A DNA stretch of 64,000 nt. Source: an uncultured cyanobacterium (GTDB taxonomy: Bacteria > Acidobacteriota > Vicinamibacteria > Vicinamibacterales > UBA2999). The position numbers were made by a program, and so were the translations under genes. Positions 1-64,000 of the stretch are shown in pieces. Each line of letters starts with the position of its first letter. Positions within the stretch are counted from its first letter, which is position 1. Location: the NCBI GenBank assembly GCA_963833135.1, contig CAWHWW010000014.1:132620-196619 (forward strand). The letters are read 5' to 3'. The notes under the pieces are model-generated. The model was not told the origin of the DNA. It did not search any database and worked only from the letters and a program-made list of their open reading frames with translations.

Positions 1-1106
1 AGCCCGAGGACGTGTCGCTCGACGACAAGATCCAGTTCCTGATGAAGATCAACGAGGCGGCGCTGAAGGTGCCGGGCGTGACGCGCGTCCAGTCGAACAT
101 GGCGTTCGACTACGAGTGGAAGTATCTCGCCACCTCCGAAGGCTCCTACATCGAGCAGGAAATCTGGCGGACCTCGCCGGGGTTCACGGTGACGGCGCGC
201 AAAGACGGCAAGACCAAGTCGCGCACGTTCTCGGTGGCGCCGAAGTCCGCCGGATACGAAGTGGTGCTCGACGCGAAGATGCTCGAAAACGCCGAGCGCA
301 TCGCCAGCGAGGCGGTCGAGCACTGCTCGGCGGCTCCGGTCGGTGTCGGCCTCAAGGACATCATCATGACGCCGGCGCACGCGATGCTGACGATCCACGA
401 GATCGTCGCGCATCCGACGGAGCTCGATCGCGTGGTCGGCTACGAGGCCAACTACGCCGGCACCAGCTTCGTCAAGGCGAACGACGTCGGCAAACTGATG
501 ATGGGCTCGAAGCTGTTCAACGTCACCTGCGATCGCACCCTGCCGGGCGGCATGTGCACGGTGGGCTACGACGACGATGGCGTGAAGTCGCAGCGCTGGC
601 CGATCATCCAGGAAGGCCGCCTCGTCGATCTGCAGACGAACCGCGAGACCGCGCACTACATCGGCCAGACGACGTCGAAGGGCTGCACCTTCGCCACCTC
701 GTGGCGCAACTACCCGTTCCTGCGGATGCCCAACGTCCACGTCGAACCGGGGCCGCCGGGATCGCCGACGCCGGAACAGATCATTGCCGACACCAAGGAC
801 GGCATCCTGATCGACGGCCGCGGCAGCTACTCGATCGATCAGCAGCGCTTCAACGGCCAGTTCGGCGGCGACGCCTTCTGGGAGATCAAGGACGGCAAGA
901 AGACGCGCATGCTGAGCGACGTCACCTACAACGCCATCACCACCGATTTCTGGCAGAATCTCGACGCGACCTCGGGCAGGGAATCGTGGGAGATGTTCGG
1001 GACGACCGGCGACGCGAAGGGGCAGCCGGTCCAGATCAATCACCCCTCGCACGGCTCGCCGTGGGTGCGCATCCGCCGTATCATGGTCGGCGCGGCCTAC
1101 AGCTAG
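1..1106 (+). CDS. tldD: TldD/PmbA family metalloprotease, TldD subunit (5'-truncated by window)
   Basis: HEIVAHPTELD (HExxxH) motif, GYDDDG, RMPNVHVEPG, C-terminal SHGSPWVRI; frame is open back to the window edge. Confidence 0.9.
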   Translation, partial: PEDVSLDDKIQFLMKINEAALKVPGVTRVQSNMAFDYEWKYLATSEGSYIEQEIWRTSPGFTVTARKDGKTKSRTFSVAPKSAGYEVVLDAKMLENAERIASEAVEHCSAAPVGVGLKDIIMTPAHAMLTIHEIVAHPTELDRVVGYEANYAGTSFVKANDVGKLMMGSKLFNVTCDRTLPGGMCTVGYDDDGVKSQRWPIIQEGRLVDLQTNRETAHYIGQTTSKGCTFATSWRNYPFLRMPNVHVEPGPPGSPTPEQIIADTKDGILIDGRGSYSIDQQRFNGQFGGDAFWEIKDGKKTRMLSDVTYNAITTDFWQNLDATSGRESWEMFGTTGDAKGQPVQINHPSHGSPWVRIRRIMVGAAYS

Positions 1107-1116
1107 GCGTCTGGCA

Positions 1117-1139
1117 GCCGGCGCAGAGGATGCGCCGGC
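1117..1139 (+). terminator. GC-rich hairpin after tldD
   Basis: gccggcgca-gagga-tgcgccggc perfect 9-bp stem; no U-tract. Confidence 0.35.
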
Positions 1140-1182
1140 GTGCCTGGTTCGGACCCTGCGATCCCCGTTGCGGAGGTGCTTC

Positions 1183-1566
1183 GTGAGGATTGGTCACGTT
1201 GCCGTGCTCGTGCTCCTGTCGGCGTCCGCCGTTCACGCGCATCACAACTTTCGCTCCGAATTTGACAGGGACTCACCGTTCACGGTTACCGGTACCGTGA
1301 CTCGCCTCGAGTGGACCAACCCGCATACGTGGTTCTATATCGACGTGAAAGGCGACAGCGGGGTCGTCGAACACTGGTCGATGGAGATGGGCAGCCCGAA
1401 TGCGCTCGTACGGGCCGGATGGAAGCGCACATCGATGAACCCAGGTGACGTGGTGTCCGTCGACGGCTATCGCTCCTGGGACCGCAAACATACGGGCAAC
1501 GCGCGGGCGGTCGTGCTGACCAAGACCGGCCAGCGGCTGTTCGCCGCATCGAGCGCCGGGCAATGA
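1183..1566 (+). CDS. DUF6152 family secreted protein
   Basis: Signal peptide then AHHNFRSEFD...WTNPH motif; GGAGG RBS before GTG at 1183. Confidence 0.8.
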   Translation: MRIGHVAVLVLLSASAVHAHHNFRSEFDRDSPFTVTGTVTRLEWTNPHTWFYIDVKGDSGVVEHWSMEMGSPNALVRAGWKRTSMNPGDVVSVDGYRSWDRKHTGNARAVVLTKTGQRLFAASSAGQ

Positions 1567-2360
1567 TGCGCGGTGCGGTCGTCGTGTCGTTCGCGCTGGC
1601 CATGCTGACGGCGACGCTCGGCGCTCAGTGGCTCGATTACCCGACGAAGGGCCTGCCACGCACCGCCGACGGCAAGCCGAATCTCACCGAGCCAACACCG
1701 CGGACCGCGCAGGGCAGGCCCGACCTGTCGGGAGTCTGGCACGGCCTGCCCGATCCGAGAGATCCGATCGAGGGCACCGCCGGCATGCAGGTGCCAAAGT
1801 ACATGTTGAACATCTTTCGCGACGGCAAGGAAGACGCGTTGATGCAGCCGTGGGCGGCCGAGATTCATCGCCAGCGGCAGGCGAACAAACTGCGCGACAA
1901 CCCGATGATCAAGTGCCTGCCTGCCGGCGTGCCACGACTCAACGCCTACACGCATCCGTTCAAGATCGTGCAGACGCCGAACCTGGTCGTGATCCTCTAC
2001 GAATCCCAGACCACGTTTCGCCAGGTGTTCATGGACGGCCGGACGTTGCCCAGGGATGCCGAGCCCAGTTGGTATGGCTATTCGATCGGCCGGTGGGACG
2101 GCGACGTGCTGGTGGTCGAGAGCGCGGGCTTCAACGACAAGACATGGCTCGACGGCATGGGCCATCCGCACAGCGAAGAGATGCGGTTGACGGAACGGTT
2201 CCTCCGCCGCAACGTCGGCACGATGGACGTCGAGGTCAGGATCGACGACCCCAAGGCCTACAAGGAACCTATCAGGTACACGCAAGCGCACCGGTTGCTG
2301 CCGGACACCGACTTGCTCGAGTACATCTGCAATGAAAACGCAAAACCGATTGGTCAATAG
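1563..2360 (+). CDS. Secreted hypothetical protein of the type usually paired with DUF6152
   Basis: Signal peptide; PRTADGKPNL, RPDLSGVW, GYSIGRWDGDVLVV, LLEYIC; ATGA overlap with upstream gene. Confidence 0.75.
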   Translation: MMRGAVVVSFALAMLTATLGAQWLDYPTKGLPRTADGKPNLTEPTPRTAQGRPDLSGVWHGLPDPRDPIEGTAGMQVPKYMLNIFRDGKEDALMQPWAAEIHRQRQANKLRDNPMIKCLPAGVPRLNAYTHPFKIVQTPNLVVILYESQTTFRQVFMDGRTLPRDAEPSWYGYSIGRWDGDVLVVESAGFNDKTWLDGMGHPHSEEMRLTERFLRRNVGTMDVEVRIDDPKAYKEPIRYTQAHRLLPDTDLLEYICNENAKPIGQ

Positions 2361-2373
2361 ACGACGGCTGCCC

Positions 2374-2389
2374 CGGCACGCCGCTTGCA
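2374..2389 (+). promoter_or_regulatory. Sigma-54 (-24/-12) promoter of the PLD gene, probably leaderless
   Basis: CGGCACGCCGCTTGCA matches TGGCACG-N4-TTGCW; predicted TSS ~2400-2401, ATG at 2402, no SD sequence. Confidence 0.7.
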
Positions 2390-2401
2390 GCCGCCTCGGG
2401 C

Positions 2402-3253
2402 ATGCAGCTGATCACGCAGCCTGAGGACGGTGTTGTCCCGATTCTGAGGGCGATCGAGCGCGCCAAGAAGTGCGCCGACATTGTCATTTTTCGATTCGAC
2501 ATCAAGGCGATCGAAGAAGCCTTGACCGCGGCGGTGCAGCGCGGCGTCGTGGTGCGGGCGCTGATCGCGCACACCAACCGCGGCGGCGAGAGCAAGCTGC
2601 GCAAGCTCGAGAGCCGGCTGCTCGAGGCCGGCGCGACGCTGTCGCGGACGGCCGACGACATGGTCCGCTATCACGGCAAGCTGCTCGTCACCGACCGGCA
2701 GAAGGCGTTCGTGCTCGGCTTCAACTACACGTTGCAGGACATCCAGAAGAGCCGCAGTTTCGGCCTCGTCACGAGGAACCCGGCCATCGTGCGCGACATT
2801 CTGAATGTGATCGATGCCGATCACAACCGCGTCGCTCCAAAGATCACTTCGACGCGCATCGTCGTCAGCCCCGAGAACGCGCGCGAGCGGCTCGCCGGCT
2901 TCATTGGCCGCGCCAGGCGAGAGCTGCTGATCTACGACGTCGGCCTCACCGACGACAAGATCATCGCACTGCTCAAACAGAAGGCCGAGTCAGGCGTGAA
3001 GATCAAGGTGCTCGGCTCGGTCGAGAAGAAGTGGGAGGGCGAGCTTGCCTGGCGGGTACGCAGTTTCAAGACCATGAAGCTGCACGTGCGCGGCATCGTC
3101 CGCGATCGGCAGGCGGCGTTCGTCGGCAGCCAGAGTATGCGCAAGCTGGAACTGGATCAGCGGCGTGAAGTGGGGCTGATCACCAAAGATCGGCGGACCG
3201 TCGGCCAGCTTGCGCGTGTCTTCGACGCCGACTGGAAAGCCAACCGCGGCTAA
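2402..3253 (+). CDS. Phospholipase D-like domain protein (two PLD half-domains)
   Basis: First motif HGKLLVTD (HxKxxxxD); second motif HVRGIVRD (K replaced by R). Confidence 0.8.
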   Translation: MQLITQPEDGVVPILRAIERAKKCADIVIFRFDIKAIEEALTAAVQRGVVVRALIAHTNRGGESKLRKLESRLLEAGATLSRTADDMVRYHGKLLVTDRQKAFVLGFNYTLQDIQKSRSFGLVTRNPAIVRDILNVIDADHNRVAPKITSTRIVVSPENARERLAGFIGRARRELLIYDVGLTDDKIIALLKQKAESGVKIKVLGSVEKKWEGELAWRVRSFKTMKLHVRGIVRDRQAAFVGSQSMRKLELDQRREVGLITKDRRTVGQLARVFDADWKANRG

Positions 3254-4470
3254 CGGGACTCGGGCGCGGCGAGCGATTCCTTCGGCGCCTCGACTGCCGG
3301 CTTGCACGGCAGCCGCAGGACGAAGGCGGTCCCGACGCCCTCCTGCGACTCGACGCTGATCGCCCCGTTCAGCGCCCGCACGCAATCGTCGACGATCGCC
3401 AGGCCCAGGCCGACGCCGGCGATGTTGTCGACGCCGTCGCGATCGGCATGCACGCGCGTGAATCGGCGGAAGATGTCGGCAACGCGCTGGGCGGGAATGC
3501 CGATGCCGTTGTCCCGGACGATGATGTCGCACATGCCGTCGGTCGCGTCGCCGGCAGTGATGTCGACGTAGCGCGGCTCTTTCGCAGGGTCGCAGTACTT
3601 GACGGCGTTCGACAGCAGGTTGACGAGCGCCAGCTCCAGCCGTCCAACATCGACGATCAGCGAGGGCATGTCGTCGGCGATGCGAAACTGCACGCCCCGG
3701 GCGTCGGCCATCTCCCTGAGCTGCCGCGCCGCTTCCGCGGCGACGCTGCTGATCGCGACGGCCTGCAGGCTGGGGTTGTCGGCCTCGCCATCCAGTCTCG
3801 CCACCCGCTCGAGCTTGTAGGTCATGTCGACGAGATTCGACACGTTGCGCGCGATCAGATCGACGGTGTAGGTGCGCTGGGTGTCATCGAGCCCCGGCAG
3901 CCGCAGCAGCGAGACCGCGGTGGCAATCGGCGCGAGCGGCTGGCGCCACTCGTGAGTCGCCATTCGCGTGAACTGGCGGAGACGTTCGGACTGCTCGGTA
4001 ATCGTCTCCGTATAGAGGCCGACGAAGGTCTCAACGGTTTCCTGCAAGAGCACCGAGACGGCGTGATGCAGGCGGGCGACGACCGCGATGCATTCTTCCG
4101 GGGCGGGCGTGAGCCTCAACCGGATCGATTCGTCCTCGACGAACCGCATCAGAATGCTGCCGAGCAGCTGATACTCGCGGAGCACCTGGTGGAGCGAGGC
4201 ACGTTGCTCGTGGCGCAGCTTGCCGAGCTCGCGGGCCTTGTTCACCACCTGGGTGTTCGCGGCAATGGCCTCGGCCTCGGGCGCCTTCAAGTAAGCGCTG
4301 ATGTCGACGATCAGCGACGGAATGTGATCGAGCAGGCTGTCGCTCGGGAAGACTTCATTCGCCTCGACCGGCAGCAGATCGTTGAGGCGCGAGAACCACC
4401 GCGCCGCCAGCAACGCGTGCTCCGCGGCCAGACGCTCCGCGATCGCTTCCGAAAACCCGGTCGTAGTCAA
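3250..4470 (-). CDS. Cytoplasmic sensor histidine kinase with RsbRD_N-like N-terminal helical domain
   Basis: H-box THEWRQPL, N-box NLLSNAVKY, DNGIGIP, GVGLGL; N-terminal 'ARELGKLRHEQ...QVLREYQLL'; no TM; start codon uncertain. Confidence 0.85.
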   Translation of the reverse strand: MTTTGFSEAIAERLAAEHALLAARWFSRLNDLLPVEANEVFPSDSLLDHIPSLIVDISAYLKAPEAEAIAANTQVVNKARELGKLRHEQRASLHQVLREYQLLGSILMRFVEDESIRLRLTPAPEECIAVVARLHHAVSVLLQETVETFVGLYTETITEQSERLRQFTRMATHEWRQPLAPIATAVSLLRLPGLDDTQRTYTVDLIARNVSNLVDMTYKLERVARLDGEADNPSLQAVAISSVAAEAARQLREMADARGVQFRIADDMPSLIVDVGRLELALVNLLSNAVKYCDPAKEPRYVDITAGDATDGMCDIIVRDNGIGIPAQRVADIFRRFTRVHADRDGVDNIAGVGLGLAIVDDCVRALNGAISVESQEGVGTAFVLRLPCKPAVEAPKESLAAPESR

Positions 4471-4587
4471 GCCGACACACCTCGGCTGAATCGCTCAGCC
4501 ATCGCCGCGCCGTCCAAGTGCGCCTGTGAAATGGTTGCAAAGATTATCGGCCTCGGCCAGTTCCGACGCAACCTGAGCGGTAGCGAC

Positions 4588-6444
4588 TCAGGTGGTTCGT
4601 GCGGCGTCTTCGGCGAGCAGATCCTCGAGCGTCTGCAGCAGCAGGTCGGGGTTTACGGGCTTGGCCAGGTGCTCTCGGAATCCCGCGGCGAGCGCGCGAT
4701 CGCGATCGGCTGGGCTCGCATACGCGGTGAGCGCCACCGTGGCGGCCGGCATCCCAGCGCCCAGTCGATCCTTCAGCAGCGTGATCAGCGTGTAGCCATC
4801 CTGCCCGGGCATGGCGATGTCACTGACCATCGCGTCGATGGTGATGCCATCCGAGCGACGCACCGCTTCGGCGACCGATTCCGCGCCGATCGGCCGCGCG
4901 CCGGCCAGCCTCAGCGTCGATTCGAGCAGCATCAACGTGTCATGGTCGTCGTCAACGACGAGGACGGTAGCCTTTGCCAGGGAAGCAACGCGCTGACGAT
5001 GTGCCAGCGGCGCCGTGGCGGCCGGCGCAGGACGTCGAACCGGTAGCATTACCGTCAGGGTCGCGCCCTTGTCGGCGCCCTCGCTCGCGACCGACACCGT
5101 GCCACCGTGCAGCTCCGTGAGGCGGCGGACGATCGTCAGGCCCAGCCCGAGGCCGCCGTGGGATCGGGTGCTGGCGGCGTCGGCCTGGCGGAACGGTTCG
5201 AACATGAACGGAATGAATTGCGGCTCGATGCCGGCGCCGGTATCGCGCACTTCGATAGTGTCGATTTCATCCGCGCGCGCGATCGAAACTGTCACGCTGC
5301 CGTTCGACGGAGTGAAGCGCACCGCGTTGCTGATCAAGTTCCACAACACCTGCTGGAGCCGATCCGGATCGCCCATCGTCGGGAAGGTGCCGCCGAATTC
5401 GGTGACGAGCGAGACCTGCCGCGCGTCGGCGGCGGGGCGGCAGGCGTCGATCGCGTTCAGGGCCACGGTCGCCACATCCATCGCGCGGATGTCCAGCAGC
5501 AGCTTGCCGCTCGTGATGCGCGACACGTCGAGGAGATCCTGGACGAGCCGTGCCTGCGCGTGCGCATTGCGGTCGATGCGCTCGAGCGCGTGCTGCACCT
5601 CTTCTTCGGGCACCTGGCCGCGGCGCAGCAGGTGAACCCAGCCGACGATGGCATTGAGCGGCGTCCGAAGCTCGTGTGAAAGCGTCGCGAGGAATTCGTC
5701 CTTCAGGCGATTAGCCTGTTGCTCGCGGTCGAGCAGCCCGGCGCGCTCGCGCTGCGACTCCTGGATTTCATCGAGCATGCGATTGAACGCCTGCACCAGG
5801 ACGCCGATTTCGTCGCCGCTCCGGCTCCCGGCACGGATCGAATAGTCGCCCTGGTCGGCGATCCGGCGCGCCGTGTCGGCCAGTGCGCCGATCGGCTGCG
5901 CCACCATCCCCTGGAGGACGCTGGAAAGCAGGAAGGAGATGAGCAGTCCGGCCACGAGGATCGCCGCGACTGCGGTCGCCTGCGTTCGGATCCGGGCGCG
6001 GTGCGCGTCGAGATCGACGCCGATCAGCAGCATCGTACCGATGTCGCGTCCTCGTGAAAGTTGCGCGGTCACGAACATGCGTGTGCTGGTGAGTCGCAGG
6101 CCCGGCGTCGCGCCGGCCGGGCAGGTGTCGGCGGGATCGCGGAACACACGGAAGGCGAACAACTGGCCGTTCGGCAGATACAGGCAGGCGATCTGCGTAT
6201 GCGGGTGGATCTCCAGTCTTTCGAGCGTTTCACCGGCGGCATCCGGATCGTCAAAGTTCACCGCGGCCTCGGTGTTGTCGAGCACCAGCGCCGCCTGCGT
6301 CTCCAGGTCCGCCTGCATGTCGGCGCGAAAGCGGTAGAAATCCCACGTGACGAACGCGATGGCGGCGAGGCCGAGCACCGCGCCGCTCGTCAGCATCAGC
6401 ATCGCCGTCAGTTTCTGGCGTATCGAGAGCCGGTTGAACATCAC
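4588..6444 (-). CDS. Membrane hybrid histidine kinase (TM-periplasmic CHASE-like-TM-HAMP-HisKA-HATPase-REC)
   Basis: SIRQKL N-terminus as in YfiN-like sensors; DEIGVLVQAFNRM HAMP; SHELRTPLN; C-terminal REC (SDIAMP). Confidence 0.9.
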   Translation of the reverse strand: MMFNRLSIRQKLTAMLMLTSGAVLGLAAIAFVTWDFYRFRADMQADLETQAALVLDNTEAAVNFDDPDAAGETLERLEIHPHTQIACLYLPNGQLFAFRVFRDPADTCPAGATPGLRLTSTRMFVTAQLSRGRDIGTMLLIGVDLDAHRARIRTQATAVAAILVAGLLISFLLSSVLQGMVAQPIGALADTARRIADQGDYSIRAGSRSGDEIGVLVQAFNRMLDEIQESQRERAGLLDREQQANRLKDEFLATLSHELRTPLNAIVGWVHLLRRGQVPEEEVQHALERIDRNAHAQARLVQDLLDVSRITSGKLLLDIRAMDVATVALNAIDACRPAADARQVSLVTEFGGTFPTMGDPDRLQQVLWNLISNAVRFTPSNGSVTVSIARADEIDTIEVRDTGAGIEPQFIPFMFEPFRQADAASTRSHGGLGLGLTIVRRLTELHGGTVSVASEGADKGATLTVMLPVRRPAPAATAPLAHRQRVASLAKATVLVVDDDHDTLMLLESTLRLAGARPIGAESVAEAVRRSDGITIDAMVSDIAMPGQDGYTLITLLKDRLGAGMPAATVALTAYASPADRDRALAAGFREHLAKPVNPDLLLQTLEDLLAEDAARTT

Positions 6445-6992
6445 CGGTCCCTCACCTGTCGCGCCAGGCGCAACAGCTTGGCACTGACGTTCAGGTTGCG
6501 CCGGTCCGCCGCCGCGCGATTGATGTCGAAGCGAATGCGGTTGTCGTCCCGCACGAACGTAATCACCGTCTCGTCATTGAGTGCGCCATCGGCGACGGTC
6601 AGCACCTGCCCCGTGCGCACCATCGAGAGCCACGCTTTGGCGTCCAGCGTCCGCGAATCGCCGACATACAGGATCTGGCACGTCTTGGCGTCGTCCAGGC
6701 CTTCGAGCGCGACCGGGACGAGCCGCCTGCCGTCGACGGTCTCGCCCTCCACCGCCGCCTTCAGCAGCGAATAAAATTCGTCGTTCGCCGTGACGCAGAT
6801 CCGAAGTTCCGAAAGCGAGCGCTCGCCGATAGCGGCGGCCGGCCACGTCACGTACTTGGTGAAGTTGAAGAGGAAGACGGCCCTGACGTTTGCCTCGATC
6901 GGCACCGCTGGTTGCGCGCACACGCTCGACGCGTGCAGGCACACCACGGCCGCGAGCAGGACGCGAAGGCGCGGCGGTATCAGAAGCGCCAT
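6441..6992 (-). CDS. yfiR: YfiR family (DUF4154) periplasmic protein
   Basis: Signal peptide; AVFLFNFTKYVTWP, IRFDINRAAA, VSAKLLRLA. Confidence 0.85.
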   Translation of the reverse strand: MALLIPPRLRVLLAAVVCLHASSVCAQPAVPIEANVRAVFLFNFTKYVTWPAAAIGERSLSELRICVTANDEFYSLLKAAVEGETVDGRRLVPVALEGLDDAKTCQILYVGDSRTLDAKAWLSMVRTGQVLTVADGALNDETVITFVRDDNRIRFDINRAAADRRNLNVSAKLLRLARQVRDR

Positions 6993-8875
6993 ACCGACCG
7001 CAGGGCCACTGACCGTTCGTAAGTTTCGGGCGCCGTGCCGGCGCGAAACTCCAGGTGGCGGTCGTGGAGCAGGCTGTTGCCAATCAGCGACAGGTCCCAT
7101 CCGGGCAGCACGCGAAATCCGAAACGCGCGTCGAGCTCGTGGTATGCGTCGACAGCAGGCTGCGGCAGCTCGCCGACATAGCGATAGAACGCATCGATCT
7201 CGATGCGGTTCGTGGCGGTGACGTAAGAGCGCAGCTTGAAGATATTGCGCGGGTCGTTCGCTTCGGAGGCGCCATTGGTCGGGTCGGTGCTGCCCGGATC
7301 GAACGTGAGTTCCTTCCAGTGATACGCGTGCGATGCGTGCAGCTGCCAGCGCGTCAGGACCTGCAGGGACGCGGTGGTCTCGAGACCCCGAGCCAGCGCG
7401 TTCATCATGTTGGCGAGGGTAATCGGCCGGCCCGGGGCGAGCTCCTGAGAGCGTAAGTCGTCGTAGCGGTTGACGTAAGCTGCAAGATCAATTGACAGCC
7501 GCTCGTGGAACTGGCGGCGATAGCCGGCTTCGTAGGCGACGACCGCCTCGGATTCGAAATCCTCGGAACCCGTCAGCACCAGGTTCGGAGTGTTCGGAAT
7601 CCGGATCCGAAGGTCGGTATCGAAGCGCGTCGGCACCCTCACCGAGCGCGAAATGGCGCCCCACGCGCTCTGGTGCGTGCCGCTCCAGCGGCCGCGCACC
7701 GTCGGCTGGATGTCGAACCCGGTGAATTCATTACGCTCGAATTTCGATCCGATCGTCAGGAAGACGCCGCGCGCGATGGTGATTTCGTCCTGTGCGAATA
7801 CGTTGAAGCGGTGGGAGGCGCGCCGCCGGGGCTCGAAAAAGAACCCCGGCCCATCACCGAGGTCGTCGCCGTCGTAGTGTCTGTAGCCCGCTCCGAAGAC
7901 GACATTATGGCGCGTGTAGGTCCAGTGATGTTGGGCGTCGATGTCGGCGGTGTGGAGCGTGCCGCGATACTGATTGGGAACGCGCCGGTAGGTGCGATCG
8001 AAATATGCCTGGACGATGGTGGCGTGGTTCGCGCCCGCGACCGTCCAGCGTCCGAGCAGATTGCCACCCGACAGGTTGGCCTCGGTCGTGGCCGAAAGCC
8101 CGGTCGTCCCTGTATACATGTCGCCCTGGAGGGTCAGTTGACTTCGGCGCGACGAATCCGAGTCGATCCGGAAGCCCGCCTGGCCGAAGTCGAAGTCGTC
8201 CAGTGCATCCGCGCCGCTGAGGAGCTGATGCGAGTCCTCGAATCGGACTTTTGCATACGCTCGATACGCGCCTGCGCTGCCGAAGCGCCCGCCGTGTCGC
8301 ACCGTGTACGGTCCCAGGACGCTCGACCCCGCCGAGATGTTGACGAGCGTGCCCTTGGTCTCGGTGGCCCGTTTGCTGATCACGTTGATCACGCCGTTGA
8401 CCGCGTTCGCGCCCCAGATGCTGCCGCCCGGACCGCGGATGACCTCGATTCGGTCGATGTCGAGGAGCGACATGTCCTGCGTTTCCCAGAACACGCCCGC
8501 GAACACCGGCGAGTAGACCGTGCGTCCGTCGAGCAGGACCAGCATCTTGTTGGCCGTGCTGATCGCGAATCCGCGCGCCGTGATTCCATACTGCGGGCCG
8601 GAGATCTGCGAGACGTGCATGTGTCCGGCGAGGCGCAGCGCCTGCGCGAGGGTCTGGACACCCATGCGCCGCAGGTCCTCGCTGCTGATGACCGTCACCG
8701 CCGCGGCGACGTCGGCCAGCCGCTCGATTCGCCGCGACGCCGTCGTGACGTCGGTATCGACGAGTTCTTCGATCGAAAGCTGCTTAAGTTCGCCCAGTTT
8801 GCCTGAGCGGGGAGCTTGCGCGAATGCGCCGGTCGCCAGCGAGACGATGATGACAAGCGCAATCGCTATAAGCAT
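6980..8875 (-). CDS. TonB-dependent receptor
   Basis: Plug motifs LSIEEL..VTTASR, MLVLLDGR, IDRIEVIRGPG..WGANAVNGVINVI; C-terminal WRF. Confidence 0.92.
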   Translation of the reverse strand: MLIAIALVIIVSLATGAFAQAPRSGKLGELKQLSIEELVDTDVTTASRRIERLADVAAAVTVISSEDLRRMGVQTLAQALRLAGHMHVSQISGPQYGITARGFAISTANKMLVLLDGRTVYSPVFAGVFWETQDMSLLDIDRIEVIRGPGGSIWGANAVNGVINVISKRATETKGTLVNISAGSSVLGPYTVRHGGRFGSAGAYRAYAKVRFEDSHQLLSGADALDDFDFGQAGFRIDSDSSRRSQLTLQGDMYTGTTGLSATTEANLSGGNLLGRWTVAGANHATIVQAYFDRTYRRVPNQYRGTLHTADIDAQHHWTYTRHNVVFGAGYRHYDGDDLGDGPGFFFEPRRRASHRFNVFAQDEITIARGVFLTIGSKFERNEFTGFDIQPTVRGRWSGTHQSAWGAISRSVRVPTRFDTDLRIRIPNTPNLVLTGSEDFESEAVVAYEAGYRRQFHERLSIDLAAYVNRYDDLRSQELAPGRPITLANMMNALARGLETTASLQVLTRWQLHASHAYHWKELTFDPGSTDPTNGASEANDPRNIFKLRSYVTATNRIEIDAFYRYVGELPQPAVDAYHELDARFGFRVLPGWDLSLIGNSLLHDRHLEFRAGTAPETYERSVALRSVWRF

Positions 8876-8987
8876 GGGCCGCTCCCCTGAGCTTGCAAAA
8901 AAAAGACCGAAGAGAGCGTGCCAACGCTCAACTTCGGTCTCCCCAGAATAGCGGATCCGAGATCGTGGATCTCAGAACAGTGCTGGT

Positions 8988-9197
8988 TCAGTAGCGTGCG
9001 GCCGTATTGTTGAGCCAGTTGTCAACATCGCGAGCCGCCTGATCTTTGGCGATGCCGTACCGCTCCTGAACCTTGCCAACGAGCTGCTCGCGCTGGCCGT
9101 CCAGCTGGTCGATCTCGTCGTCGGTCAACTTGCCCCATTGTTCCTTGACGTGGCCTTTCAGCTGCGCCCACTTGCCCTTGAGAATGTCTTCGTTCAC
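8988..9197 (-). CDS. csbD: CsbD family stress protein
   Basis: LKGKWAQLKGHVKEQWGKLTDD...LVGKVQERYG; AAGGAG RBS. Confidence 0.92.
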   Translation of the reverse strand: MNEDILKGKWAQLKGHVKEQWGKLTDDEIDQLDGQREQLVGKVQERYGIAKDQAARDVDNWLNNTAARY

Positions 9198-9212
9198 ATC
9201 GATCTCCTTCGA

Positions 9213-9671
9213 TTACGGATTGGGGACTACCAGCAACTGGTTGTCGATGCGGTAACCCGGGGCTTCGGCAGCGGCAATCCGCGCCGATTCATCGCGCTGG
9301 GTCGCCGTCTTGACGGAACCCTTCAGCACGACGGTCTTCGTTTCGTGGAACGTGTCCACGTTGATGTGGCTCGCGTCCACCGTACGGTCGGCCATCAGGG
9401 CCGACTTCACGTCGATCGTTTCGACAGCGGCTTTCAGCGCGCCCGTTGCATCGCGCGCTGCGGCCCTGGTGTCCGCCGCGGCCTCGCGGCCCTCGGCGGC
9501 AGCTTTGTCCTGCGCGCGATCGGCCTTGTCTTCTGCCTTGTCAGCCGCCGTGGCGGCCTTATCGGCATTGATCTCCGCGTCCTTCTTGGCCCCGGCTGCG
9601 GTGTTCGAGCAGGCTGCCAATGAGAGGCCGCTCAGCAACGCAACAGCGAGATATCCGTTCTTCAATCTCAT
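9213..9671 (-). CDS. BON-domain (OsmY-like) lipoprotein
   Basis: Lipobox LAAC; VKSALMAD..INVDT..VVLKGSV..IDNQL; GGAGG RBS. Confidence 0.85.
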   Translation of the reverse strand: MRLKNGYLAVALLSGLSLAACSNTAAGAKKDAEINADKAATAADKAEDKADRAQDKAAAEGREAAADTRAAARDATGALKAAVETIDVKSALMADRTVDASHINVDTFHETKTVVLKGSVKTATQRDESARIAAAEAPGYRIDNQLLVVPNP

Positions 9672-9711
9672 CGGTCCTCCTACGGGCCTGACGCCCGACA
9701 ACGATGGAGAC

Positions 9712-9727
9712 TTCAAAAAGCCTGCCG
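9712..9727 (-). promoter_or_regulatory. Possible sigma-54 promoter of the BON-csbD operon
   Basis: Minus strand CGGCAGGCTTTTTGAA (GG-N10-GA, variant -12). Confidence 0.4.
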
Positions 9728-9735
9728 GGTCTTTA

Positions 9736-9816
9736 CGGGAATCGGACAGCCGGGAACCGGGAACCGGGCGCCAATTCGTGGAGTTTCTGTTCCCGTCTCG
9801 CGACTTCTCGGTCCCG
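9736..9816. repeat. 7-bp-period repeat with inverted arm
   Basis: cgggaat/cggacag/cgggaac/cgggaac/cggg ... ttcccg/tctcgcg/acttctcg/gtcccg. Confidence 0.6.
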
Positions 9817-9912
9817 AGGTCGTCTTGCGCCTGAGTTTCCCAACCCATCAGATTGGTGGGTAGCCGTCTCCCCATTCAGGGTAGAGCGCGGCCCAATAGC
9901 AGCTAAACTCTT

Positions 9913-9928
9913 GGGACTAGTCCTTGCA
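9913..9928 (+). promoter_or_regulatory. Possible sigma-54 promoter of the poly-HAMP kinase operon
   Basis: GGGACTAGTCCTTGCA: GG-N10-GC spacing with TTGCA; -24 element imperfect; ~40 nt before ATG. Confidence 0.4.
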
Positions 9929-9967
9929 TTGAAAGGCCGAGTTTCGAAACCGGAAGAGGTTCCCCCT

Positions 9968-12900
9968 ATGCACTTGGCCCGTACCAAGGCAGTGAAAAAC
10001 AAAGCGCGCGCTTCAACGACCGCTGTGGCCGGAACGGACACGCTGGACCATCGGGTGCTGTATGGCGTGCTCGCCGACTACCAACGCGGCAACTTCACGG
10101 TCAGGATGCCCGACGATCGCACGGGTCTCGCCGGAAAGATTTGTGACACGCTCAATTCGGCCATCGAGCGCAACGAGCGGCTCGTCAAAGAGCTCGAGCG
10201 CTTGAGCACCGTGGTCGGCAAGGCCGGCAACGTCAAGCAGCGCGCGCAGCTTCCATCAGCGGAAGGCGCGTGGAGCACCGCCGTCGAGTCGGTCAACACG
10301 CTCGTTTCCGACCTGGTTCAGCCGACCACCGAAGTCGCTCGCGTTATCGGCGCGGTCGCCAAGGGCGACCTCACGCAGACGATGTCGCTCGAGATCGAGG
10401 ATCGCCCGCTGACCGGCGAATTCCTGCGCACGGCCAAGGTCGTGAACACCATGGTGGCGCAGCTCGGCACGTTCTCGTCGGAAGTCACGCGCGTGGCCCG
10501 CGAAGTGGGCACCGAAGGCAAGCTCGGCGGCCAGGCGGTCGTGAAGGGTGTGGCCGGCACGTGGAAGGACCTCACCGACAACGTCAACCTGATGGCCGCG
10601 AACCTGACCTCGCAGGTCCGTAACATCGCGGAAGTGACCACGGCGGTCGCCAAGGGCGACCTCTCGAAGAAGGTCACTGTCGACGTGAAGGGCGAAATCC
10701 TCGAGCTGAAGGACACCGTCAACACGATGGTGGATCAGCTCTCGTCGTTCGCCGCGGAAGTCACGCGTGTCGCGAAGGAAGTCGGTACGGAAGGCAAGCT
10801 GGGCGGCCAGGCCGACGTGCGCGGCGTCGCCGGCACGTGGAAGGACCTCACCGACAACGTCAATGAGCTGGCCTCGAACCTGACGGTGCAGTTGCGCGAC
10901 GTGTCGAAGGTGGCGACCGCGATCGCGAGCGGCGACCTGAACCAGAAGATCACGGTCCAGGCGCAGGGCGAAATCCTGCAGATCAAGAACGTCATCAACA
11001 CGATGGTGGACCAGCTTGGTTCATTCGCATCGGAGGTGACGCGCGTCGCAAAGGAAGTGGGCACCGACGGCAAGCTCGGCGGCCAGGCTGACGTGCGCGG
11101 CGTCGCCGGCACGTGGAAGGACCTCACCGATAACGTCAACGCGATGGCCAGCAACCTGACGTCTCAGGTGCGCAACATCGCCGACGTCACGACCGCCGTC
11201 GCCAAGGGCGACCTTTCGAGGAAGGTCACGGTCGACGTCAAGGGCGAAATCCTCGAGCTCAAGAACACCGTCAACACGATGGTGGACCAGTTGTCGTCGT
11301 TCGCGTCGGAAGTCACCCGCGTCGCCAAGGAAGTCGGCACCGAAGGTCAGCTCGGCGGCCAGGCTGACGTGCGCGGCGTCGCCGGCACGTGGAAGGACCT
11401 CACCGATAATGTCAACGAGCTGGCCTCGAACCTGACGGTGCAGCTGCGCGACGTGTCGAAGGTCGCGACCGCGATCGCCAGCGGCGACCTCAACCAGAAG
11501 ATCACCGTGCAGGCGCGCGGCGAGATCCTGCAGATCAAGAACGTCATCAACACGATGGTGGACCAGCTGAGCGCGTTCGCGTCGGAAGTGACGCGCGTCG
11601 CGAAGGAAGTGGGCACCGAAGGCAAGCTCGGCGGCCAGGCCGAGGTCGGCGGCGTCGCCGGCACGTGGGAAGACCTCACCGACAACGTCAACGCGATGGC
11701 CAGCAACCTGACCAACCAGGTGCGCAACATCGCCGACGTGACGACCGCCGTCGCGCGCGGTGACCTCTCCAAGAAGATCACTGTCGATGCGCGGGGCGAA
11801 ATTCTCGAGCTCAAGAGCACCGTCAACACGATGGTCGATCAGCTGTCGTCGTTCGCATCGGAAGTGACGCGCGTCGCGAAGGAAGTCGGCACGGAAGGCA
11901 AGCTGGGCGGGCAGGCCGACGTGCGCGGCGTCGCCGGCACGTGGAAGGACCTCACCGACAACGTCAACGAGCTCGCCGGCAACCTGACGGTACAGCTGCG
12001 CGACGTCTCGAAGGTGGCGACCGCGATCGCCAGCGGCGACCTGAACCAGAAGATCACGGTGCAGGCGCAGGGCGAAATTCTGCAGATCAAGAATGTCATC
12101 AACACGATGACCGACCAGCTGAACGCGTTCGCGTCGGAAGTCACGCGCGTGGCGCGCGAAGTCGGCACGGAAGGCAAGCTCGGCGGCCAGGCGGACGTGC
12201 GCGGCGTTGCCGGGACGTGGCGAGACCTCACCGACTCGGTCAACTCGATGGCCGGCAACCTGACCGGCCAGGTCAGAAACATCGCGGACGTCACGACCGC
12301 GGTCGCGAAGGGCGACCTCTCGAAGAAGATCACGGTCGCGGTGCGCGGCGAGATTCTCGAGCTCAAGAACACCATCAACACGATGGTGGATCAGCTGAGC
12401 GCGTTCGCGTCGGAAGTGACGCGCGTGGCGCGCGAAGTCGGTACGCAAGGGCAGCTGGGCGGCCAGGCCGACGTGCCCGGTGTCGGCGGCACGTGGAAGG
12501 ACCTGACCGATAACGTCAACGCGATGGCCAGCAACCTGACCAACCAGGTGCGCAACATCGCCGACGTGACGACCGCCGTCGCCCGCGGCGACCTGTCGAA
12601 GAAGATCACCGTCGACGCCCGCGGCGAGATTCTCCAGCTGAAGGACACCGTCAACACCATGGTGGATCAGCTCAGCTCGTTCGCCGCCGAGGTGACGCGC
12701 GTCGCCAAGGAAGTCGGCACCGAAGGTCAGCTCGGCGGCCAGGCCGACGTGCGCGGCGTCGCCGGCACGTGGAAGGACCTGACCGACAACGTCAATCGGC
12801 TCGCCGCCAACCTCACCACGCAGGTGCGCGCGATCGCGGAAGTCGCGACCGCCGTGACGAAGGGCGACCTCTCGCAGTCGATCAACGTCGAGGCGGCCGG

Positions 12901-15691
12901 CGAAGTCGCGGCCCTCAAGGACAACATCAACGAGATGATCGTCAACCTGCGCGACACGACCGAGAAGAACACCGCGCAGGACTGGCTGAAGACCAACCTC
13001 GCGAAGTTCACGCGCCTGCTGCAGGGGCAGCGCGACCTCGCCACGGTGTCAAGGACGATTCTCTCGGAGCTTGCGCCGCTCGTGCCGATGCAGCACGGTG
13101 TCATCTACTTCAATGAATCGGTGACGGAGGAGCCGGATTTGCGGCTGCTTGCGAGCTATGCCTACACGGAAGCCGAGCAGCTGCGGACACGCTTCCGCGC
13201 CGGCGAAGGTCTGGTCGGCCAGGCCGCACTCGAAAAAGAACCGATTCTGCTGACTGACGTCCCGGCCCATTACGTCCAGATCAGCTCGGGCCTGGGCTCG
13301 GCGCCGCCCACGAACATCTTCGTCGTCCCGGTCCTGTTCGAGGGCCAGGTCAAGGCGGTGATCGAGCTGGCCTCGTTCTACCGCTTCAACGAAACCCACT
13401 TGAACTTCCTCGGCCAGCTCACCGAATCGATCGGCATCGTGCTCAACACGATCACCGCGACGATGAGGACCGAGGAGCTGCTCAAGCAGTCACAGTCGCT
13501 CGCGACCGAGCTGCAGAAGACCAACGAAGAGCTCGAGGAAAAAGCCGAACTGCTCGCGAAGCAGAATGCCGAAGTTGAACAAAAGAACCGGGAAATCGAC
13601 CTGGCCCGCCTCTCGCTGGAAGACAAGGCCGCGCAGCTTGCCCTCACCAGCCGCTACAAGTCGGAGTTCCTGGCCAACATGTCCCACGAACTCCGCACCC
13701 CGCTCAACTCGCTCCTGATCCTGTCGCGGCTCCTGGCGCAGAACTCGGAAGGCACGCTCACTGAGAAACAGGTCGAGTTCGCGAAGACGATTCACGCTTC
13801 CGGTTCCGACCTGCTCGAACTGATCAACGAAATCCTCGACCTCTCGAAGATCGAGTCCGGGATGATGGACGTCGACGCCGTGCCGGTCTCGCTGGCCGAC
13901 GTGCAGTCCTACGTCGACCGCACCTTCCGCGAGGTGGCGGGCAGCAAGGGCCTGTCCTTCAAGGTCAACCTCGATCCGGAGACGATCGGCTCGATCATCA
14001 CCGACCAGAAGCGAGTCCAGCAGGTGCTGAAGAACCTGATTTCGAACGCGATCAAGTTCACGGAGAGCGGCTCGGTGACCCTGACCATCGAGCCGGCCAC
14101 TCGCGGCTGGACGATGGACCATGCCGGCCTCGATCGGGCGACCAACGTCGTGGCGTTCAAGGTCGAAGACACCGGCATCGGCATCGCGCCGGACAAGCAC
14201 CAGGTGATCTTCGAAGCGTTCCAGCAGGCCGACGGCACGACCAGCCGCAAGTACGGCGGCACCGGTCTCGGCCTGTCGATCAGCCGCGAGATCGCACGGC
14301 TGCTCGGTGGCGAGATCAGGCTCACGAGCGCGGTCGGAAGCGGCAGTACGTTCACCCTGTTCCTGCCGTCGGTGTACGTGTCGACGCTGACCGCGGCCGA
14401 GCGCATCGCCGCCGTGCCCGTCGAAACGCGCATCGCCGTGGACCGGGCGCTCGCCGCCGCCGACATCCCGGCCGACGACAATCCGCTCAACGACGATCGC
14501 CAGCGCATCGAGCCCGGCGACCGGGTCCTGCTCATCATCGAGAACGATCAGGCGTTTGCGCGGATCCTCATGGATCGCGGGCGCGAACACGACTTCCGCG
14601 TGCTGGCCTCGGTGCGCGGCGACATCGGCCTGCAGATGGCCCGCCAGCATCGTCCCGACGCGATTACGCTGGATCTCGACCTGCCGGGACTTGACGGCTG
14701 GAACGTCCTCGACCGGCTGAAGCACGACGCCAGCACGCGCCACATCCCGGTGCACGTCATCACGGTGACCGACGATCCGCATCGGGGCATGCGCCTGGGC
14801 GCCAAGACGTTCTGGGCCAAGCCGTCGGATCGCGACGGCCTCGACCGGGCTTTCGATGCGATTCGCGAGTTCGACAATCGCAAGCTGCGCACGCTGTTGA
14901 TCGTCGAAGACGACCGGATCCAGCGCGATACGCTCGTCGAGCTGATCGGCGATCGCGACGTCGAGATCACGGCCGTCGGCAGCGGCGAGGAAGCGCTTGA
15001 CCAGATGGACAGGCGGCCCTTCGACTGCATCGTTCTCGACCTCGGCCTCTCCGACATGAGCGGGTTGCAGCTGCTCGAACGGATGCGGGCCGACCGGGCG
15101 CTGTCCCAGGTCCCGGTCATCATCTACACCGGCAAGGAGCTCACCAGGACCGAGGAAACCGCGCTGCGGCAACTGGCGCAGACGATCATCATCAAGGACG
15201 TCAAGTCGCCCGAGCGCCTGCTCGATGAGACGACGTTGTTCCTGCACCGAGTCGAGAGCGCGCTGCCGCCTGACAAGCAGCGGCTGCTCGATCGCCTGCA
15301 TCGCAGCGATCCGACGCTGACCGGCAAGAAAGCGCTGGTCGTCGATGACGACATCCGCAACATCTTTGCGCTGACGAGCATCCTCGAGCGGTACGAGATG
15401 GACGTGCAGTACGCCGAGAACGGCCACGATGCGCTCAAGTTGCTGAATGACAACCCGGACATCGACGTCGTGTTGATGGACGTCATGATGCCGGAGATGG
15501 ACGGCTACGAGGCGACACGACGCATTCGCGAGAACGCCGCGTTCGAGGATCTGCCGATCATCGCCATCACGGCGAAAGCCATGAAGGGCGACCGCGAGAA
15601 GTGCATCAACGCGGGCGCCTCCGACTACGTCACCAAGCCGGTTGATTCCGATCAGCTGGTTTCGCTGCTGCGCGTGTGGCTGTCGCGGTGA
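9968..15691 (+). CDS. Poly-HAMP hybrid histidine kinase (HAMP array-GAF-HisKA-HATPase-3xREC), resembles group III/Nik1-type kinases
   Basis: Nine 92-aa EVTRVA(R/K)EVGT..GGQA units; GAF (GEGLVGQAA); [11 protein letters not shown]; YGGTGLGL; three receiver domains; GAGG before ATG 9968. Confidence 0.93.
10462..12950 (+). repeat. Intragenic 276-bp tandem repeat (x9) encoding HAMP units
   Basis: Recurring ggcacgtggaaggacctcaccgac at 276-bp spacing. Confidence 0.9.
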
Positions 15692-17394
15692 AACGACAAG
15701 TCAACATCCTCGTCGTCGACGATCGCGACGAGAACCTGATGGCGGTCGAAGCCGTGCTGAGCGACCCGGCCTATCACCTGGTCCGCGCCCGATCGGGCCG
15801 GGAGGCGTTGAAGCAGGTTCTCGACCAGGACTTCGCGCTGATCCTGCTCGACGTGGTGATGCCGGGTGTCGACGGATACGAGACGGCGACGCTGATCCGC
15901 GAGCGCCCGAGGTCCCGCCAGACGCCGATCATCTTCCTCACCGCCAACGACTGGGGCTCGCAGCACGTGTTCCGCGGCTACACCGTCGGCGCCGTCGACT
16001 ATCTGGTCAAGCCGGTGCCGGCCGACGTGTTGCGGTCCAAGGTCGCGGTGTTCGTCGAGCTGTTCAATCGCCAGGAGGCGCTGCGCATCGCGCAGGAGGA
16101 GCTCGAGCGAACGATTGCCGACCGCACCCGCGAGCTGGCGCAGACCAACGTGGCCCTGCAGGCTGAGATCGAAGAACGCAGCCGGATCGAGAAAGAGCGC
16201 GTGCAGCTCTTGCAGGGCGAACACGCGGCGCGGCTCGAGGCCGAGCGCGCGAATCGCGTGAAGGATGAATTCCTCGCCACTCTGTCGCACGAGCTGCGGA
16301 CGCCGCTCAACGCGATCATGGGCTGGGCGCACGTGCTGGGGCTGAGCAGTCACGATCGCGATACGGTGCAGCGCGCGGCGGCCGTGATTCGCCAGAACGC
16401 CACCTCGCAGTCGCAGCTGATCGACGACATCCTTGATGTGTCGCGTATCGTCGGCGGGCGGCTCGTGCTCGACACCCAGCTGGTGAACCTGCACGTCGTC
16501 ATCGACGATGCGATCGACTCGTTGATGCCGGCGGCGTCGGCCAAGACGATCCAGGTGACTCGCGATCTGAATCGTGAGATCACGGTCGTCGGCGATCGCG
16601 ATCGGCTGCAGCAGGTGGTGTGGAACCTCGTCTCGAACGCCTTCAAGTTCACGCCAAAGGGCGGTCGCGTCGAAGTGCGGCTCACGGAGGTCGAGGGCGA
16701 CGCGCAGATTGAAGTCATCGATACCGGCATCGGCATCTCGCCGGAGTTCCTGCCGTTTGTGTTCGATCGATTCCGGCAGGCCGACAGCTCGATGAGCCGC
16801 CGTCACAGCGGGCTTGGCCTGGGCATGGCGATTGTTCGGCATCTCGTCGAGCTGCACGGCGGCACCGTCAGTGTCGAGAGCGCCGGTGAGAACCAGGGCA
16901 CCACCTTCCGCTTGCGGCTCTCGTGCCACGCCGGCGCGGCATCCGAAGCGCCGGCCCAGGTCCTTCGCGCCTTCGCGGACCAGCTCCCGGAATCGGAGCT
17001 CGATCACCTCGACGGCGTTCACGTCCTCATCGTCGAGGACGATGCCGATTCACGCAACGTTCTCGCGGTCTTGCTGCAGCGGCTCGGTGCGCTTGTCGAG
17101 GCGGTGGCCTCCGCGAAGGAGGCCTACGATCGCGTCGCGCATCGCCGTCCGGACGTGCTCGTGAGCGACATCGGCATGCCGGAAGAGGACGGCTATTCGC
17201 TGATTCGCCGCTTGCGGCAGATGGGCGGGGAGCGAAAGCTGCCGGCCATTGCGTTGACCGCGTATGCCCGCGCGCAGGACGCCGATGCGGCGCTCGGCGC
17301 CGGCTACGATCGCCACCTGGCGAAGCCGGTGGCGCCGGCCGATCTGGTGCGCGCAATCAAGAGCGTGACGTTAGAAATAACAAATTCAAAATAG
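15688..17394 (+). CDS. Hybrid kinase/response regulator (REC-HisKA-HATPase-REC)
   Basis: ILVVDD..LLDVVMP; SHELRTPLN; HSGLGLG; C-terminal REC; GTGA overlap with upstream stop. Confidence 0.92.
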
Positions 17395-17454
17395 GAAATA
17401 ACAAAAGAGAGTCCCGCCTTTTGTTATTCGTAATTTGTTATTCGTTATTTCTTC
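17372..17454. repeat. AT-rich 7-bp-period inverted repeat between convergent genes (likely bidirectional terminator)
   Basis: aaataac/aaattca/aaatagg/aaataac/aaaag ... cttttgttattcg/taatttg/ttattcg/ttatttc. Confidence 0.75.
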
Positions 17455-18162
17455 AGGCGCCGAGTGCGTAGACCACGAGGTTGACGCTGAAGCGAGTGTT
17501 GTCGTCGCGCTGAAACCGCTTGTTACGCCAGTCGTAGTCCCATTCGCAGCCGTAATCCTTGTTCGAGTAGAGCACGCCGATACGCGGTGATTCGCTTGCC
17601 CTGAGCGAGCCCGTCGGCTTCGCCGGCGGGCGAGTCGAAGGGATGCCGCGCAGGTAATCGTGCACGAGGTCGTCGCCCCACCCGTTGAGTTCGTGCGCCG
17701 TCTGCGGCGGTCCGTCAGGAAACTGGAAGAACGATCGATAGATCGCGTGCGTGCGCGGCAGCTTGTCCAGCGTGCCTGGGCCCGGGAAAGCGCGATGCAT
17801 CTCCTGCTCGAACGACGTCGCATAGAGCCCGGCGACATCGTGATTGCAATCGTCCGAAAACAGGAAACCGCCGCGCTCGACAAACTGCTGCAGGCGTTCC
17901 CGCTCGCGATCGCTGAAACGGACCAGTTTGTGGCCGGTCATGAACAAAAAGGGGAACGCCGGCAACTCGTCGGAGTCGGCGGTGATCACGATCTCCTCGG
18001 GATACACGGCGATGCTGGTGTATTCGACGATGGAGTTGAGGACGTTGGCGGCGACCTTCGGGTTGTAGTCCCAATCCCCGGAGTCGTAGCGCAGGCGCGC
18101 GAACACGAACTCGCCGGCGCGCGGCTTGCCTCGAACGGGGCGTGGTACTGGTCGAGATTCAC
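17453..18162 (-). CDS. DUF4159 domain protein (probable -1 homopolymer frameshift near 18140)
   Basis: FVFARLRYDSGDW, PFLFMTGH, GGFLFSDDC, NKDYGCEW; upstream GTG frame (MNLDQYHAP) joins if one C is added. Confidence 0.8.
17594..17642. repeat. Palindromic element in frame within the DUF4159 gene
   Basis: gcttgccctgagcga-gcccgtcggc-ttc-gccggcgggc-gagtcgaaggg; encodes PSTRPPAKPTGSLRAS. Confidence 0.6.
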
Positions 18163-18175
18163 CAAATCAAGTGTA

Positions 18176-18203
18176 CCGGTTCCCGATTCCCGTCTCCCGG
18201 GTC
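18176..18203. repeat. 7-bp-period repeat
   Basis: ccggttc/ccgattc/ccgtctc/ccgggtc. Confidence 0.55.
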
Positions 18204-18252
18204 CACCGGATTTGACGAGGTGGATGGCACGGATCGTGGTTTGAGTATTGAT

Positions 18253-19389
18253 ATGGCTGAGGCTCTAGAGGGTGAAAAGACCGTCGTCATCCCCGAGGTT
18301 CCGACTCGGATCACCGCCGGCCAGGTCATCGCCGTCATCCTGACGCTGGCAGCCTGCAACTACGCCAGGGGGGTGCTGGCGCCTATCCTGCTCGGTGTCC
18401 TTACCGCAGTGGCGTTGGCGCCGCTCGTCCGATCGTTGTCCCGCATGATGCCGCGTTGGCTGGCCGCCGCCATCGTGGTTCTGGGACTCGCCGGGAGCTT
18501 CGGCTTCGGTGTCTGGGTTCTGTCTGATGATGTCGCCGCGTTCAGCCGCCGGCTGCCAGGCATGGTCCGAGAGATTCGACTCGCGGTGCAATCTGTGTCA
18601 CCGCGCCAGAGCCTGCTCAATCAGCTGCAGCAGGCTGTTTCCGAATTGGAGAAGACCGCGACAGCGACGAAGAGCCCCGACGCGACGCCGGTCACGATCG
18701 TGGAATCGGTCGACGTGCAGCGGCAGGTCATGAATGGCGCGCGCAGTGCCGCCAATTACTCCGCGACCGCTATCCTCCTGATGTTCCTGGTCTATTTCCT
18801 GCTGTCCGAAGGCGAGATGTTCAAGGAGAAACTCGTCAAGCTCAGCGGCGAGCGGCTGTCGCAGAAGAAAGTGACGGTGCAGATGATCGACGAGATCATC
18901 GCGCAGGTGGGGCAGTTCGTGTTCTACCAGTTCTGGAGCGGCCTGCTCGTCGGCGTCGTGACATGGCTCTCCTTCATGTGGATCGGCATGCCTTACGCCG
19001 GCCTCTGGGGTGTCGCGGCCGGCGTGCTGAACTGTATTCCGTACTTTGGCCCGACGATCATCATGGTCGCTGCGTCAGCCGCCGCGGTGCTGCAATTCAA
19101 GTCGGCGTCGATGGTGGCGCTCGTCGCGTTCACGTCGCTGGCGATCACGTCGCTCGAGGGGTTCCTGCTTGCCCCGATCGCGCTCGGCCGCGCGGCCAGC
19201 GTCAACTCCGTGTCGATCTTCGTGGCGGTCATGTTCGGGGGCTGGATGTGGGGGCCGCTCGGCCTTATTCTCGCCGTCCCGGTGTTGATGATCATCAAGA
19301 CGGTGGCGGATCACATCGAGTCACTGTCGAGCCTGAGCCAGCTCCTCGGCGATCGCCAGCAGGGCACATCCATTGCACCGTCTCGATGA
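18253..19389 (+). CDS. AI-2E family transporter (PerM/YhhT-like)
   Basis: Multi-TM; LNCIPYFGP, LEGFLLAP, GGWMWGPLGLILAVP. Confidence 0.9.
   Translation: MAEALEGEKTVVIPEVPTRITAGQVIAVILTLAACNYARGVLAPILLGVLTAVALAPLVRSLSRMMPRWLAAAIVVLGLAGSFGFGVWVLSDDVAAFSRRLPGMVREIRLAVQSVSPRQSLLNQLQQAVSELEKTATATKSPDATPVTIVESVDVQRQVMNGARSAANYSATAILLMFLVYFLLSEGEMFKEKLVKLSGERLSQKKVTVQMIDEIIAQVGQFVFYQFWSGLLVGVVTWLSFMWIGMPYAGLWGVAAGVLNCIPYFGPTIIMVAASAAAVLQFKSASMVALVAFTSLAITSLEGFLLAPIALGRAASVNSVSIFVAVMFGGWMWGPLGLILAVPVLMIIKTVADHIESLSSLSQLLGDRQQGTSIAPSR
19362..19377 (+). promoter_or_regulatory. Sigma-54 promoter of the SRPBCC gene
   Basis: GGGCACATCCATTGCA (GG-N10-GC, GGCAC...TTGCA); GGGAG RBS and ATG 19402 downstream. 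Confidence 0.7.
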
Positions 19390-19401
19390 CGGGAGATCCA
19401 G

Positions 19402-20105
19402 ATGGAAGACACGTACACACTATCAAGGGCAAACGAGCTTGCATCGCGCCTGCCTGCCGCCAACGTCGGCAATACTGAGCGGCTCTTCACTCTGCGTGGC
19501 TGGCGCGGCGCTGCTGGGCTACGCAGTCGAAGAGCGGTTCCAAGGGCGTGGGCGCGATGTCTGCGGGACTGCTCGCGCGCAGCGTCTCCGGGTACTGCCC
19601 CGCTTACGCGGCCATGGGCGTCAACGGCACCGATACCAGACGCGCGTTGACGGCCGGTCGAGGCCTTCATATCCGTGAATCCGTCACGATCAACGCGCCC
19701 GCCGATCGCATCTATCGATTCTGGCGCCAGTTGGATCGACTTCCCGAAGTGATGCCGCACCTCGAGAAGGTTGAACAACTCGATACCAAGCGCTCACGCT
19801 GGACGGCGAAGGCTTTCGCCCAGGTGCCGATCACGTGGAGCGCCGAAATCATCAACGAGGTGCCGTTCGAGATCATCGGCTGGAAGACACTACCGGGCGA
19901 GACAATTCAGAACGCCGGCTCGGTCACGTTCAAACCGGTGCCTGGTAACGGTGGCACCGAAGTACGCGTGCACTTGCAGTACGCGGCCCCAGGCGGCAAG
20001 GCTGCGAGCTGGCTCGCGAAAATGGCCGGCGAGGATCCGGCAAGGCTGACGAGGGAAGGGCTCCTCGCGCTCAAACGCCAGTTCGAGATCCGCCGTCCGG
20101 CTTGA
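19402..20105 (+). CDS. SRPBCC (polyketide cyclase-like) protein with N-terminal DUF2892-like segment; frameshifted near 19490-19550
   Basis: NVGNTER, SGYCPAYAAMG, IRESVTINAP..IYRFWR, SRWTA, NAGSVTF. Confidence 0.85.
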
Positions 20106-20138
20106 TCTCGCCGGCAATTGTTCAAAATATGTGGGGAC

Positions 20139-20354
20139 TTACACGGACGAGGGAAGGCGATAGCGCTGGCCTTCGCGGCGGACCAGGAAGCCGGACTTTA
20201 CGAGCTCGCTGAGAAGCTCTTCGGCGCGAGCCGGGCTCAGCTGCCACAGCCGTGCTGCCTGCGCGGTCGTCAGGCACATGCCGGGCATCTCACGGAACTC
20301 CGCGCGCGCGCGGATGCTGAGAGCGTCTTTTGAATGATCTGGTGGGTTCGTCAT
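20139..20354 (-). CDS. Small winged-helix-like protein
   Basis: RAEFREMPGMCLTTAQAARLWQL..LSELVKSGFL; GGAGAGG RBS. Confidence 0.7.
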   Translation of the reverse strand: MTNPPDHSKDALSIRARAEFREMPGMCLTTAQAARLWQLSPARAEELLSELVKSGFLVRREGQRYRLPSSV

Positions 20355-20379
20355 CGGGACCTCTCCCGTCATGAAGCAT

Positions 20380-20395
20380 TGCATTTCAGGTGCCA
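20380..20395 (-). promoter_or_regulatory. Sigma-54 promoter of the small wHTH gene
   Basis: Minus strand TGGCACCTGAAATGCA (GG-N10-GC). Confidence 0.7.
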
Positions 20396-20710
20396 CGGTT
20401 GGAAGACCAAACTCCAACGATTTCGTGACTAAGTGAAAATTCAGCGCGACGATGTGAGTGTGGAATTGACCAGGGGTTGGTCGTTATTTACCGATCTGTG
20501 GAACGCGACGAGACCCCGTCTTCCGACTGTCTGCGTCTTCAGCGTCGGGCGGCGGCGTGGTCAATTTCACTGGTGATCTCCCGCCTTTCATGAGCGCGCA
20601 GCCCAGAAGAGCCCGCCACAACAGTAGAGTCGCCGCTCCGGCCAGCGCGACATAGGGGTTAAGGACGGTAGCTCGCCACCGCGACGAGATGATTTGGGGC
20701 ACGGCTGACT

Positions 20711-20726
20711 TGGCGGGCCCCTTGCT
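20711..20726 (+). promoter_or_regulatory. Sigma-54 promoter of the secreted lectin-like gene
   Basis: TGGCGGGCCCCTTGCT (GG-N10-GC, TTGCT); RBS and ATG 20750 follow. Confidence 0.6.
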
Positions 20727-20749
20727 TTGTAAGCAGCCGGGAGAAAGTC

Positions 20750-21601
20750 ATGTTGCAACGATTGACGTGTGCAGTAGCGGCGGTGTGGGTCACAATCGGC
20801 GCGACCGGAGCGGCGCAGGAGCGCGCCACCGTCCAGATGCGCGACGGGTCGAAGCTCGAAGGGCGAATCGAGGAGCTCACGGCGAACGGTGAGCTGTTCG
20901 TGCGGGTGTCCCAGCAGGATCAGCGGCGCCTGTCCGTTACGAGCGTGGCGCTGATCGACGCGGTCGGTGGCGCGAGCGGATTGCCAGAAACAGAAATTCG
21001 CGAAGCGACCGGCGCGCAGCACTTGTTGCTGTTGAGAAATGGTTCGAGCGAGAAGGGCCGGCTCGTTGCGATTCGTGGCGGCGAGGGCTCGGCGAATGAC
21101 AGCATGCCGCGCACGTATGTGTTCCGCGCTGCCGACGGCCGCGAACAGAACTACGCGCCCGAGCAAGTGTCGCGCGTCTACCTGGGAGCGTATCCCTTTG
21201 CCGCGAGTGCCGCGAGCAACAACACGAGTGACCTGTCGGCTGGCGTCGATACGCCCGGAGCGCTTCGCATTGGCGCGGCCGGTGGTTGGGTGTCGACGGG
21301 GATGCGCGTGCGCAAGGGCGAGTGGATCTCGTTCAGCACGAGCGGCGAGGTGCAACTGTCAGAAAACCGCAACGATCGCGCTCGCGCGGCCGGAGCGGGA
21401 CGCATGGCGGCCGGTGCGCCGCTGCCGGCCGTGAATGCCGGAGCCCTGATTGGGCGCATCGGTAACGGTCAGCCGTTCGGGATCGGCGATCAGGCCGCGG
21501 TGCCCATGCCGTTTGACGGCGTCCTCTATCTGGCGGTGAATGACGATGAGCGCTCGGACAACGCGGGCGAATTCATCGTTTCGATTCGACGCGGCCGTTA
21601 G
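20750..21601 (+). CDS. Secreted protein with C-terminal LecA/PA-IL-like beta domain
   Basis: Signal peptide; WVSTGMRVRKG, GALIGRIGNGQPF, LYLAVNDDERSDNAGEF. Confidence 0.7.
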   Translation: MLQRLTCAVAAVWVTIGATGAAQERATVQMRDGSKLEGRIEELTANGELFVRVSQQDQRRLSVTSVALIDAVGGASGLPETEIREATGAQHLLLLRNGSSEKGRLVAIRGGEGSANDSMPRTYVFRAADGREQNYAPEQVSRVYLGAYPFAASAASNNTSDLSAGVDTPGALRIGAAGGWVSTGMRVRKGEWISFSTSGEVQLSENRNDRARAAGAGRMAAGAPLPAVNAGALIGRIGNGQPFGIGDQAAVPMPFDGVLYLAVNDDERSDNAGEFIVSIRRGR

Positions 21602-23154
21602 GCGCTCCGCCTTTGAGCGTCGGCCCGAGTTGCAGGCCGATCTTCGGCTGATCCTGGGTGCCGGCTACCGTGATGACCAGACGGGTGCCGGCGCCATTCT
21701 TCCTGAACAGCGGGTCGAATGGCTTGAGCAGCAGGCTCCTGAACCCCGTTTGCGTCTGCGACACGGTCGCGTTCAGCAAGACCACGCCGGACAGATCCAC
21801 CGTTTTTGCGCGAAGCGAGTGCGTGCCGTCGAGCTTTACGGATGCGCCCTGCACGTCGAATGACAGGCCCTGATAGACAAAGACGCCGTCACGAAGCGCA
21901 AACTTCGTCGCCATCCGCGACGCAACGTCGTCGATCGCCTCGTCGGTCGGGCGGCCCTGCGCTTTCCGGCTCAGCTCGTCGATCTTGTCCTGCACCGAGT
22001 CTTTCGCAAACCTGACGAGCTCCGCTCGCACTGAACCTTCGAGTGCGAGACGCTGAAGGACTTTTTCCTTGCCTTGCGGGAGGTCCATTGCTGCATCGAT
22101 GACGAGCGTACCGTCCGCCGCAGGCTGACCCTTGCTGACGAGGCGCAGAAGTTCGCCGAGGTTGGCTGAGCTGCTCTTGACGTTGACGACGACCCGTTTA
22201 CCCTTGACGCCCTTGGTTCCCTCGACAACACCGCGCGCGTCGAACCGTGACTTGCCGAGCGTGACGGCGACGTGCTTGAGCTCAACATCGCCCTTGGTGC
22301 CGTCGACCACGGCGTCGTAGGCCGTCTGCAGGGGCAGACTGGCGCCGTCGAGCTCGGTCAGCCGGAAATCCGGTGTCTTCGTTTGACCCTTCGTGTAGAT
22401 CTGTTCGATGGTCCCACTCATCTCGCCGACCGCCGCGAGGGTTCCGCCCAGGCCATCGATGGTGCCGAGATCTGCGTCGAACGTGTATTCGCCCTTCAAA
22501 GGGGTGGTGCCTGGCTCACTCGGACTGCCATGGCCCGAATTGTCCCGAAGCTTCGATCTGCCCGTAAGGGATCGGATTGATCAGCGACGCGGTGAACGTG
22601 GCCGCCTCCCTCGCCTTGAGGTTGCTGATGTCGAGCTCATAGATATCCCACACCTTGGGATTCTTGTTCGAGTTCCGGGGCACCACCGCAAGACGGGTGT
22701 TGGTCGCGCGCAGATGTCGAACGACAAAGCCCGAGCCCTCGTCACCCTCCTTCTGTTTACCGCCAGACGCCCCGGGTAGAGGCCGCTTGCCCGTCTCGGT
22801 GTCCTTGGGAGGGATGCTGATCTCGAGTCCGTCGACCAACACGCGCTCGACCGTCGAGCTCCACAGCTCAGTTGGCTTAAGGTCAACCGTAAAGGACGAA
22901 ACTACGAGCAACGGGGGGATATCCGTCCGGCCGTGGTGTCGCACCGTCAGGTTTCGGCCATACAATCGCAGCGGCATCCAGCTCAGGTGGACCTCGCCGA
23001 GCTCGACTTCGCTTTGGAGTGACTTGCTGAGGTTCGACGCAACCCACTCGTGGAGCCGCGGTTCGAGCGCCCGGAGGCTGACCACAATGCCGACACCGGA
23101 GAGGGCGATCACCACGACCAGGATGGCGATGATGATTCGCGTGCGCTTTCTCAC
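21573..23154 (-). CDS. AsmA-like envelope protein (frameshift near 22510)
   Basis: N-terminal TM then beta-rich; LINPIPYGQI, C-terminal LLKPFDPLFRKNGAG..ITVAGT; split over two ORFs. Confidence 0.75.
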
Positions 23155-23911
23155 GGTGACAATGCGTCCTCGATGAGAAAGACTTCCACCTTCGCCGGGG
23201 CCGCGGCGTTCCCGACAATCACGAGTGTATAGAAGCGGCCGGCCTCGAGATGGGCATTGGTCGTCGCATCGCCGCTCGTGCCGACGACCTCGAGTTGCCC
23301 GTTCATCGGCACGACGTCCTTGTAGTCGCTGACCGTCTGATAGTCGACGTCGTCGAACAAGGCGATCGGCGAACCTGCGGCGCGCACGTCGATCTGGCCG
23401 GCGTCGTACGCCGGCATGCACGATGCGCAAGCGGGCCTTGCCCGCGGAGGGCGAGTCGAGATGATCGTTGACGATTCGCAGGAGCGGGCCATTGCCGTCT
23501 CCCGGCATCGCGATCGCGGTGTAGAAATTCCCGTCCTTCAGGTTCTCGGTGTTCGACGATAGCGGTTTGGCTTGCGTCATGCCTGCAGGGCGCAACGCAA
23601 ATGCGTAACGCTTGCCGTCGACCGCGCGATAAGGCGTCACGGCCTTGAAGCCGAGCCCGTCGAACAGGACCAGATCACCCGCGAACACATCGAGCCTGGT
23701 GCCGGAAGGCACGGCATGCAGCACACGCACCAGCGCATTGTCGCGTTGCTCCGCGGCGGCCGATGAGGGCACGGTCGACGACCCCGCCGGCGACGAGGTC
23801 GTGACGCTGCGCGTGACGCGTTTCGGTTTGATCACACGCAGCGGCGATGAGTGCCACCGCGAGGAAAGCTGCGGCCTGCGTGGGCTTTGCCATGGTCGTG
23901 GTCTCGCTCAC
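23151..23911 (-). CDS. DUF4397 domain lipoprotein (frameshifts near 23825 and 23410)
   Basis: Lipobox IAAAC; ALVRVLHAVP, ARLRIVHAG, LEAGRFYTLVIVG. Confidence 0.75.
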
Positions 23912-24186
23912 GCCCGGGGGCGTGGTGGTTCGGTGATGCCGGGCTTCTCCGACGGAGCCTCTACCGGCGGTTCGACCGGCGGGGGATCGATACTTGGTTC
24001 GCGGTCGACATCCTTGCGGTGCGGATCATCGGGCGGCACGATGGGCTGCTCAGGAGCCTTCGGCAGCCCGGGAATCGGGTGAGGTGTCTCCGGCTGTTGG
24101 GCCTGCACCTCACCCTCCTCGGTCGCTTTCTGCACTGCGTTCTCGTCCACAGGTTGCGTGGCGATCATCGTCAGTTCAGCAAGCAT
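23908..24186 (-). CDS. Small proline/glutamate-rich hypothetical protein
   Basis: 92-aa ORF tightly packed between OmpA and DUF4397 genes. Confidence 0.55.
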   Translation of the reverse strand: MLAELTMIATQPVDENAVQKATEEGEVQAQQPETPHPIPGLPKAPEQPIVPPDDPHRKDVDREPSIDPPPVEPPVEAPSEKPGITEPPRPRA

Positions 24187-24194
24187 CGCGATCC

Positions 24195-25865
24195 CTACTT
24201 ATCAAGGCGAACGACGAGCGCGGCGCGACGGTTCAACCTTCGCGTCTCTTCGCGCATGTTGTCGTGCTTCGGCTTCTCTTCACCGTAGCTGACCGTCTGC
24301 AGTCGAGTGGCAGCGACGCCGTTCGACGTCAGGTAGTCGCGGACGGCGTTGGCTCGGCGCTCACCGAGCGCGAGGTTGTATTCCGCCGTGCCGATGCTGC
24401 AGGTGTTGCCCTCGACCGTCAGGCGCAGCGTCGCGTCTTCCTTCATCGCGGCGACCGCCTGTTCGAGCACGCGCAGCGCTTCCGGCCGCAGCGTGTATCG
24501 ATCGAAGTCGAAGTGGACGTCTTCAAACGTGTAGACCTTGGTGGCGCGCGCGATCACTTGCAGCGTCACCGTGTCGGAAGCCGTGCCGCCCTTGCCGTCG
24601 GAGACGGTCACGGTGGCGGGCACCGAGCCTACCGTCATCGGCGCGGTCCAGACCGGCTTGGCGATGGTCGCGTTGTCGAGCGTGCCGGCTGGTGTCGTCC
24701 ACTTATAGGCGAGCTGGTCGCCATCCGGGTCGTTGGCGTCCGCGCTGAGCTGCGACTTTTCGCCAACGAAGACGGTGCAAGGGTTACATGCTGCCTTGAC
24801 CGTTGGCGGACGATTCGCCGGCGGCACTGCTGCCACTGGTGCGGGAGTCACCGGTGGCGGTGGCGGCGGCAAACGGCGCGGCGCCCAGCCGATGCGGACG
24901 TGATAATCGAGATAATCGGAGCGCGATTCCTCCGAAGCGTTGAGGCGTTCGGGCATCGGCGTATCGAGACGAATTTCGGCGCCGATGAAGAAACCATTGT
25001 CGGCAAACCAGGTGACGCCGCCAGTGAACGACGTCTGGCGATCGACGAAGCTGACGGCCGGGCTGGTGCTGCCGTCTTCCGCGACCAGTTGCTGATCGAT
25101 CGCCGCGTTGTCACGGACCGGTTGATCGCCAAGGATCTCGCCGTGAATCAACCACGAAGGCGACGGGTTGAAGCCGATGCCCGCGCCCCAGTGGAAGTTG
25201 TTGGGCACGTGCACGACAACCGGGTCGGTCGGGTTCTTGCGAAGGTTGTAGCCGGCCGTGCCGCTCAGCACGACCTTGGGCGAGACCCAGCGGCTGATCA
25301 CTGCGGACAGATCCGCCGCGATGGAGCCCTGGCCGGCGCCGGCGTCAGCGTCGCCTGTCGGCAGGTTGAAGGTGCCGCGGCCGGCGAGGCTGAAGGGGTT
25401 GCCCTGGCCTTCGCTCAAGAACGCGTACTTCACGCCGACGCGCAAGTCGCCGATCTTGTTGCCGGTCCAGCGTTCGCGCGCGTAGGGATTTTGGGTGTCG
25501 ATGCCGCCGCGTTCCGGATCGGATGGCACATACAGGACCTGGTTGTCGCGATCGACGCGCGTGATGAAATCCCACCCCGCATAGAGATCGAGTCGCTCGG
25601 TGAAGCCGTACGAAACGTTCGCCGTGAAAGTGGCGACGTTCATCTGGCCCTGTGGCGTGTTGCGTGAGTTCCGTTCGACGGACCCTCGCGTCATCTTCTT
25701 GCCGTTGGTGTCGGCAACGGGAAGCCACCACAAACCGGCGTCGCCGTCGATGGTGGTTGCTACGCGTCCACGAGCATCGTCCTGTGTGTTCGATTGTTGA
25801 GCTGCCGCAGGTATCGCAACCGAAACTGCGAGCAAACTCGCGACCAACCAGTTTCTGGCACTCAT
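24195..25865 (-). CDS. OmpA family protein (N-terminal beta-barrel-like, Pro linker, Ig/PKD-like domain, OmpA_C)
   Basis: DVHFDFDRYTL, YNLALGERRANAV, VSYGEEKP, NRRA; DANDPDGDQL Ig-like segment. Confidence 0.88.
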   Translation of the reverse strand: MSARNWLVASLLAVSVAIPAAAQQSNTQDDARGRVATTIDGDAGLWWLPVADTNGKKMTRGSVERNSRNTPQGQMNVATFTANVSYGFTERLDLYAGWDFITRVDRDNQVLYVPSDPERGGIDTQNPYARERWTGNKIGDLRVGVKYAFLSEGQGNPFSLAGRGTFNLPTGDADAGAGQGSIAADLSAVISRWVSPKVVLSGTAGYNLRKNPTDPVVVHVPNNFHWGAGIGFNPSPSWLIHGEILGDQPVRDNAAIDQQLVAEDGSTSPAVSFVDRQTSFTGGVTWFADNGFFIGAEIRLDTPMPERLNASEESRSDYLDYHVRIGWAPRRLPPPPPPVTPAPVAAVPPANRPPTVKAACNPCTVFVGEKSQLSADANDPDGDQLAYKWTTPAGTLDNATIAKPVWTAPMTVGSVPATVTVSDGKGGTASDTVTLQVIARATKVYTFEDVHFDFDRYTLRPEALRVLEQAVAAMKEDATLRLTVEGNTCSIGTAEYNLALGERRANAVRDYLTSNGVAATRLQTVSYGEEKPKHDNMREETRRLNRRAALVVRLDK

Positions 25866-25913
25866 CGCTAGTCCGTTCCTCCCGTGCGCCATGGCGCGCA
25901 TCGCCGCTAACTC

Positions 25914-27999
25914 CTACAAACGACGTGCCACTGACGGGTTTGAGCGGCACGCGCCTAGCTGATCGGTTGCCCTTTGCCCGAAATGGGTGAAGGAGCTGCC
26001 ACACTGCAGAACGTTCTCCAGAAGCTCCAGCTCAACCGGTTTGACGAGATGATCGTCGAAGCCGACCTCGATCGACCGCCGGCGGTGCTCGGCCTGGCCC
26101 CAGCCCGTCAATGCGATGAGCCGCATCGGCCGGCCCCAGGCCTCGCGGCGGATGGCGCGGGCGACGTCGTAGCCGGACATCTCAGGCATGCCGATATCGA
26201 GCAGAACCGCATCCGGACGATGCTGTTCGGCGAGTTGGACGGCAGTGCGGCCCTCATAGGCGGTGATGACCTCGTGGCCGGCGGCCTTCAGGAGGAACGC
26301 GAGACTATCGGCGCCGTCCTGGCTGTCGTCGGCGACGAGGATCTTGAGCGTGGCGCGAGCGGCGGGTTCGACGCCCTCTCGGTCACCGGGCGTGTCGACC
26401 GTCTCCGCCAGGGGGAGGGTGATCGTGAATTCGCTGCCGTGGCCGGCTCCGGCGCTCCAGACCGCGACCATGCCGCCGTGCATTTCGGTCATCTGCTTCA
26501 CGAGCGTCAGCCCGATACCGAGGCCCGTCTGCGATCGCCTCATGTCGCGATTCAGCTGGACGAACATCCCGAACACTTTTTCCTGGTCCTCGGGGTTGAT
26601 CCCGACGCCGGTGTCCTTCACTTTCACCGACACCCGACCCATGTGAGGCTGGACGATCACCGATACCTGGCCGCCCGACGGCGTGAACTTCGCGGCGTTG
26701 GTCAGCAGATTGAGGACGATTTGCGAAATGCGTGTCGAATCCGCATCGAGCATCAACGGCGCTGCCGGGATGTCGAGCGTCAGCGTGACGCCCGCGGCCG
26801 TGAGCTGCGGCTGCGCGGTTTCGACGGCGCTCTCGATGATCGATCGCAGGTCGACGCGCTCCTTGCGGAGCGTCAACTGGCCGCGGGTGATGCGGCTCAC
26901 GTCCATCAAGTCGTCGATCAGCCGCACGAGCTGCGAGATCTGGCGCTCCATCACCCCGGTGGCATGGCGGGCCGTTCCGGACAGAGTGCTCCATGCGGAG
27001 GATGGCCGCCACGTTGCGCAGGGGAGCCAGCGGATTGCGAAGCTCGTGAGCGAGCGTGGCGAGGAATTCATCCTTCAATTGCGCTTCGTAATGCAGCCGA
27101 TGTTCGCGATCCTTGACCGCGGCACGCGCCTCTTCCGCTTCGTCGGCGCGGCGCTCGGCCTCTTCCTTCGCCTGCCGCAGCTGCGCTTCGATTTCCTGGC
27201 GCTTGGCAATGTCGACGAGCAACCGCTGGCGCTCGTTGGTGAGCGCCGCTTCCTGTTGCTTCTGGAACGTGATGTCTCGAAACGCGCCGAGTACGCCGGC
27301 GATGGTGCCGTCAGGATTTCTCTCCGAGTGCGCGCGGTAGGCCACGTGGACCAGGCGGCCGTCCTTGGCAATGACACGAGCCTCGCCCTTGACCTCTGCG
27401 CCGGCGCTCGCGCGGCTGAGGGCATCCTGGATATCGGCGCGATCATCGGGGTGGATCAATGCGAGGCCGGGACGGGCCTGCAGATCCTCGAGCGTGTAGC
27501 CGAGCAGGACTTGGAGGCCGCTCGTCGCCGAATCGATCACGATTCTTGCGTCGGGCTCGACCCGCGCATGAAACGCGAAGTCCGAGGCCAGTTCGCCGAT
27601 CAGCCGGTGGAAATTCTCGCTCTCGCGCAGCCGTGACTGCTCGATCAGCAACCGCTCCCGCGATCGGTAGAGATTGCCGCAGAGCCACGACACGACCAGC
27701 GATATGACGGCGATCGACGCGAGCCGCACCGGCATGTTGATGAGCGTCGCGTTGGCGTCGAGCAGCTTGACGAGCGGGCCGAGGGCCGCAGTGCTGGCGA
27801 TCGTGCTGACCAGCGCCGGCCGAAAACCGCTGTGCCACGCGAGGATGGCGGTGGCCAGGATGAAGATCGCTCCGGTGACATAGTGATACCAGAGCCCGAC
27901 TCCCACCACGACCGCAGCCGCTATGGCGGCGACTGCGACCCCGACCCCGACGTCTTCCAACAGGCTGGCTCTACGTTCGTACGCGGCTTCGTGTCGCAT
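25914..27999 (-). CDS. Membrane hybrid histidine kinase (DUF4118-like TMs-PAS-HisKA-HATPase-REC); frameshift near 26990
   Basis: TM bundle; IHPDDR PAS; LAHELRNPLAP; NLLTNAAKFT; LLDIGMP. Confidence 0.85.
25915..25930 (-). promoter_or_regulatory. Probable sigma-54 promoter of the OmpA-DUF4397-AsmA operon
   Basis: Minus strand TGGCACGTCGTTTGTA (perfect -24, TTGT variant -12). Confidence 0.6.
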
Positions 28000-28329
28000 G
28001 ACGTTTGGGCCTGAATGGATAGACCGATACCTATCTTGGGCAACCGGCTTCGGTGAAACTACTCGGTCGGAATCGTCAAAGCAAGCAAGATGCCGAAGCT
28101 GGACCGTTAAGCGAGCGGTCATTTCCCGCCTAAAAGCAGCTCGTAGCGGCTCGGTGAGCAAAAAAGGACGATCGATGGTGCAATTTCTTCAGGCTTGCGC
28201 GTGTTCTTCATCGGCCCCAGCACGACACAGGGTGGGTGAGGCGCTTCCCTGGTTATGGTCGGTCTCTGCACTAGCGGATTTCTGCGCGCGAAACCGGGCG
28301 AGTTTCAGCAGCCCACAGGTATGAACGCG

Positions 28330-28345
28330 TGGCAGGAAGCTTGCT
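28330..28345 (+). promoter_or_regulatory. Sigma-54 promoter of the second BON gene
   Basis: TGGCAGGAAGCTTGCT (GG-N10-GC, TTGCT). Confidence 0.7.
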
Positions 28346-28413
28346 TTCGTTCCGATCGAATCACACATTCCAACTGACGCGCCTGTTCGAGTGCGCGCGG
28401 TGGAGGTGGGTCG

Positions 28414-29039
28414 ATGGCGGACTACAGACGACAGCACGACGAGAACGGACGTCACGATCGCGACTGGCCGGATAGGGCAGGCGACGAAGTTCGCTCGTGG
28501 TCTCGGACCGCGATGCGCGGAAGGCGCACCGGACGATCGCGCATTCGGCATGTATCGCACTGACGATCGCGATTCCGATCGATCGCGCACGATCGCGCCT
28601 AGCACCGCCGACGAGTGATTTCCGCGATCGACATCAGCAGCACCTCCCGAGGGACGACCATGCGCCGGTGTGGGGCCCGCGCGAGCGTGGCGGCTACTGG
28701 CGGCAGTACGAGGCCGCGCGCCCGGATTACGCGGGCCGGGGACCGAAGTTCTACAAACGATCCGACGATCGCATTCGCGATGAGATTTGCGACTGCATGA
28801 CCGACGATCCGCGCTCGACGCGTCGGAGATCGTGGTTGAGGTGATTAACGGCGAAGTGACGCTCTCGGGCTCCGTGATGAGCCGCGATCAGAAGCGCCGC
28901 GCCGAAGACGTCGCTGATCGGTTAGCGGCGTAAGGATGTGACCAACCAGCTGCGCGTCACGCGCAGCGGGGATGGTCACGACTGGGCCGCCGACTCGTCA
29001 GGAGCCGCCGGCACTGGCAATACCTCGTCACGACCGTGA
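28414..29039 (+). CDS. BON-domain protein with SWFGD-like N-terminus (several frameshifts)
   Basis: GGAGG then MADYRRQ..DRAGDEVRSW; GRGPKFYKRSDDRIRDEICD; GEVTLSGSV..KRRAED; VTNQLRV. Confidence 0.75.
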
Positions 29040-29117
29040 ACGAGGCCGTAGGCAAGGGAACTTCAAGCAAGACAACCTCTGGAACTTCCGCGTAAGACCA
29101 AACCCACCTTGAAGCCT

Positions 29118-29156
29118 TCGGGCGAGGAGTCGGCACCGGCCGAGTCCTCGCCCGGA
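29118..29156. terminator. Long GC-rich hairpin between convergent genes
   Basis: cgggcgaggagtcggc-accg-gccgagtcctcgcccg. Confidence 0.55.
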
Positions 29157-29162
29157 CGGATC

Positions 29163-29242
29163 TGACAGAGACAGTCAGCAGTCAACAGTCGACAGTTAAG
29201 AGTTCAGTCGGCAGTTAAGAGTTCAGTCGGCAAGCTTCAGTC
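29163..29242. repeat. 7-bp-period repeat containing a ~20-bp direct duplication
   Basis: acagtca/gcagtca/acagtcg/acagtta; cagttaagagttcagtcggca twice. Confidence 0.65.
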
Positions 29243-30142
29243 TTGGCGCTTGGAGATAGCGTGACGGAAGTCTGTGATCCAGCTTTGCCTCGATGAAGCG
29301 CGAGGCGGCGGCGACTACGATCGATCGACACGCCGGTCTCGATGCCGAGACCGTTCAGCATGAACAGCAAGTCCTCGGTGGCCAGATTTCCGGCCGCGCC
29401 GGGTGCGAAGGGACAGCCGCCGAGGCCGCCGGCGGAACTGTCGAAGGTCGTGACGCCGTAGTCGAGACCCGCGAGGACGTTGGCGAGGGCGGTGCCGCGG
29501 GTGTCGTGGAAGTGCAGAGCCGACTTGATGCAGAGCGGCAGCCTGGCGCTGACGGTGTCCGAGAACACGGAGCAACGTCGCCCGGAGTGTGCCGCGCCAA
29601 TCGTGTCGCTGATCGCCACTTCGTACACACCGATGTCGAGCAGGCGGCCGCGATGTCGGCGACCCGCGCGGGATCGACCGGGCCCTTCGAACGGACAGAC
29701 GAAGCACGTCGACAGGTATCCGCGGACGCGCAGTCCGGCCGCGCGCGCGTCGGCGCAGACCGTCGCATAGTTCGCCAGCGACTCGTCGATCGACTGGTTG
29801 ATGTTGCGGCGGCTGAAGGTCTCTGACGCGGCGGCAAAGACGGCCACTTCGGAGACGGCCGCGGCGATCGCCCGCTCGAGCCCCTGCCGGTTAGGCACGA
29901 GCGCCGTGTAGCGGGTGCCGGGACGCCGCGTGATGCCGGCAAACACCTGCGTCGGCGTCGGCCATCTGCGGCACCCATTTCGGCGACACGAACGCCGAGA
30001 CCTCGATCACGCTGGTGGCCGGCGTCCGAGAGCCGATCGACGAACGCGATCTTGTCCGTCGGTCGCCACCGTGGCGCGCTCGTTCTGCAGGCCGTCGCGC
30101 GGGCCGACCTCGACGATCGTGACTGCCGGCTGGCACGCGCAT
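29223..30142 (-). CDS. liuE: Hydroxymethylglutaryl-CoA lyase (multiple frameshifts)
   Basis: TIVEVGPRDGLQNE, FVSPKWVPQMAD, LHFHDTRG, GLGGCPFAPGAAGNLATED. Confidence 0.88.
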
Positions 30143-30530
30143 CACTCGATCTCGAGCAGGTTGACGCCGGGCTGGACCAGTTCGCCCTTGGCGCAGTGCA
30201 CCGCCTTCACGATGCCGCTGCGCGGCGACCTGATCGGCAGCTCCATCTTCATCGCTTCGAGCACGATCAGCGTGTCGCCTTCGTTCACGGCCTGGCCGGC
30301 GGCTGTGTTGATCGCGACGACCGTTGCCGGCATCGGCGCCATGACGCCCGCGTCGCCACGCGCCCTTGACGCGTCCGCGTCCGTGACGCGGCACCGGCTT
30401 CGATGCGCGCCACTTGTCCGTCAACAAATACCCATGTCGCGTCGCGACCGCCGGCGACCGCGACGCGCCATCGCGTGTCGCCATCCGTGACGAGGTACCA
30501 GCCATCGCCAAGCGGTTGAACGTCAGCCAC
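30142..30530 (-). CDS. Biotin carboxyl carrier protein of methylcrotonyl-CoA carboxylase (frameshift near 30350)
   Basis: APMPA..LEAMKMELPI biotinylation motif. Confidence 0.85.
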
Positions 30531-32021
30531 GCCAGCCTCGGAGGGTGTCAAAAGGATCGGTGCCTAGGGTGCCTAGGGTGCCTAGCAGTGCCTGAGGTGC
30601 CGAGGTGCCAGGTTGTTCGATGGCCGCGAGGACCGCCGGCGGCAGTGCAGCCGGAATCGCGGCCGCAAGCGACGCACTCTCTCGATCGAGAAAGCCCGTG
30701 TCGATCGACGCACTCACGAACTGCGGATGCTCGAGTATCTGCAGCAGGAACGGGATGTTGGTGCGGATGCCGAGGATGGCATATTCGCGAAGCGCGTCGA
30801 TCGCCCGCCGCCGCGCTTCTTCGCGATTCGAGGCGTGCACGATCAGTTTTGCCAGCATCGGATCGTAATGGACCGAGACCTCCGAGCCGGCCCTCACGCC
30901 GCTGTCGACGCGAATGCCCGGTCCCTGCGGCTCGCGGTAGAGCAGGATCGGTCCCGCCTGCGGAATGAAACCCTGCGCCGGATCCTCCGCGTAGATGCGG
31001 CACTCAATGGCGTGCCCGCGTTGTGAGAGGCTCGTCCTGCGTGAAGGGCAGCGGCTCACCCGACGCCACGCGCAGTTGCGCATGAACCAGATCGACACCC
31101 GTCGACGCATTCGGTCACGGGATGCTCGACCTGCAGGCGCGTGTTCATTTCGAGAAAATAGAAGTTGGCGGCGTCACCACTGCCTTCGAGCAGGAATTCG
31201 CACGTGCCGGCGTTGCGGTAACCGACCGCCCTGGCGGCGGCAATCGCCGCCGCGCCCATCCGCTCGCGAACTGCCGCACTGAGCGCGGGACACGGACTCT
31301 CTTCGATCACTTTCTGGTGCCGCCGCTGCGCTGAACACTCGCGCTCGAAGATGTGCACGGTATTCCCGTGCGCGTCGGCGAAGACCTGGATTTCGACGTG
31401 GCGGGGCTTGTCGATCAGTCGCTCCACGTAAAGCGAGTCGTTGCCGAAGGACGCCGGGCTTCCCGACGCGCCGCCGCGAGCGCCTCTCCGAGCGCGGCGG
31501 CGTCACGGACGGCCTTCATCCCGATGCCGCCGCCACCCGCGGCCGGCTTGATCAGCACCGGGAAGCCGACGCGCCCCGCCGCCGCCCTCAGTGCATCGTC
31601 TGACTGATCGGCCGGAGTCTCGCCTGGCACCACTGGCACCCCGGCACTGGTCATGAGCGCCCTGGCACCAATCTTCGACCCCATCTTCTCGAGCGCCGAT
31701 GCCGGCGGACCCACGAAGATCAGCCCCGCGCTCTTCACATGCGCGCGCGAACGGTGCACGTTCGGAGAGGAAGCCGTAACCGGGATGCACCGCGTCGGCC
31801 CTGGACGATTGCGCGGCGCCGATGATCGCGTCGATGTTCAGGTAGCTGTCACGCGCCGGCGCCGCGCCGATGCGAACCGACCGATCGGCTTCCGACACAT
31901 GCGGGGCGTCGGCATCGGCGTCGGAATAAACCGCCACCGTTTCGATGTCGAGCTCCCGGCATGCCCGGATGATGCGGCGCGCAATCTCGCCGCGATTGGC
32001 GATCAGCAGCCGGCGCATCAT
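30523..32021 (-). CDS. liuD: Biotin carboxylase subunit of acyl-CoA (methylcrotonyl-CoA) carboxylase (multiple frameshifts)
   Basis: [61 protein letters not shown]. Confidence 0.88.
30560..30612. repeat. 8/9-bp-period repeat inside the biotin carboxylase 3' end
   Basis: gtgcctagg x2, gtgcctagca, gtgcctgag, gtgccgag, gtgccagg; encodes [17 protein letters not shown]. Confidence 0.7.
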
Positions 32022-32834
32022 TGGTCCGGCGCAGCTTGCGGAGGTGGACGGCATGTTCGTCCACGACGGCGTTCGTTTTTCGAGAAACGCCTTCAATCCC
32101 TCTTGTCCTTCCGGGGACACGCGCTGGGCGGCGATTGCGTCGGCGGTGATCCCCATCACGTCGGCGGGCGCCCTGCCGATCACGTTCTGAATCAGCGCTT
32201 TCGAGCGCGCCACTGCGGTCGGCGATGCGCTCAACGCTTCGTGCACAAACCGATCGACGGCCTCGTCGAGATCGGCGGCGGCCACGATCTCGTGAACGAG
32301 CCCGATCTCCTTGCCTCTCTTCGCGTCAAACCGCCGGCCCGTAAGGAACAAGTCGCGCGCCGCCGACGCGCCGATCTTCTGGAGCACGTACGGGGAAATC
32401 ATCGCCGGCAGGATGCCCAGTTTCGTCTCGGTGAAGCCGAAGATCGCGTCTTCTGCCGCGACGACGATGTCGCACACCGCGGCGAGGCCGGAGCCGCCGC
32501 CGAGCGCGGCGCCGTGGATGCGGCCGATCACGATGGCCGGGATCGTGTTGATCGCGAGAAACATCGCCGCGCCGGCGCGCGCATCGCGCACGTTGTCGTC
32601 GTGCGAATAGCCCGCCATCTTGGCCATCCAGGCGGCATCGGCACCGGCGCTGAACACCTTGCCGGCGCCGGCGAACACGACGACCCGCAGCGTGGCGTCG
32701 TCGTGCGCGCGCTTCGCCCACTCGGTCAGTTCGGCGATGACCTGTTCGTTAAAGGCGTTGCGGACATCCGGGCGGTTCAGCGTGACGCGCTCGATGCCGC
32801 CGCTGCGCTCAACCGTGAGGAATTGATAGTTCAT
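32022..32834 (-). CDS. liuC: Enoyl-CoA hydratase (methylglutaconyl-CoA hydratase-like)
   Basis: [46 protein letters not shown]; reads in frame into liuD as assembled. Confidence 0.85.
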
Positions 32835-32875
32835 CTACGTCCCACGATTATATCGGCGGCGCGGAGGGGTCTTAA

Positions 32876-32901
32876 CGGGCTTGCGGGCTACGGGCTTGCG
32901 G
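32876..32901. repeat. 7/8-bp-period repeat
   Basis: cgggcttg/cgggcta/cgggcttg/cgg. Confidence 0.5.
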
Positions 32902-32903
32902 TC

Positions 32904-34512
<1,609 letters not shown>

Positions 34513-34513
<1 letters not shown>

Positions 34514-34704
34514 TACCACCCGCAGCAGTCCGTCTTGAATCGGCAGGAGGGGCAGCGCCAGACGGCGTGCATGCGATACATGTCGGCGCCGCAGCGCTCG
34601 CATTTCATCGCGTCCGCGGCGGGAGACGCAGGAGCGGCATGGAGTGCCGATACGATCGGCGTGACGATCAGGCGCGGAACGGGCTTCGGAGAAGGTTCAT
34701 CCAC
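34513..34704 (-). CDS. Small zinc-ribbon-like protein
   Basis: CERC-x13-CPSC-x5-CCGW; TAATG stop/start overlap with liuB. Confidence 0.6.
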
Positions 34705-34838
34705 CCCGGCATTATAAGGCGTCGAGGTGGATGCCCTTGAATCGTGACAAGCCCGCAACCCATCTGATTCGCAACGAACCACAGCGCGATAATCGACACC
34801 GGAACGCCCAGTAACCAAGCAACTCCGTATTTCATCAT
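34668..34838 (-). CDS. Small membrane peptide (3' end uncertain)
   Basis: GAGGAG RBS; MKYGVAWLLGVPVSIIALWF single TM. Confidence 0.55.
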   Translation of the reverse strand: MMKYGVAWLLGVPVSIIALWFVANQMGCGLVTIQGHPPRRLIMPGWMNLLRSPFRA

Positions 34839-34870
34839 CACTCCTCTCGACAAATCCGTAGATTCAATTT

Positions 34871-34886
34871 TGCAACTTGCGTTCCA
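34871..34886 (-). promoter_or_regulatory. Sigma-54 promoter (leftward)
   Basis: Minus strand TGGAACGCAAGTTGCA (GG-N10-GC, TTGCA). Confidence 0.65.
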
Positions 34887-34894
34887 GACCGACT

Positions 34895-34910
34895 CGGCAT
34901 CACCGTTGCT
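34895..34910 (+). promoter_or_regulatory. Sigma-54 promoter (rightward)
   Basis: CGGCATCACCGTTGCT (GG-N10-GC, TTGCT); GGAGG RBS at 34923. Confidence 0.7.
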
Positions 34911-34932
34911 ATGGACTACAGCGGAGGTCGTG

Positions 34933-35228
34933 ATGAGAGCGTTCAATCACCACGGTGATTCTGTCGTCGATGGCGTTGGTTACCGAAAGTGTGGACGTCG
35001 GCACCGCGTTCAAGCAGACGGTGAACCGGTTACGCCGGAAGACGCGCCAGTGTCGTGTGCACGGTCGTCAACGGCGGCCACGAGCTCTATCGTGCGCACA
35101 CCGATACCAAGCTCTATCAGCAGTGCCTGCTGTGTGGCTACGAGACGCACGGATGGACGATTGATCGCCGCGATCGACGGTTGCATCTCGTGAGCAACTC
35201 GCAGCCGACCGCGGCGTCTCGCCGGTAG
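34933..35228 (+). CDS. Small Cys/His putative metal-binding protein (frameshifted)
   Basis: Reconstructed C-terminal frame CTVVNGGHELYRAHTDTKLYQQCLLCGYETHGW. Confidence 0.55.
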
Positions 35229-35231
35229 CGC

Positions 35232-35570
35232 CTAGACCAATCCCTTGGGCGGATCGCCATGCTCACCCGGCTGATCGCTCCAGGGGTTCGCGGGCCGCAC
35301 ATCCGAGGGGATCGGACGGCGCCAGTTGCCCATCCCGACGCCGATGCACACCAGTCCGATGGCGAGCGTCAATCCGGCTAAGGGCGCCAGGAACAGGCGT
35401 GGCGACGAGTCTGCCGCCTGGTCCGCCGGCGCGTCGGTCGCCCCGCTCAACTGCGCCGCCGAAGTCTGCCTGTCTGCACCGCCGAAAATCCCGTTGCCGT
35501 AGCACGAGGCGGCCGAGCCCGCCATTCCCACGGCGACGAGCAGCACGCCGATCGGCATCAACAATCTCAT
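35232..35570 (-). CDS. Hypothetical two-TM membrane protein
   Basis: GGAGG RBS; two hydrophobic segments. Confidence 0.6.
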   Translation of the reverse strand: MRLLMPIGVLLVAVGMAGSAASCYGNGIFGGADRQTSAAQLSGATDAPADQAADSSPRLFLAPLAGLTLAIGLVCIGVGMGNWRRPIPSDVRPANPWSDQPGEHGDPPKGLV

Positions 35571-35604
35571 ACCGCCTCCTCAGTCGACACCTCAGCCGGG
35601 CGGC

Positions 35605-37165
35605 CTAAGCGCTCGGCGATTCGCTGATCCCGCATTCCTTCATCTTGTTCAGCAGCGTCTTGTAGCTCACCTGCAGGTACTCGGCGGTCTTGCGACGGTT
35701 CCAGCGGAAGCGCTCGAGCGCGTGCTGGATCGCTTCCTTCTCCGCGCCCATCGCAGCGCTGCGCGCGAGCTCCTGCAGATTCACGCCATCGGCGCCCATC
35801 GCGGCAGCGATGCCGTCCGCGGGCGATGACGCGGACGCCGGTGCCGGCATCGCGAACGCCGGCGGCGGGGGAGCGGCGGCCATCGGCCGCGGCATCGGCG
35901 CCGACTGCGGCATCGGCTGCGCCGGCGCCGCCGCGACTCGTTCGGCGTGCTCGTATTCGGCATTGGCGCGCGCGGTGCGCAGGCGGCCGAGCTCGGCGAG
36001 GATCAGCGTTTCGTCCTGCAGCACGACGAGGCGCTTCATCATGTTTTCGAGCTCGCGGATATTGCCGGGCCACTCGTAGCGACAGCAGCGCTTCCTGCAG
36101 CACGAGCGACGGCCGCATCGCCGGCCGGTGGTACACCGACGCGAACTTCAACAGGAAGAATTCGATCAGCTGCGGAATTTCCTCGCGGCGCTCGCGCAGC
36201 GGCGGAACGTGGACCTCGATCACCTGCAGGCGGTAGTAGAGGTCTTCGCGGAACGTGCCCTGCCGCATCATCTGCTCGAGATCGCGGTTGGTCGCGGCAA
36301 TCACGCGCACGTCGACTTCGACCGTGCGGTTGCTGCCAAGTTTCGTGAACTCGCGATCCTGCAGCACGTGCAGGATCTTCGCCTGCAGCGCCTGCGGCAT
36401 CTCGCCGATTTCGTCCAGCATGATCGTGCCGTGCTGCGCGAACTCGAACTTGCCGACGCGCGTCGAGGCGGCGCCGGTGAAGGCACCGCGCTCGTGACCG
36501 AACAGCTCGCTTTCGAGCAGGTCGGCGGGCAGCGCCGCGCAGTTGACCTTGACGAACGGGGCCGAGCGCCGCGGCGAGCGCCGATGGATCTCGCGCGCGA
36601 TCACTTCCTTGCCGACGCCGCTCTCGCCGCGCAGCAGCACGCTGATGTCGTTGTCCGCGACGCGATCGACCATCGTCATCACCGGCTGCATCGCCCTGCC
36701 CGAGCTCCAGCAGGGCTGCGCGCCGTCGGGATCCTGGCCGACCTGCGTGCGCAGGCGCTGCACTTCGCTCGTCAGCGACAGGCGCTCGAGCGCGTTGCGA
36801 ATCGCCGCTTCGAGCGCGACTTCGCCGACGCCGTCGGGATCGCCGGGCTTGACGACGTAGTCGGTCGGCGCCGAGGCGGACGGCTTCGACGATCGTGGCC
36901 GGCGTCTGTCCGCCCGAGAGCATCACCACTTGCGCGGCGGGATGGGCGAGGCGGATCTGGCGCAGGGTTTCGAGGCCGTCGAGGCCGGGCATCGAGACGT
37001 CGAGCAGAATCACGTCGGGAAGCGCGCCTTCGCGCAGCCCCGCGAGCAGTGCGTCGCCGCTCTGTAGGTCAAGGTCTCGTAGCCGCGCGACCGCAACATG
37101 GTCTGCAGGTAGTCGGCGAACGGCTGGTCGTCGTCGACGATGGCGAGTGTGGCGCTGCTGCTCAT
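35605..37165 (-). CDS. Sigma-54-dependent response regulator (NtrC/AtoC type; frameshifted)
   Basis: REC (IVDDD, LLDVSMP); GESGVGKE, ESELFGHERGAFTGA, FREDLYYRL; Fis-like HTH WNRRKTA. Confidence 0.88.
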
Positions 37166-37169
37166 GCTT

Positions 37170-37817
37170 GTACCAATGGAATACGGAATCCGACGGACGC
37201 GCGGTGGTCTGCAATCCGTCCACGTCTGCACGCGATGTTTGTCGAGCACGAACGCTGCCCAGATCAGCTTCAAGCCTTTGCCGCCCTTCACGAAATCCAC
37301 CGGCCGCGCATTAGGCGCGCCGGGACCTGCTTGCAAGTGCGGCGAGCGAGTCGTTCGCTCCCGCCAGCACGATCAACCCGTCGCCGGCGCCGGTGCGCAC
37401 GGCGTGCGGCGCGTCGCGCGCTTCGTCGAACGCGGCCTTCGAGACGATCGCGACCGCTTGCGCAAGGTCGCGGTGCATTCGTCGTCTCGATCGCGCCGCG
37501 TGCCGGCGTCGCCGCACCACGCCGCGCCGTCGATTTCGCTCTGAGCCTGCAGGCTCTTGACGAAGTCCGCGCGCTGACACGCGCTCAGGGATGCCTTGCG
37601 AGGCGCTCTCTGAGAGCGCGCTCACCTTTCCCATGTCCACGCAGAGCGTGGCCAGCGTGCCGAGTGCTTGACGCGTTTGTTCGAACGCCCGGCGCGTGTC
37701 GTCGACGTTCGTAAGTCGGCCATCGAGATAAAGCTTCAAGTAACCCTGGGACACCGCCAGCGGCGTCCGGATTTCGTGGGCCAGAGTATTCAAGACCTGA
37801 GCCAAGTTCGGCTGCAT
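37170..37817 (-). CDS. Degenerate histidine kinase / putative phosphotransferase (frameshifted; 3' end uncertain)
   Basis: H-box LAHEIRTPLAV at the extreme N-terminus; no clear N or G1 box; GGKGL remnant. Confidence 0.55.
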
Positions 37818-37900
37818 TCCCGAAGACGTAGCACGTCCGGCTCATCCTCAACCGTTTGGCATGCATCGTGAAATGGCAGGCGATAGATGGGCGTGTAGCC

Positions 37901-38341
37901 ATGACGACCGGCAAACACATTCTGATCGTCGACGATTACCCGGACGCCCTCGATATCTGGGCGATCTATCTGCGGGCGCATGGGCTATCAGGTCTCGACC
38001 GCCGGCGATGGCGCCGCGGCCCTCGCGCAGGCGGAGCGCCTGCTTCCGGATCTCATCGTCCTCGATCTCGAGCTGCCGCGTATGTCCGGATTCGACGTGG
38101 CGCAGCCGGCTGCGCGCGAATCCCGAGACGCAACACATTCCGCTCATCGCGGCGACAGGCTATTCGCACGTCACGCAACTCGACCGCGCGCGCGATGCCG
38201 GCTTCGATCAGCATCGTCGTCAAGCCATGCGACCCCGACTTGCTCGTCGAGGAAATCGAGCGGCTGCTGCATGCCGCTGACGGAGTCCGGACGACCAGCC
38301 CAGCCAGTATGGCTGTGGAGCATCGTCACAACAATGGGTAG
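37901..38341 (+). CDS. Single-domain response regulator (frameshifted)
   Basis: HILIVDD, IVLDLELP, IPLIAATG, VKPCD. Confidence 0.8.
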   Translation: MTTGKHILIVDDYPDALDIWAIYLRAHGLSGLDRRRWRRGPRAGGAPASGSHRPRSRAAAYVRIRRGAAGCARIPRRNTFRSSRRQAIRTSRNSTARAMPASISIVVKPCDPDLLVEEIERLLHAADGVRTTSPASMAVEHRHNNG

Positions 38342-38364
38342 CACGTTACCTAGCGGTGGAGCAA

Positions 38365-38800
38365 ATGACGACAGATACGGCTGTGCTTGAGCGCGCGCTG
38401 GTCGTGATGGCCATTTCCATGGCCGTGCAAACCCTGCTGCTTCGTCGGGCGCGGCGGTCGCAGCGTTCATCGCGTGGCGCCGGACGGCCGCGGCACTGGC
38501 GGAGGTGAAGGCCAGGACCGAAGCGCAGATCGCCGAGCTTCGCGGCGCATCTCGATCGCATGGCGACCACGGTTGATGAAACCGCGCGCGCGCTGCGCCG
38601 CGGCACGAACGCGGTCGATGACGTGATGACCGACGTGCGCGATGCGATGGGCACGGTCAGGAATTCGGTGGGCACGGTGGCGTCGGTGGTAACCGGCGCC
38701 GCGCGCCGCGCTCGCACTCGGACTCTGGCGGGGAATTCAAGTCTGGCGCAGGCGTCGCGCCGCGCAGCGGATCGCTGCGGCCGCTACTTCAGAGTTGTAA
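38365..38800 (+). CDS. Hypothetical TM plus coiled-coil protein (DUF948/YtxG-like; frameshifted)
   Basis: GGAG RBS; N-terminal hydrophobic segment then heptad-like region; precedes YtxH gene. Confidence 0.5.
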
Positions 38801-38828
38801 CACGACGCAGTTGGAAAAGGAGAGGGCA

Positions 38829-39147
38829 ATGACACGGTGGAACGACGAAGAATCAACGGGCAGCGGCACGTTCCTGCTGGGCGCGCTGGCTGGTGCGCTC
38901 GTGGGCGCCGGCGTCGCGCTGTTGATGGCGCCCAAGGCGGGCGCCGAGGTCCGCAGGGATCTCAGCTGAAGGCTACAGCTCGGTGCGCGACGCGGCCACG
39001 CGCCGCTACCGCGATCTCGCCGATCGCGCCTCGGCGAAATTGGACCAGGCGTCGGCGAAGTTCGAACAGAAAGTCGATCAGTACAAGGGCCGTACCACGT
39101 CAACCATGGGCGACACGACGTCGCCTAGCGGCATGCCGCGCGTCTAG
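38829..39147 (+). CDS. YtxH domain protein (frameshift near 38965)
   Basis: FLLGALAGALVGAGVALLMAPKAGAEVRRDL. Confidence 0.8.
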
Positions 39148-39159
39148 GAGCGACTATCA

Positions 39160-39309
39160 ATGCTGACAACCATTCTCGTTCTGCTGATCGTCCTGTGGCT
39201 GCTCGGAATGGTGAGCTCGTACACGCTGGGCGGGTTCATCCACATCCTGCTCGTGCTCGCGATCGCGGTCGTGCTGATCCGCGTGATTCAGGGCCGACGA
39301 GTCGTTTGA
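39160..39309 (+). CDS. lmo0937 family (DUF5670) 49-aa membrane protein
   Basis: MLTTILVLLIVLWLLGMVSSYTLGGFIHILLVLAIAVVLIRVIQGRRVV; AGGAG RBS. Confidence 0.88.
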   Translation: MLTTILVLLIVLWLLGMVSSYTLGGFIHILLVLAIAVVLIRVIQGRRVV

Positions 39310-39327
39310 CGGGTCGCTGGCTCCCGT

Positions 39328-39391
39328 TAGTGGGGAGTGATTGGGGAGATGGGAGCGTCAAGATCGCTCCCCGCTCCTCCGCTCGCCACTC
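39328..39391. repeat. Purine/pyrimidine short-period inverted repeat (terminator-like)
   Basis: agtggggagtgattggggagatgggagcg ... cgctccccgctcctccgctcgccactc. Confidence 0.55.
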
Positions 39392-39452
39392 GCAGACAGG
39401 CTGTCATCTTCTGTATTAATACGCTACACTTCCGCATGGTTGGCCTGCAGAT

Positions 39453-40876
<1,424 letters not shown>

Positions 40877-40900
40877 GATCTCGCGGCGTAAGCGCGGCGC

Positions 40901-41801
40901 ATGCCCGAGCCGAGGCCCGCCGGCCACATCCGCCTGATCGGCCTCGCCGCCTGGCGTGGCGTCGGCGAGCTGTACAACAGCGACGGCCTGACCCACGCCG
41001 CGTCGATCGCCTATTACACGCTGCTGTCGTTCTTCCCGATGATGCTGCTCGCCCTGTCGATCCTCGGCGAGATGACGTCGGACCCCGCCGATCGCGACGC
41101 CGTGGTGCGGTTCGTCTTCCGCTATTTCCCGCGCCAGTTCGGATTCATCTCCGGTCAGCTCGACGCGTTCCAGACGCACGCCGGTCACGTTTGGCTTCTG
41201 GGGGATCGTCGCGCTGGTGTGGGCGTCGCTCGGCGTCTTCAACGCGATCACGTCGGCGGTCAATCACGCCTGGGCGGTGGAGAAGCGGCGCAGCTTCCTG
41301 AAGCACCGGCTGGTCGGCTTCCTGATGATGGTGTCGGCCGGCCTCGTCCTGATGCGTCGGACTGGTGATCGCGAGCCTGGTGCGTCTTGCCGAGACGCGA
41401 CTCGGCGAGGCGATGGTGCGATCGCCGTGGCTCGACAATTTTTCGGGCGTCTTTGCGCAGCTACCTGGCGACGCTGCTCCTGATCGGCTGTGTCGCGCTG
41501 GTGTTCTATTTCATCCCGAATACGCAAGGTCCGCTTCCGCGACGTGTGGCCCGGCGCGATCCTCGTCGGCGTGCTGTGGCGCATCGCGTTGCGGCTCTTC
41601 TCGTGGTACGCCGCCGACCTTGCGACCTGGAACGTGATCCACGGTTCGATCGCCGCCGTCGTCGTGTTCCTGTTGTGGATCTACGTGAGCGCGGTGATCC
41701 TGCTGTACGGCGTCGAGATGACGGCCAGCTACGCGCGGCTGCAGGACGCCGCCATCCGGCACACGACGCTGAGCAAGGAACTGCAGGCGCCTGAAACTTG
41801 A
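40901..41801 (+). CDS. yihY: YihY/virulence factor BrkB family membrane protein (frameshifted)
   Basis: AASIAYYTLLSFFP, VWPGA, HGSIAAVVVFLLWIYVSAVILLYG. Confidence 0.85.
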
Positions 41802-41885
41802 GGGCTTGAGGGCTTAAGGGCTTGAGGGCTTGCGGTCCGAGAATCTCAAGCCTCCAAGCCTCAAGCCCCAAGCCCCCAAGCCCAG
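41797..41885. repeat. 8-bp-period inverted repeat
   Basis: (gagggctt)n ... (caagcctc/caagccc)n. Confidence 0.8.
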
Positions 41886-41897
41886 TATGATCGTGTA

Positions 41898-44083
41898 ATG
41901 CCCAATCGACTCGCGAGCGAGCAGAGCCCCTACCTTCTGCAGCACGCCAACAATCCCGTCGACTGGTATCCCTGGGGCGCGGACGCGTTCGAGGCCGCGC
42001 GCGCGTCCGGCAAGCCCATCTTCCTGTCGATCGGTTACGCGACGTGCCACTGGTGTCACGTCATGGAGCGCGAGTCGTTCGAGAACGAGGGCGTCGCGAA
42101 GGTCCTGAACGATCTGTTCGTCTCGATCAAGGTCGATCGCGAGGAGCGGCCGGACGTCGATCGCGTCTACATGACGTTCGTGCAGGCGACCACCGGATCC
42201 GGCGGCTGGCCGATGAGCGTGTGGCTGACGCCCGAGCTGCAGCCGTTCTTCGGCGGCACCTATTTCCCGCCGTCGTCACAGTGGGGACGGCCCGGGTTCG
42301 TCGACGTGCTGGCCGAGATCGGCCGCGCGTGGCGCGAGGATCGGCTGAAGGTGGTGAAGTCCGCCGGCGGAGATCGTCGAGCGGCTGACCCTGATGGCGC
42401 GCGGGCAGGACGATCGCCGGATCCCCGGCGAGGACGCGCTCGCCAAGACGCTGCAACCAGTTTCAACAGTCGTTCGATACCCGGCGCGGCGGTTTTGGCG
42501 ATGCGCCGAAGTTTCCGCGGCCGAGCGAGCTGTTGTTCCTGCTGCGGGAGTCAGCCCGCGTCGGTAACGACGCGGGCCGGACAATGGTGGTGCAGACGCT
42601 CCGGGCGATGGCGCTCGGCGGCATGCGCGATCACATCGGCGGCGGGTTTCATCGCTATTCGGTGGACGGCAACTGGCGGGTGCCGCACTTCGAGAAGATG
42701 CTCTACGACCAGGCGCAGATCGTGCTGGCGTGTCTCGAGGCGGCGCAGGCCGGCGATGATCCGTTCTTCGCGCAGATTGCCGAAGACACGCTGCAGTACG
42801 TGCGCCGCGACATGACCGACGCGAAGCGGCGGCTTCTATTCGGCGGAGGATGCGGACAGCCTGCCGCCGGAGCAGCCTCGAGATCCACCTTCGCCAAGGC
42901 TCCGGTGGGCAGGCAGGACCTCGAGACCACACCAGCGCACATAAAGTCGAAGGCGCGTTCTACGTCTGGACCGCCGAGGAGATTCGCGCCGCGCTCGGCG
43001 ACGACAGCGCGATCTTCGAGGGTCGTTACGGCGTTCTGCCGAATGGCAACGCGCCGTTCGATCCGCAGCACGAGTTCGTCAACAAGAACCTGTTGTATAC
43101 GGCGCAATCGATCGCCGACCTCGCCAAGGGCGCGAACAAGGCGCCGATCGACGTCGCCGAATCGCTGCTGCGGGCGCGTCAAATCCTGTTCGACGCGCGT
43201 GAGCCAAGGCCTCGTCCGCAGCTCGACGACAAGGTGCTGACCGCGTGGAACGGGCTGATGATCGCGGCGTTCGCCCGCGCGTCGCGAGTGCTGGGCGGTG
43301 GCGCGCTGGGACAGGACAACGGCGAGAATCCGGCCGGCGGCGCATCTCCGCAGTGCGACCGCGGCAGCGTCGTTCATCCGCGACACGATGTGGAATGCGA
43401 GCACGCGCACCCTGCTGCGCCGTTATCGCGCCGGAAGTGCGGCAATCGACGGCTATGCCGAGGACTATCGCCTGCCTCATCTTCGGCGTGCTGGAGCTGT
43501 TCCAGGCGTCCGGCGATCCCGGCTGGCTGGCATGGGCGCGTGATCTTCAGGCACGCCAGGATGAGCTCTTCTGGGACTCCGGGAGCGGCGGATGGTTCAG
43601 CACCACCGGATACGATCCGTCGGTGCTGGTGCGGATGAAAGAGGACTACGACGGTGCCGAGCCGGCTCCGACTTCGGTATCGGCGATGAACCTGCTGACG
43701 CTCGCGCACCTCACGGGCGAGCGCGACCTACGCCGATCGGGCGACGGAGGCGATGGCGTCGTTCGGCGGACGCCTCGAAGAAACGGGCCGCGCCGTGCCG
43801 TTCATGGCGGCGGCGTTGTCGATGTCGATCGCCGCCGAGCGAACAAATCGTGATTGTCGGCCCGCGCGACGCCGCGGCGACAGAGGCGCTGTGGATCGCC
43901 GCGCACAAGAAGTACCGGCCGTTCTCGGTGATCACGCGCATCGATCCGAAGGACCAGGCAGCGCTCGCCGCGCACATGCCGTGGACCGCGGGGATGAAAA
44001 TGATCGACGGCAAGCCAACTGTCTACGTGTGCCGTGGTTTTACGTGCGACGCGCCTTCGACGGATCCGGCGGTGCTTGCGTGA
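41898..44083 (+). CDS. yyaL: Thioredoxin-domain protein YyaL/SSP411 (DUF255; multiple frameshifts)
   Basis: [48 protein letters not shown]. Confidence 0.9.
42884..42914. repeat. 31-bp palindromic element inside yyaL
   Basis: tccaccttcgccaaggctccggtgggcaggc; reverse complement of the copy at 54050. Confidence 0.7.
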
Positions 44084-44854
44084 GCGCGACAATCGATGTC
44101 GTCTCGACCGCCAGGGGCGCGTGGCGCCGCATCGTGCTCGGCGGCGGGCGAGGGAACCTGCTCTCGCTCGAATTGGTTCGCGAACTCGATCGCGCCCTGC
44201 ATTCACTGGAGTCAGCAGCGCGGCATCAAGTGGCTGACGCTCGAGGGCAGCGGCGGCGAGTTTTCATATGGCGCGCGAATCCAGGAGCACACGCCGGAAC
44301 TGATGGCGACGGTGCTGCCCGAAACGCATCGCGTCATCAGGCGGCTGCTGTCATTTCCCGCCTGTACCGCCGCCCTGGTGGAAGGCCGTTGTCTTGGCGG
44401 CGGATTCGAACTGGCCCTGGGATGCGATGACATCATTGCCACTGAAGCGGCGACGTTCGGCCTGCCCGAGATCCGGCTCGCAGCGTTTCCGCCTGCGGCG
44501 GCCGCGCTGTTGCCATTGCGTGTCGGCGCCTCACGGGCCACGCGGTCGATCGTCACCGGCCAGACGCAGGGCGCCCGGTATTGGCACGACGCGGGCCTGC
44601 TGTCGATGGTCGCGTCCCAGGCCAGCCTGCTCGAAGCCGCCGCGTCATGGTTTGATGCGCACCTGGCGCCGCACTCGGTGATTGCCCTGTCTCACGCGGT
44701 CATGGCAGCGCGGCTGACCCTGCGAGCGCAGGCCGAGCCCGCGCTCGAGCAGGCTGAGCGTGATTATCTCGATGGCTTGCTCAAGACCGAAGACGCGGTC
44801 GAAGGCGTCAGGGCATGGCTGGAAAAGCGTTCGCCCACCTGGAAGAACAGTTAA
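44080..44854 (+). CDS. Enoyl-CoA hydratase/isomerase family protein (frameshift near 44210)
   Basis: FSYGA, CLGGGFELAL, FGLPEIRL, EGVRAWLEKR. Confidence 0.85.
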
Positions 44855-44893
44855 CCTTAACCTTTGAACCATTGAACCCATGAACGGTGAACC
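44851..44893. repeat. 8-bp-period repeat
   Basis: ttaacc/ttaacct/ttgaacca/ttgaaccc/atgaacg/gtgaacc. Confidence 0.6.
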
Positions 44894-44896
44894 GAC

Positions 44897-45244
44897 ATGA
44901 TTGACGTGGACGTCTGGGTCCGTGGGCGCCAGGATGCGGCGACCGAACAGATCGACGGCATCAGCCAGAACGCCGCATCGTGGACGGATGTCGATGTCAA
45001 GAAGCTGCTCGAGGGTATGCTGCTCGCGCTCGAGCGCGTCAACAATCCGGGCGGCGTTCCGCCAGAGGTGACGCTGCGCGGTTTCAGCTGGATTGTGAGC
45101 GCCGATGATGGCGGCGTGCTGCTGCATCTGGAAATGCAGCTCGGCACCGTCAGCGCCGGCCCGTTTGCAATCGGCGAGACGCGCTTGACGGAGATGATCG
45201 GCCGGGTACTTGGCGGGCCAAGGGTGTCGACGTTAGTTCACTGA
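44897..45244 (+). CDS. Hypothetical protein
   Basis: 115-aa ORF with typical GC3-rich codon usage. Confidence 0.7.
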   Translation: MIDVDVWVRGRQDAATEQIDGISQNAASWTDVDVKKLLEGMLLALERVNNPGGVPPEVTLRGFSWIVSADDGGVLLHLEMQLGTVSAGPFAIGETRLTEMIGRVLGGPRVSTLVH

Positions 45245-45261
45245 CTGGGAACGCCTGACGC

Positions 45262-45459
45262 TTAAGTCGCGATTTGTTGCCCACTCACCGTGACAGACAG
45301 CACTTCCAACTTGGATCGGAACAGAACCTTGCCGGCCGCGTCGTAGACTTCGACGCCAGGTTTCAGAAAGTTCGCGGATCTCCCATCGGCCAGTGTCACC
45401 TGCCGCCCATCGGCGGCAAACACGACGACCACTCCTGCAGACATGACTATATTGGTCAT
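45262..45459 (-). CDS. Small hypothetical beta-rich protein
   Basis: 65-aa ORF; no recognisable family. Confidence 0.4.
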   Translation of the reverse strand: MTNIVMSAGVVVVFAADGRQVTLADGRSANFLKPGVEVYDAAGKVLFRSKLEVLSVTVSGQQIAT

Positions 45460-45603
45460 CCCAAATGGATGATCCTAATTGCGGTCTTCTGATTCGTGTG
45501 TTGATCAGGATCAACTTGCCATCAGGCCATCAAGACCCGTCGCGGGACGCTTTCGGCCATAGAGATAGTCCGTGATTGTCGGTGAGTTACACTGACCACG
45601 CAC

Positions 45604-45687
45604 GGCCCCGTGGTGAAATTGGCAAACACTGCAGACTTAAAATCTGCTGCTCGTAAGGGCTTCTGGGTTCGATTCCCAGCGGGGCCA
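45604..45687 (+). tRNA. tRNA-Leu (anticodon TAA)
   Basis: Acceptor GGCCCCG/CGGGGCC-A; D arm GTGAAATTGGCAAACAC; anticodon arm GCAGA-CTTAAAA-TCTGC; long variable arm; GGTTCGATTCC; CCA not encoded. Confidence 0.95.
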
Positions 45688-45748
45688 CACTTTAACTGTT
45701 CGATCACCAAACGGGTCAGGTACAGCAAACGCTGAAGCAGCCTGAGCG

Positions 45749-47053
45749 TCATTGAGCGCTGGTCGGACGAGCTTCCCTCCTTAACGCCGGCGCCAGCCTC
45801 CGTAATGCGACGCTCAGCCCGGCGGGGAGGCCCAGGCCGAGCGCCAGCGCCTCACACGGGAAGGCGAACCGCGTGTTCCACAGGAGGAAAAATGAGTGGG
45901 CGAAGATGACGACCAGCGGGACGAGGCTCAGCACGGCCAAATCGTAGCAGCGGCGGCGCAGCGAATCGACGCACCAGAGCATCAGGCCCAGCCACCCGGC
46001 GCTGATGAGGAGCGCGAAGACCGGCACGACAAGCCTATGCAGCCCGCAGCGCCACCAGGAGATGGGGCGAAGAACCGGCGGCGGCAGGACGAAGATGATG
46101 CTTTCCGCGCCCACATATTCGCACCTGGCGATCACCGGAGCGACGTCACCTCGCGGACGGACGGGGACGATGAGGGCTATGGTCGTATCGAGTACGGCGC
46201 GCACGTAGGCAAGTGGCGCTCCCAGAAAGCGCCCGGGCACCTTCCTCCTGAGCTCGCGATCGACCTCCACCGAATGGGCGCCTTTCATCAGGCGCTCGGT
46301 GTCCGCATCTTCGGGGAACCCGATGGCGCTGGCGTAGTCGTGGATGGTATATCCGGAGTTGAGAGAGAGACCAAACTCGCCCCGACGCGCGTTGTACGAG
46401 AGCCACGGGAGCAGTGCCAGGAAGGCCGTCACCAAGGTGACGGATGCTCCGGCAATCATCCAGGGCGTCCGCCGGGTGACTCGCGGTGGAACGAGTGGAG
46501 TCGCTGCCGCCACCGCGATGGCCGGCGCCAGGGCGGGACGAACCAGCGCGGCCACTCCCAGCAGCAGTCCCATCAGCGCGCGCCAGCCGAGGAAGGCGGG
46601 AGCCGCCGCCTGCATCGCGGCCACGAGGGCGATGAACCCGGCCACGATGAGGAATTCGGCCAGGCTTTCCGACAGCAAGGTCTGGGCATAGTAGTGGCGC
46701 ATCGGATCGAGCGCGACCAGCAGGGCTCCCACCAGTCCTGCCCACCTGCCCAGAAGCGTATGCCCGATCATCAGCATGAGCACGCAGGTGATGATGGCCA
46801 GGATGTGTTGGGAGAGGATCACTATCTCCACTGTGTGAACCATCCGCGTCAGGAGCCACACGAACAGCGGATAGGCTGGCGTCGTCCAGAGGTCCCACTG
46901 GCCGGCGGCCAGGGCCCGGAAGAATCCGTCGCCCAGGTTGGCATAGCGCACGGAGTCGGGCCAGACGATGACCGGGACCGCGCGAAAGTAGGTTAGCTGT
47001 GCAAGGGCCGCCACAAGGGCGACGACGAGCGCATCGCCACGCCGCACGGTCAT
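45749..47053 (-). CDS. Polytopic membrane protein, GT-C fold (ArnT/PMT-like glycosyltransferase)
   Basis: PDSVRY, TPAYPLF, LLSESL, LVRP, RFAFP; many TM segments. Confidence 0.7.
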   Translation of the reverse strand: MTVRRGDALVVALVAALAQLTYFRAVPVIVWPDSVRYANLGDGFFRALAAGQWDLWTTPAYPLFVWLLTRMVHTVEIVILSQHILAIITCVLMLMIGHTLLGRWAGLVGALLVALDPMRHYYAQTLLSESLAEFLIVAGFIALVAAMQAAAPAFLGWRALMGLLLGVAALVRPALAPAIAVAAATPLVPPRVTRRTPWMIAGASVTLVTAFLALLPWLSYNARRGEFGLSLNSGYTIHDYASAIGFPEDADTERLMKGAHSVEVDRELRRKVPGRFLGAPLAYVRAVLDTTIALIVPVRPRGDVAPVIARCEYVGAESIIFVLPPPVLRPISWWRCGLHRLVVPVFALLISAGWLGLMLWCVDSLRRRCYDLAVLSLVPLVVIFAHSFFLLWNTRFAFPCEALALGLGLPAGLSVALRRLAPALRREARPTSAQ

Positions 47054-47342
47054 CGTGCGGCTTTCAACTTCGGGGGTTAGCGGCTGAGGGCGCGCGAGAT
47101 CCGCATCGGAGGGAGCCGATCATAAATAGACGTTACCACGTGCGTTTGGGATACGACGCCGGGCGGCCTAACGCAGCCTCAATCGCGGTCGCTCGAACGC
47201 ATCCCATGTCCGCATGTCCGACACGACGATGCGATCGTCAGGTGAAACGCCGCTCACGATCTGAATCAACGACGGCGAGCATCCGGGGCGCCGGCGAGTG
47301 CCCGGCGCCCCTCAGATGATCGGCGACCTGCCCACCTGGAAT

Positions 47343-47846
47343 CTACTTGCAGTCGATGGTCTGCGGAATGCCCTGATGGATCCCGCCCTTCGGGTCCGAA
47401 GGATTGAACGTCAGTGTGATCGACTGATAGGAGAAGGAGACGCTTTCCATCGGTAACTCGCTGCTGCCAGAGGTCTGGCTCGACGTCACCCTCGCATTGT
47501 TAATGCGGATGTCGTACACCACACCCGAAAACACACCGGACTTGACGACCTCGATCCGGACTTCTGGAAACACCTGCCCCATAGCCGCCGCGGCCCAGAG
47601 CGCCGGACCTGCTTGGTCGAGATATTTCATGATCGACACGTCGGAACAGGTAACTGCCTTTTTCGTACCGCTCACCCCCTGTGACATCGACAGGACGTCG
47701 ATCCAGTCCTTGTGGTTTGCGTCGACGGAGCTGCCCGGAACGCCAGGGACAAACATGAACGTTCGATACTGTTGTGCGTGTGCCTCACCCGATCCGACCA
47801 CCACGAGCCCTGCCGCGAGAGCGCCGATCACGAATAACCGTCTCAT
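47343..47846 (-). CDS. hcp: Hcp (T6SS tube-fold) family protein with N-terminal signal peptide
   Basis: VPGSSVDANHKDWIDVLS, MKYLDQAGPAL, IRINNARVTS, PMESVSFSYQSI; preceded by MRRLFVIGALAAGLVVVGSGEAHA. Confidence 0.75.
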   Translation of the reverse strand: MRRLFVIGALAAGLVVVGSGEAHAQQYRTFMFVPGVPGSSVDANHKDWIDVLSMSQGVSGTKKAVTCSDVSIMKYLDQAGPALWAAAAMGQVFPEVRIEVVKSGVFSGVVYDIRINNARVTSSQTSGSSELPMESVSFSYQSITLTFNPSDPKGGIHQGIPQTIDCK

Positions 47847-47867
47847 CCGGACCCCCTTTGCTGACCT

Positions 47868-47894
47868 TACTGTTGAGTTGAAGCTCAACAGTAC
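47868..47894. promoter_or_regulatory. Palindrome immediately upstream of the hcp RBS
   Basis: tactgttgag-ttgaag-ctcaacagta perfect 10-bp arms. Confidence 0.5.
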
Positions 47895-48064
47895 AGAAAG
47901 CGAGGTGGTTTGGCAATGATGGTCCGGAAGTTTGACATGCCCTGGACTGCAGTGTTCAGGCGCATACTTACGACGCTCTCGCGGCAGACGTCGCATCCGC
48001 CGACGTCGGCCGGCCGAGCGCAGCAGCGATACGTCGGCTCGCAGTCACATAGCACCAAGGCGAG

Positions 48065-49903
48065 ATGGCCAACGTCTTTCTCAGTTATGCGCGCGAGGAC
48101 AGTGCCAAAGCCGCGATCATCGCCAAGGCTTTGTCGGGACGAGACTGGACTGTCTGGTGGGATCGCACGATTCCCCCCGGCAAGACCTTTGACGACGTCA
48201 TCGAGGATGCACTCGACCGTGCGGCGTGTGTCGTCGTGCTGTGGTCGAGGACTTCGGTCTTGTCCCATTGGGTGCGCGCCGAAGCTGCGGAAGGGGCCCG
48301 CCGCGGCATCCTCGTGCCGGCGCTCCTCGAGGCCGCGAAGATTCCGCTGGAGTTCAGGCGCGTCCAGGCTGCAGACCTCACGTCGTGGCACGGCGACCCT
48401 GCGGACCCGGAGTTCGAACGATTCGTTCAGTCGATCACGGCGCTGATACAACCCGCGGCGGTCGCGCCGGCAGGTATCGCGTCGCCACGGATTGCCGAGC
48501 CCTCTTTGGACCTTTTCGAAAGCTCGTCTCAGCGGGATGTGACGGAACAGCAACCCGAACGTCGCCGCTCACACGCTCTCGGCTGGGCCACCCTCGGTAT
48601 CATCGCTATGCTCGTGCTCGGCGTAGCCTGGTGGTTGACGAGCCGTCAGGCAGTTGCTCCTCCCGTGAGTGAAAAGCCTCTCGAGCACCCACGCACGCTG
48701 CCGCCCGGGATAACCTTAGACCCCCGTGTTGACGTGCCATTGATCGTTGGCCTGCAAGTTGACGACGCGCGCACGCGACTCGACGGAATCGGGTTGCGCG
48801 TCGGCGGCGTGCGAGAGGCGAACGAAAACGGCCCAGCTGGAACGATCACGGCACAGCGTCCCGGCGCCGGCGAGCGTGTCAGCCCCGGCGCGGCGGTCGA
48901 TCTGGTCGTCGCGCGGTCCTCCGGCGCGAAGCCCGCGCCCACGTCACGTGCGCGGTCAGACCCGAAGACCGAGAATCGCGTCGCCCAGGGAATCGAGGTG
49001 CCCGCCCTCACGGGACTCTCGATCGAAGAAGCGCGAGATCGCACGTCGCGTCGTGGCCTCACGGTCGGCAGTGTCACGACGCGGGCAAGCGACAGGATGG
49101 CGGCCAACACCGTTCTCTCACAGGAGCCGGCCGCCGGCACGCGGCAACCGTCGGGCACTCCGATCGCGCTGGTGATTGCGGAGGTATCCACAGCACCAGC
49201 CGACAGCAATCGTGCGCGAGGGGCACGCTCTCCCGCTACGAACTCGATTACAAATATCCGCGCAACCGATAGGTCACCATCGGAGGTCACTTTCGAGGCA
49301 GATGTCTTCTACGATGGAGCGAGCGGCACCGACCGGATCTACCTTACGGCTACGGCGATGAACGGAAAAACCCAGATGCGCGGTGCGACTGCGCACTTGT
49401 CATCGCCACTTCGAGTCGGCGCCGGTCACGCAAGTGTGACTCTGAGGATGTGGGGCACGGTTGCCGACGCCACGAGCACCGATGTCAACCTCTGTATCAG
49501 AGCGACGAGACCGGGCCCACGGACAGAGCCCGTCCATTGTCAGACGTTTCCGCTCGCGAAAAAATGGGTGTTGCCCATGAACACTGTGACGAACTTTCGT
49601 TCCCGCGACGCGGCGCCATCGGAACTTGTTGTCAATGTCTCTATCTGGTACGACGGCACCCTTGGCACGTCACGCATCCTGTTGCAGGCGTGTCCTCGAG
49701 GCGCGAACGCGCGGGGAACGCGGGTCGGCGGTATTCGCTGCGGGCAGGCCCCTTTGCAAGTGGGACCCAACAACGTGGAGCTCACGATGACGATGGACAG
49801 TGAGCCTCAGATGCTGGACAGCTCGACTGTCGAAGTATGTCTGGTTGGTCCTCGCTACTTCGAATGTCAGGTCTTTCCGCACCAGAAGCGCTGGTCTCGC
49901 TGA
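48065..49903 (+). CDS. TIR domain-TM-2xPASTA-2x Cys-containing repeat protein
   Basis: VFLSYARED, WWDR, SHWVRAEA (TIR_2); TM LGWATLGIIAMLVLGVAWW; VPLIVGL..AQRP and VPALTGL..SQEP PASTA repeats; two ~110-aa C-terminal repeats. Confidence 0.85.
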   Translation: MANVFLSYAREDSAKAAIIAKALSGRDWTVWWDRTIPPGKTFDDVIEDALDRAACVVVLWSRTSVLSHWVRAEAAEGARRGILVPALLEAAKIPLEFRRVQAADLTSWHGDPADPEFERFVQSITALIQPAAVAPAGIASPRIAEPSLDLFESSSQRDVTEQQPERRRSHALGWATLGIIAMLVLGVAWWLTSRQAVAPPVSEKPLEHPRTLPPGITLDPRVDVPLIVGLQVDDARTRLDGIGLRVGGVREANENGPAGTITAQRPGAGERVSPGAAVDLVVARSSGAKPAPTSRARSDPKTENRVAQGIEVPALTGLSIEEARDRTSRRGLTVGSVTTRASDRMAANTVLSQEPAAGTRQPSGTPIALVIAEVSTAPADSNRARGARSPATNSITNIRATDRSPSEVTFEADVFYDGASGTDRIYLTATAMNGKTQMRGATAHLSSPLRVGAGHASVTLRMWGTVADATSTDVNLCIRATRPGPRTEPVHCQTFPLAKKWVLPMNTVTNFRSRDAAPSELVVNVSIWYDGTLGTSRILLQACPRGANARGTRVGGIRCGQAPLQVGPNNVELTMTMDSEPQMLDSSTVEVCLVGPRYFECQVFPHQKRWSR

Positions 49904-49920
49904 ATAGCCTTGAGGACATG

Positions 49921-50727
49921 CTACCGCCGGAACACCGCGACCACGTAGCCGTCGCGAAGCGTACTCATGAAATAGCGGATTGCAAATGCCGGGATACCGA
50001 TGTTCGCGTGCTCAGCCGCATGCAACGGCGCCGAGGCGCTATCCACCATCGTGTAGCCGCGATCGGTGAAGAGCCGCTCCGGAGCGTCCTCCATGTCGGT
50101 AAAGGTCGCTCCCATGCCGACGATCTTCTCGTGAATGTCACGGCCGTACTTGTCGAAGAAGCGCTTACGCATCAAATCGCAGTAGACGGTGTGATGTGCG
50201 AAGCGTTCCGAAATCGTCTTGAGCAACGACACGCGCTGATCGCGGGTGAGATACATCAGCACGCCTTCGATGACGATGTGCACGCTCGACGGTGCCGTGA
50301 TCATGGCGAGCTTGTCTGCTAGCGGCTCCCGGGCGAATTCAATGGTCATGCGCCGTAACGGGTTGGGCGCGGTCGAGGCCGGCAATCGGCTTTCCTTGTA
50401 GGTCAGAATCTCGGGCTCATCGAGCTCGAACCAATGGCCGCCTCGAAGACGAAAAGCGCGCGTATCGAAGCCGGCGCCAATGAACACGATCGTAGCCTGG
50501 GGATCGGACCGAAGGGCGCGCCGCAGATGTTCGTCGATGATCGCATGCCGCGCAGCGTTGCTGCCGTTTGGCTTCGTCAACGACTTGAATTCCTCCCACA
50601 CCGCCTTCGCATCGTCATTCATGAACTTCTGCGCGAAGGTGTCGCCCAGGATCGGTTTCGCCTGCGCGGCGTCCGCGGCCCGCACGGCAAGCGTGTAGTA
50701 GGCGGTGCGCGAGATTGGATTAGCCAT
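49921..50727 (-). CDS. Class I SAM-dependent methyltransferase (LCM/O-methyltransferase family)
   Basis: TAYYTLAVRA, IGAGFDTRAFRL, FELD, IEGVLMYL. Confidence 0.88.
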   Translation of the reverse strand: MANPISRTAYYTLAVRAADAAQAKPILGDTFAQKFMNDDAKAVWEEFKSLTKPNGSNAARHAIIDEHLRRALRSDPQATIVFIGAGFDTRAFRLRGGHWFELDEPEILTYKESRLPASTAPNPLRRMTIEFAREPLADKLAMITAPSSVHIVIEGVLMYLTRDQRVSLLKTISERFAHHTVYCDLMRKRFFDKYGRDIHEKIVGMGATFTDMEDAPERLFTDRGYTMVDSASAPLHAAEHANIGIPAFAIRYFMSTLRDGYVVAVFRR

Positions 50728-50765
50728 TCGCGCGGCATCATAAATCGGTTAGGCTCTGTCGCGTC

Positions 50766-51962
50766 ATGATCACCAGACGCGACTTTCTCAAGACCACCTC
50801 GACCTCACTAGCAGCGGCAGGGCCGCTCGCGACGCTGGCAACGGCCGCGCCGTCCGAAGCGCGATCCGCCGAGATCTGGATTCAGCGCGCGGTGAAGCCT
50901 GTCGTCATCTCTGACTATTCGGGATGGGAATTCAAGAATGGCGGCCGGGAAAATGCGGTCGAACGCGCGTTTCGCCTGATCGCGGAAGGCAAGGACGTCC
51001 TCGACGCATTGATCGCAGGCGTCAACATTCCCGAGCTCGATCCGCTGGAAACCGGCATCGGCTACGGTGCGCTCCCGAACGCAGACGGCATCGTCGAGCT
51101 CGACTCGTCGTGCATGCACGGGCCCAGGAAGCGAGCGGGCGCGGTTGCGGCCATTCAGGGTGTCCGCACGCCGTCCCTGGTTGCGAAGGCGGTGATGGAT
51201 CATACCGACCACCACCTTCTTGTCGGCGACGGCGCGAAGCAGTTTGCGCGCGCGATGGGCTTCACCGTGGAAGACGACCTCAACACGGAGAACTCGCGGA
51301 AGCTGTGGCGTGAGTGGAAGCGCCGCATCGATCCCGAGCATTGGCTCGATCCGGATGGCGACGCACGCAAGCCCATTCCGAAGCACCAGAAGGATCCGGG
51401 CGACGCGGCAATGCTCGAGTCACGCGGCTTCGAGGCGGGGCTTTCCATGGTGCGCGACGGTCTGATCAGGGAAGGGAGCTTCTGGGGCACGATCAATTGT
51501 GATGGCATCGGCCCGAACGGCGACATTTGCGGCGTCACCACTACGAGCGGGCTCGCCTGGAAGATTCCGGGTCGGACTGGCGATTCGCCGATTCTCGGCG
51601 CAGGGCTGTACGTCGACAACGAGATCGGCGCCGCGGGTTCGACCGGCCGCGGTGAAGCTAACCTCTACAACCTCTCGTCTTTCCTGATCGTGGAGTCGAT
51701 GCGGCGCGGAATGTCGCCGAAGGACGCCGGGATGGAGGCGTTGGCGCGCATTCGGGCGAACACGATCGAGAAGCGTCTGCTGAACGGCAGGGGCAATCCG
51801 AATTTCAACATTCGCTTCTTCGTGCTCAACAAGAAGGGCGAGTACGCCGGCGTCTCGATGTATCGCGCGGGAGAGACGCAGTATGCCGTGTGCACCGAGA
51901 ACGGCGCCCGCACGCTGGAGCTCGAACCGCTGCTGCCTGGAAGTCCTCAAGACACGGCCTGA
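50766..51962 (+). CDS. N4-(beta-N-acetylglucosaminyl)-L-asparaginase (Ntn hydrolase), Tat-exported
   Basis: TRRDFLK Tat motif; GYGALPN; GTINC; TTTSGLAWKIPGRTGDSP. Confidence 0.88.
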   Translation: MITRRDFLKTTSTSLAAAGPLATLATAAPSEARSAEIWIQRAVKPVVISDYSGWEFKNGGRENAVERAFRLIAEGKDVLDALIAGVNIPELDPLETGIGYGALPNADGIVELDSSCMHGPRKRAGAVAAIQGVRTPSLVAKAVMDHTDHHLLVGDGAKQFARAMGFTVEDDLNTENSRKLWREWKRRIDPEHWLDPDGDARKPIPKHQKDPGDAAMLESRGFEAGLSMVRDGLIREGSFWGTINCDGIGPNGDICGVTTTSGLAWKIPGRTGDSPILGAGLYVDNEIGAAGSTGRGEANLYNLSSFLIVESMRRGMSPKDAGMEALARIRANTIEKRLLNGRGNPNFNIRFFVLNKKGEYAGVSMYRAGETQYAVCTENGARTLELEPLLPGSPQDTA

Positions 51963-51987
51963 GGGTTCCTTTAAGATATGGGCGCTC

Positions 51988-53343
51988 GTGGCTGTTCCCC
52001 CGGCATCGCGCTCCGCTCGTGGCCGTACCGCGTTCGCGCTGTTGTTCGTGGCGCTGTTGGTTCCTTTCTCGTATTTCAATCACAGCGACGGCTGGAACCA
52101 GGGTGTTCGCATTGCGGAGCTCCACGCCATCGTCATCAAAGGCACGCTGCGCATCGACGACTATCTGGCCTACACTGGCGACCGCGCACTGATTGACGGT
52201 CACTACTACAGCGAGAAGGCTCCGGCGATGGTGTTGTTCGCGTTGCCGTCGTTTGCGCTCACCGTCGCGGTCCAGAAACTGTTCGGAGTCGATCCGGACT
52301 CGCCGTCGGCAGGGCGGGTGTCGCAGTGGATTGCCACAGCGGCCTCGGTCGGACTCCTGGCGGCGCTTGGCGGCGTGGCTTTTTTTGCCTTGCTCAGGAC
52401 CCGCTTCGATGCCTTGACCTCCGTGCTGGCGACCTTTGGCCTGTTTCTCGGTTCCATCACGTGGCCGTACGCGACGTCGCTATTCGCGCATGCCGGCACG
52501 ATCGGCCTGATGGCGATTGCGCTGTGGGGGACGCTCGGTCCTGGGTCGCCCCGCCGGGACGTGTTGGCCGGCCTGGCGGCAGGGTTCGCTGTGGCTTCGG
52601 AGTATCCGGCAATCTTCCCGGGCGTGGTGCTCGGCCTGCGCCTTGGCATGCTGGATGTTCGTCGCATGTGGCGATATGGATTGGCGACGATGCCGGCGGC
52701 CGCGTTGATCCTGGCCAACAACTATGCGATCTCGGGATCGGCGTTCGAGTTGAGTTATGGATCGAATCCGCTGTTTCCGGAACTGGCGGCGACGACCAGC
52801 TACGGTTTCGGCATGCCCGAGGTGGCCGCGATTAGCGGACTGTTATGGGGAGAGTATCGAGGGCTCTTTTTCTGGAGCCCTGCGCTGCTCATGGCGCTGC
52901 CGGGTTCCTACTACATGTTCAGAAATGATCGCGGTGTCGCGATCATGACGATGATCGGCTGTCTGCTGGTCCTGCTGGAGTCCGCTGCCTTCTACATGTG
53001 GTTCGGCGGCAACGCGATAGGCCCGCGTTATCTGGCGCCTGTATTACCTCTGGTCGGGCTCGCTGCGGCATACGGCATCCAGCGATGGCCGGAACCCGGC
53101 CTGGTCCTCGCCCTGATCTCCATCGGCCTGATGCTCGGCGTGACGGCGATTGCGATCGATCCGCCCGGTGATGTGCTGACGCCTCTTCAGTCGTACTATC
53201 TGGTTCGCTTCCACGACAGTCGCTTCGCCGACAACCTGGGGACGCTCCTCGGCGCGCCGCTGTGGCTCAGCCTGATCGTGCCGCTCGTCCTGCCGATTGT
53301 CGCGGCCTGGAAATGGCTGAAGGAGCCCGTGGCCGGTGTCTGA
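51988..53343 (+). CDS. Polytopic membrane protein, probable GT-C glycosyltransferase
   Basis: HYYSEKAP, ASEYP, GLFFWSP, GPRYLAP; many TMs; coupled to a GT2 gene; start uncertain. Confidence 0.65.
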   Translation: MAVPPASRSARGRTAFALLFVALLVPFSYFNHSDGWNQGVRIAELHAIVIKGTLRIDDYLAYTGDRALIDGHYYSEKAPAMVLFALPSFALTVAVQKLFGVDPDSPSAGRVSQWIATAASVGLLAALGGVAFFALLRTRFDALTSVLATFGLFLGSITWPYATSLFAHAGTIGLMAIALWGTLGPGSPRRDVLAGLAAGFAVASEYPAIFPGVVLGLRLGMLDVRRMWRYGLATMPAAALILANNYAISGSAFELSYGSNPLFPELAATTSYGFGMPEVAAISGLLWGEYRGLFFWSPALLMALPGSYYMFRNDRGVAIMTMIGCLLVLLESAAFYMWFGGNAIGPRYLAPVLPLVGLAAAYGIQRWPEPGLVLALISIGLMLGVTAIAIDPPGDVLTPLQSYYLVRFHDSRFADNLGTLLGAPLWLSLIVPLVLPIVAAWKWLKEPVAGV

Positions 53344-54046
53344 CTCCCGCCGCCTCAGCGTGATCATGCCCGTCTACAACGAGGAGGGCGCGATCGTTGC
53401 CGCCGTCGACGAGGTGAAGCAGTTCATCCTGGAGTTCGTTCCAGAATCGGAACTCGTCGTGGTCGACGATGGCTCGAGAGACGATACGGGCCGTCTGCTG
53501 GACGCCGCCGCGTCCGGCGATCCGCGAATTCGTGTCATCCATCAACCAAACGGCGGGCACGGCGCCGCGGTGCTCACTGGCTTGAAGGCCTCGCACGGCG
53601 AATACATTTTCCTCATCGACAGCGATCGGCAGATCCCGCTCGACTGTTTCAAGACCGCCTGGACAGAGGTCATGGCGGGCCGTGACGCGGTGTTCGGCGT
53701 GCGCCGCCGGCGCTACGACCCCGTGTTGCGGCTCTATCTCTCCAGGCTGATACGGCACTCGGTCAACGTGTTGTTCCGCGTCAATCTGAGCGATGCGAAT
53801 GCGCCCTTCAAACTGTTCAGGCGCGGCATCTGGGCCGAAGCGCGCGACTGCGTGCCGGACGGCACGCTGGCGCCGTCGATGTTTCTCGCCATCGCGGCCA
53901 AGTCGCGCGGCTACAACATTCTCGAGATCGACGTGACTCACAAGGAGCGCGATACCGGTGAGGTCACGCTGCGGAAGTTCAAGCTGCTGAAATTCTGCGC
54001 CAGGGGACTGGGGCAGATGCTCAGGCTGATACGCCGTGTCCGCTGA
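53336..54046 (+). CDS. Glycosyltransferase family 2 (polyprenol-phosphate glycosyltransferase-like)
   Basis: LSVIMPVYNEE, VVDDGSRD, NGGHG, IDSDRQ. Confidence 0.9.
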   Translation: MSDSRRLSVIMPVYNEEGAIVAAVDEVKQFILEFVPESELVVVDDGSRDDTGRLLDAAASGDPRIRVIHQPNGGHGAAVLTGLKASHGEYIFLIDSDRQIPLDCFKTAWTEVMAGRDAVFGVRRRRYDPVLRLYLSRLIRHSVNVLFRVNLSDANAPFKLFRRGIWAEARDCVPDGTLAPSMFLAIAAKSRGYNILEIDVTHKERDTGEVTLRKFKLLKFCARGLGQMLRLIRRVR

Positions 54047-55454
54047 GCCGCTTGTCCACCGTAGCCTTGGCGAAGGTGGGCGCATCGTCATTCTCGGCGC
54101 GGGCCCCACCGGGCTCGGCGCCGCGTGGCGCCTCCACGAACGAGGGCATTCCGGATGGTCCCTTTACGAAGCGGCGTCGCACGCGGGCGGTCTCGCATCT
54201 TCGGTAATCGATCCGCATGGGTTCACCTGGGACCTTGGCGGCCATGTCCTGTTTTCGCATTACCAGTACTTCGATGACGTGATGGATCGCGCGCTCGGCG
54301 ACGCCTGGGTCGAGCATGCGCGCGAAGCCTGGGTCTGGATGCGCGATCGCTGGATTCCGTATCCGTTCCAGAACAACATCTGGCGGCTGCCGGAGGCGGA
54401 GTTAGGGGCGTGCCTCGACGGCTTGAAGGCGCTGCAGAACATCGGCGCGTCCGCGCCGCCTGCGACGTTTCGCGAATGGCTCCTGCGATCGTTCGGTCAG
54501 GGCATCTGCGACGCCTTCCTGTTTCCCTATAACCGCAAGGTGTGGGCGTACGATCCGGCGGCCTTGAACGTGTCATGGATGGGTGAGCGCGTCGCGACCG
54601 TGGACCTGCCTCGCATTCTCGAGAACATCGCGCTCAAACGCGACGACGTGAGCTGGGGTCCCAATTCGACCTTTCGTTTCCCCCTACAGGGTGGCACCGG
54701 CGCGATTTGGAGCGCGGTCCGGGCAATGTTGCCTCGGGATCGGATGCGTTTCGACTGCTCGATTGCGCGCGTTGATGCTCGAACGCGCCGGATCGAGCTG
54801 CGGACTGGCGAGACCGTCGACTACGACGCGCTGATTTCCACGATGCCGCTCGATCGTCTGCTGCGGGTCGTCGACGGCCTCGAGAACTTGAGAGCGCTTG
54901 CGCCGAGGTTTGTTCATTCATCCACCCACATTCTTGGCCTCGGCATGATCGGCAACGTGCCTGACGCCTTGAGGACGAAGTGCTGGATCTATTTTCCAGA
55001 GCCACAGTCGCCGTTCTATCGCGCCACCGTCTTCAGCAACTATTCGCCGAACAACGCGCCGCCCGGCCACTGGTCCTTGATGGCTGAGGTCAGCGAATCG
55101 CCGGAGAAGCCGGTAGCGGTCACGACCATCGCGGATGAGGTCGTGACCGCGTTCGAGCGATGCGGGTTGATTGATCGGGCGAAGCTGGTGAGCCGGTGGC
55201 ATTGCCGGCTCGAACACGGCTATCCGACGCCATGGCTCGGTCGCGACGAAGTCCTCGCCGAAGCGGAACACGCGCTTCACGCCGCCGGCATATACAGTCG
55301 CGGTCGTTTCGGCGCCTGGAAGTACGAAGTGTCGAACCAGGACCACTCACTCATGCAAGGCGTCGAGGCGGTGGACCATATTCTCTCAGGCGAGCCGGAG
55401 CGCACGTTTAACGGCGACATGTCGAGCGACCTCAGATCGTCGAAGAGTTCCTGA
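54036..55454 (+). CDS. FAD-dependent enzyme resembling eukaryote-type UDP-galactopyranose mutase
   Basis: GAGPTGLGAA, DLGGHVLFSHY, PYPFQNNI, WGPNSTFRFP, PFYRATVFSNYS, GYPTP, RGRFGAWKYEVSNQDHS. Confidence 0.75.
   Translation: MSAEPLVHRSLGEGGRIVILGAGPTGLGAAWRLHERGHSGWSLYEAASHAGGLASSVIDPHGFTWDLGGHVLFSHYQYFDDVMDRALGDAWVEHAREAWVWMRDRWIPYPFQNNIWRLPEAELGACLDGLKALQNIGASAPPATFREWLLRSFGQGICDAFLFPYNRKVWAYDPAALNVSWMGERVATVDLPRILENIALKRDDVSWGPNSTFRFPLQGGTGAIWSAVRAMLPRDRMRFDCSIARVDARTRRIELRTGETVDYDALISTMPLDRLLRVVDGLENLRALAPRFVHSSTHILGLGMIGNVPDALRTKCWIYFPEPQSPFYRATVFSNYSPNNAPPGHWSLMAEVSESPEKPVAVTTIADEVVTAFERCGLIDRAKLVSRWHCRLEHGYPTPWLGRDEVLAEAEHALHAAGIYSRGRFGAWKYEVSNQDHSLMQGVEAVDHILSGEPERTFNGDMSSDLRSSKSS
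54050..54080. repeat. 31-bp palindromic element at the 5' end of the mutase gene
   Basis: gcttgtccaccgtagccttggcgaaggtggg; encodes [10 protein letters not shown]. Confidence 0.7.
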
Positions 55455-55531
55455 GGCAACTGGGTCGCTTACCGCCCGGCGAGCCAGCTCAGCCTTCGGT
55501 CTTGGCGCGTTTCTGGCATATGGTTTAGGCC

Positions 55532-56395
55532 ATGAGATGGGAAGGTGGACGTCGCAGTACGAATATCGAGGACCGCCGGGGCCTGGGCGCCGGCACGATC
55601 GGCGCCGGCGGCATCGGCACACTGTTGCTCGTGCTCGCGGTGTCGTGTCTGACGGGAACGAATCCTCTCGCGCTGCTCGATATGGTCGAGGGGGTCGCGC
55701 CGCAGCAGACCCAGAGCGCCCCGACCGGGGCGCCTTCCAACGATCCACAGGCCGAATTCATCGCGGTCGTGTTGGCCGATACCGAGGAAACCTGGGGACG
55801 CGTGTTCTCGGCTGGCGGACGCCAATATCGCGAACCGGTCCTGGTCCTGTTCGAGGATTCGGTGCGATCGGCGTGCGGCTCGGCATCGGCCGCGAGCGGA
55901 CCGTTTTATTGCCCGGGCGATCAGAAGGTGTATCTCGATCTCTCGTTCTTCCGCGAGCTCGATCGGCGATTCGGAGCGCCGGGTGATTTCGCCCAGGCCT
56001 ATGTCGTCGCGCACGAGGTCGGGCATCACGTTCAAACCGTCCTTGGCATCAACCGGCAGGTTCGGGAAGCGCAGCAGGGCGGCAGTCGCGCCGGGGCGAA
56101 CGCACTCTCGGTGCAGCTCGAGTTACAGGCAGACTGTCTTGCCGGCGTGTGGGGACATCACGCCAACAAGAAGCAGCTGCTGGATGCTGGCGATGTCGAC
56201 GAAGGGTTGAGCGCCGCCGCGGCGATCGGTGATGATCGACTGACCGGGGGACGGGTGTCGCCCGAGAGCTTTACGCACGGCACGTCCGAACAGCGCGCCC
56301 AATGGCTCCGTCTGGGCCTGCAAACGGGCGACATCAACAGCTGCGATACGTTTCGGGCGGGCGACGTAGCCAGTCCAGTAGCCAGAATCCAGTAG
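55532..56395 (+). CDS. ypfJ: Neutral zinc metallopeptidase (YpfJ family)
   Basis: RSTNIEDRR, GPFYCPGD, AHEVGHHVQ, ELQADCLAG, FTHGTSEQR. Confidence 0.92.
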   Translation: MRWEGGRRSTNIEDRRGLGAGTIGAGGIGTLLLVLAVSCLTGTNPLALLDMVEGVAPQQTQSAPTGAPSNDPQAEFIAVVLADTEETWGRVFSAGGRQYREPVLVLFEDSVRSACGSASAASGPFYCPGDQKVYLDLSFFRELDRRFGAPGDFAQAYVVAHEVGHHVQTVLGINRQVREAQQGGSRAGANALSVQLELQADCLAGVWGHHANKKQLLDAGDVDEGLSAAAAIGDDRLTGGRVSPESFTHGTSEQRAQWLRLGLQTGDINSCDTFRAGDVASPVARIQ

Positions 56396-56446
56396 CCAGT
56401 AGCCAGAAGGGCTCTTGTCTTTTCTGGCTACCGGCTACTGGTCTAC
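56366..56446. repeat. 7-bp-period inverted repeat between convergent genes
   Basis: (gtagcca)n ... tctggctac/cggctac/tgg. Confidence 0.75.
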
Positions 56447-56451
56447 TTCTC

Positions 56452-58490
56452 CTACCAGATCTTTACCTGCCGTTCGGGAGCGAGATACAGCTTGTCCCCC
56501 TCCTTCACGCCAAACGCCGCGTAGAACTCGGGAATGTTCCGAAGCGGGTCCGTTGGCGCGATACATTTCCGGCGAGTGCACGTTCGTCAGTACTTGCTGG
56601 CGCAGCGACTCGTCGCGCTCCTTCGCCTTCCACGACTGCGCCCACCCCATGTAGAAACGCTGATCAGCCGCGAGGCCGTCGATGGACGGCGCATCCTTGC
56701 CCTTGAGCGAGAGCAGGTATGCCTGGCGTGAAATGACGAGTCCCGTCAGATCGGCGAGGTTCTCGCCGAGTGTCAATGCGCCGTTGACGTGCAGTCCTGG
56801 GAGCGGTTCGAATTCGTTGAACTGCTCGACCAGCACCTTGGCCCGCTTCTCGTATTCAGCGGCGTCTGTTTTCGTCCACCAGTCGCGCAGCGCGCCGCTG
56901 GCGTCGTACTGACGGCCCTGATCGTCGAAGCCGTGACCCATCTCGTGCCCGATGATCGCGCCGATGCCGCCGTAGTTCACGGCGTCATCCGCTTCGAGAT
57001 TGAAGAAGGGCGGCTGCAGGATCGCGGCAGGGAAGACGATCTCGTTTCGGACCGGGTTGTAATACGCGTTGATCGTCTGCGGCGTCATGCCCCATTGCTC
57101 GGGGTCGATCGGCTTGCCGGCCTTGCCGAGCTGGTAGGTGTTCTCGTGCTCGAAGGCGCGCATGATGTTGCCCACGAGGTCGTCCTTCTTGATCTCGAGC
57201 TTCGAGTAGTCACGCCACTTGTTGGGATAGCCGATCTTCGGTGTGAACCTGGCGAGTTTCTCCTGCGCCTGCCTTCTTCGTCTCGGGCCCCATCCATTCG
57301 AGTTTGTCGATGGCCGCGCGATAGGCTTCGCGCAAGTTGGCAACGAGCGCCTCCATGCGGGCCTTGGCCTCGGGCTTGAAGTGGCGCTCGACATAGAGCT
57401 TGCCGAGCATCTCGCCGAGATTGCCGTTCAGGATGTTGACGCCGCGCTTCCATCGCGGCTGCTGCTCCTTCACACCGCGAAGCGTGGTGTTGTAGAACGA
57501 GAACTCGGCGTCGACGATCGACTTGTTCAGATACGGAGCGAAGCCGTTCAGGAGCGATGCCTTCAGGTACGGCTTCCACGCATCGACCGGCAACTCGTTG
57601 ACGGTTGAGGCGAGCGCCTTCAAGTAGCTTGGCTGATTGACGACGACGGCTGGAATGGCGCCGACGCCGAGCTCCTTCGTCCACGTCTCCCAGTCGAAGC
57701 CGGGATACTGCCTGGCGAGATCGGCGACCATGACCTTGTTGTAGGTCTTCACCGCGTCGCGGTTTTCGACATTGGTCCAGTGCGCGCGCGCCAGCCGGGT
57801 CTCGAGCACGAAAATCTCCCGCGCCGACTTGCTCGCGCTGGCATCGCCGGCCTGGCCGAGTATGTTGCCGACAAAGCCCACGTACTTCTCGCGGTACTCC
57901 TTCAGCTTGTCGTCGTTCTTCAGGTAGTAATCGCGGTCGGGAAGGCCGAGGCCGCCCTGAAACACGTACAGGATGTCGTTGGCCGGCTGCTGCGCGTCGC
58001 CGTCGACGTAGCCGACGATCGGATTGATCAGATTGAGCTTGAAGAAGCGGGCGAAGTGGCGGGCCAGGTCGCTCTTGGTCTTGATCGCGTCGATCGCGTC
58101 GAGCTCCGCCCTGAGCGGCGTGATGCCGAGCTCTTCGGCGCGCTGCTCGTTCATGAAGCTCTCGTAGAAGTCCCCGATTTTCTGCGCCTCGGAACCGGCG
58201 GCCCTGGCAGACGATTTGGACGCCTCCTCGACGATGGCCCGAAGGTCGGCCTGCGCCTTGTCGAAGAGAATGTCGAAGGCTCCATACGACGCCTTGTCAG
58301 CGGGAATCTCGGTCTTCGCCAGCCATGAGCCATTGACGTGGCGGAACAGATCGTCCTGCGGGCGCACTTCGCGATCGAACGACGCCGGATCCAGTCCAGA
58401 GTTTGGTGCTGTCGCCGGCGCTGCCGGCCCGGCCGGTTTCATGCACGCCGCGACACCGAGGCACATCGCCATCAAGACAGCACGCTTCAT
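56452..58490 (-). CDS. pepO: M13 family metallopeptidase lipoprotein (frameshifts near 57275 and 56545)
   Basis: Lipobox GVAAC; PQDDLFRHVNG; NAYYNP; GHEMGHGFDD; LGENLAD; VKIW. Confidence 0.9.
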
Positions 58491-58585
58491 CACCATCTCC
58501 TCAGCCACCGATCATACTCTCGGGGGCCGTCAGGCCGGGTTAGAATGCCTTACCGTTCAAACTCGATCTGGTTGTGTCGCGCACG

Positions 58586-59104
58586 ATGTATCTCACGCTA
58601 CCCCAGTGCACGATTCGCCCCTGGGCGGAGACCGACGCGGCCGCCCTGCAGCGTCACGCCAACAATCGCCGCGTGTCGATCCATCTGCGCGACCGGTTTC
58701 CGTATCCTTACGAGATGGAACAGGCGCGGGCCTTCGTCGGCTGGATCGCCAAGCAGGATTCGCCTACCGTGTGGGCGATTGACGTTGCCGGCGAAGCCAT
58801 CGGCGGTATCGGCATCGAGCTGGACACCGACGTCGAACGGGTCTCTGCCGAGGTCGGCTACTGGATCGGCGAGTCGTTCTGGGGACGCGGCATTGCCACT
58901 GAGGCACTGACGGCCGTGACGGTTGAAGCGTTCAAGCGTTTCGAGATCACGCGCCTCTACGCGTTGCCGTTCGCCGATCACGCCGCATCGGTGCGCGTGC
59001 TCGAGAAGGCCGGCTATGTCCGTGAAGGCCACCTTCGGCAAAGCGCTATCAAAGACGGAAAGATCCGCGACCAACTGTTGTTTGCAGCGTATCGAACCTT
59101 ATGA
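58586..59104 (+). CDS. GNAT family N-acetyltransferase (RimJ/RimL type)
   Basis: FPYPY, EVGYWIGESFWGRG, ASVRVLEKAG. Confidence 0.9.
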   Translation: MYLTLPQCTIRPWAETDAAALQRHANNRRVSIHLRDRFPYPYEMEQARAFVGWIAKQDSPTVWAIDVAGEAIGGIGIELDTDVERVSAEVGYWIGESFWGRGIATEALTAVTVEAFKRFEITRLYALPFADHAASVRVLEKAGYVREGHLRQSAIKDGKIRDQLLFAAYRTL

Positions 59105-61473
59105 AGAACCGACTCCTGATTGTATGCGTCCTGGCATCGACGGCCGTCTCAGTGTCGACTCGCGAGCAGAACGGCGCCAAGCCGTTTCCGCTGACTGTCG
59201 ACAGCATCATGCGCGGCCCCGAACTCGTCGGCAACCCTCCGAACAACCTGCGATGGTCAGGCGACTCGAAGGAGCTCTACTTCGAATGGCTGATCCCGAA
59301 GGACGATCAACCGTCGACGTGGGTCGTCGGCCGGGACGGCGGGGCACCGAAGCGCCTCAGCGAAATCGAGCGGCGGATAGCGCCGCTGGCGAACGGCCAG
59401 TGGGATGCAAAGCGCCGCCGCATTCTCGGCGTCGATCGCGGCGACATCGTCATCATCGACACGGTGGCGCGCAGGCGCATCGACGTGACTCGGATGACGG
59501 GGAATGAGTCGGGCCCCCGATGGGCGCGCGGCGAGACGCACGTCACCTTCGTGCGCGATAACAACCTCTTCATCGTGCCGGTCGAGAGCGTCGGCACCGG
59601 CAGCGTCGTGCAATTGACCGACGTTTCCACGCGCCGAGCCGATCCGCGGATCACCGACAGCCAGAAGTTCATCAAGGAGGAAGAGACGGAGATCCTTGAC
59701 TGGGTCGCGCAGGAAGCCGCTCGCCGCAAGCGCCGAGAAGAGCTCGACAAGTCACGCGCGCTGCCGAAATTCGAGCTCGCCGAACGGCAGAGCATCGCCG
59801 ATGCGGCGGTATCGGGCGACGGCAAGTTTGCGTTCCTGGTCGTGAACGATCGCGCGCAGTCGCGGACAGCGCAGGTGCCTCGCTTCGTGAGCGAGTCGTC
59901 CTTCACGGAAGAGATCCAGGCCCGGACCTTCGTCGGCGACGCCCAGGATCGCCGCCGTATCGCGGTGCTCAATCTCGAGAGCGGTGAGGCGGTGTGGGCC
60001 GGCCTCGAGGGCATCAGCGATACGATCGCGATTCCGAAGCCGCCGTTTGGCGACGAGCCGCGCCCTGCGACGAAGCCGGATCCCGCGCCGAAGCGCGACG
60101 TTCGATGGGGCAACCCGATGCTATCGCCCGACGGCAGGATCGCTGTCACGTCGGTTCGCGCCGCCGACAACACCGAGCGCTGGCTCGCCGCCATCGACCC
60201 CGCGACCGGGAACGCGACCGTGCTCGATCACCTCAAAGACGACGCATGGGTGCGCGACGGCGGACTGGGCTGGCTTCCGGATGGCAGGCGGTTATGGTTC
60301 CTCGCCGAGCACGACGGCTGGATGCACCTCTACACCATCGACGTCACCTCGTCGTCCCCGGCCCGAAAGCAGCTGACGAGCGGGAAGTTCGAGCTCGATT
60401 CGATCGAACTGTCGCCGGACGGCAGCACGTTCTACGTCCAGTCCAACGAAGCGCATCCGGGTGAGAAACACGTCTACGCGATGAGCGTCGACGGTGGCGC
60501 CCGCACGAGGATCACGTCGCAGGTGGGCGGACACCAGGGGGCCATTTCTCCCGACAACACGACCTTCGGTCTGGTCTCGTCGTTCGCCAATCGACCGCCC
60601 GAAGTGTTCGTCATGCCGAATCGGCCGTCCGCGGCGGCGACGAAGGTGACGACGAGCGCGTCGCCGGAATGGTCGGCACATCCATGGGTCGAGCCTCAGC
60701 TCGTCACCTACAAGTCGCGCGACGGGAAGGACGTCTACGCGCGGCTGTACACTCCGGAGATGGTCGGCGCGAAGCGCGATCCGAAAGCGCCGGCAGTGGT
60801 GTTCGTGCACGGCGCCGGTTACCTGCAGAACGCGCACAAATTCTGGTCGACCTATTACCGCGAATACATGTTTCACCACCTGCTTGCTTCGAAGGGTTAT
60901 GTGGTCCTCGATCCTGACTATCGCGCGAGCGCCGGCTATGGCCGCGATTGGCGCACGGCCATTTATCGCTGGATGGGCGGCCACGATCTCAACGACGTCG
61001 TCGATGGCGCGGCGTATCTCGTCAAGACGCAGAAGGTGAACGTCGGACGTATCGGCGTCTATGGCGGGAGCTATGGCGGCTTCATCACGCTGATGGCGCT
61101 CTTTACTTCGCCCGACACATTCGCTGCAGGTGCGGCGCTGAGGCCCGTGACCGACTGGTCGCACTACAACCACGGCTACACGTCCAATATCCTGAATGAG
61201 CCGCAGGCCGACTCGGAAGCCTACCGGAAGAGCTCGCCGATCTATTTCGCGGAAGGCCTCAAGTCGCCCCTGCTCATCGCGCACGGCATGGTCGACGTCA
61301 ACGTGCATTTCCAGGACTCGGTTCGACTCGTCCAGCGGCTGATAGAATTGCGAAAGGAGAACTGGGAGATCGCGCCCTACCCGGTCGAGGACCACGGGTT
61401 CGTCGAGGCCGCCAGCTGGGCCGACGAATACAAGCGCATTCTGAAGTTGTTCGAGACACACTTGAAGAAGTGA
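59101..61473 (+). CDS. S9 family (prolyl oligopeptidase/DPP IV-like) serine peptidase
   Basis: Signal peptide, beta-propeller, GGSYGG, HGMVDVNV, EDHGF. Confidence 0.92.
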   Translation: MKNRLLIVCVLASTAVSVSTREQNGAKPFPLTVDSIMRGPELVGNPPNNLRWSGDSKELYFEWLIPKDDQPSTWVVGRDGGAPKRLSEIERRIAPLANGQWDAKRRRILGVDRGDIVIIDTVARRRIDVTRMTGNESGPRWARGETHVTFVRDNNLFIVPVESVGTGSVVQLTDVSTRRADPRITDSQKFIKEEETEILDWVAQEAARRKRREELDKSRALPKFELAERQSIADAAVSGDGKFAFLVVNDRAQSRTAQVPRFVSESSFTEEIQARTFVGDAQDRRRIAVLNLESGEAVWAGLEGISDTIAIPKPPFGDEPRPATKPDPAPKRDVRWGNPMLSPDGRIAVTSVRAADNTERWLAAIDPATGNATVLDHLKDDAWVRDGGLGWLPDGRRLWFLAEHDGWMHLYTIDVTSSSPARKQLTSGKFELDSIELSPDGSTFYVQSNEAHPGEKHVYAMSVDGGARTRITSQVGGHQGAISPDNTTFGLVSSFANRPPEVFVMPNRPSAAATKVTTSASPEWSAHPWVEPQLVTYKSRDGKDVYARLYTPEMVGAKRDPKAPAVVFVHGAGYLQNAHKFWSTYYREYMFHHLLASKGYVVLDPDYRASAGYGRDWRTAIYRWMGGHDLNDVVDGAAYLVKTQKVNVGRIGVYGGSYGGFITLMALFTSPDTFAAGAALRPVTDWSHYNHGYTSNILNEPQADSEAYRKSSPIYFAEGLKSPLLIAHGMVDVNVHFQDSVRLVQRLIELRKENWEIAPYPVEDHGFVEAASWADEYKRILKLFETHLKK

Positions 61474-61565
61474 GGTCTTGCTTTACCGCCGAAGCCTTTG
61501 CGAGGGCGGAAGGTCTTGAGGTCTTGAGGTCCTGAGGTCTGGGCGTTTTGAGGTTGAGGTCTTGA
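61471..61565. repeat. 8-bp-period repeat with embedded 31-bp palindromic element (61480-61510)
   Basis: (gaggtctt)n flanking gctttaccgccgaagcctttgcgagggcgga. Confidence 0.7.
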
Positions 61566-62143
61566 AAACCACCGAAGTTGCGTGTCCGGGCCTGGCGGAA
61601 CTGATCGCGAGGCTCGATCGATCGGTTGAAGCCGGATCGCCCGAAGCGATCACCTCGGCAGTGAAGACCGACCTCGAGGAAATGCTCGGTTGCGGCCGGC
61701 TGACGCTGCCGAGCGCGTTCATGGCGCCGCGGCCCGACGCGTATGCGCGGCGTTTGCTGCACCGGGACCCGGAGGGCCGGTACTCGGTGATCGTGATGAC
61801 GTGGGGACCAGGACAGGGCACCGCCGTTCACGACCACGGCGGCCTGTGGTGCGTCGAAGGTGTGGTGGATGGCGAGATTGCAGTGACGCAGTACCTGGTG
61901 CAGCAGGAATCCGACGGCTATTACCGCGTGACACCAATCGGCTCGCTGCTCGCCGGAACCGGATCCGCCGGCTGCCTGATTCCGCCGACCGATCATCACG
62001 TCCTTGCCAACGCGCGGCCGACGCGCGCCTCCGTTACGCTGCACGTCTACGGCGGCGATCTCGACGACTGCAAAGTGTTCCTGCCGGCGACGGCGGACGG
62101 CCGATACGCCGAGAGCACCAGGATGCTCTCGTTCAACGAGTGA
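61562..62143 (+). CDS. Cysteine dioxygenase family protein
   Basis: YARRLL, MTWGPGQGTAVHDH, DHHVL, TLHVYG. Confidence 0.85.
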   Translation: MKTTEVACPGLAELIARLDRSVEAGSPEAITSAVKTDLEEMLGCGRLTLPSAFMAPRPDAYARRLLHRDPEGRYSVIVMTWGPGQGTAVHDHGGLWCVEGVVDGEIAVTQYLVQQESDGYYRVTPIGSLLAGTGSAGCLIPPTDHHVLANARPTRASVTLHVYGGDLDDCKVFLPATADGRYAESTRMLSFNE

Positions 62144-62174
62144 GGCCACAGATTAAGCACCAATTGGGCGTACG

Positions 62175-63086
62175 GTGAGCACCGGCTTCATCGATCTGCT
62201 GTTTCGCGGCAGTCCGCGGGTCATTGCCACCGCGATTCTGCAGGGCGCCGACGGCGTCACGCTGATCGATCCGGGCCCGACCTCGTGCCTGCCGGCGCTC
62301 GAGAGCGGCCTTGACGAGCGCGGCCTGACGCTGCGCGACGTGCGAACGCTGCTGCTGACGCACATCCATCTCGATCATGCCGGCGCCTGCGGGACCATCG
62401 TTGAGCGCGTCCCCGGCGTCAAGGTCTTCGTGCACGAGCGCGGCGCGCCCCACATGATCGATCCCGCCAAGCTGCTCGCCAGCGCCACGCGCCTCTACGG
62501 CGACCGGATGGATGCGCTGTGGGGAGCGTTCGTGCCGGTGCCGGCCGGCCAGGTCACCGTGTTGAAGGGTGGAGAACGACTCAACCTTGCGGGTACCGCG
62601 ATCGACGTCGCATATACACCCGGCCACGCCAAGCATCACGTCAGCTATCTCGACGAACACGCCGGCATGGCGTACGTGGGAGACACCGCCGGTGTCCGAG
62701 TCAGCGGCGATTACCTGATCGCGCCGACGCCGCCGCCAGACATCGATATCGAGGCGTGGCAGCAAAGCCTGGACACGATCGATGCGTGGCAGCCGGTATC
62801 GCTGTTCCTGACCCACTTCGGCCCAATCACGCCGGCACGCGCACACCTCGTCCGCTTCCGGACGACGCTGGACTCGGCGGCAGCGGTCGCACAGGAAATG
62901 ATCGCCGCCGGCGGAACCGACGATGAACTGGCGAAGCGCTTCGCCGAACGGATGCGTCAGGACGCCAGGAAGGCATTGCCCGAACACGAAGCGCGCGCGG
63001 CGGAACTCGCCGCGCCGTTCGATCAGTTATGGCAGGGACTGGCGAGGTATTGGCAAAAAAAATACGAAATAAAGAATAACAAATAA
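62175..63086 (+). CDS. MBL-fold metallo-hydrolase
   Basis: THIHLDHAG, TPGHAKHH, GDTAG, THFG. Confidence 0.9.
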   Translation: MSTGFIDLLFRGSPRVIATAILQGADGVTLIDPGPTSCLPALESGLDERGLTLRDVRTLLLTHIHLDHAGACGTIVERVPGVKVFVHERGAPHMIDPAKLLASATRLYGDRMDALWGAFVPVPAGQVTVLKGGERLNLAGTAIDVAYTPGHAKHHVSYLDEHAGMAYVGDTAGVRVSGDYLIAPTPPPDIDIEAWQQSLDTIDAWQPVSLFLTHFGPITPARAHLVRFRTTLDSAAAVAQEMIAAGGTDDELAKRFAERMRQDARKALPEHEARAAELAAPFDQLWQGLARYWQKKYEIKNNK

Positions 63087-63146
63087 AAAAATTGCGAATA
63101 GCGCCAGCAGTTTCGTTATTTCTTATTCGTCATTTCGTATTTCTTA
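63056..63146. repeat. AT-rich 7-bp-period inverted repeat (same type as 17372-17454)
   Basis: aaatacg/aaataaa/gaataac/aaata ... tttcgttatttcttattcgtcatttcgtatttc. Confidence 0.75.
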
Positions 63147-63465
63147 CACCGCCACTGCCTGGCGCGTACGAGGCGCCGTCACGCCGCGCGAACGCGAGGC
63201 GGCCATGCAGGCGCCACAAATTCGAGTGGAGGACCGGAGCGACGGTCTCGCGCAGGGTGTCGGGCGAGCGGCCGAGCACGGTTCCGGCCTGTGCAAGATC
63301 CCCCTGCAAGAGGTACGATTCAGCGAGCATGACCCGGACACTGAGCTCGTCTTCCCTGGTGAGCGACGAGGGCGTCCGTAGCACGGGAGCGAACAGTTCA
63401 ATAGTGATGGCAGCCTGCCCGCGGTCTAACGCAGACCCTGCCTTGGCGAGGACGGGTTGAAGCCA
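63130..63465 (-). pseudogene. Short TPR-like helical fragment, no clear start
   Basis: LAESYLLQGDLAQAGTVL..LWRLHGRLA resembles TPR helices; abuts the divergent PP2C start. Confidence 0.35.
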
Positions 63466-63470
63466 GTCGT

Positions 63471-64000
63471 ATGGAGTTGACCATAGGAAGCCGGACCGAA
63501 GTTGGTCCGCGAAAGATGAACCAGGACCACCACGGATCATGGCCGGAAATCGGCCTGTTCGTGGTGGCCGACGGCATGGGCGGCCACAATGCGGGCGAGG
63601 TCGCCTCACACCTGGCGGTCGAGACCATCCGCAACTTCATTGCCGAGAGCGCGATCTCGGCCGACATCACCTGGCCGTTCGGCCTCGAGGTGACGGATTC
63701 CATCGACACCAACCGATTGACGACGGCCGTGCGCCTGGCAAACCGCAAGATCTACCACGAAGGAACGAAGAGCCCGGACCTGAGCGGCATGGGCACGACG
63801 GTGGTTGCCGCGCTCGTCAGCGACGGTCGAATCACAATCGTCAGCGTGGGCGACAGCCGGATCTATCGGTTTCGCAGCGGCGCGCTGGAGCAGTTGACGA
63901 AGGACGATACGTGGCTCGCGTCAGTGCTCGGCGAGAAGCAAGCGGAAGATGCGGACCCGCAGCATCCGCTCCGTCATGTGCTGACGAGTGTCGTCGGTAC
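63471..64000 (+). CDS. PP2C-family Ser/Thr protein phosphatase (3'-truncated by window)
   Basis: RKMNQD, LFVVADGMGGHNAGEVAS, GMGTT, VGDSRIY, QLTKDD. Confidence 0.9.
   Translation, partial: MELTIGSRTEVGPRKMNQDHHGSWPEIGLFVVADGMGGHNAGEVASHLAVETIRNFIAESAISADITWPFGLEVTDSIDTNRLTTAVRLANRKIYHEGTKSPDLSGMGTTVVAALVSDGRITIVSVGDSRIYRFRSGALEQLTKDDTWLASVLGEKQAEDADPQHPLRHVLTSVVG

Follow-up and report, generated by a model that had tools for sequence, protein, structure and literature searches.

A predicted single-pass membrane protein linking a TIR domain to PASTA repeats in a Vicinamibacterales-like soil bacterium

The TIR-PASTA gene and its setting

The DNA analysed here, a stretch of 64,000 nucleotides referred to as the window, derives from a Vicinamibacterales-like (Acidobacteriota) soil bacterium. 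An intact ORF of 612 aa lies on its plus strand at 48065..49903, exactly where a preliminary description of the sequence had placed it, and the start codon is backed by homologs, with 12 of 14 aligned proteins beginning at the same 'MA(N/D)(V/I)F'. That description had proposed a domain order of TIR, transmembrane (TM) helix and PASTA pair, which was borne out by Pfam and by hydrophobicity. The features of the gene are as follows:

48065..49903, plus strand: whole gene, 612 codons plus stop
48074..48448, plus strand: TIR domain, predicted cytoplasmic (Pfam TIR_2, AF2 model, fold comparison)
48281..48283, plus strand: codon of Glu73 in the motif S-H-W-V-R-A-E, candidate catalytic residue (invariance, AbTir alignment)
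48449..48574, plus strand: predicted cytoplasmic linker, residues 129-170, poorly conserved (family alignments)
48575..48643, plus strand: single transmembrane helix, residues 171-193 (Kyte-Doolittle; aligns with the Stk1/PknB TM)
48728..48913, plus strand: PASTA repeat 1, residues 222-283, predicted periplasmic (Pfam; six-frame family search)
48992..49180, plus strand: PASTA repeat 2, residues 310-372, predicted periplasmic (Pfam; six-frame family search)
49238..49573, plus strand: C-terminal domain copy 1, residues ~392-503, modelled Ig/FN3-like β-sandwich with a Cys pair near its end (self-alignment, model)
49574..49900, plus strand: C-terminal domain copy 2, residues ~504-612, same family (self-alignment, model)

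The gene is located in a variable segment adjoining tRNA-Leu, amid envelope glycan and housekeeping genes. In the window it is flanked on the opposite strand by an Hcp-like gene upstream and a methyltransferase gene downstream, and a gene for a membrane protein is the third neighbor; the TIR-PASTA gene is therefore probably transcribed on its own. Scanning positions 47300-50800 for promoters and terminators returned counts equal to the shuffle expectation. When sequencing runs were searched, the top DNA run, a soil metagenome, shared 0.47 of the gene's words and the remainder small shares, while no RNA run sharing words with the gene was among the runs listed.

Domains on either side of the membrane helix

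Pfam assigned TIR_2 (PF13676) to residues 4-113 (E 3.6e-21; 76.3 bits against a cut-off of 28), and in the AF2 model of the domain (pLDDT 87.5) the fold reaches its last helix at residues 115-128. As modelled, the domain has the flavodoxin-like α/β fold of TIR domains. Fold comparison matched TIR structures at Z 13-16, among them the NADases SARM1 (VIA Z 14.9, rmsd 2.1, 119 aligned), SPARTA TIR-APAZ and AbTir (VIA Z 13.2, rmsd 2.6, 122 aligned), as well as the TIR of Hydra TRR-2 (4w8g; VIA Z 16.3, rmsd 2.3, 122 aligned); the top Foldseek match was AbTir (7uxu_A, E 2.5e-6). Identity to the enzymatic TIRs AbTir, SARM1, SPARTA TIR-APAZ and TIR-STING amounts to only 17-25%. A profile built from the TIR part of the family matched AbTIR, annotated as 'NAD(+) hydrolase', at E 3e-8 to 7e-8, and in a profile search of solved TIRs, AbTIR and the TIR 7uxr were found at E ~1e-8 as against ~1e-3 for Toll-like receptors.

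The Glu that had been pointed out in 'WVRAEA' (residues 69-74) is Glu73. It is invariant in three alignments (14/14, 27/27 and 24/24 sequences), is retained at the aligned column in 15 of the 16 TIR_2 paralogs of the genome, and pairs in the profile alignment with the Glu of AbTir 'WTNYE', a position that we take to be equivalent to the catalytic E642 of SARM1. From the offset in the structure comparison, the AbTir Glu at chain index 78 is residue 208, and a passage of the AbTir work reports NADase activity to be abolished in the mutant E208A (10.1101/2023.05.19.541320). Judged by fold, profile and Glu, the domain would thus be a TIR of the NAD-cleaving type, with Glu73 as its candidate catalytic residue. 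Some TIR domains that retain the Glu serve as scaffolds only, or depend on a partner. Prediction of a two-copy complex of TIR residues 1-131 gave a score of 0.00, which weighs neither way.

Conservation across relatives is highest in the TIR (58-95% identity), followed by PASTA (27-82%) and the linker (15-62%), which carries a conserved F-D-x-F-like patch with an invariant D149. A basic cluster, including an invariant R168, directly precedes the membrane helix. Residues 171-189 form the sole strongly hydrophobic 19-mer of the protein (Kyte-Doolittle 2.0; runner-up 1.34), with 'RRRSH' just N-terminal of it, and the 612-aa protein has no N-terminal signal peptide. It is hence predicted to be a type-II, single-pass inner-membrane protein (N-in/C-out) with a cytoplasmic TIR and periplasmic PASTA repeats. 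This agrees with the topology of the preliminary description, in favor of which stand the basic cluster, the lack of a signal peptide and the layout of Stk1/PknB: residues 156-373 align with positions 318-496 of 563 of the Stk1-family model NF033483 (E 8e-23; 81 bits against a cut-off of 450), which argues for a cytoplasmic N-terminus of the TM-PASTA module. The Cys pairs of the C-terminal domains are conserved and fit an oxidizing compartment.

Two stretches matched Pfam PASTA (PF03793; E 4e-25, 88 bits against a cut-off of 23.2), and a six-frame family search of the genome recovered both copies after the TM helix, within a base or two of the coordinates first proposed. The family profile matched the PDB entries 3py9, 3m9g and 2kui at E 1e-19 to 1e-21, with identity between these repeats and kinase PASTAs at only 31-39%. 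Ligand binding is not universal among PASTA domains.

A tandem unassigned domain had also been described, and it proved to be real: at the C-terminus, copies 1 and 2 align with each other (36/110 identities, E 5e-17), and no Pfam model matched either ~105-aa copy at E <= 1. Copy 2 terminates in C-x8-C-Q-x-F-P-x-x-K-x-W, in which C592 is invariant and C601 nearly so. Fold searches, whose matches barely covered copy 1, returned only generic Ig/FN3-like sandwiches (GH2 Ig-like, Z 9-10; FN3, Z ~8), as exemplified by copy 2 and a GH2 Ig-like domain (Z 10.0, rmsd 2.6, 94 aligned). Because these matches are generic, a functional assignment from fold was dropped, and the domain is described here as an unnamed, modelled Ig/FN3-like β-sandwich. 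It is rare, accounting for 42 of 1.84 billion cluster representatives, and occurs also in small anchored proteins and together with the envelope-associated PEGA and BON. The best score of an ESM Atlas search with the domain pair was 0.84, a lead only, with no common Pfam.

Relation to known systems, distribution and neighborhoods

In layout, the protein is reminiscent of PknB/PrkC/StkP (Stk1-family, NF033483), in which one TM likewise separates a cytoplasmic catalytic domain at the N-terminus from tandem PASTA repeats at the C-terminus (N-in, single-pass). Unlike in these kinases, a TIR occupies the place of the kinase and two Ig/FN3-like domains follow the PASTA repeats; moreover, their hosts are Firmicutes or Actinobacteria, whereas the host here is a diderm, Acidobacteriota-like bacterium. 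Pkinase had no Pfam match in the 612-aa protein, which is thus no Hanks-type kinase. The Stk1/PknB model aligns only with the juxtamembrane-TM-PASTA part, and the phrase 'TIR in place of the usual kinase' in the preliminary description is therefore a fair one. With AbTir, SARM1, SPARTA TIR-APAZ and TIR-STING, the protein shares the predicted TIR fold and a conserved Glu that aligns with AbTir E208. In SARM1, SPARTA and TIR-STING, activation follows from TIR oligomerization that a sensor, either fused or bound, brings about. The sensors of enzymatic TIRs are cytoplasmic (ARM, Argonaute/APAZ, STING, coiled coil), whereas the presumed sensor here lies across the membrane.

The label 'Toll-like-receptor-like architecture', also from the preliminary description, holds for the logic and not for the architecture. 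Like Toll-like receptors, the protein would join recognition outside the cytoplasm to a TIR inside it through one TM, and, like them, it belongs to a multi-gene repertoire in which one type of TIR is combined with varied ectodomains. In contrast to Toll-like receptors, the order is reversed (TIR-TM-ectodomain, type II) with the TIR at the N-terminus, its profile is nearer to NADase TIRs, and no LRR family was among the Pfam matches of the protein, placing it outside the Toll-like receptors proper. The likeness is one of analogy, not of family membership.

With Thoeris ThsB and other TIR defense systems, the protein has in common a bacterial TIR, a conserved Glu and weak profile matches (the Pfam score for ThsB_TIR was 16.6, below the cut-off of 21.2); unlike Thoeris, it has neither the adjacent effector of that system nor a defense island around it. 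The main text of a survey of TIR defense types I-XI contains neither 'PASTA' nor 'periplasm' (bioRxiv 10.64898/2025.12.03.692087). In their sections on iSTAND/VMAP ternary conflict systems, Kaur et al. 2020 (PMC7159879) list TIR among the effector domains; passages of that paper also note PASTA, PEGA, OmpA and Sel1 with a preceding TM segment, fused there to vWA components of multi-gene MoxR-vWA systems, unlike the single polypeptide here, and those passages do not describe a single TIR-TM-PASTA polypeptide. No vWA, MoxR or STAND gene lies near the TIR-PASTA gene.

TIR_2 and PASTA occur together in 38 of the 120 clusters listed, which stem from soil and sediment metagenomes. A single-protein query found no relatives in genome contigs; an alignment-based scan then found loci, with a PASTA extension in 6 of 80 from species genomes and in about 20 of 80 from metagenomes. 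The full-length architecture was not found in 60 related genomes, and at least 80% of the protein was covered by none of five matching plasmid records and neither of two matching phage records. Family members carry 2-7 PASTA repeats plus 0-2 extra domains, and tandem pairs of TIR-PASTA genes are present at 10 of 23 related loci. The genome itself encodes 16 TIR_2 genes, including FHA-kinase-TIR and DUF4062-TIR; several are TIR-TM-X, where X is PDZ, WD40, TPR, TonB_C or Fn3-like. Elsewhere, among the clusters listed, the same TIR cassette is joined via a membrane helix to FGE-sulfatase, LamG or PKD, and it remains 50-60% identical across Acidobacteriota, Binatia, Burkholderiales, Gammaproteobacteria, Desulfobacterales and Chitinophagaceae. 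On a TIR tree (a quick IQ-TREE run), the PASTA label changes five times, at least three of these changes being forced by well-supported branches.

No neighbor family is common to at least three of 10 synteny groups, so that sensor and output apparently reside in one protein. An Hcp-like gene accompanies TIR-PASTA genes at 0 of 23 other loci, and no effector-like gene adjoins them in the window or at 17 other loci. PADLOC matched none of the three window neighbors and returned one weak match for 10 neighbors at three other loci. The TIR-PASTA protein itself matched the PADLOC model PD-T4-6 over profile positions 302-489 of 547 only, not over the full length including the kinase part, and this match was rejected as evidence of defense. 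Searches of the bacterium's own genome for candidate effectors of a TIR signal were of no diagnostic value: SLATT_1 (PF18181) had no match, nor did it match anywhere in the control; LDcluster4 (PF18306) had three, in a family that also occurs in 13 of 14 control genomes; and SIR2_2 had one weak match. Across the neighborhoods, neither a defense-island context nor a conserved partner gene finds support.

A proposed outside-in receptor and its alternatives

We give an even chance to the reading that the protein is an outside-in receptor whose TIR oligomerization and NAD+ cleavage would be under the control of a cue from the periplasm, probably one related to peptidoglycan. PASTA domains of PknB/PrkC-type kinases have been reported to bind peptidoglycan or ligands derived from it. 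The ligand, activation by oligomerization, enzymatic product and biological role that we infer would connect as follows. By analogy with those kinases, the ectodomain may bind peptidoglycan or a peptidoglycan-derived ligand; ligand binding, or its loss on envelope damage, would alter clustering of the receptor in the membrane; clustering would gather the TIR domains and assemble the active site, as it does in known enzymatic TIRs; and Glu73 would then support cleavage of NAD+, leading either to depletion or to release of an ADP-ribose-derived nucleotide. Whether such a receptor would serve in an envelope-damage alarm or abortive response, or else as an ordinary physiological signaling input, we consider roughly balanced. 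The preliminary description had suggested that the protein may sense muropeptides or lipid II and may detect attack by phage, predators or T6SS; the genomic context gives a role in defense no backing.

Against the receptor reading speaks that one TIR cassette carries many unrelated ectodomains, so that the ectodomain could be an anchor rather than a sensor. Also counting against it are the low identity of the repeats to kinase PASTAs, the fact that PASTA domains do not universally bind ligands, the missing defense-island context, the position of the gene among envelope glycan and housekeeping genes, and the existence of Glu-bearing TIRs that are scaffolds only or depend on a partner. Soluble single-gene TIR defense proteins respond to cues inside the cell, for example a phage protein, and the protein might be a membrane- and wall-anchored enzyme with a cytoplasmic trigger of this kind, its PASTA repeats and β-sandwiches only positioning it, for instance where wall is synthesized. 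A cassette that stays nearly constant next to ectodomains drawn from unrelated adhesion or interaction modules would fit, as would the repeated changes of the PASTA label on the TIR tree and the presence of the C-terminal domain in small anchored proteins and with PEGA and BON. We nevertheless consider an anchored enzyme unlikely: a mere anchor would not need the PASTA repeats and extra domains that are kept family-wide, true receptor kinases possess a homologous TM-PASTA module, and a defense context is missing. Reversed topology, with the TIR outside and PASTA inside, or secretion of the protein, is scarcely conceivable given that a signal peptide is absent and that the basic cluster flanks the helix on the side of the TIR, and in view of the extracytoplasmic nature of PASTA and Cys-pair β-sandwich modules, the agreement with the layout of PknB kinases and the cytoplasmic location of the substrate NAD+.

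Two further alternatives concern the output. As in TLR/MyD88, the TIR might be a non-catalytic interaction module that recruits another TIR_2 protein or partner, with a structural role for the Glu. A genome with 16 TIR_2 genes, FHA-kinase-TIR and DUF4062-TIR among them, offers potential partners, the tandem gene pairs hint at hetero-association, and the top structural match by Z, Hydra TRR-2, is a scaffold-type receptor TIR; yet the nearest solved TIRs by profile are enzymes, and the Glu is invariant in the family and kept in all but one of the 16 paralogs, which renders an adaptor improbable. In a Thoeris-like scheme, the TIR might also produce a signal of the cyclic ADPR type, to be received by an effector whose gene lies at another place in the genome. 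Weak matches to NF058526 (E 6e-10; 38.5 bits against a cut-off of 220) and to PADLOC ThsB (2e-5) point this way, but every Thoeris model scored far under its cut-off and effector-like neighbors are lacking at all loci inspected, so that we regard such a signal generator as distinctly improbable.

To our knowledge, all experimentally characterized bacterial TIR enzymes are triggered from inside the cell. If the receptor reading is true, a TIR wired to a periplasmic wall-binding module would extend TIR/NAD+ signaling to surveillance of the envelope, and PASTA receptors would gain a second output chemistry beside Ser/Thr phosphorylation. The analysis also defines a rare, unnamed β-sandwich domain that is predicted to be periplasmic. 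More tentatively, and as a possibility that we hold to be somewhat doubtful, bacteria may possess a large, hitherto undescribed class of type-II TIR receptors working outside-in, of which this protein would be the one that reads peptidoglycan. In this class, a conserved TIR cassette and one helix would be combined with exchangeable periplasmic sensors (PASTA, PDZ, TPR, WD40, TonB_C, FGE-sulfatase, LamG), so that signals from the envelope would lead to depletion of NAD+ or to second messengers made from NAD; deployed as a repertoire of many genes, such receptors would have arrived at the logic of Toll-like receptors by independent evolution. As the TIR cassette is common to many ectodomains, a result obtained for this protein would probably apply to a wide class of receptors, most of them soil-borne.

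Domain architecture of the TIR-PASTA protein

The gene of the TIR-PASTA protein is an ORF of 612 codons without interruption (window 48065-49903, + strand); homologues starting at this Met back the start codon, and the gene is probably transcribed alone since the genes on both sides lie on the opposite strand. Its product carries the following features, with PASTA coordinates taken from a six-frame search of the genome:

Residues 4-113 (+): TIR_2 domain (Pfam E 3.6e-21, 76.3 bits, cut-off 28)
Residues 171-189/193 (+): TM helix (Kyte-Doolittle 2.0), the sole strongly hydrophobic segment (runner-up 19-mer, 1.34)
Window 48728-48913 and 48992-49180 (+): two PASTA repeats (Pfam E 4e-25, 88 bits, cut-off 23.2)
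Last 220 residues (+): two copies of a C-terminal domain (36/110 identities on self-alignment, E 5e-17)

The preliminary description had read ORF, TIR, TM helix, two PASTA repeats and tandem C-terminal domain from the sequence, and every particular of this observation was borne out, with the repeat positions reproduced by the six-frame search. Directly N-terminal to the TM helix lies 'ERRRSH'. The otherwise variable, predicted cytoplasmic linker retains an (F/L)-D-x-(F/L) patch (residues 145-152, nt ~48497-48520), within which D149 is invariant in 30 sequences; as a short motif, this patch may serve regulation or docking.

An AlphaFold2 model of the TIR domain, built from 27 sequences (mean pLDDT 87.5), matched Hydra TRR-2 (Z 16.3, rmsd 2.3 Å, 122 aligned), the SPARTA TIR-APAZ (Z about 15), SARM1 (Z 14.9, rmsd 2.1, 119 aligned) and AbTir (Z 13.2, rmsd 2.6, 122 aligned), the last being the first-ranked Foldseek match (E 2.5e-6). 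A profile of 24 TIR-only sequences from the window and related loci, searched against the PDB, retrieved oyster TIR-STING (E 6e-9), the 7uxr TIR (E 2e-8), AbTir and 'NAD(+) hydrolase AbTIR' (E 3e-8 and 7e-8), PdTIR (E 2e-7), SARM1 (E 6e-4) and TLR1, TLR2 and TLR6 (E about 1e-3). In profile alignments, W69-V-x-x-E73 of the family aligned with W-T-N-Y-E of AbTir, whose Glu is, by residue offset (chain range 134..267), E208; 10.1101/2023.05.19.541320 describes E208A as inactivating the AbTir NADase. E73 is invariant among aligned relatives (14/14, 27/27 and 24/24 in three alignments). By sequence, the TIR domain therefore bears the hallmark residue of enzymatic TIRs, making it a putative NADase.

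The preliminary description had further proposed a TIR in place of the usual kinase. Indeed, the juxtamembrane-TM-PASTA part (residues 156-373) aligned with positions 318-496 (of 563) of the NCBIfam Stk1/PknB model (E 8e-23), and the family profile matched kinase PASTA ectodomains from S. aureus and M. tuberculosis (E 1e-19 to 1e-21). By these alignments the protein is laid out and oriented like a PknB-type receptor, with the TIR standing where the kinase stands; its score of 81 bits, however, falls far short of the 450-bit cut-off, and it is not a member of the kinase family itself. Searched alone, residues 196-385 returned 46 proteins, those outside the TIR-PASTA family comprising PASTA-only proteins, 13 proteins combining PASTA with CarboxypepD_reg, and eight Stk1-type kinases (25-35% identity). 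We thus describe the protein, as predicted from sequence, as an enzymatic-type TIR with putative catalysis on a PknB-type PASTA receptor chassis. A PADLOC match to 'PD-T4-6' spans the PASTA part only and was given no weight as defence evidence. According to PMC11514479, the S. thermophilus PD-T4-6 gene is present in all genomes analysed there; its product starts with a Ser/Thr-kinase-like domain, and 3py9-like modules come after it.

Pfam assigned no family to the two C-terminal domain copies of the protein. When residues 392-612 were searched exhaustively with HMMER against 1.84 billion cluster representatives, only 42 proteins reached E <= 0.001 (12 at <= 1e-10), mostly small and with a hydrophobic segment at the N-terminus. 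Scanning 40 of them (P0005 and P0006 being already known) gave Pfam matches to PASTA (6), TIR_2 (3), PEGA (2), Pkinase (1), Trypsin_2 (1) and BON (1). The domain is marked by the motif N-x-I-x-x-F-R-A...Y-x-G...G...V-x-V-C...C-x-x-F-P-x-x-K-x-W, with one Cys invariant and the second nearly so. Its model (pLDDT 87.9) comprises two all-beta sandwiches best matched by Ig-like domains of GH2 glycosidases (Z 10.0, rmsd 2.6, 94 aligned), followed by FN3 domains at Z about 8, with copy 1 barely sampled in these fold matches. On this model, the domain is an unnamed, predicted periplasmic Ig/FN3-like family, a widespread fold from which no specific function follows.

Distribution of the family and exchange of ectodomains

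A cluster search, in which 8000 candidates were scored and 214 reached E <= 0.001, established that the architecture recurs: TIR_2 and PASTA occur together in 38 of the best 120 of these clusters, the window's own included, all from metagenomes or MAGs. Members carry 1-7 PASTA repeats and 0, 1 or 2 C-terminal domain copies, and their identity to the window protein is highest in the TIR (58-95%; PASTA 27-82%, linker 15-62%). Other clusters among the best 120 combine a very similar TIR (40-65% identity) with a different C-terminal region, i.e. FGE-sulfatase, LamG, PKD, WD40 or unnamed domains. Many non-PASTA relatives (P0041-P0099 of the alignment) share another conserved unnamed ectodomain with the consensus '...LxWxDxALRYSGTxSW...NCPxPGECYP'.

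Across GTDB (one genome per species), 169 stretches encode the TIR cassette. Among the 80 kept, six have the PASTA extension, two from Acidobacteriota/Vicinamibacterales and four from Burkholderiales/Betaproteobacteria MAGs, and further hosts include Binatia, Gammaproteobacteria, Desulfobacterales and Chitinophagaceae. When 119 TIR domains were placed on a quick maximum-likelihood tree with few columns, 33 of the 38 PASTA proteins fell in a single clade of 34 rows (SH-aLRT 95). The PASTA label requires five changes on this tree, at least three of them forced by well-supported branches; ectodomains have thus been swapped on the TIR cassette.

The source genome encodes 16 TIR_2 matches above cut-off, 15 of which have Glu in the E73 column. 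At least five further paralogues place an N-terminal TIR before a hydrophobic helix and another module, namely PDZ (337 aa), WD40 propellers (1000 aa), TPR (409 aa), an Fn3-like region (476 aa) or TonB_C (697 aa, helix at residues 411-429). Others are DUF4062-TIR and FHA-kinase-TIR proteins. Sites recorded for these paralogues are C1:308288, C18:54369, C15:23277, C18:328423 and C14:63867 (loci L101-L106). On contig C16, a short 124-aa TIR_2 ORF (146799-147173) lies 2 kb upstream of a gene for a 445-aa protein with TM helix, coiled coil and one PASTA repeat (149163-150500), and the two may represent a related TIR-PASTA layout that was split or has degraded.

Genomic setting

The gene lies in a variable segment; landmarks in and around it are:

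45604-45688 (+): tRNA-Leu(taa), edge of the ~4.2-kb variable segment, which extends to ~49920
47343-47996 (-), probable true start 47846: Hcp-family gene (PF05638, E 3.7e-23)
50766-51962 (+): glycosylasparaginase (Asparaginase_2, E 1e-51)

Genome G011, from the same genus, has syntenic flanks (enoyl-CoA hydratase, tRNA-Leu(taa), TIGR00027-type methyltransferase, glycosyltransferases), and the tRNA-to-methyltransferase segment differs, holding an aminotransferase, a DNA-alkylation-repair gene and one further gene where the window has a 434-aa membrane protein, the Hcp-like gene and the TIR-PASTA gene. The latter is therefore an accessory gene within a variable segment adjoining a tRNA. No integrase was seen in this segment, and the multi-TM 434-aa protein had no Pfam match. 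A full-length relative was found in none of the 60 related genomes (36 of them congeneric; 59 without G035, flagged unpublished), partial matches covering TIR alone or PASTA alone.

The internal Met of the Hcp-like protein begins 'MRRLFVIGALAAGLVVVGSGEAHA', an apparent Sec signal peptide; T6SS export of canonical Hcp involves no signal peptide. The source genome has three Hcp-family genes, including this one, and also encodes TonB_C proteins. The glycosylasparaginase, named N4-(beta-N-acetylglucosaminyl)-L-asparaginase in source databases, has a TAT-like N-terminus, and its gene has glycosyltransferase genes of GT-C-like and GT2 type next to it (51883-54046). It shares a 90%-identity cluster with a MAG protein from Vicinamibacterales, to which it is at least 90% identical. 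Given this cluster and the TonB_C and Hcp-family genes, the host is probably a diderm acidobacterium, so that 'outside' means the periplasm.

Across 18 loci, no neighbour family was common to three or more of 10 synteny groups, and none of the window neighbours stood beside TIR-PASTA genes in 23 other loci. PADLOC matched none of three window neighbours and gave one weak match among 10 neighbours at other loci. The only recurrent neighbour was another TIR-PASTA gene. Ten of 23 related loci contain such tandem pairs (L022, L126, L129, L130, L132, L134, L136, L127, L128 and L133), although several loci are near-copies of each other. The L022 pair consists of a gene for a 335-aa protein with a single PASTA (8001-9008) and, after it, one for a 393-aa protein with two (9079-10260). 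Such pairs may form paired or hetero-oligomeric receptors.

A candidate outside-in receptor

The architecture predicts a one-component transmembrane receptor with the TIR as output. Known enzymatic TIRs are activated when a linked sensor drives oligomerisation, making periplasmic control of clustering the simplest mechanism: the PASTA/beta-sandwich part would control clustering, and clustering would trigger NAD+ cleavage. The input would most likely be peptidoglycan-related, as the PASTA module is homologous to that of wall-sensing kinases. We give the full chain from periplasmic cue to NAD+ cleavage an even chance.

The lack of a partner gene fits a self-contained sensor-effector; a Thoeris-like signal generator acting on an effector at a distance is improbable, and a non-catalytic adaptor only slightly less so. 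Somewhat more credible, yet still unlikely, is a TIR that is anchored but triggered from the cytoplasm, while a reversed topology is very hard to credit. For the favoured periplasmic receptor, ordinary signal transduction and abortive defence are about equally probable, because the missing defence context and the many paralogues fit ordinary signalling at least as well as defence. The earlier interpretation is supported in part: it holds for the TIR on a PknB-type TM-PASTA layout, and PADLOC gave no defence context at the window neighbours.

Full-text literature searches found no description of a TIR-TM-PASTA polypeptide. For vWA-MoxR systems, Kaur et al. 2020 (PMC7159879) name TIR domains, and PASTA domains preceded by a TM segment, as alternative effector modules; no such genes lie near the window gene. 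'PASTA' and 'periplasm' are absent from the main text of a 2025 TIR-signalling survey (10.64898/2025.12.03.692087), and the supplements of both may list the architecture. Database labels of relatives, i.e. 'TIR domain-containing protein/PASTA domain-containing protein' and 'beta-lactam-binding protein with PASTA domain', show that the domain pair is already annotated without interpretation. Tentatively, and with doubt prevailing, the protein may be one member of a broad bacterial class of outside-in receptors with TIR output.
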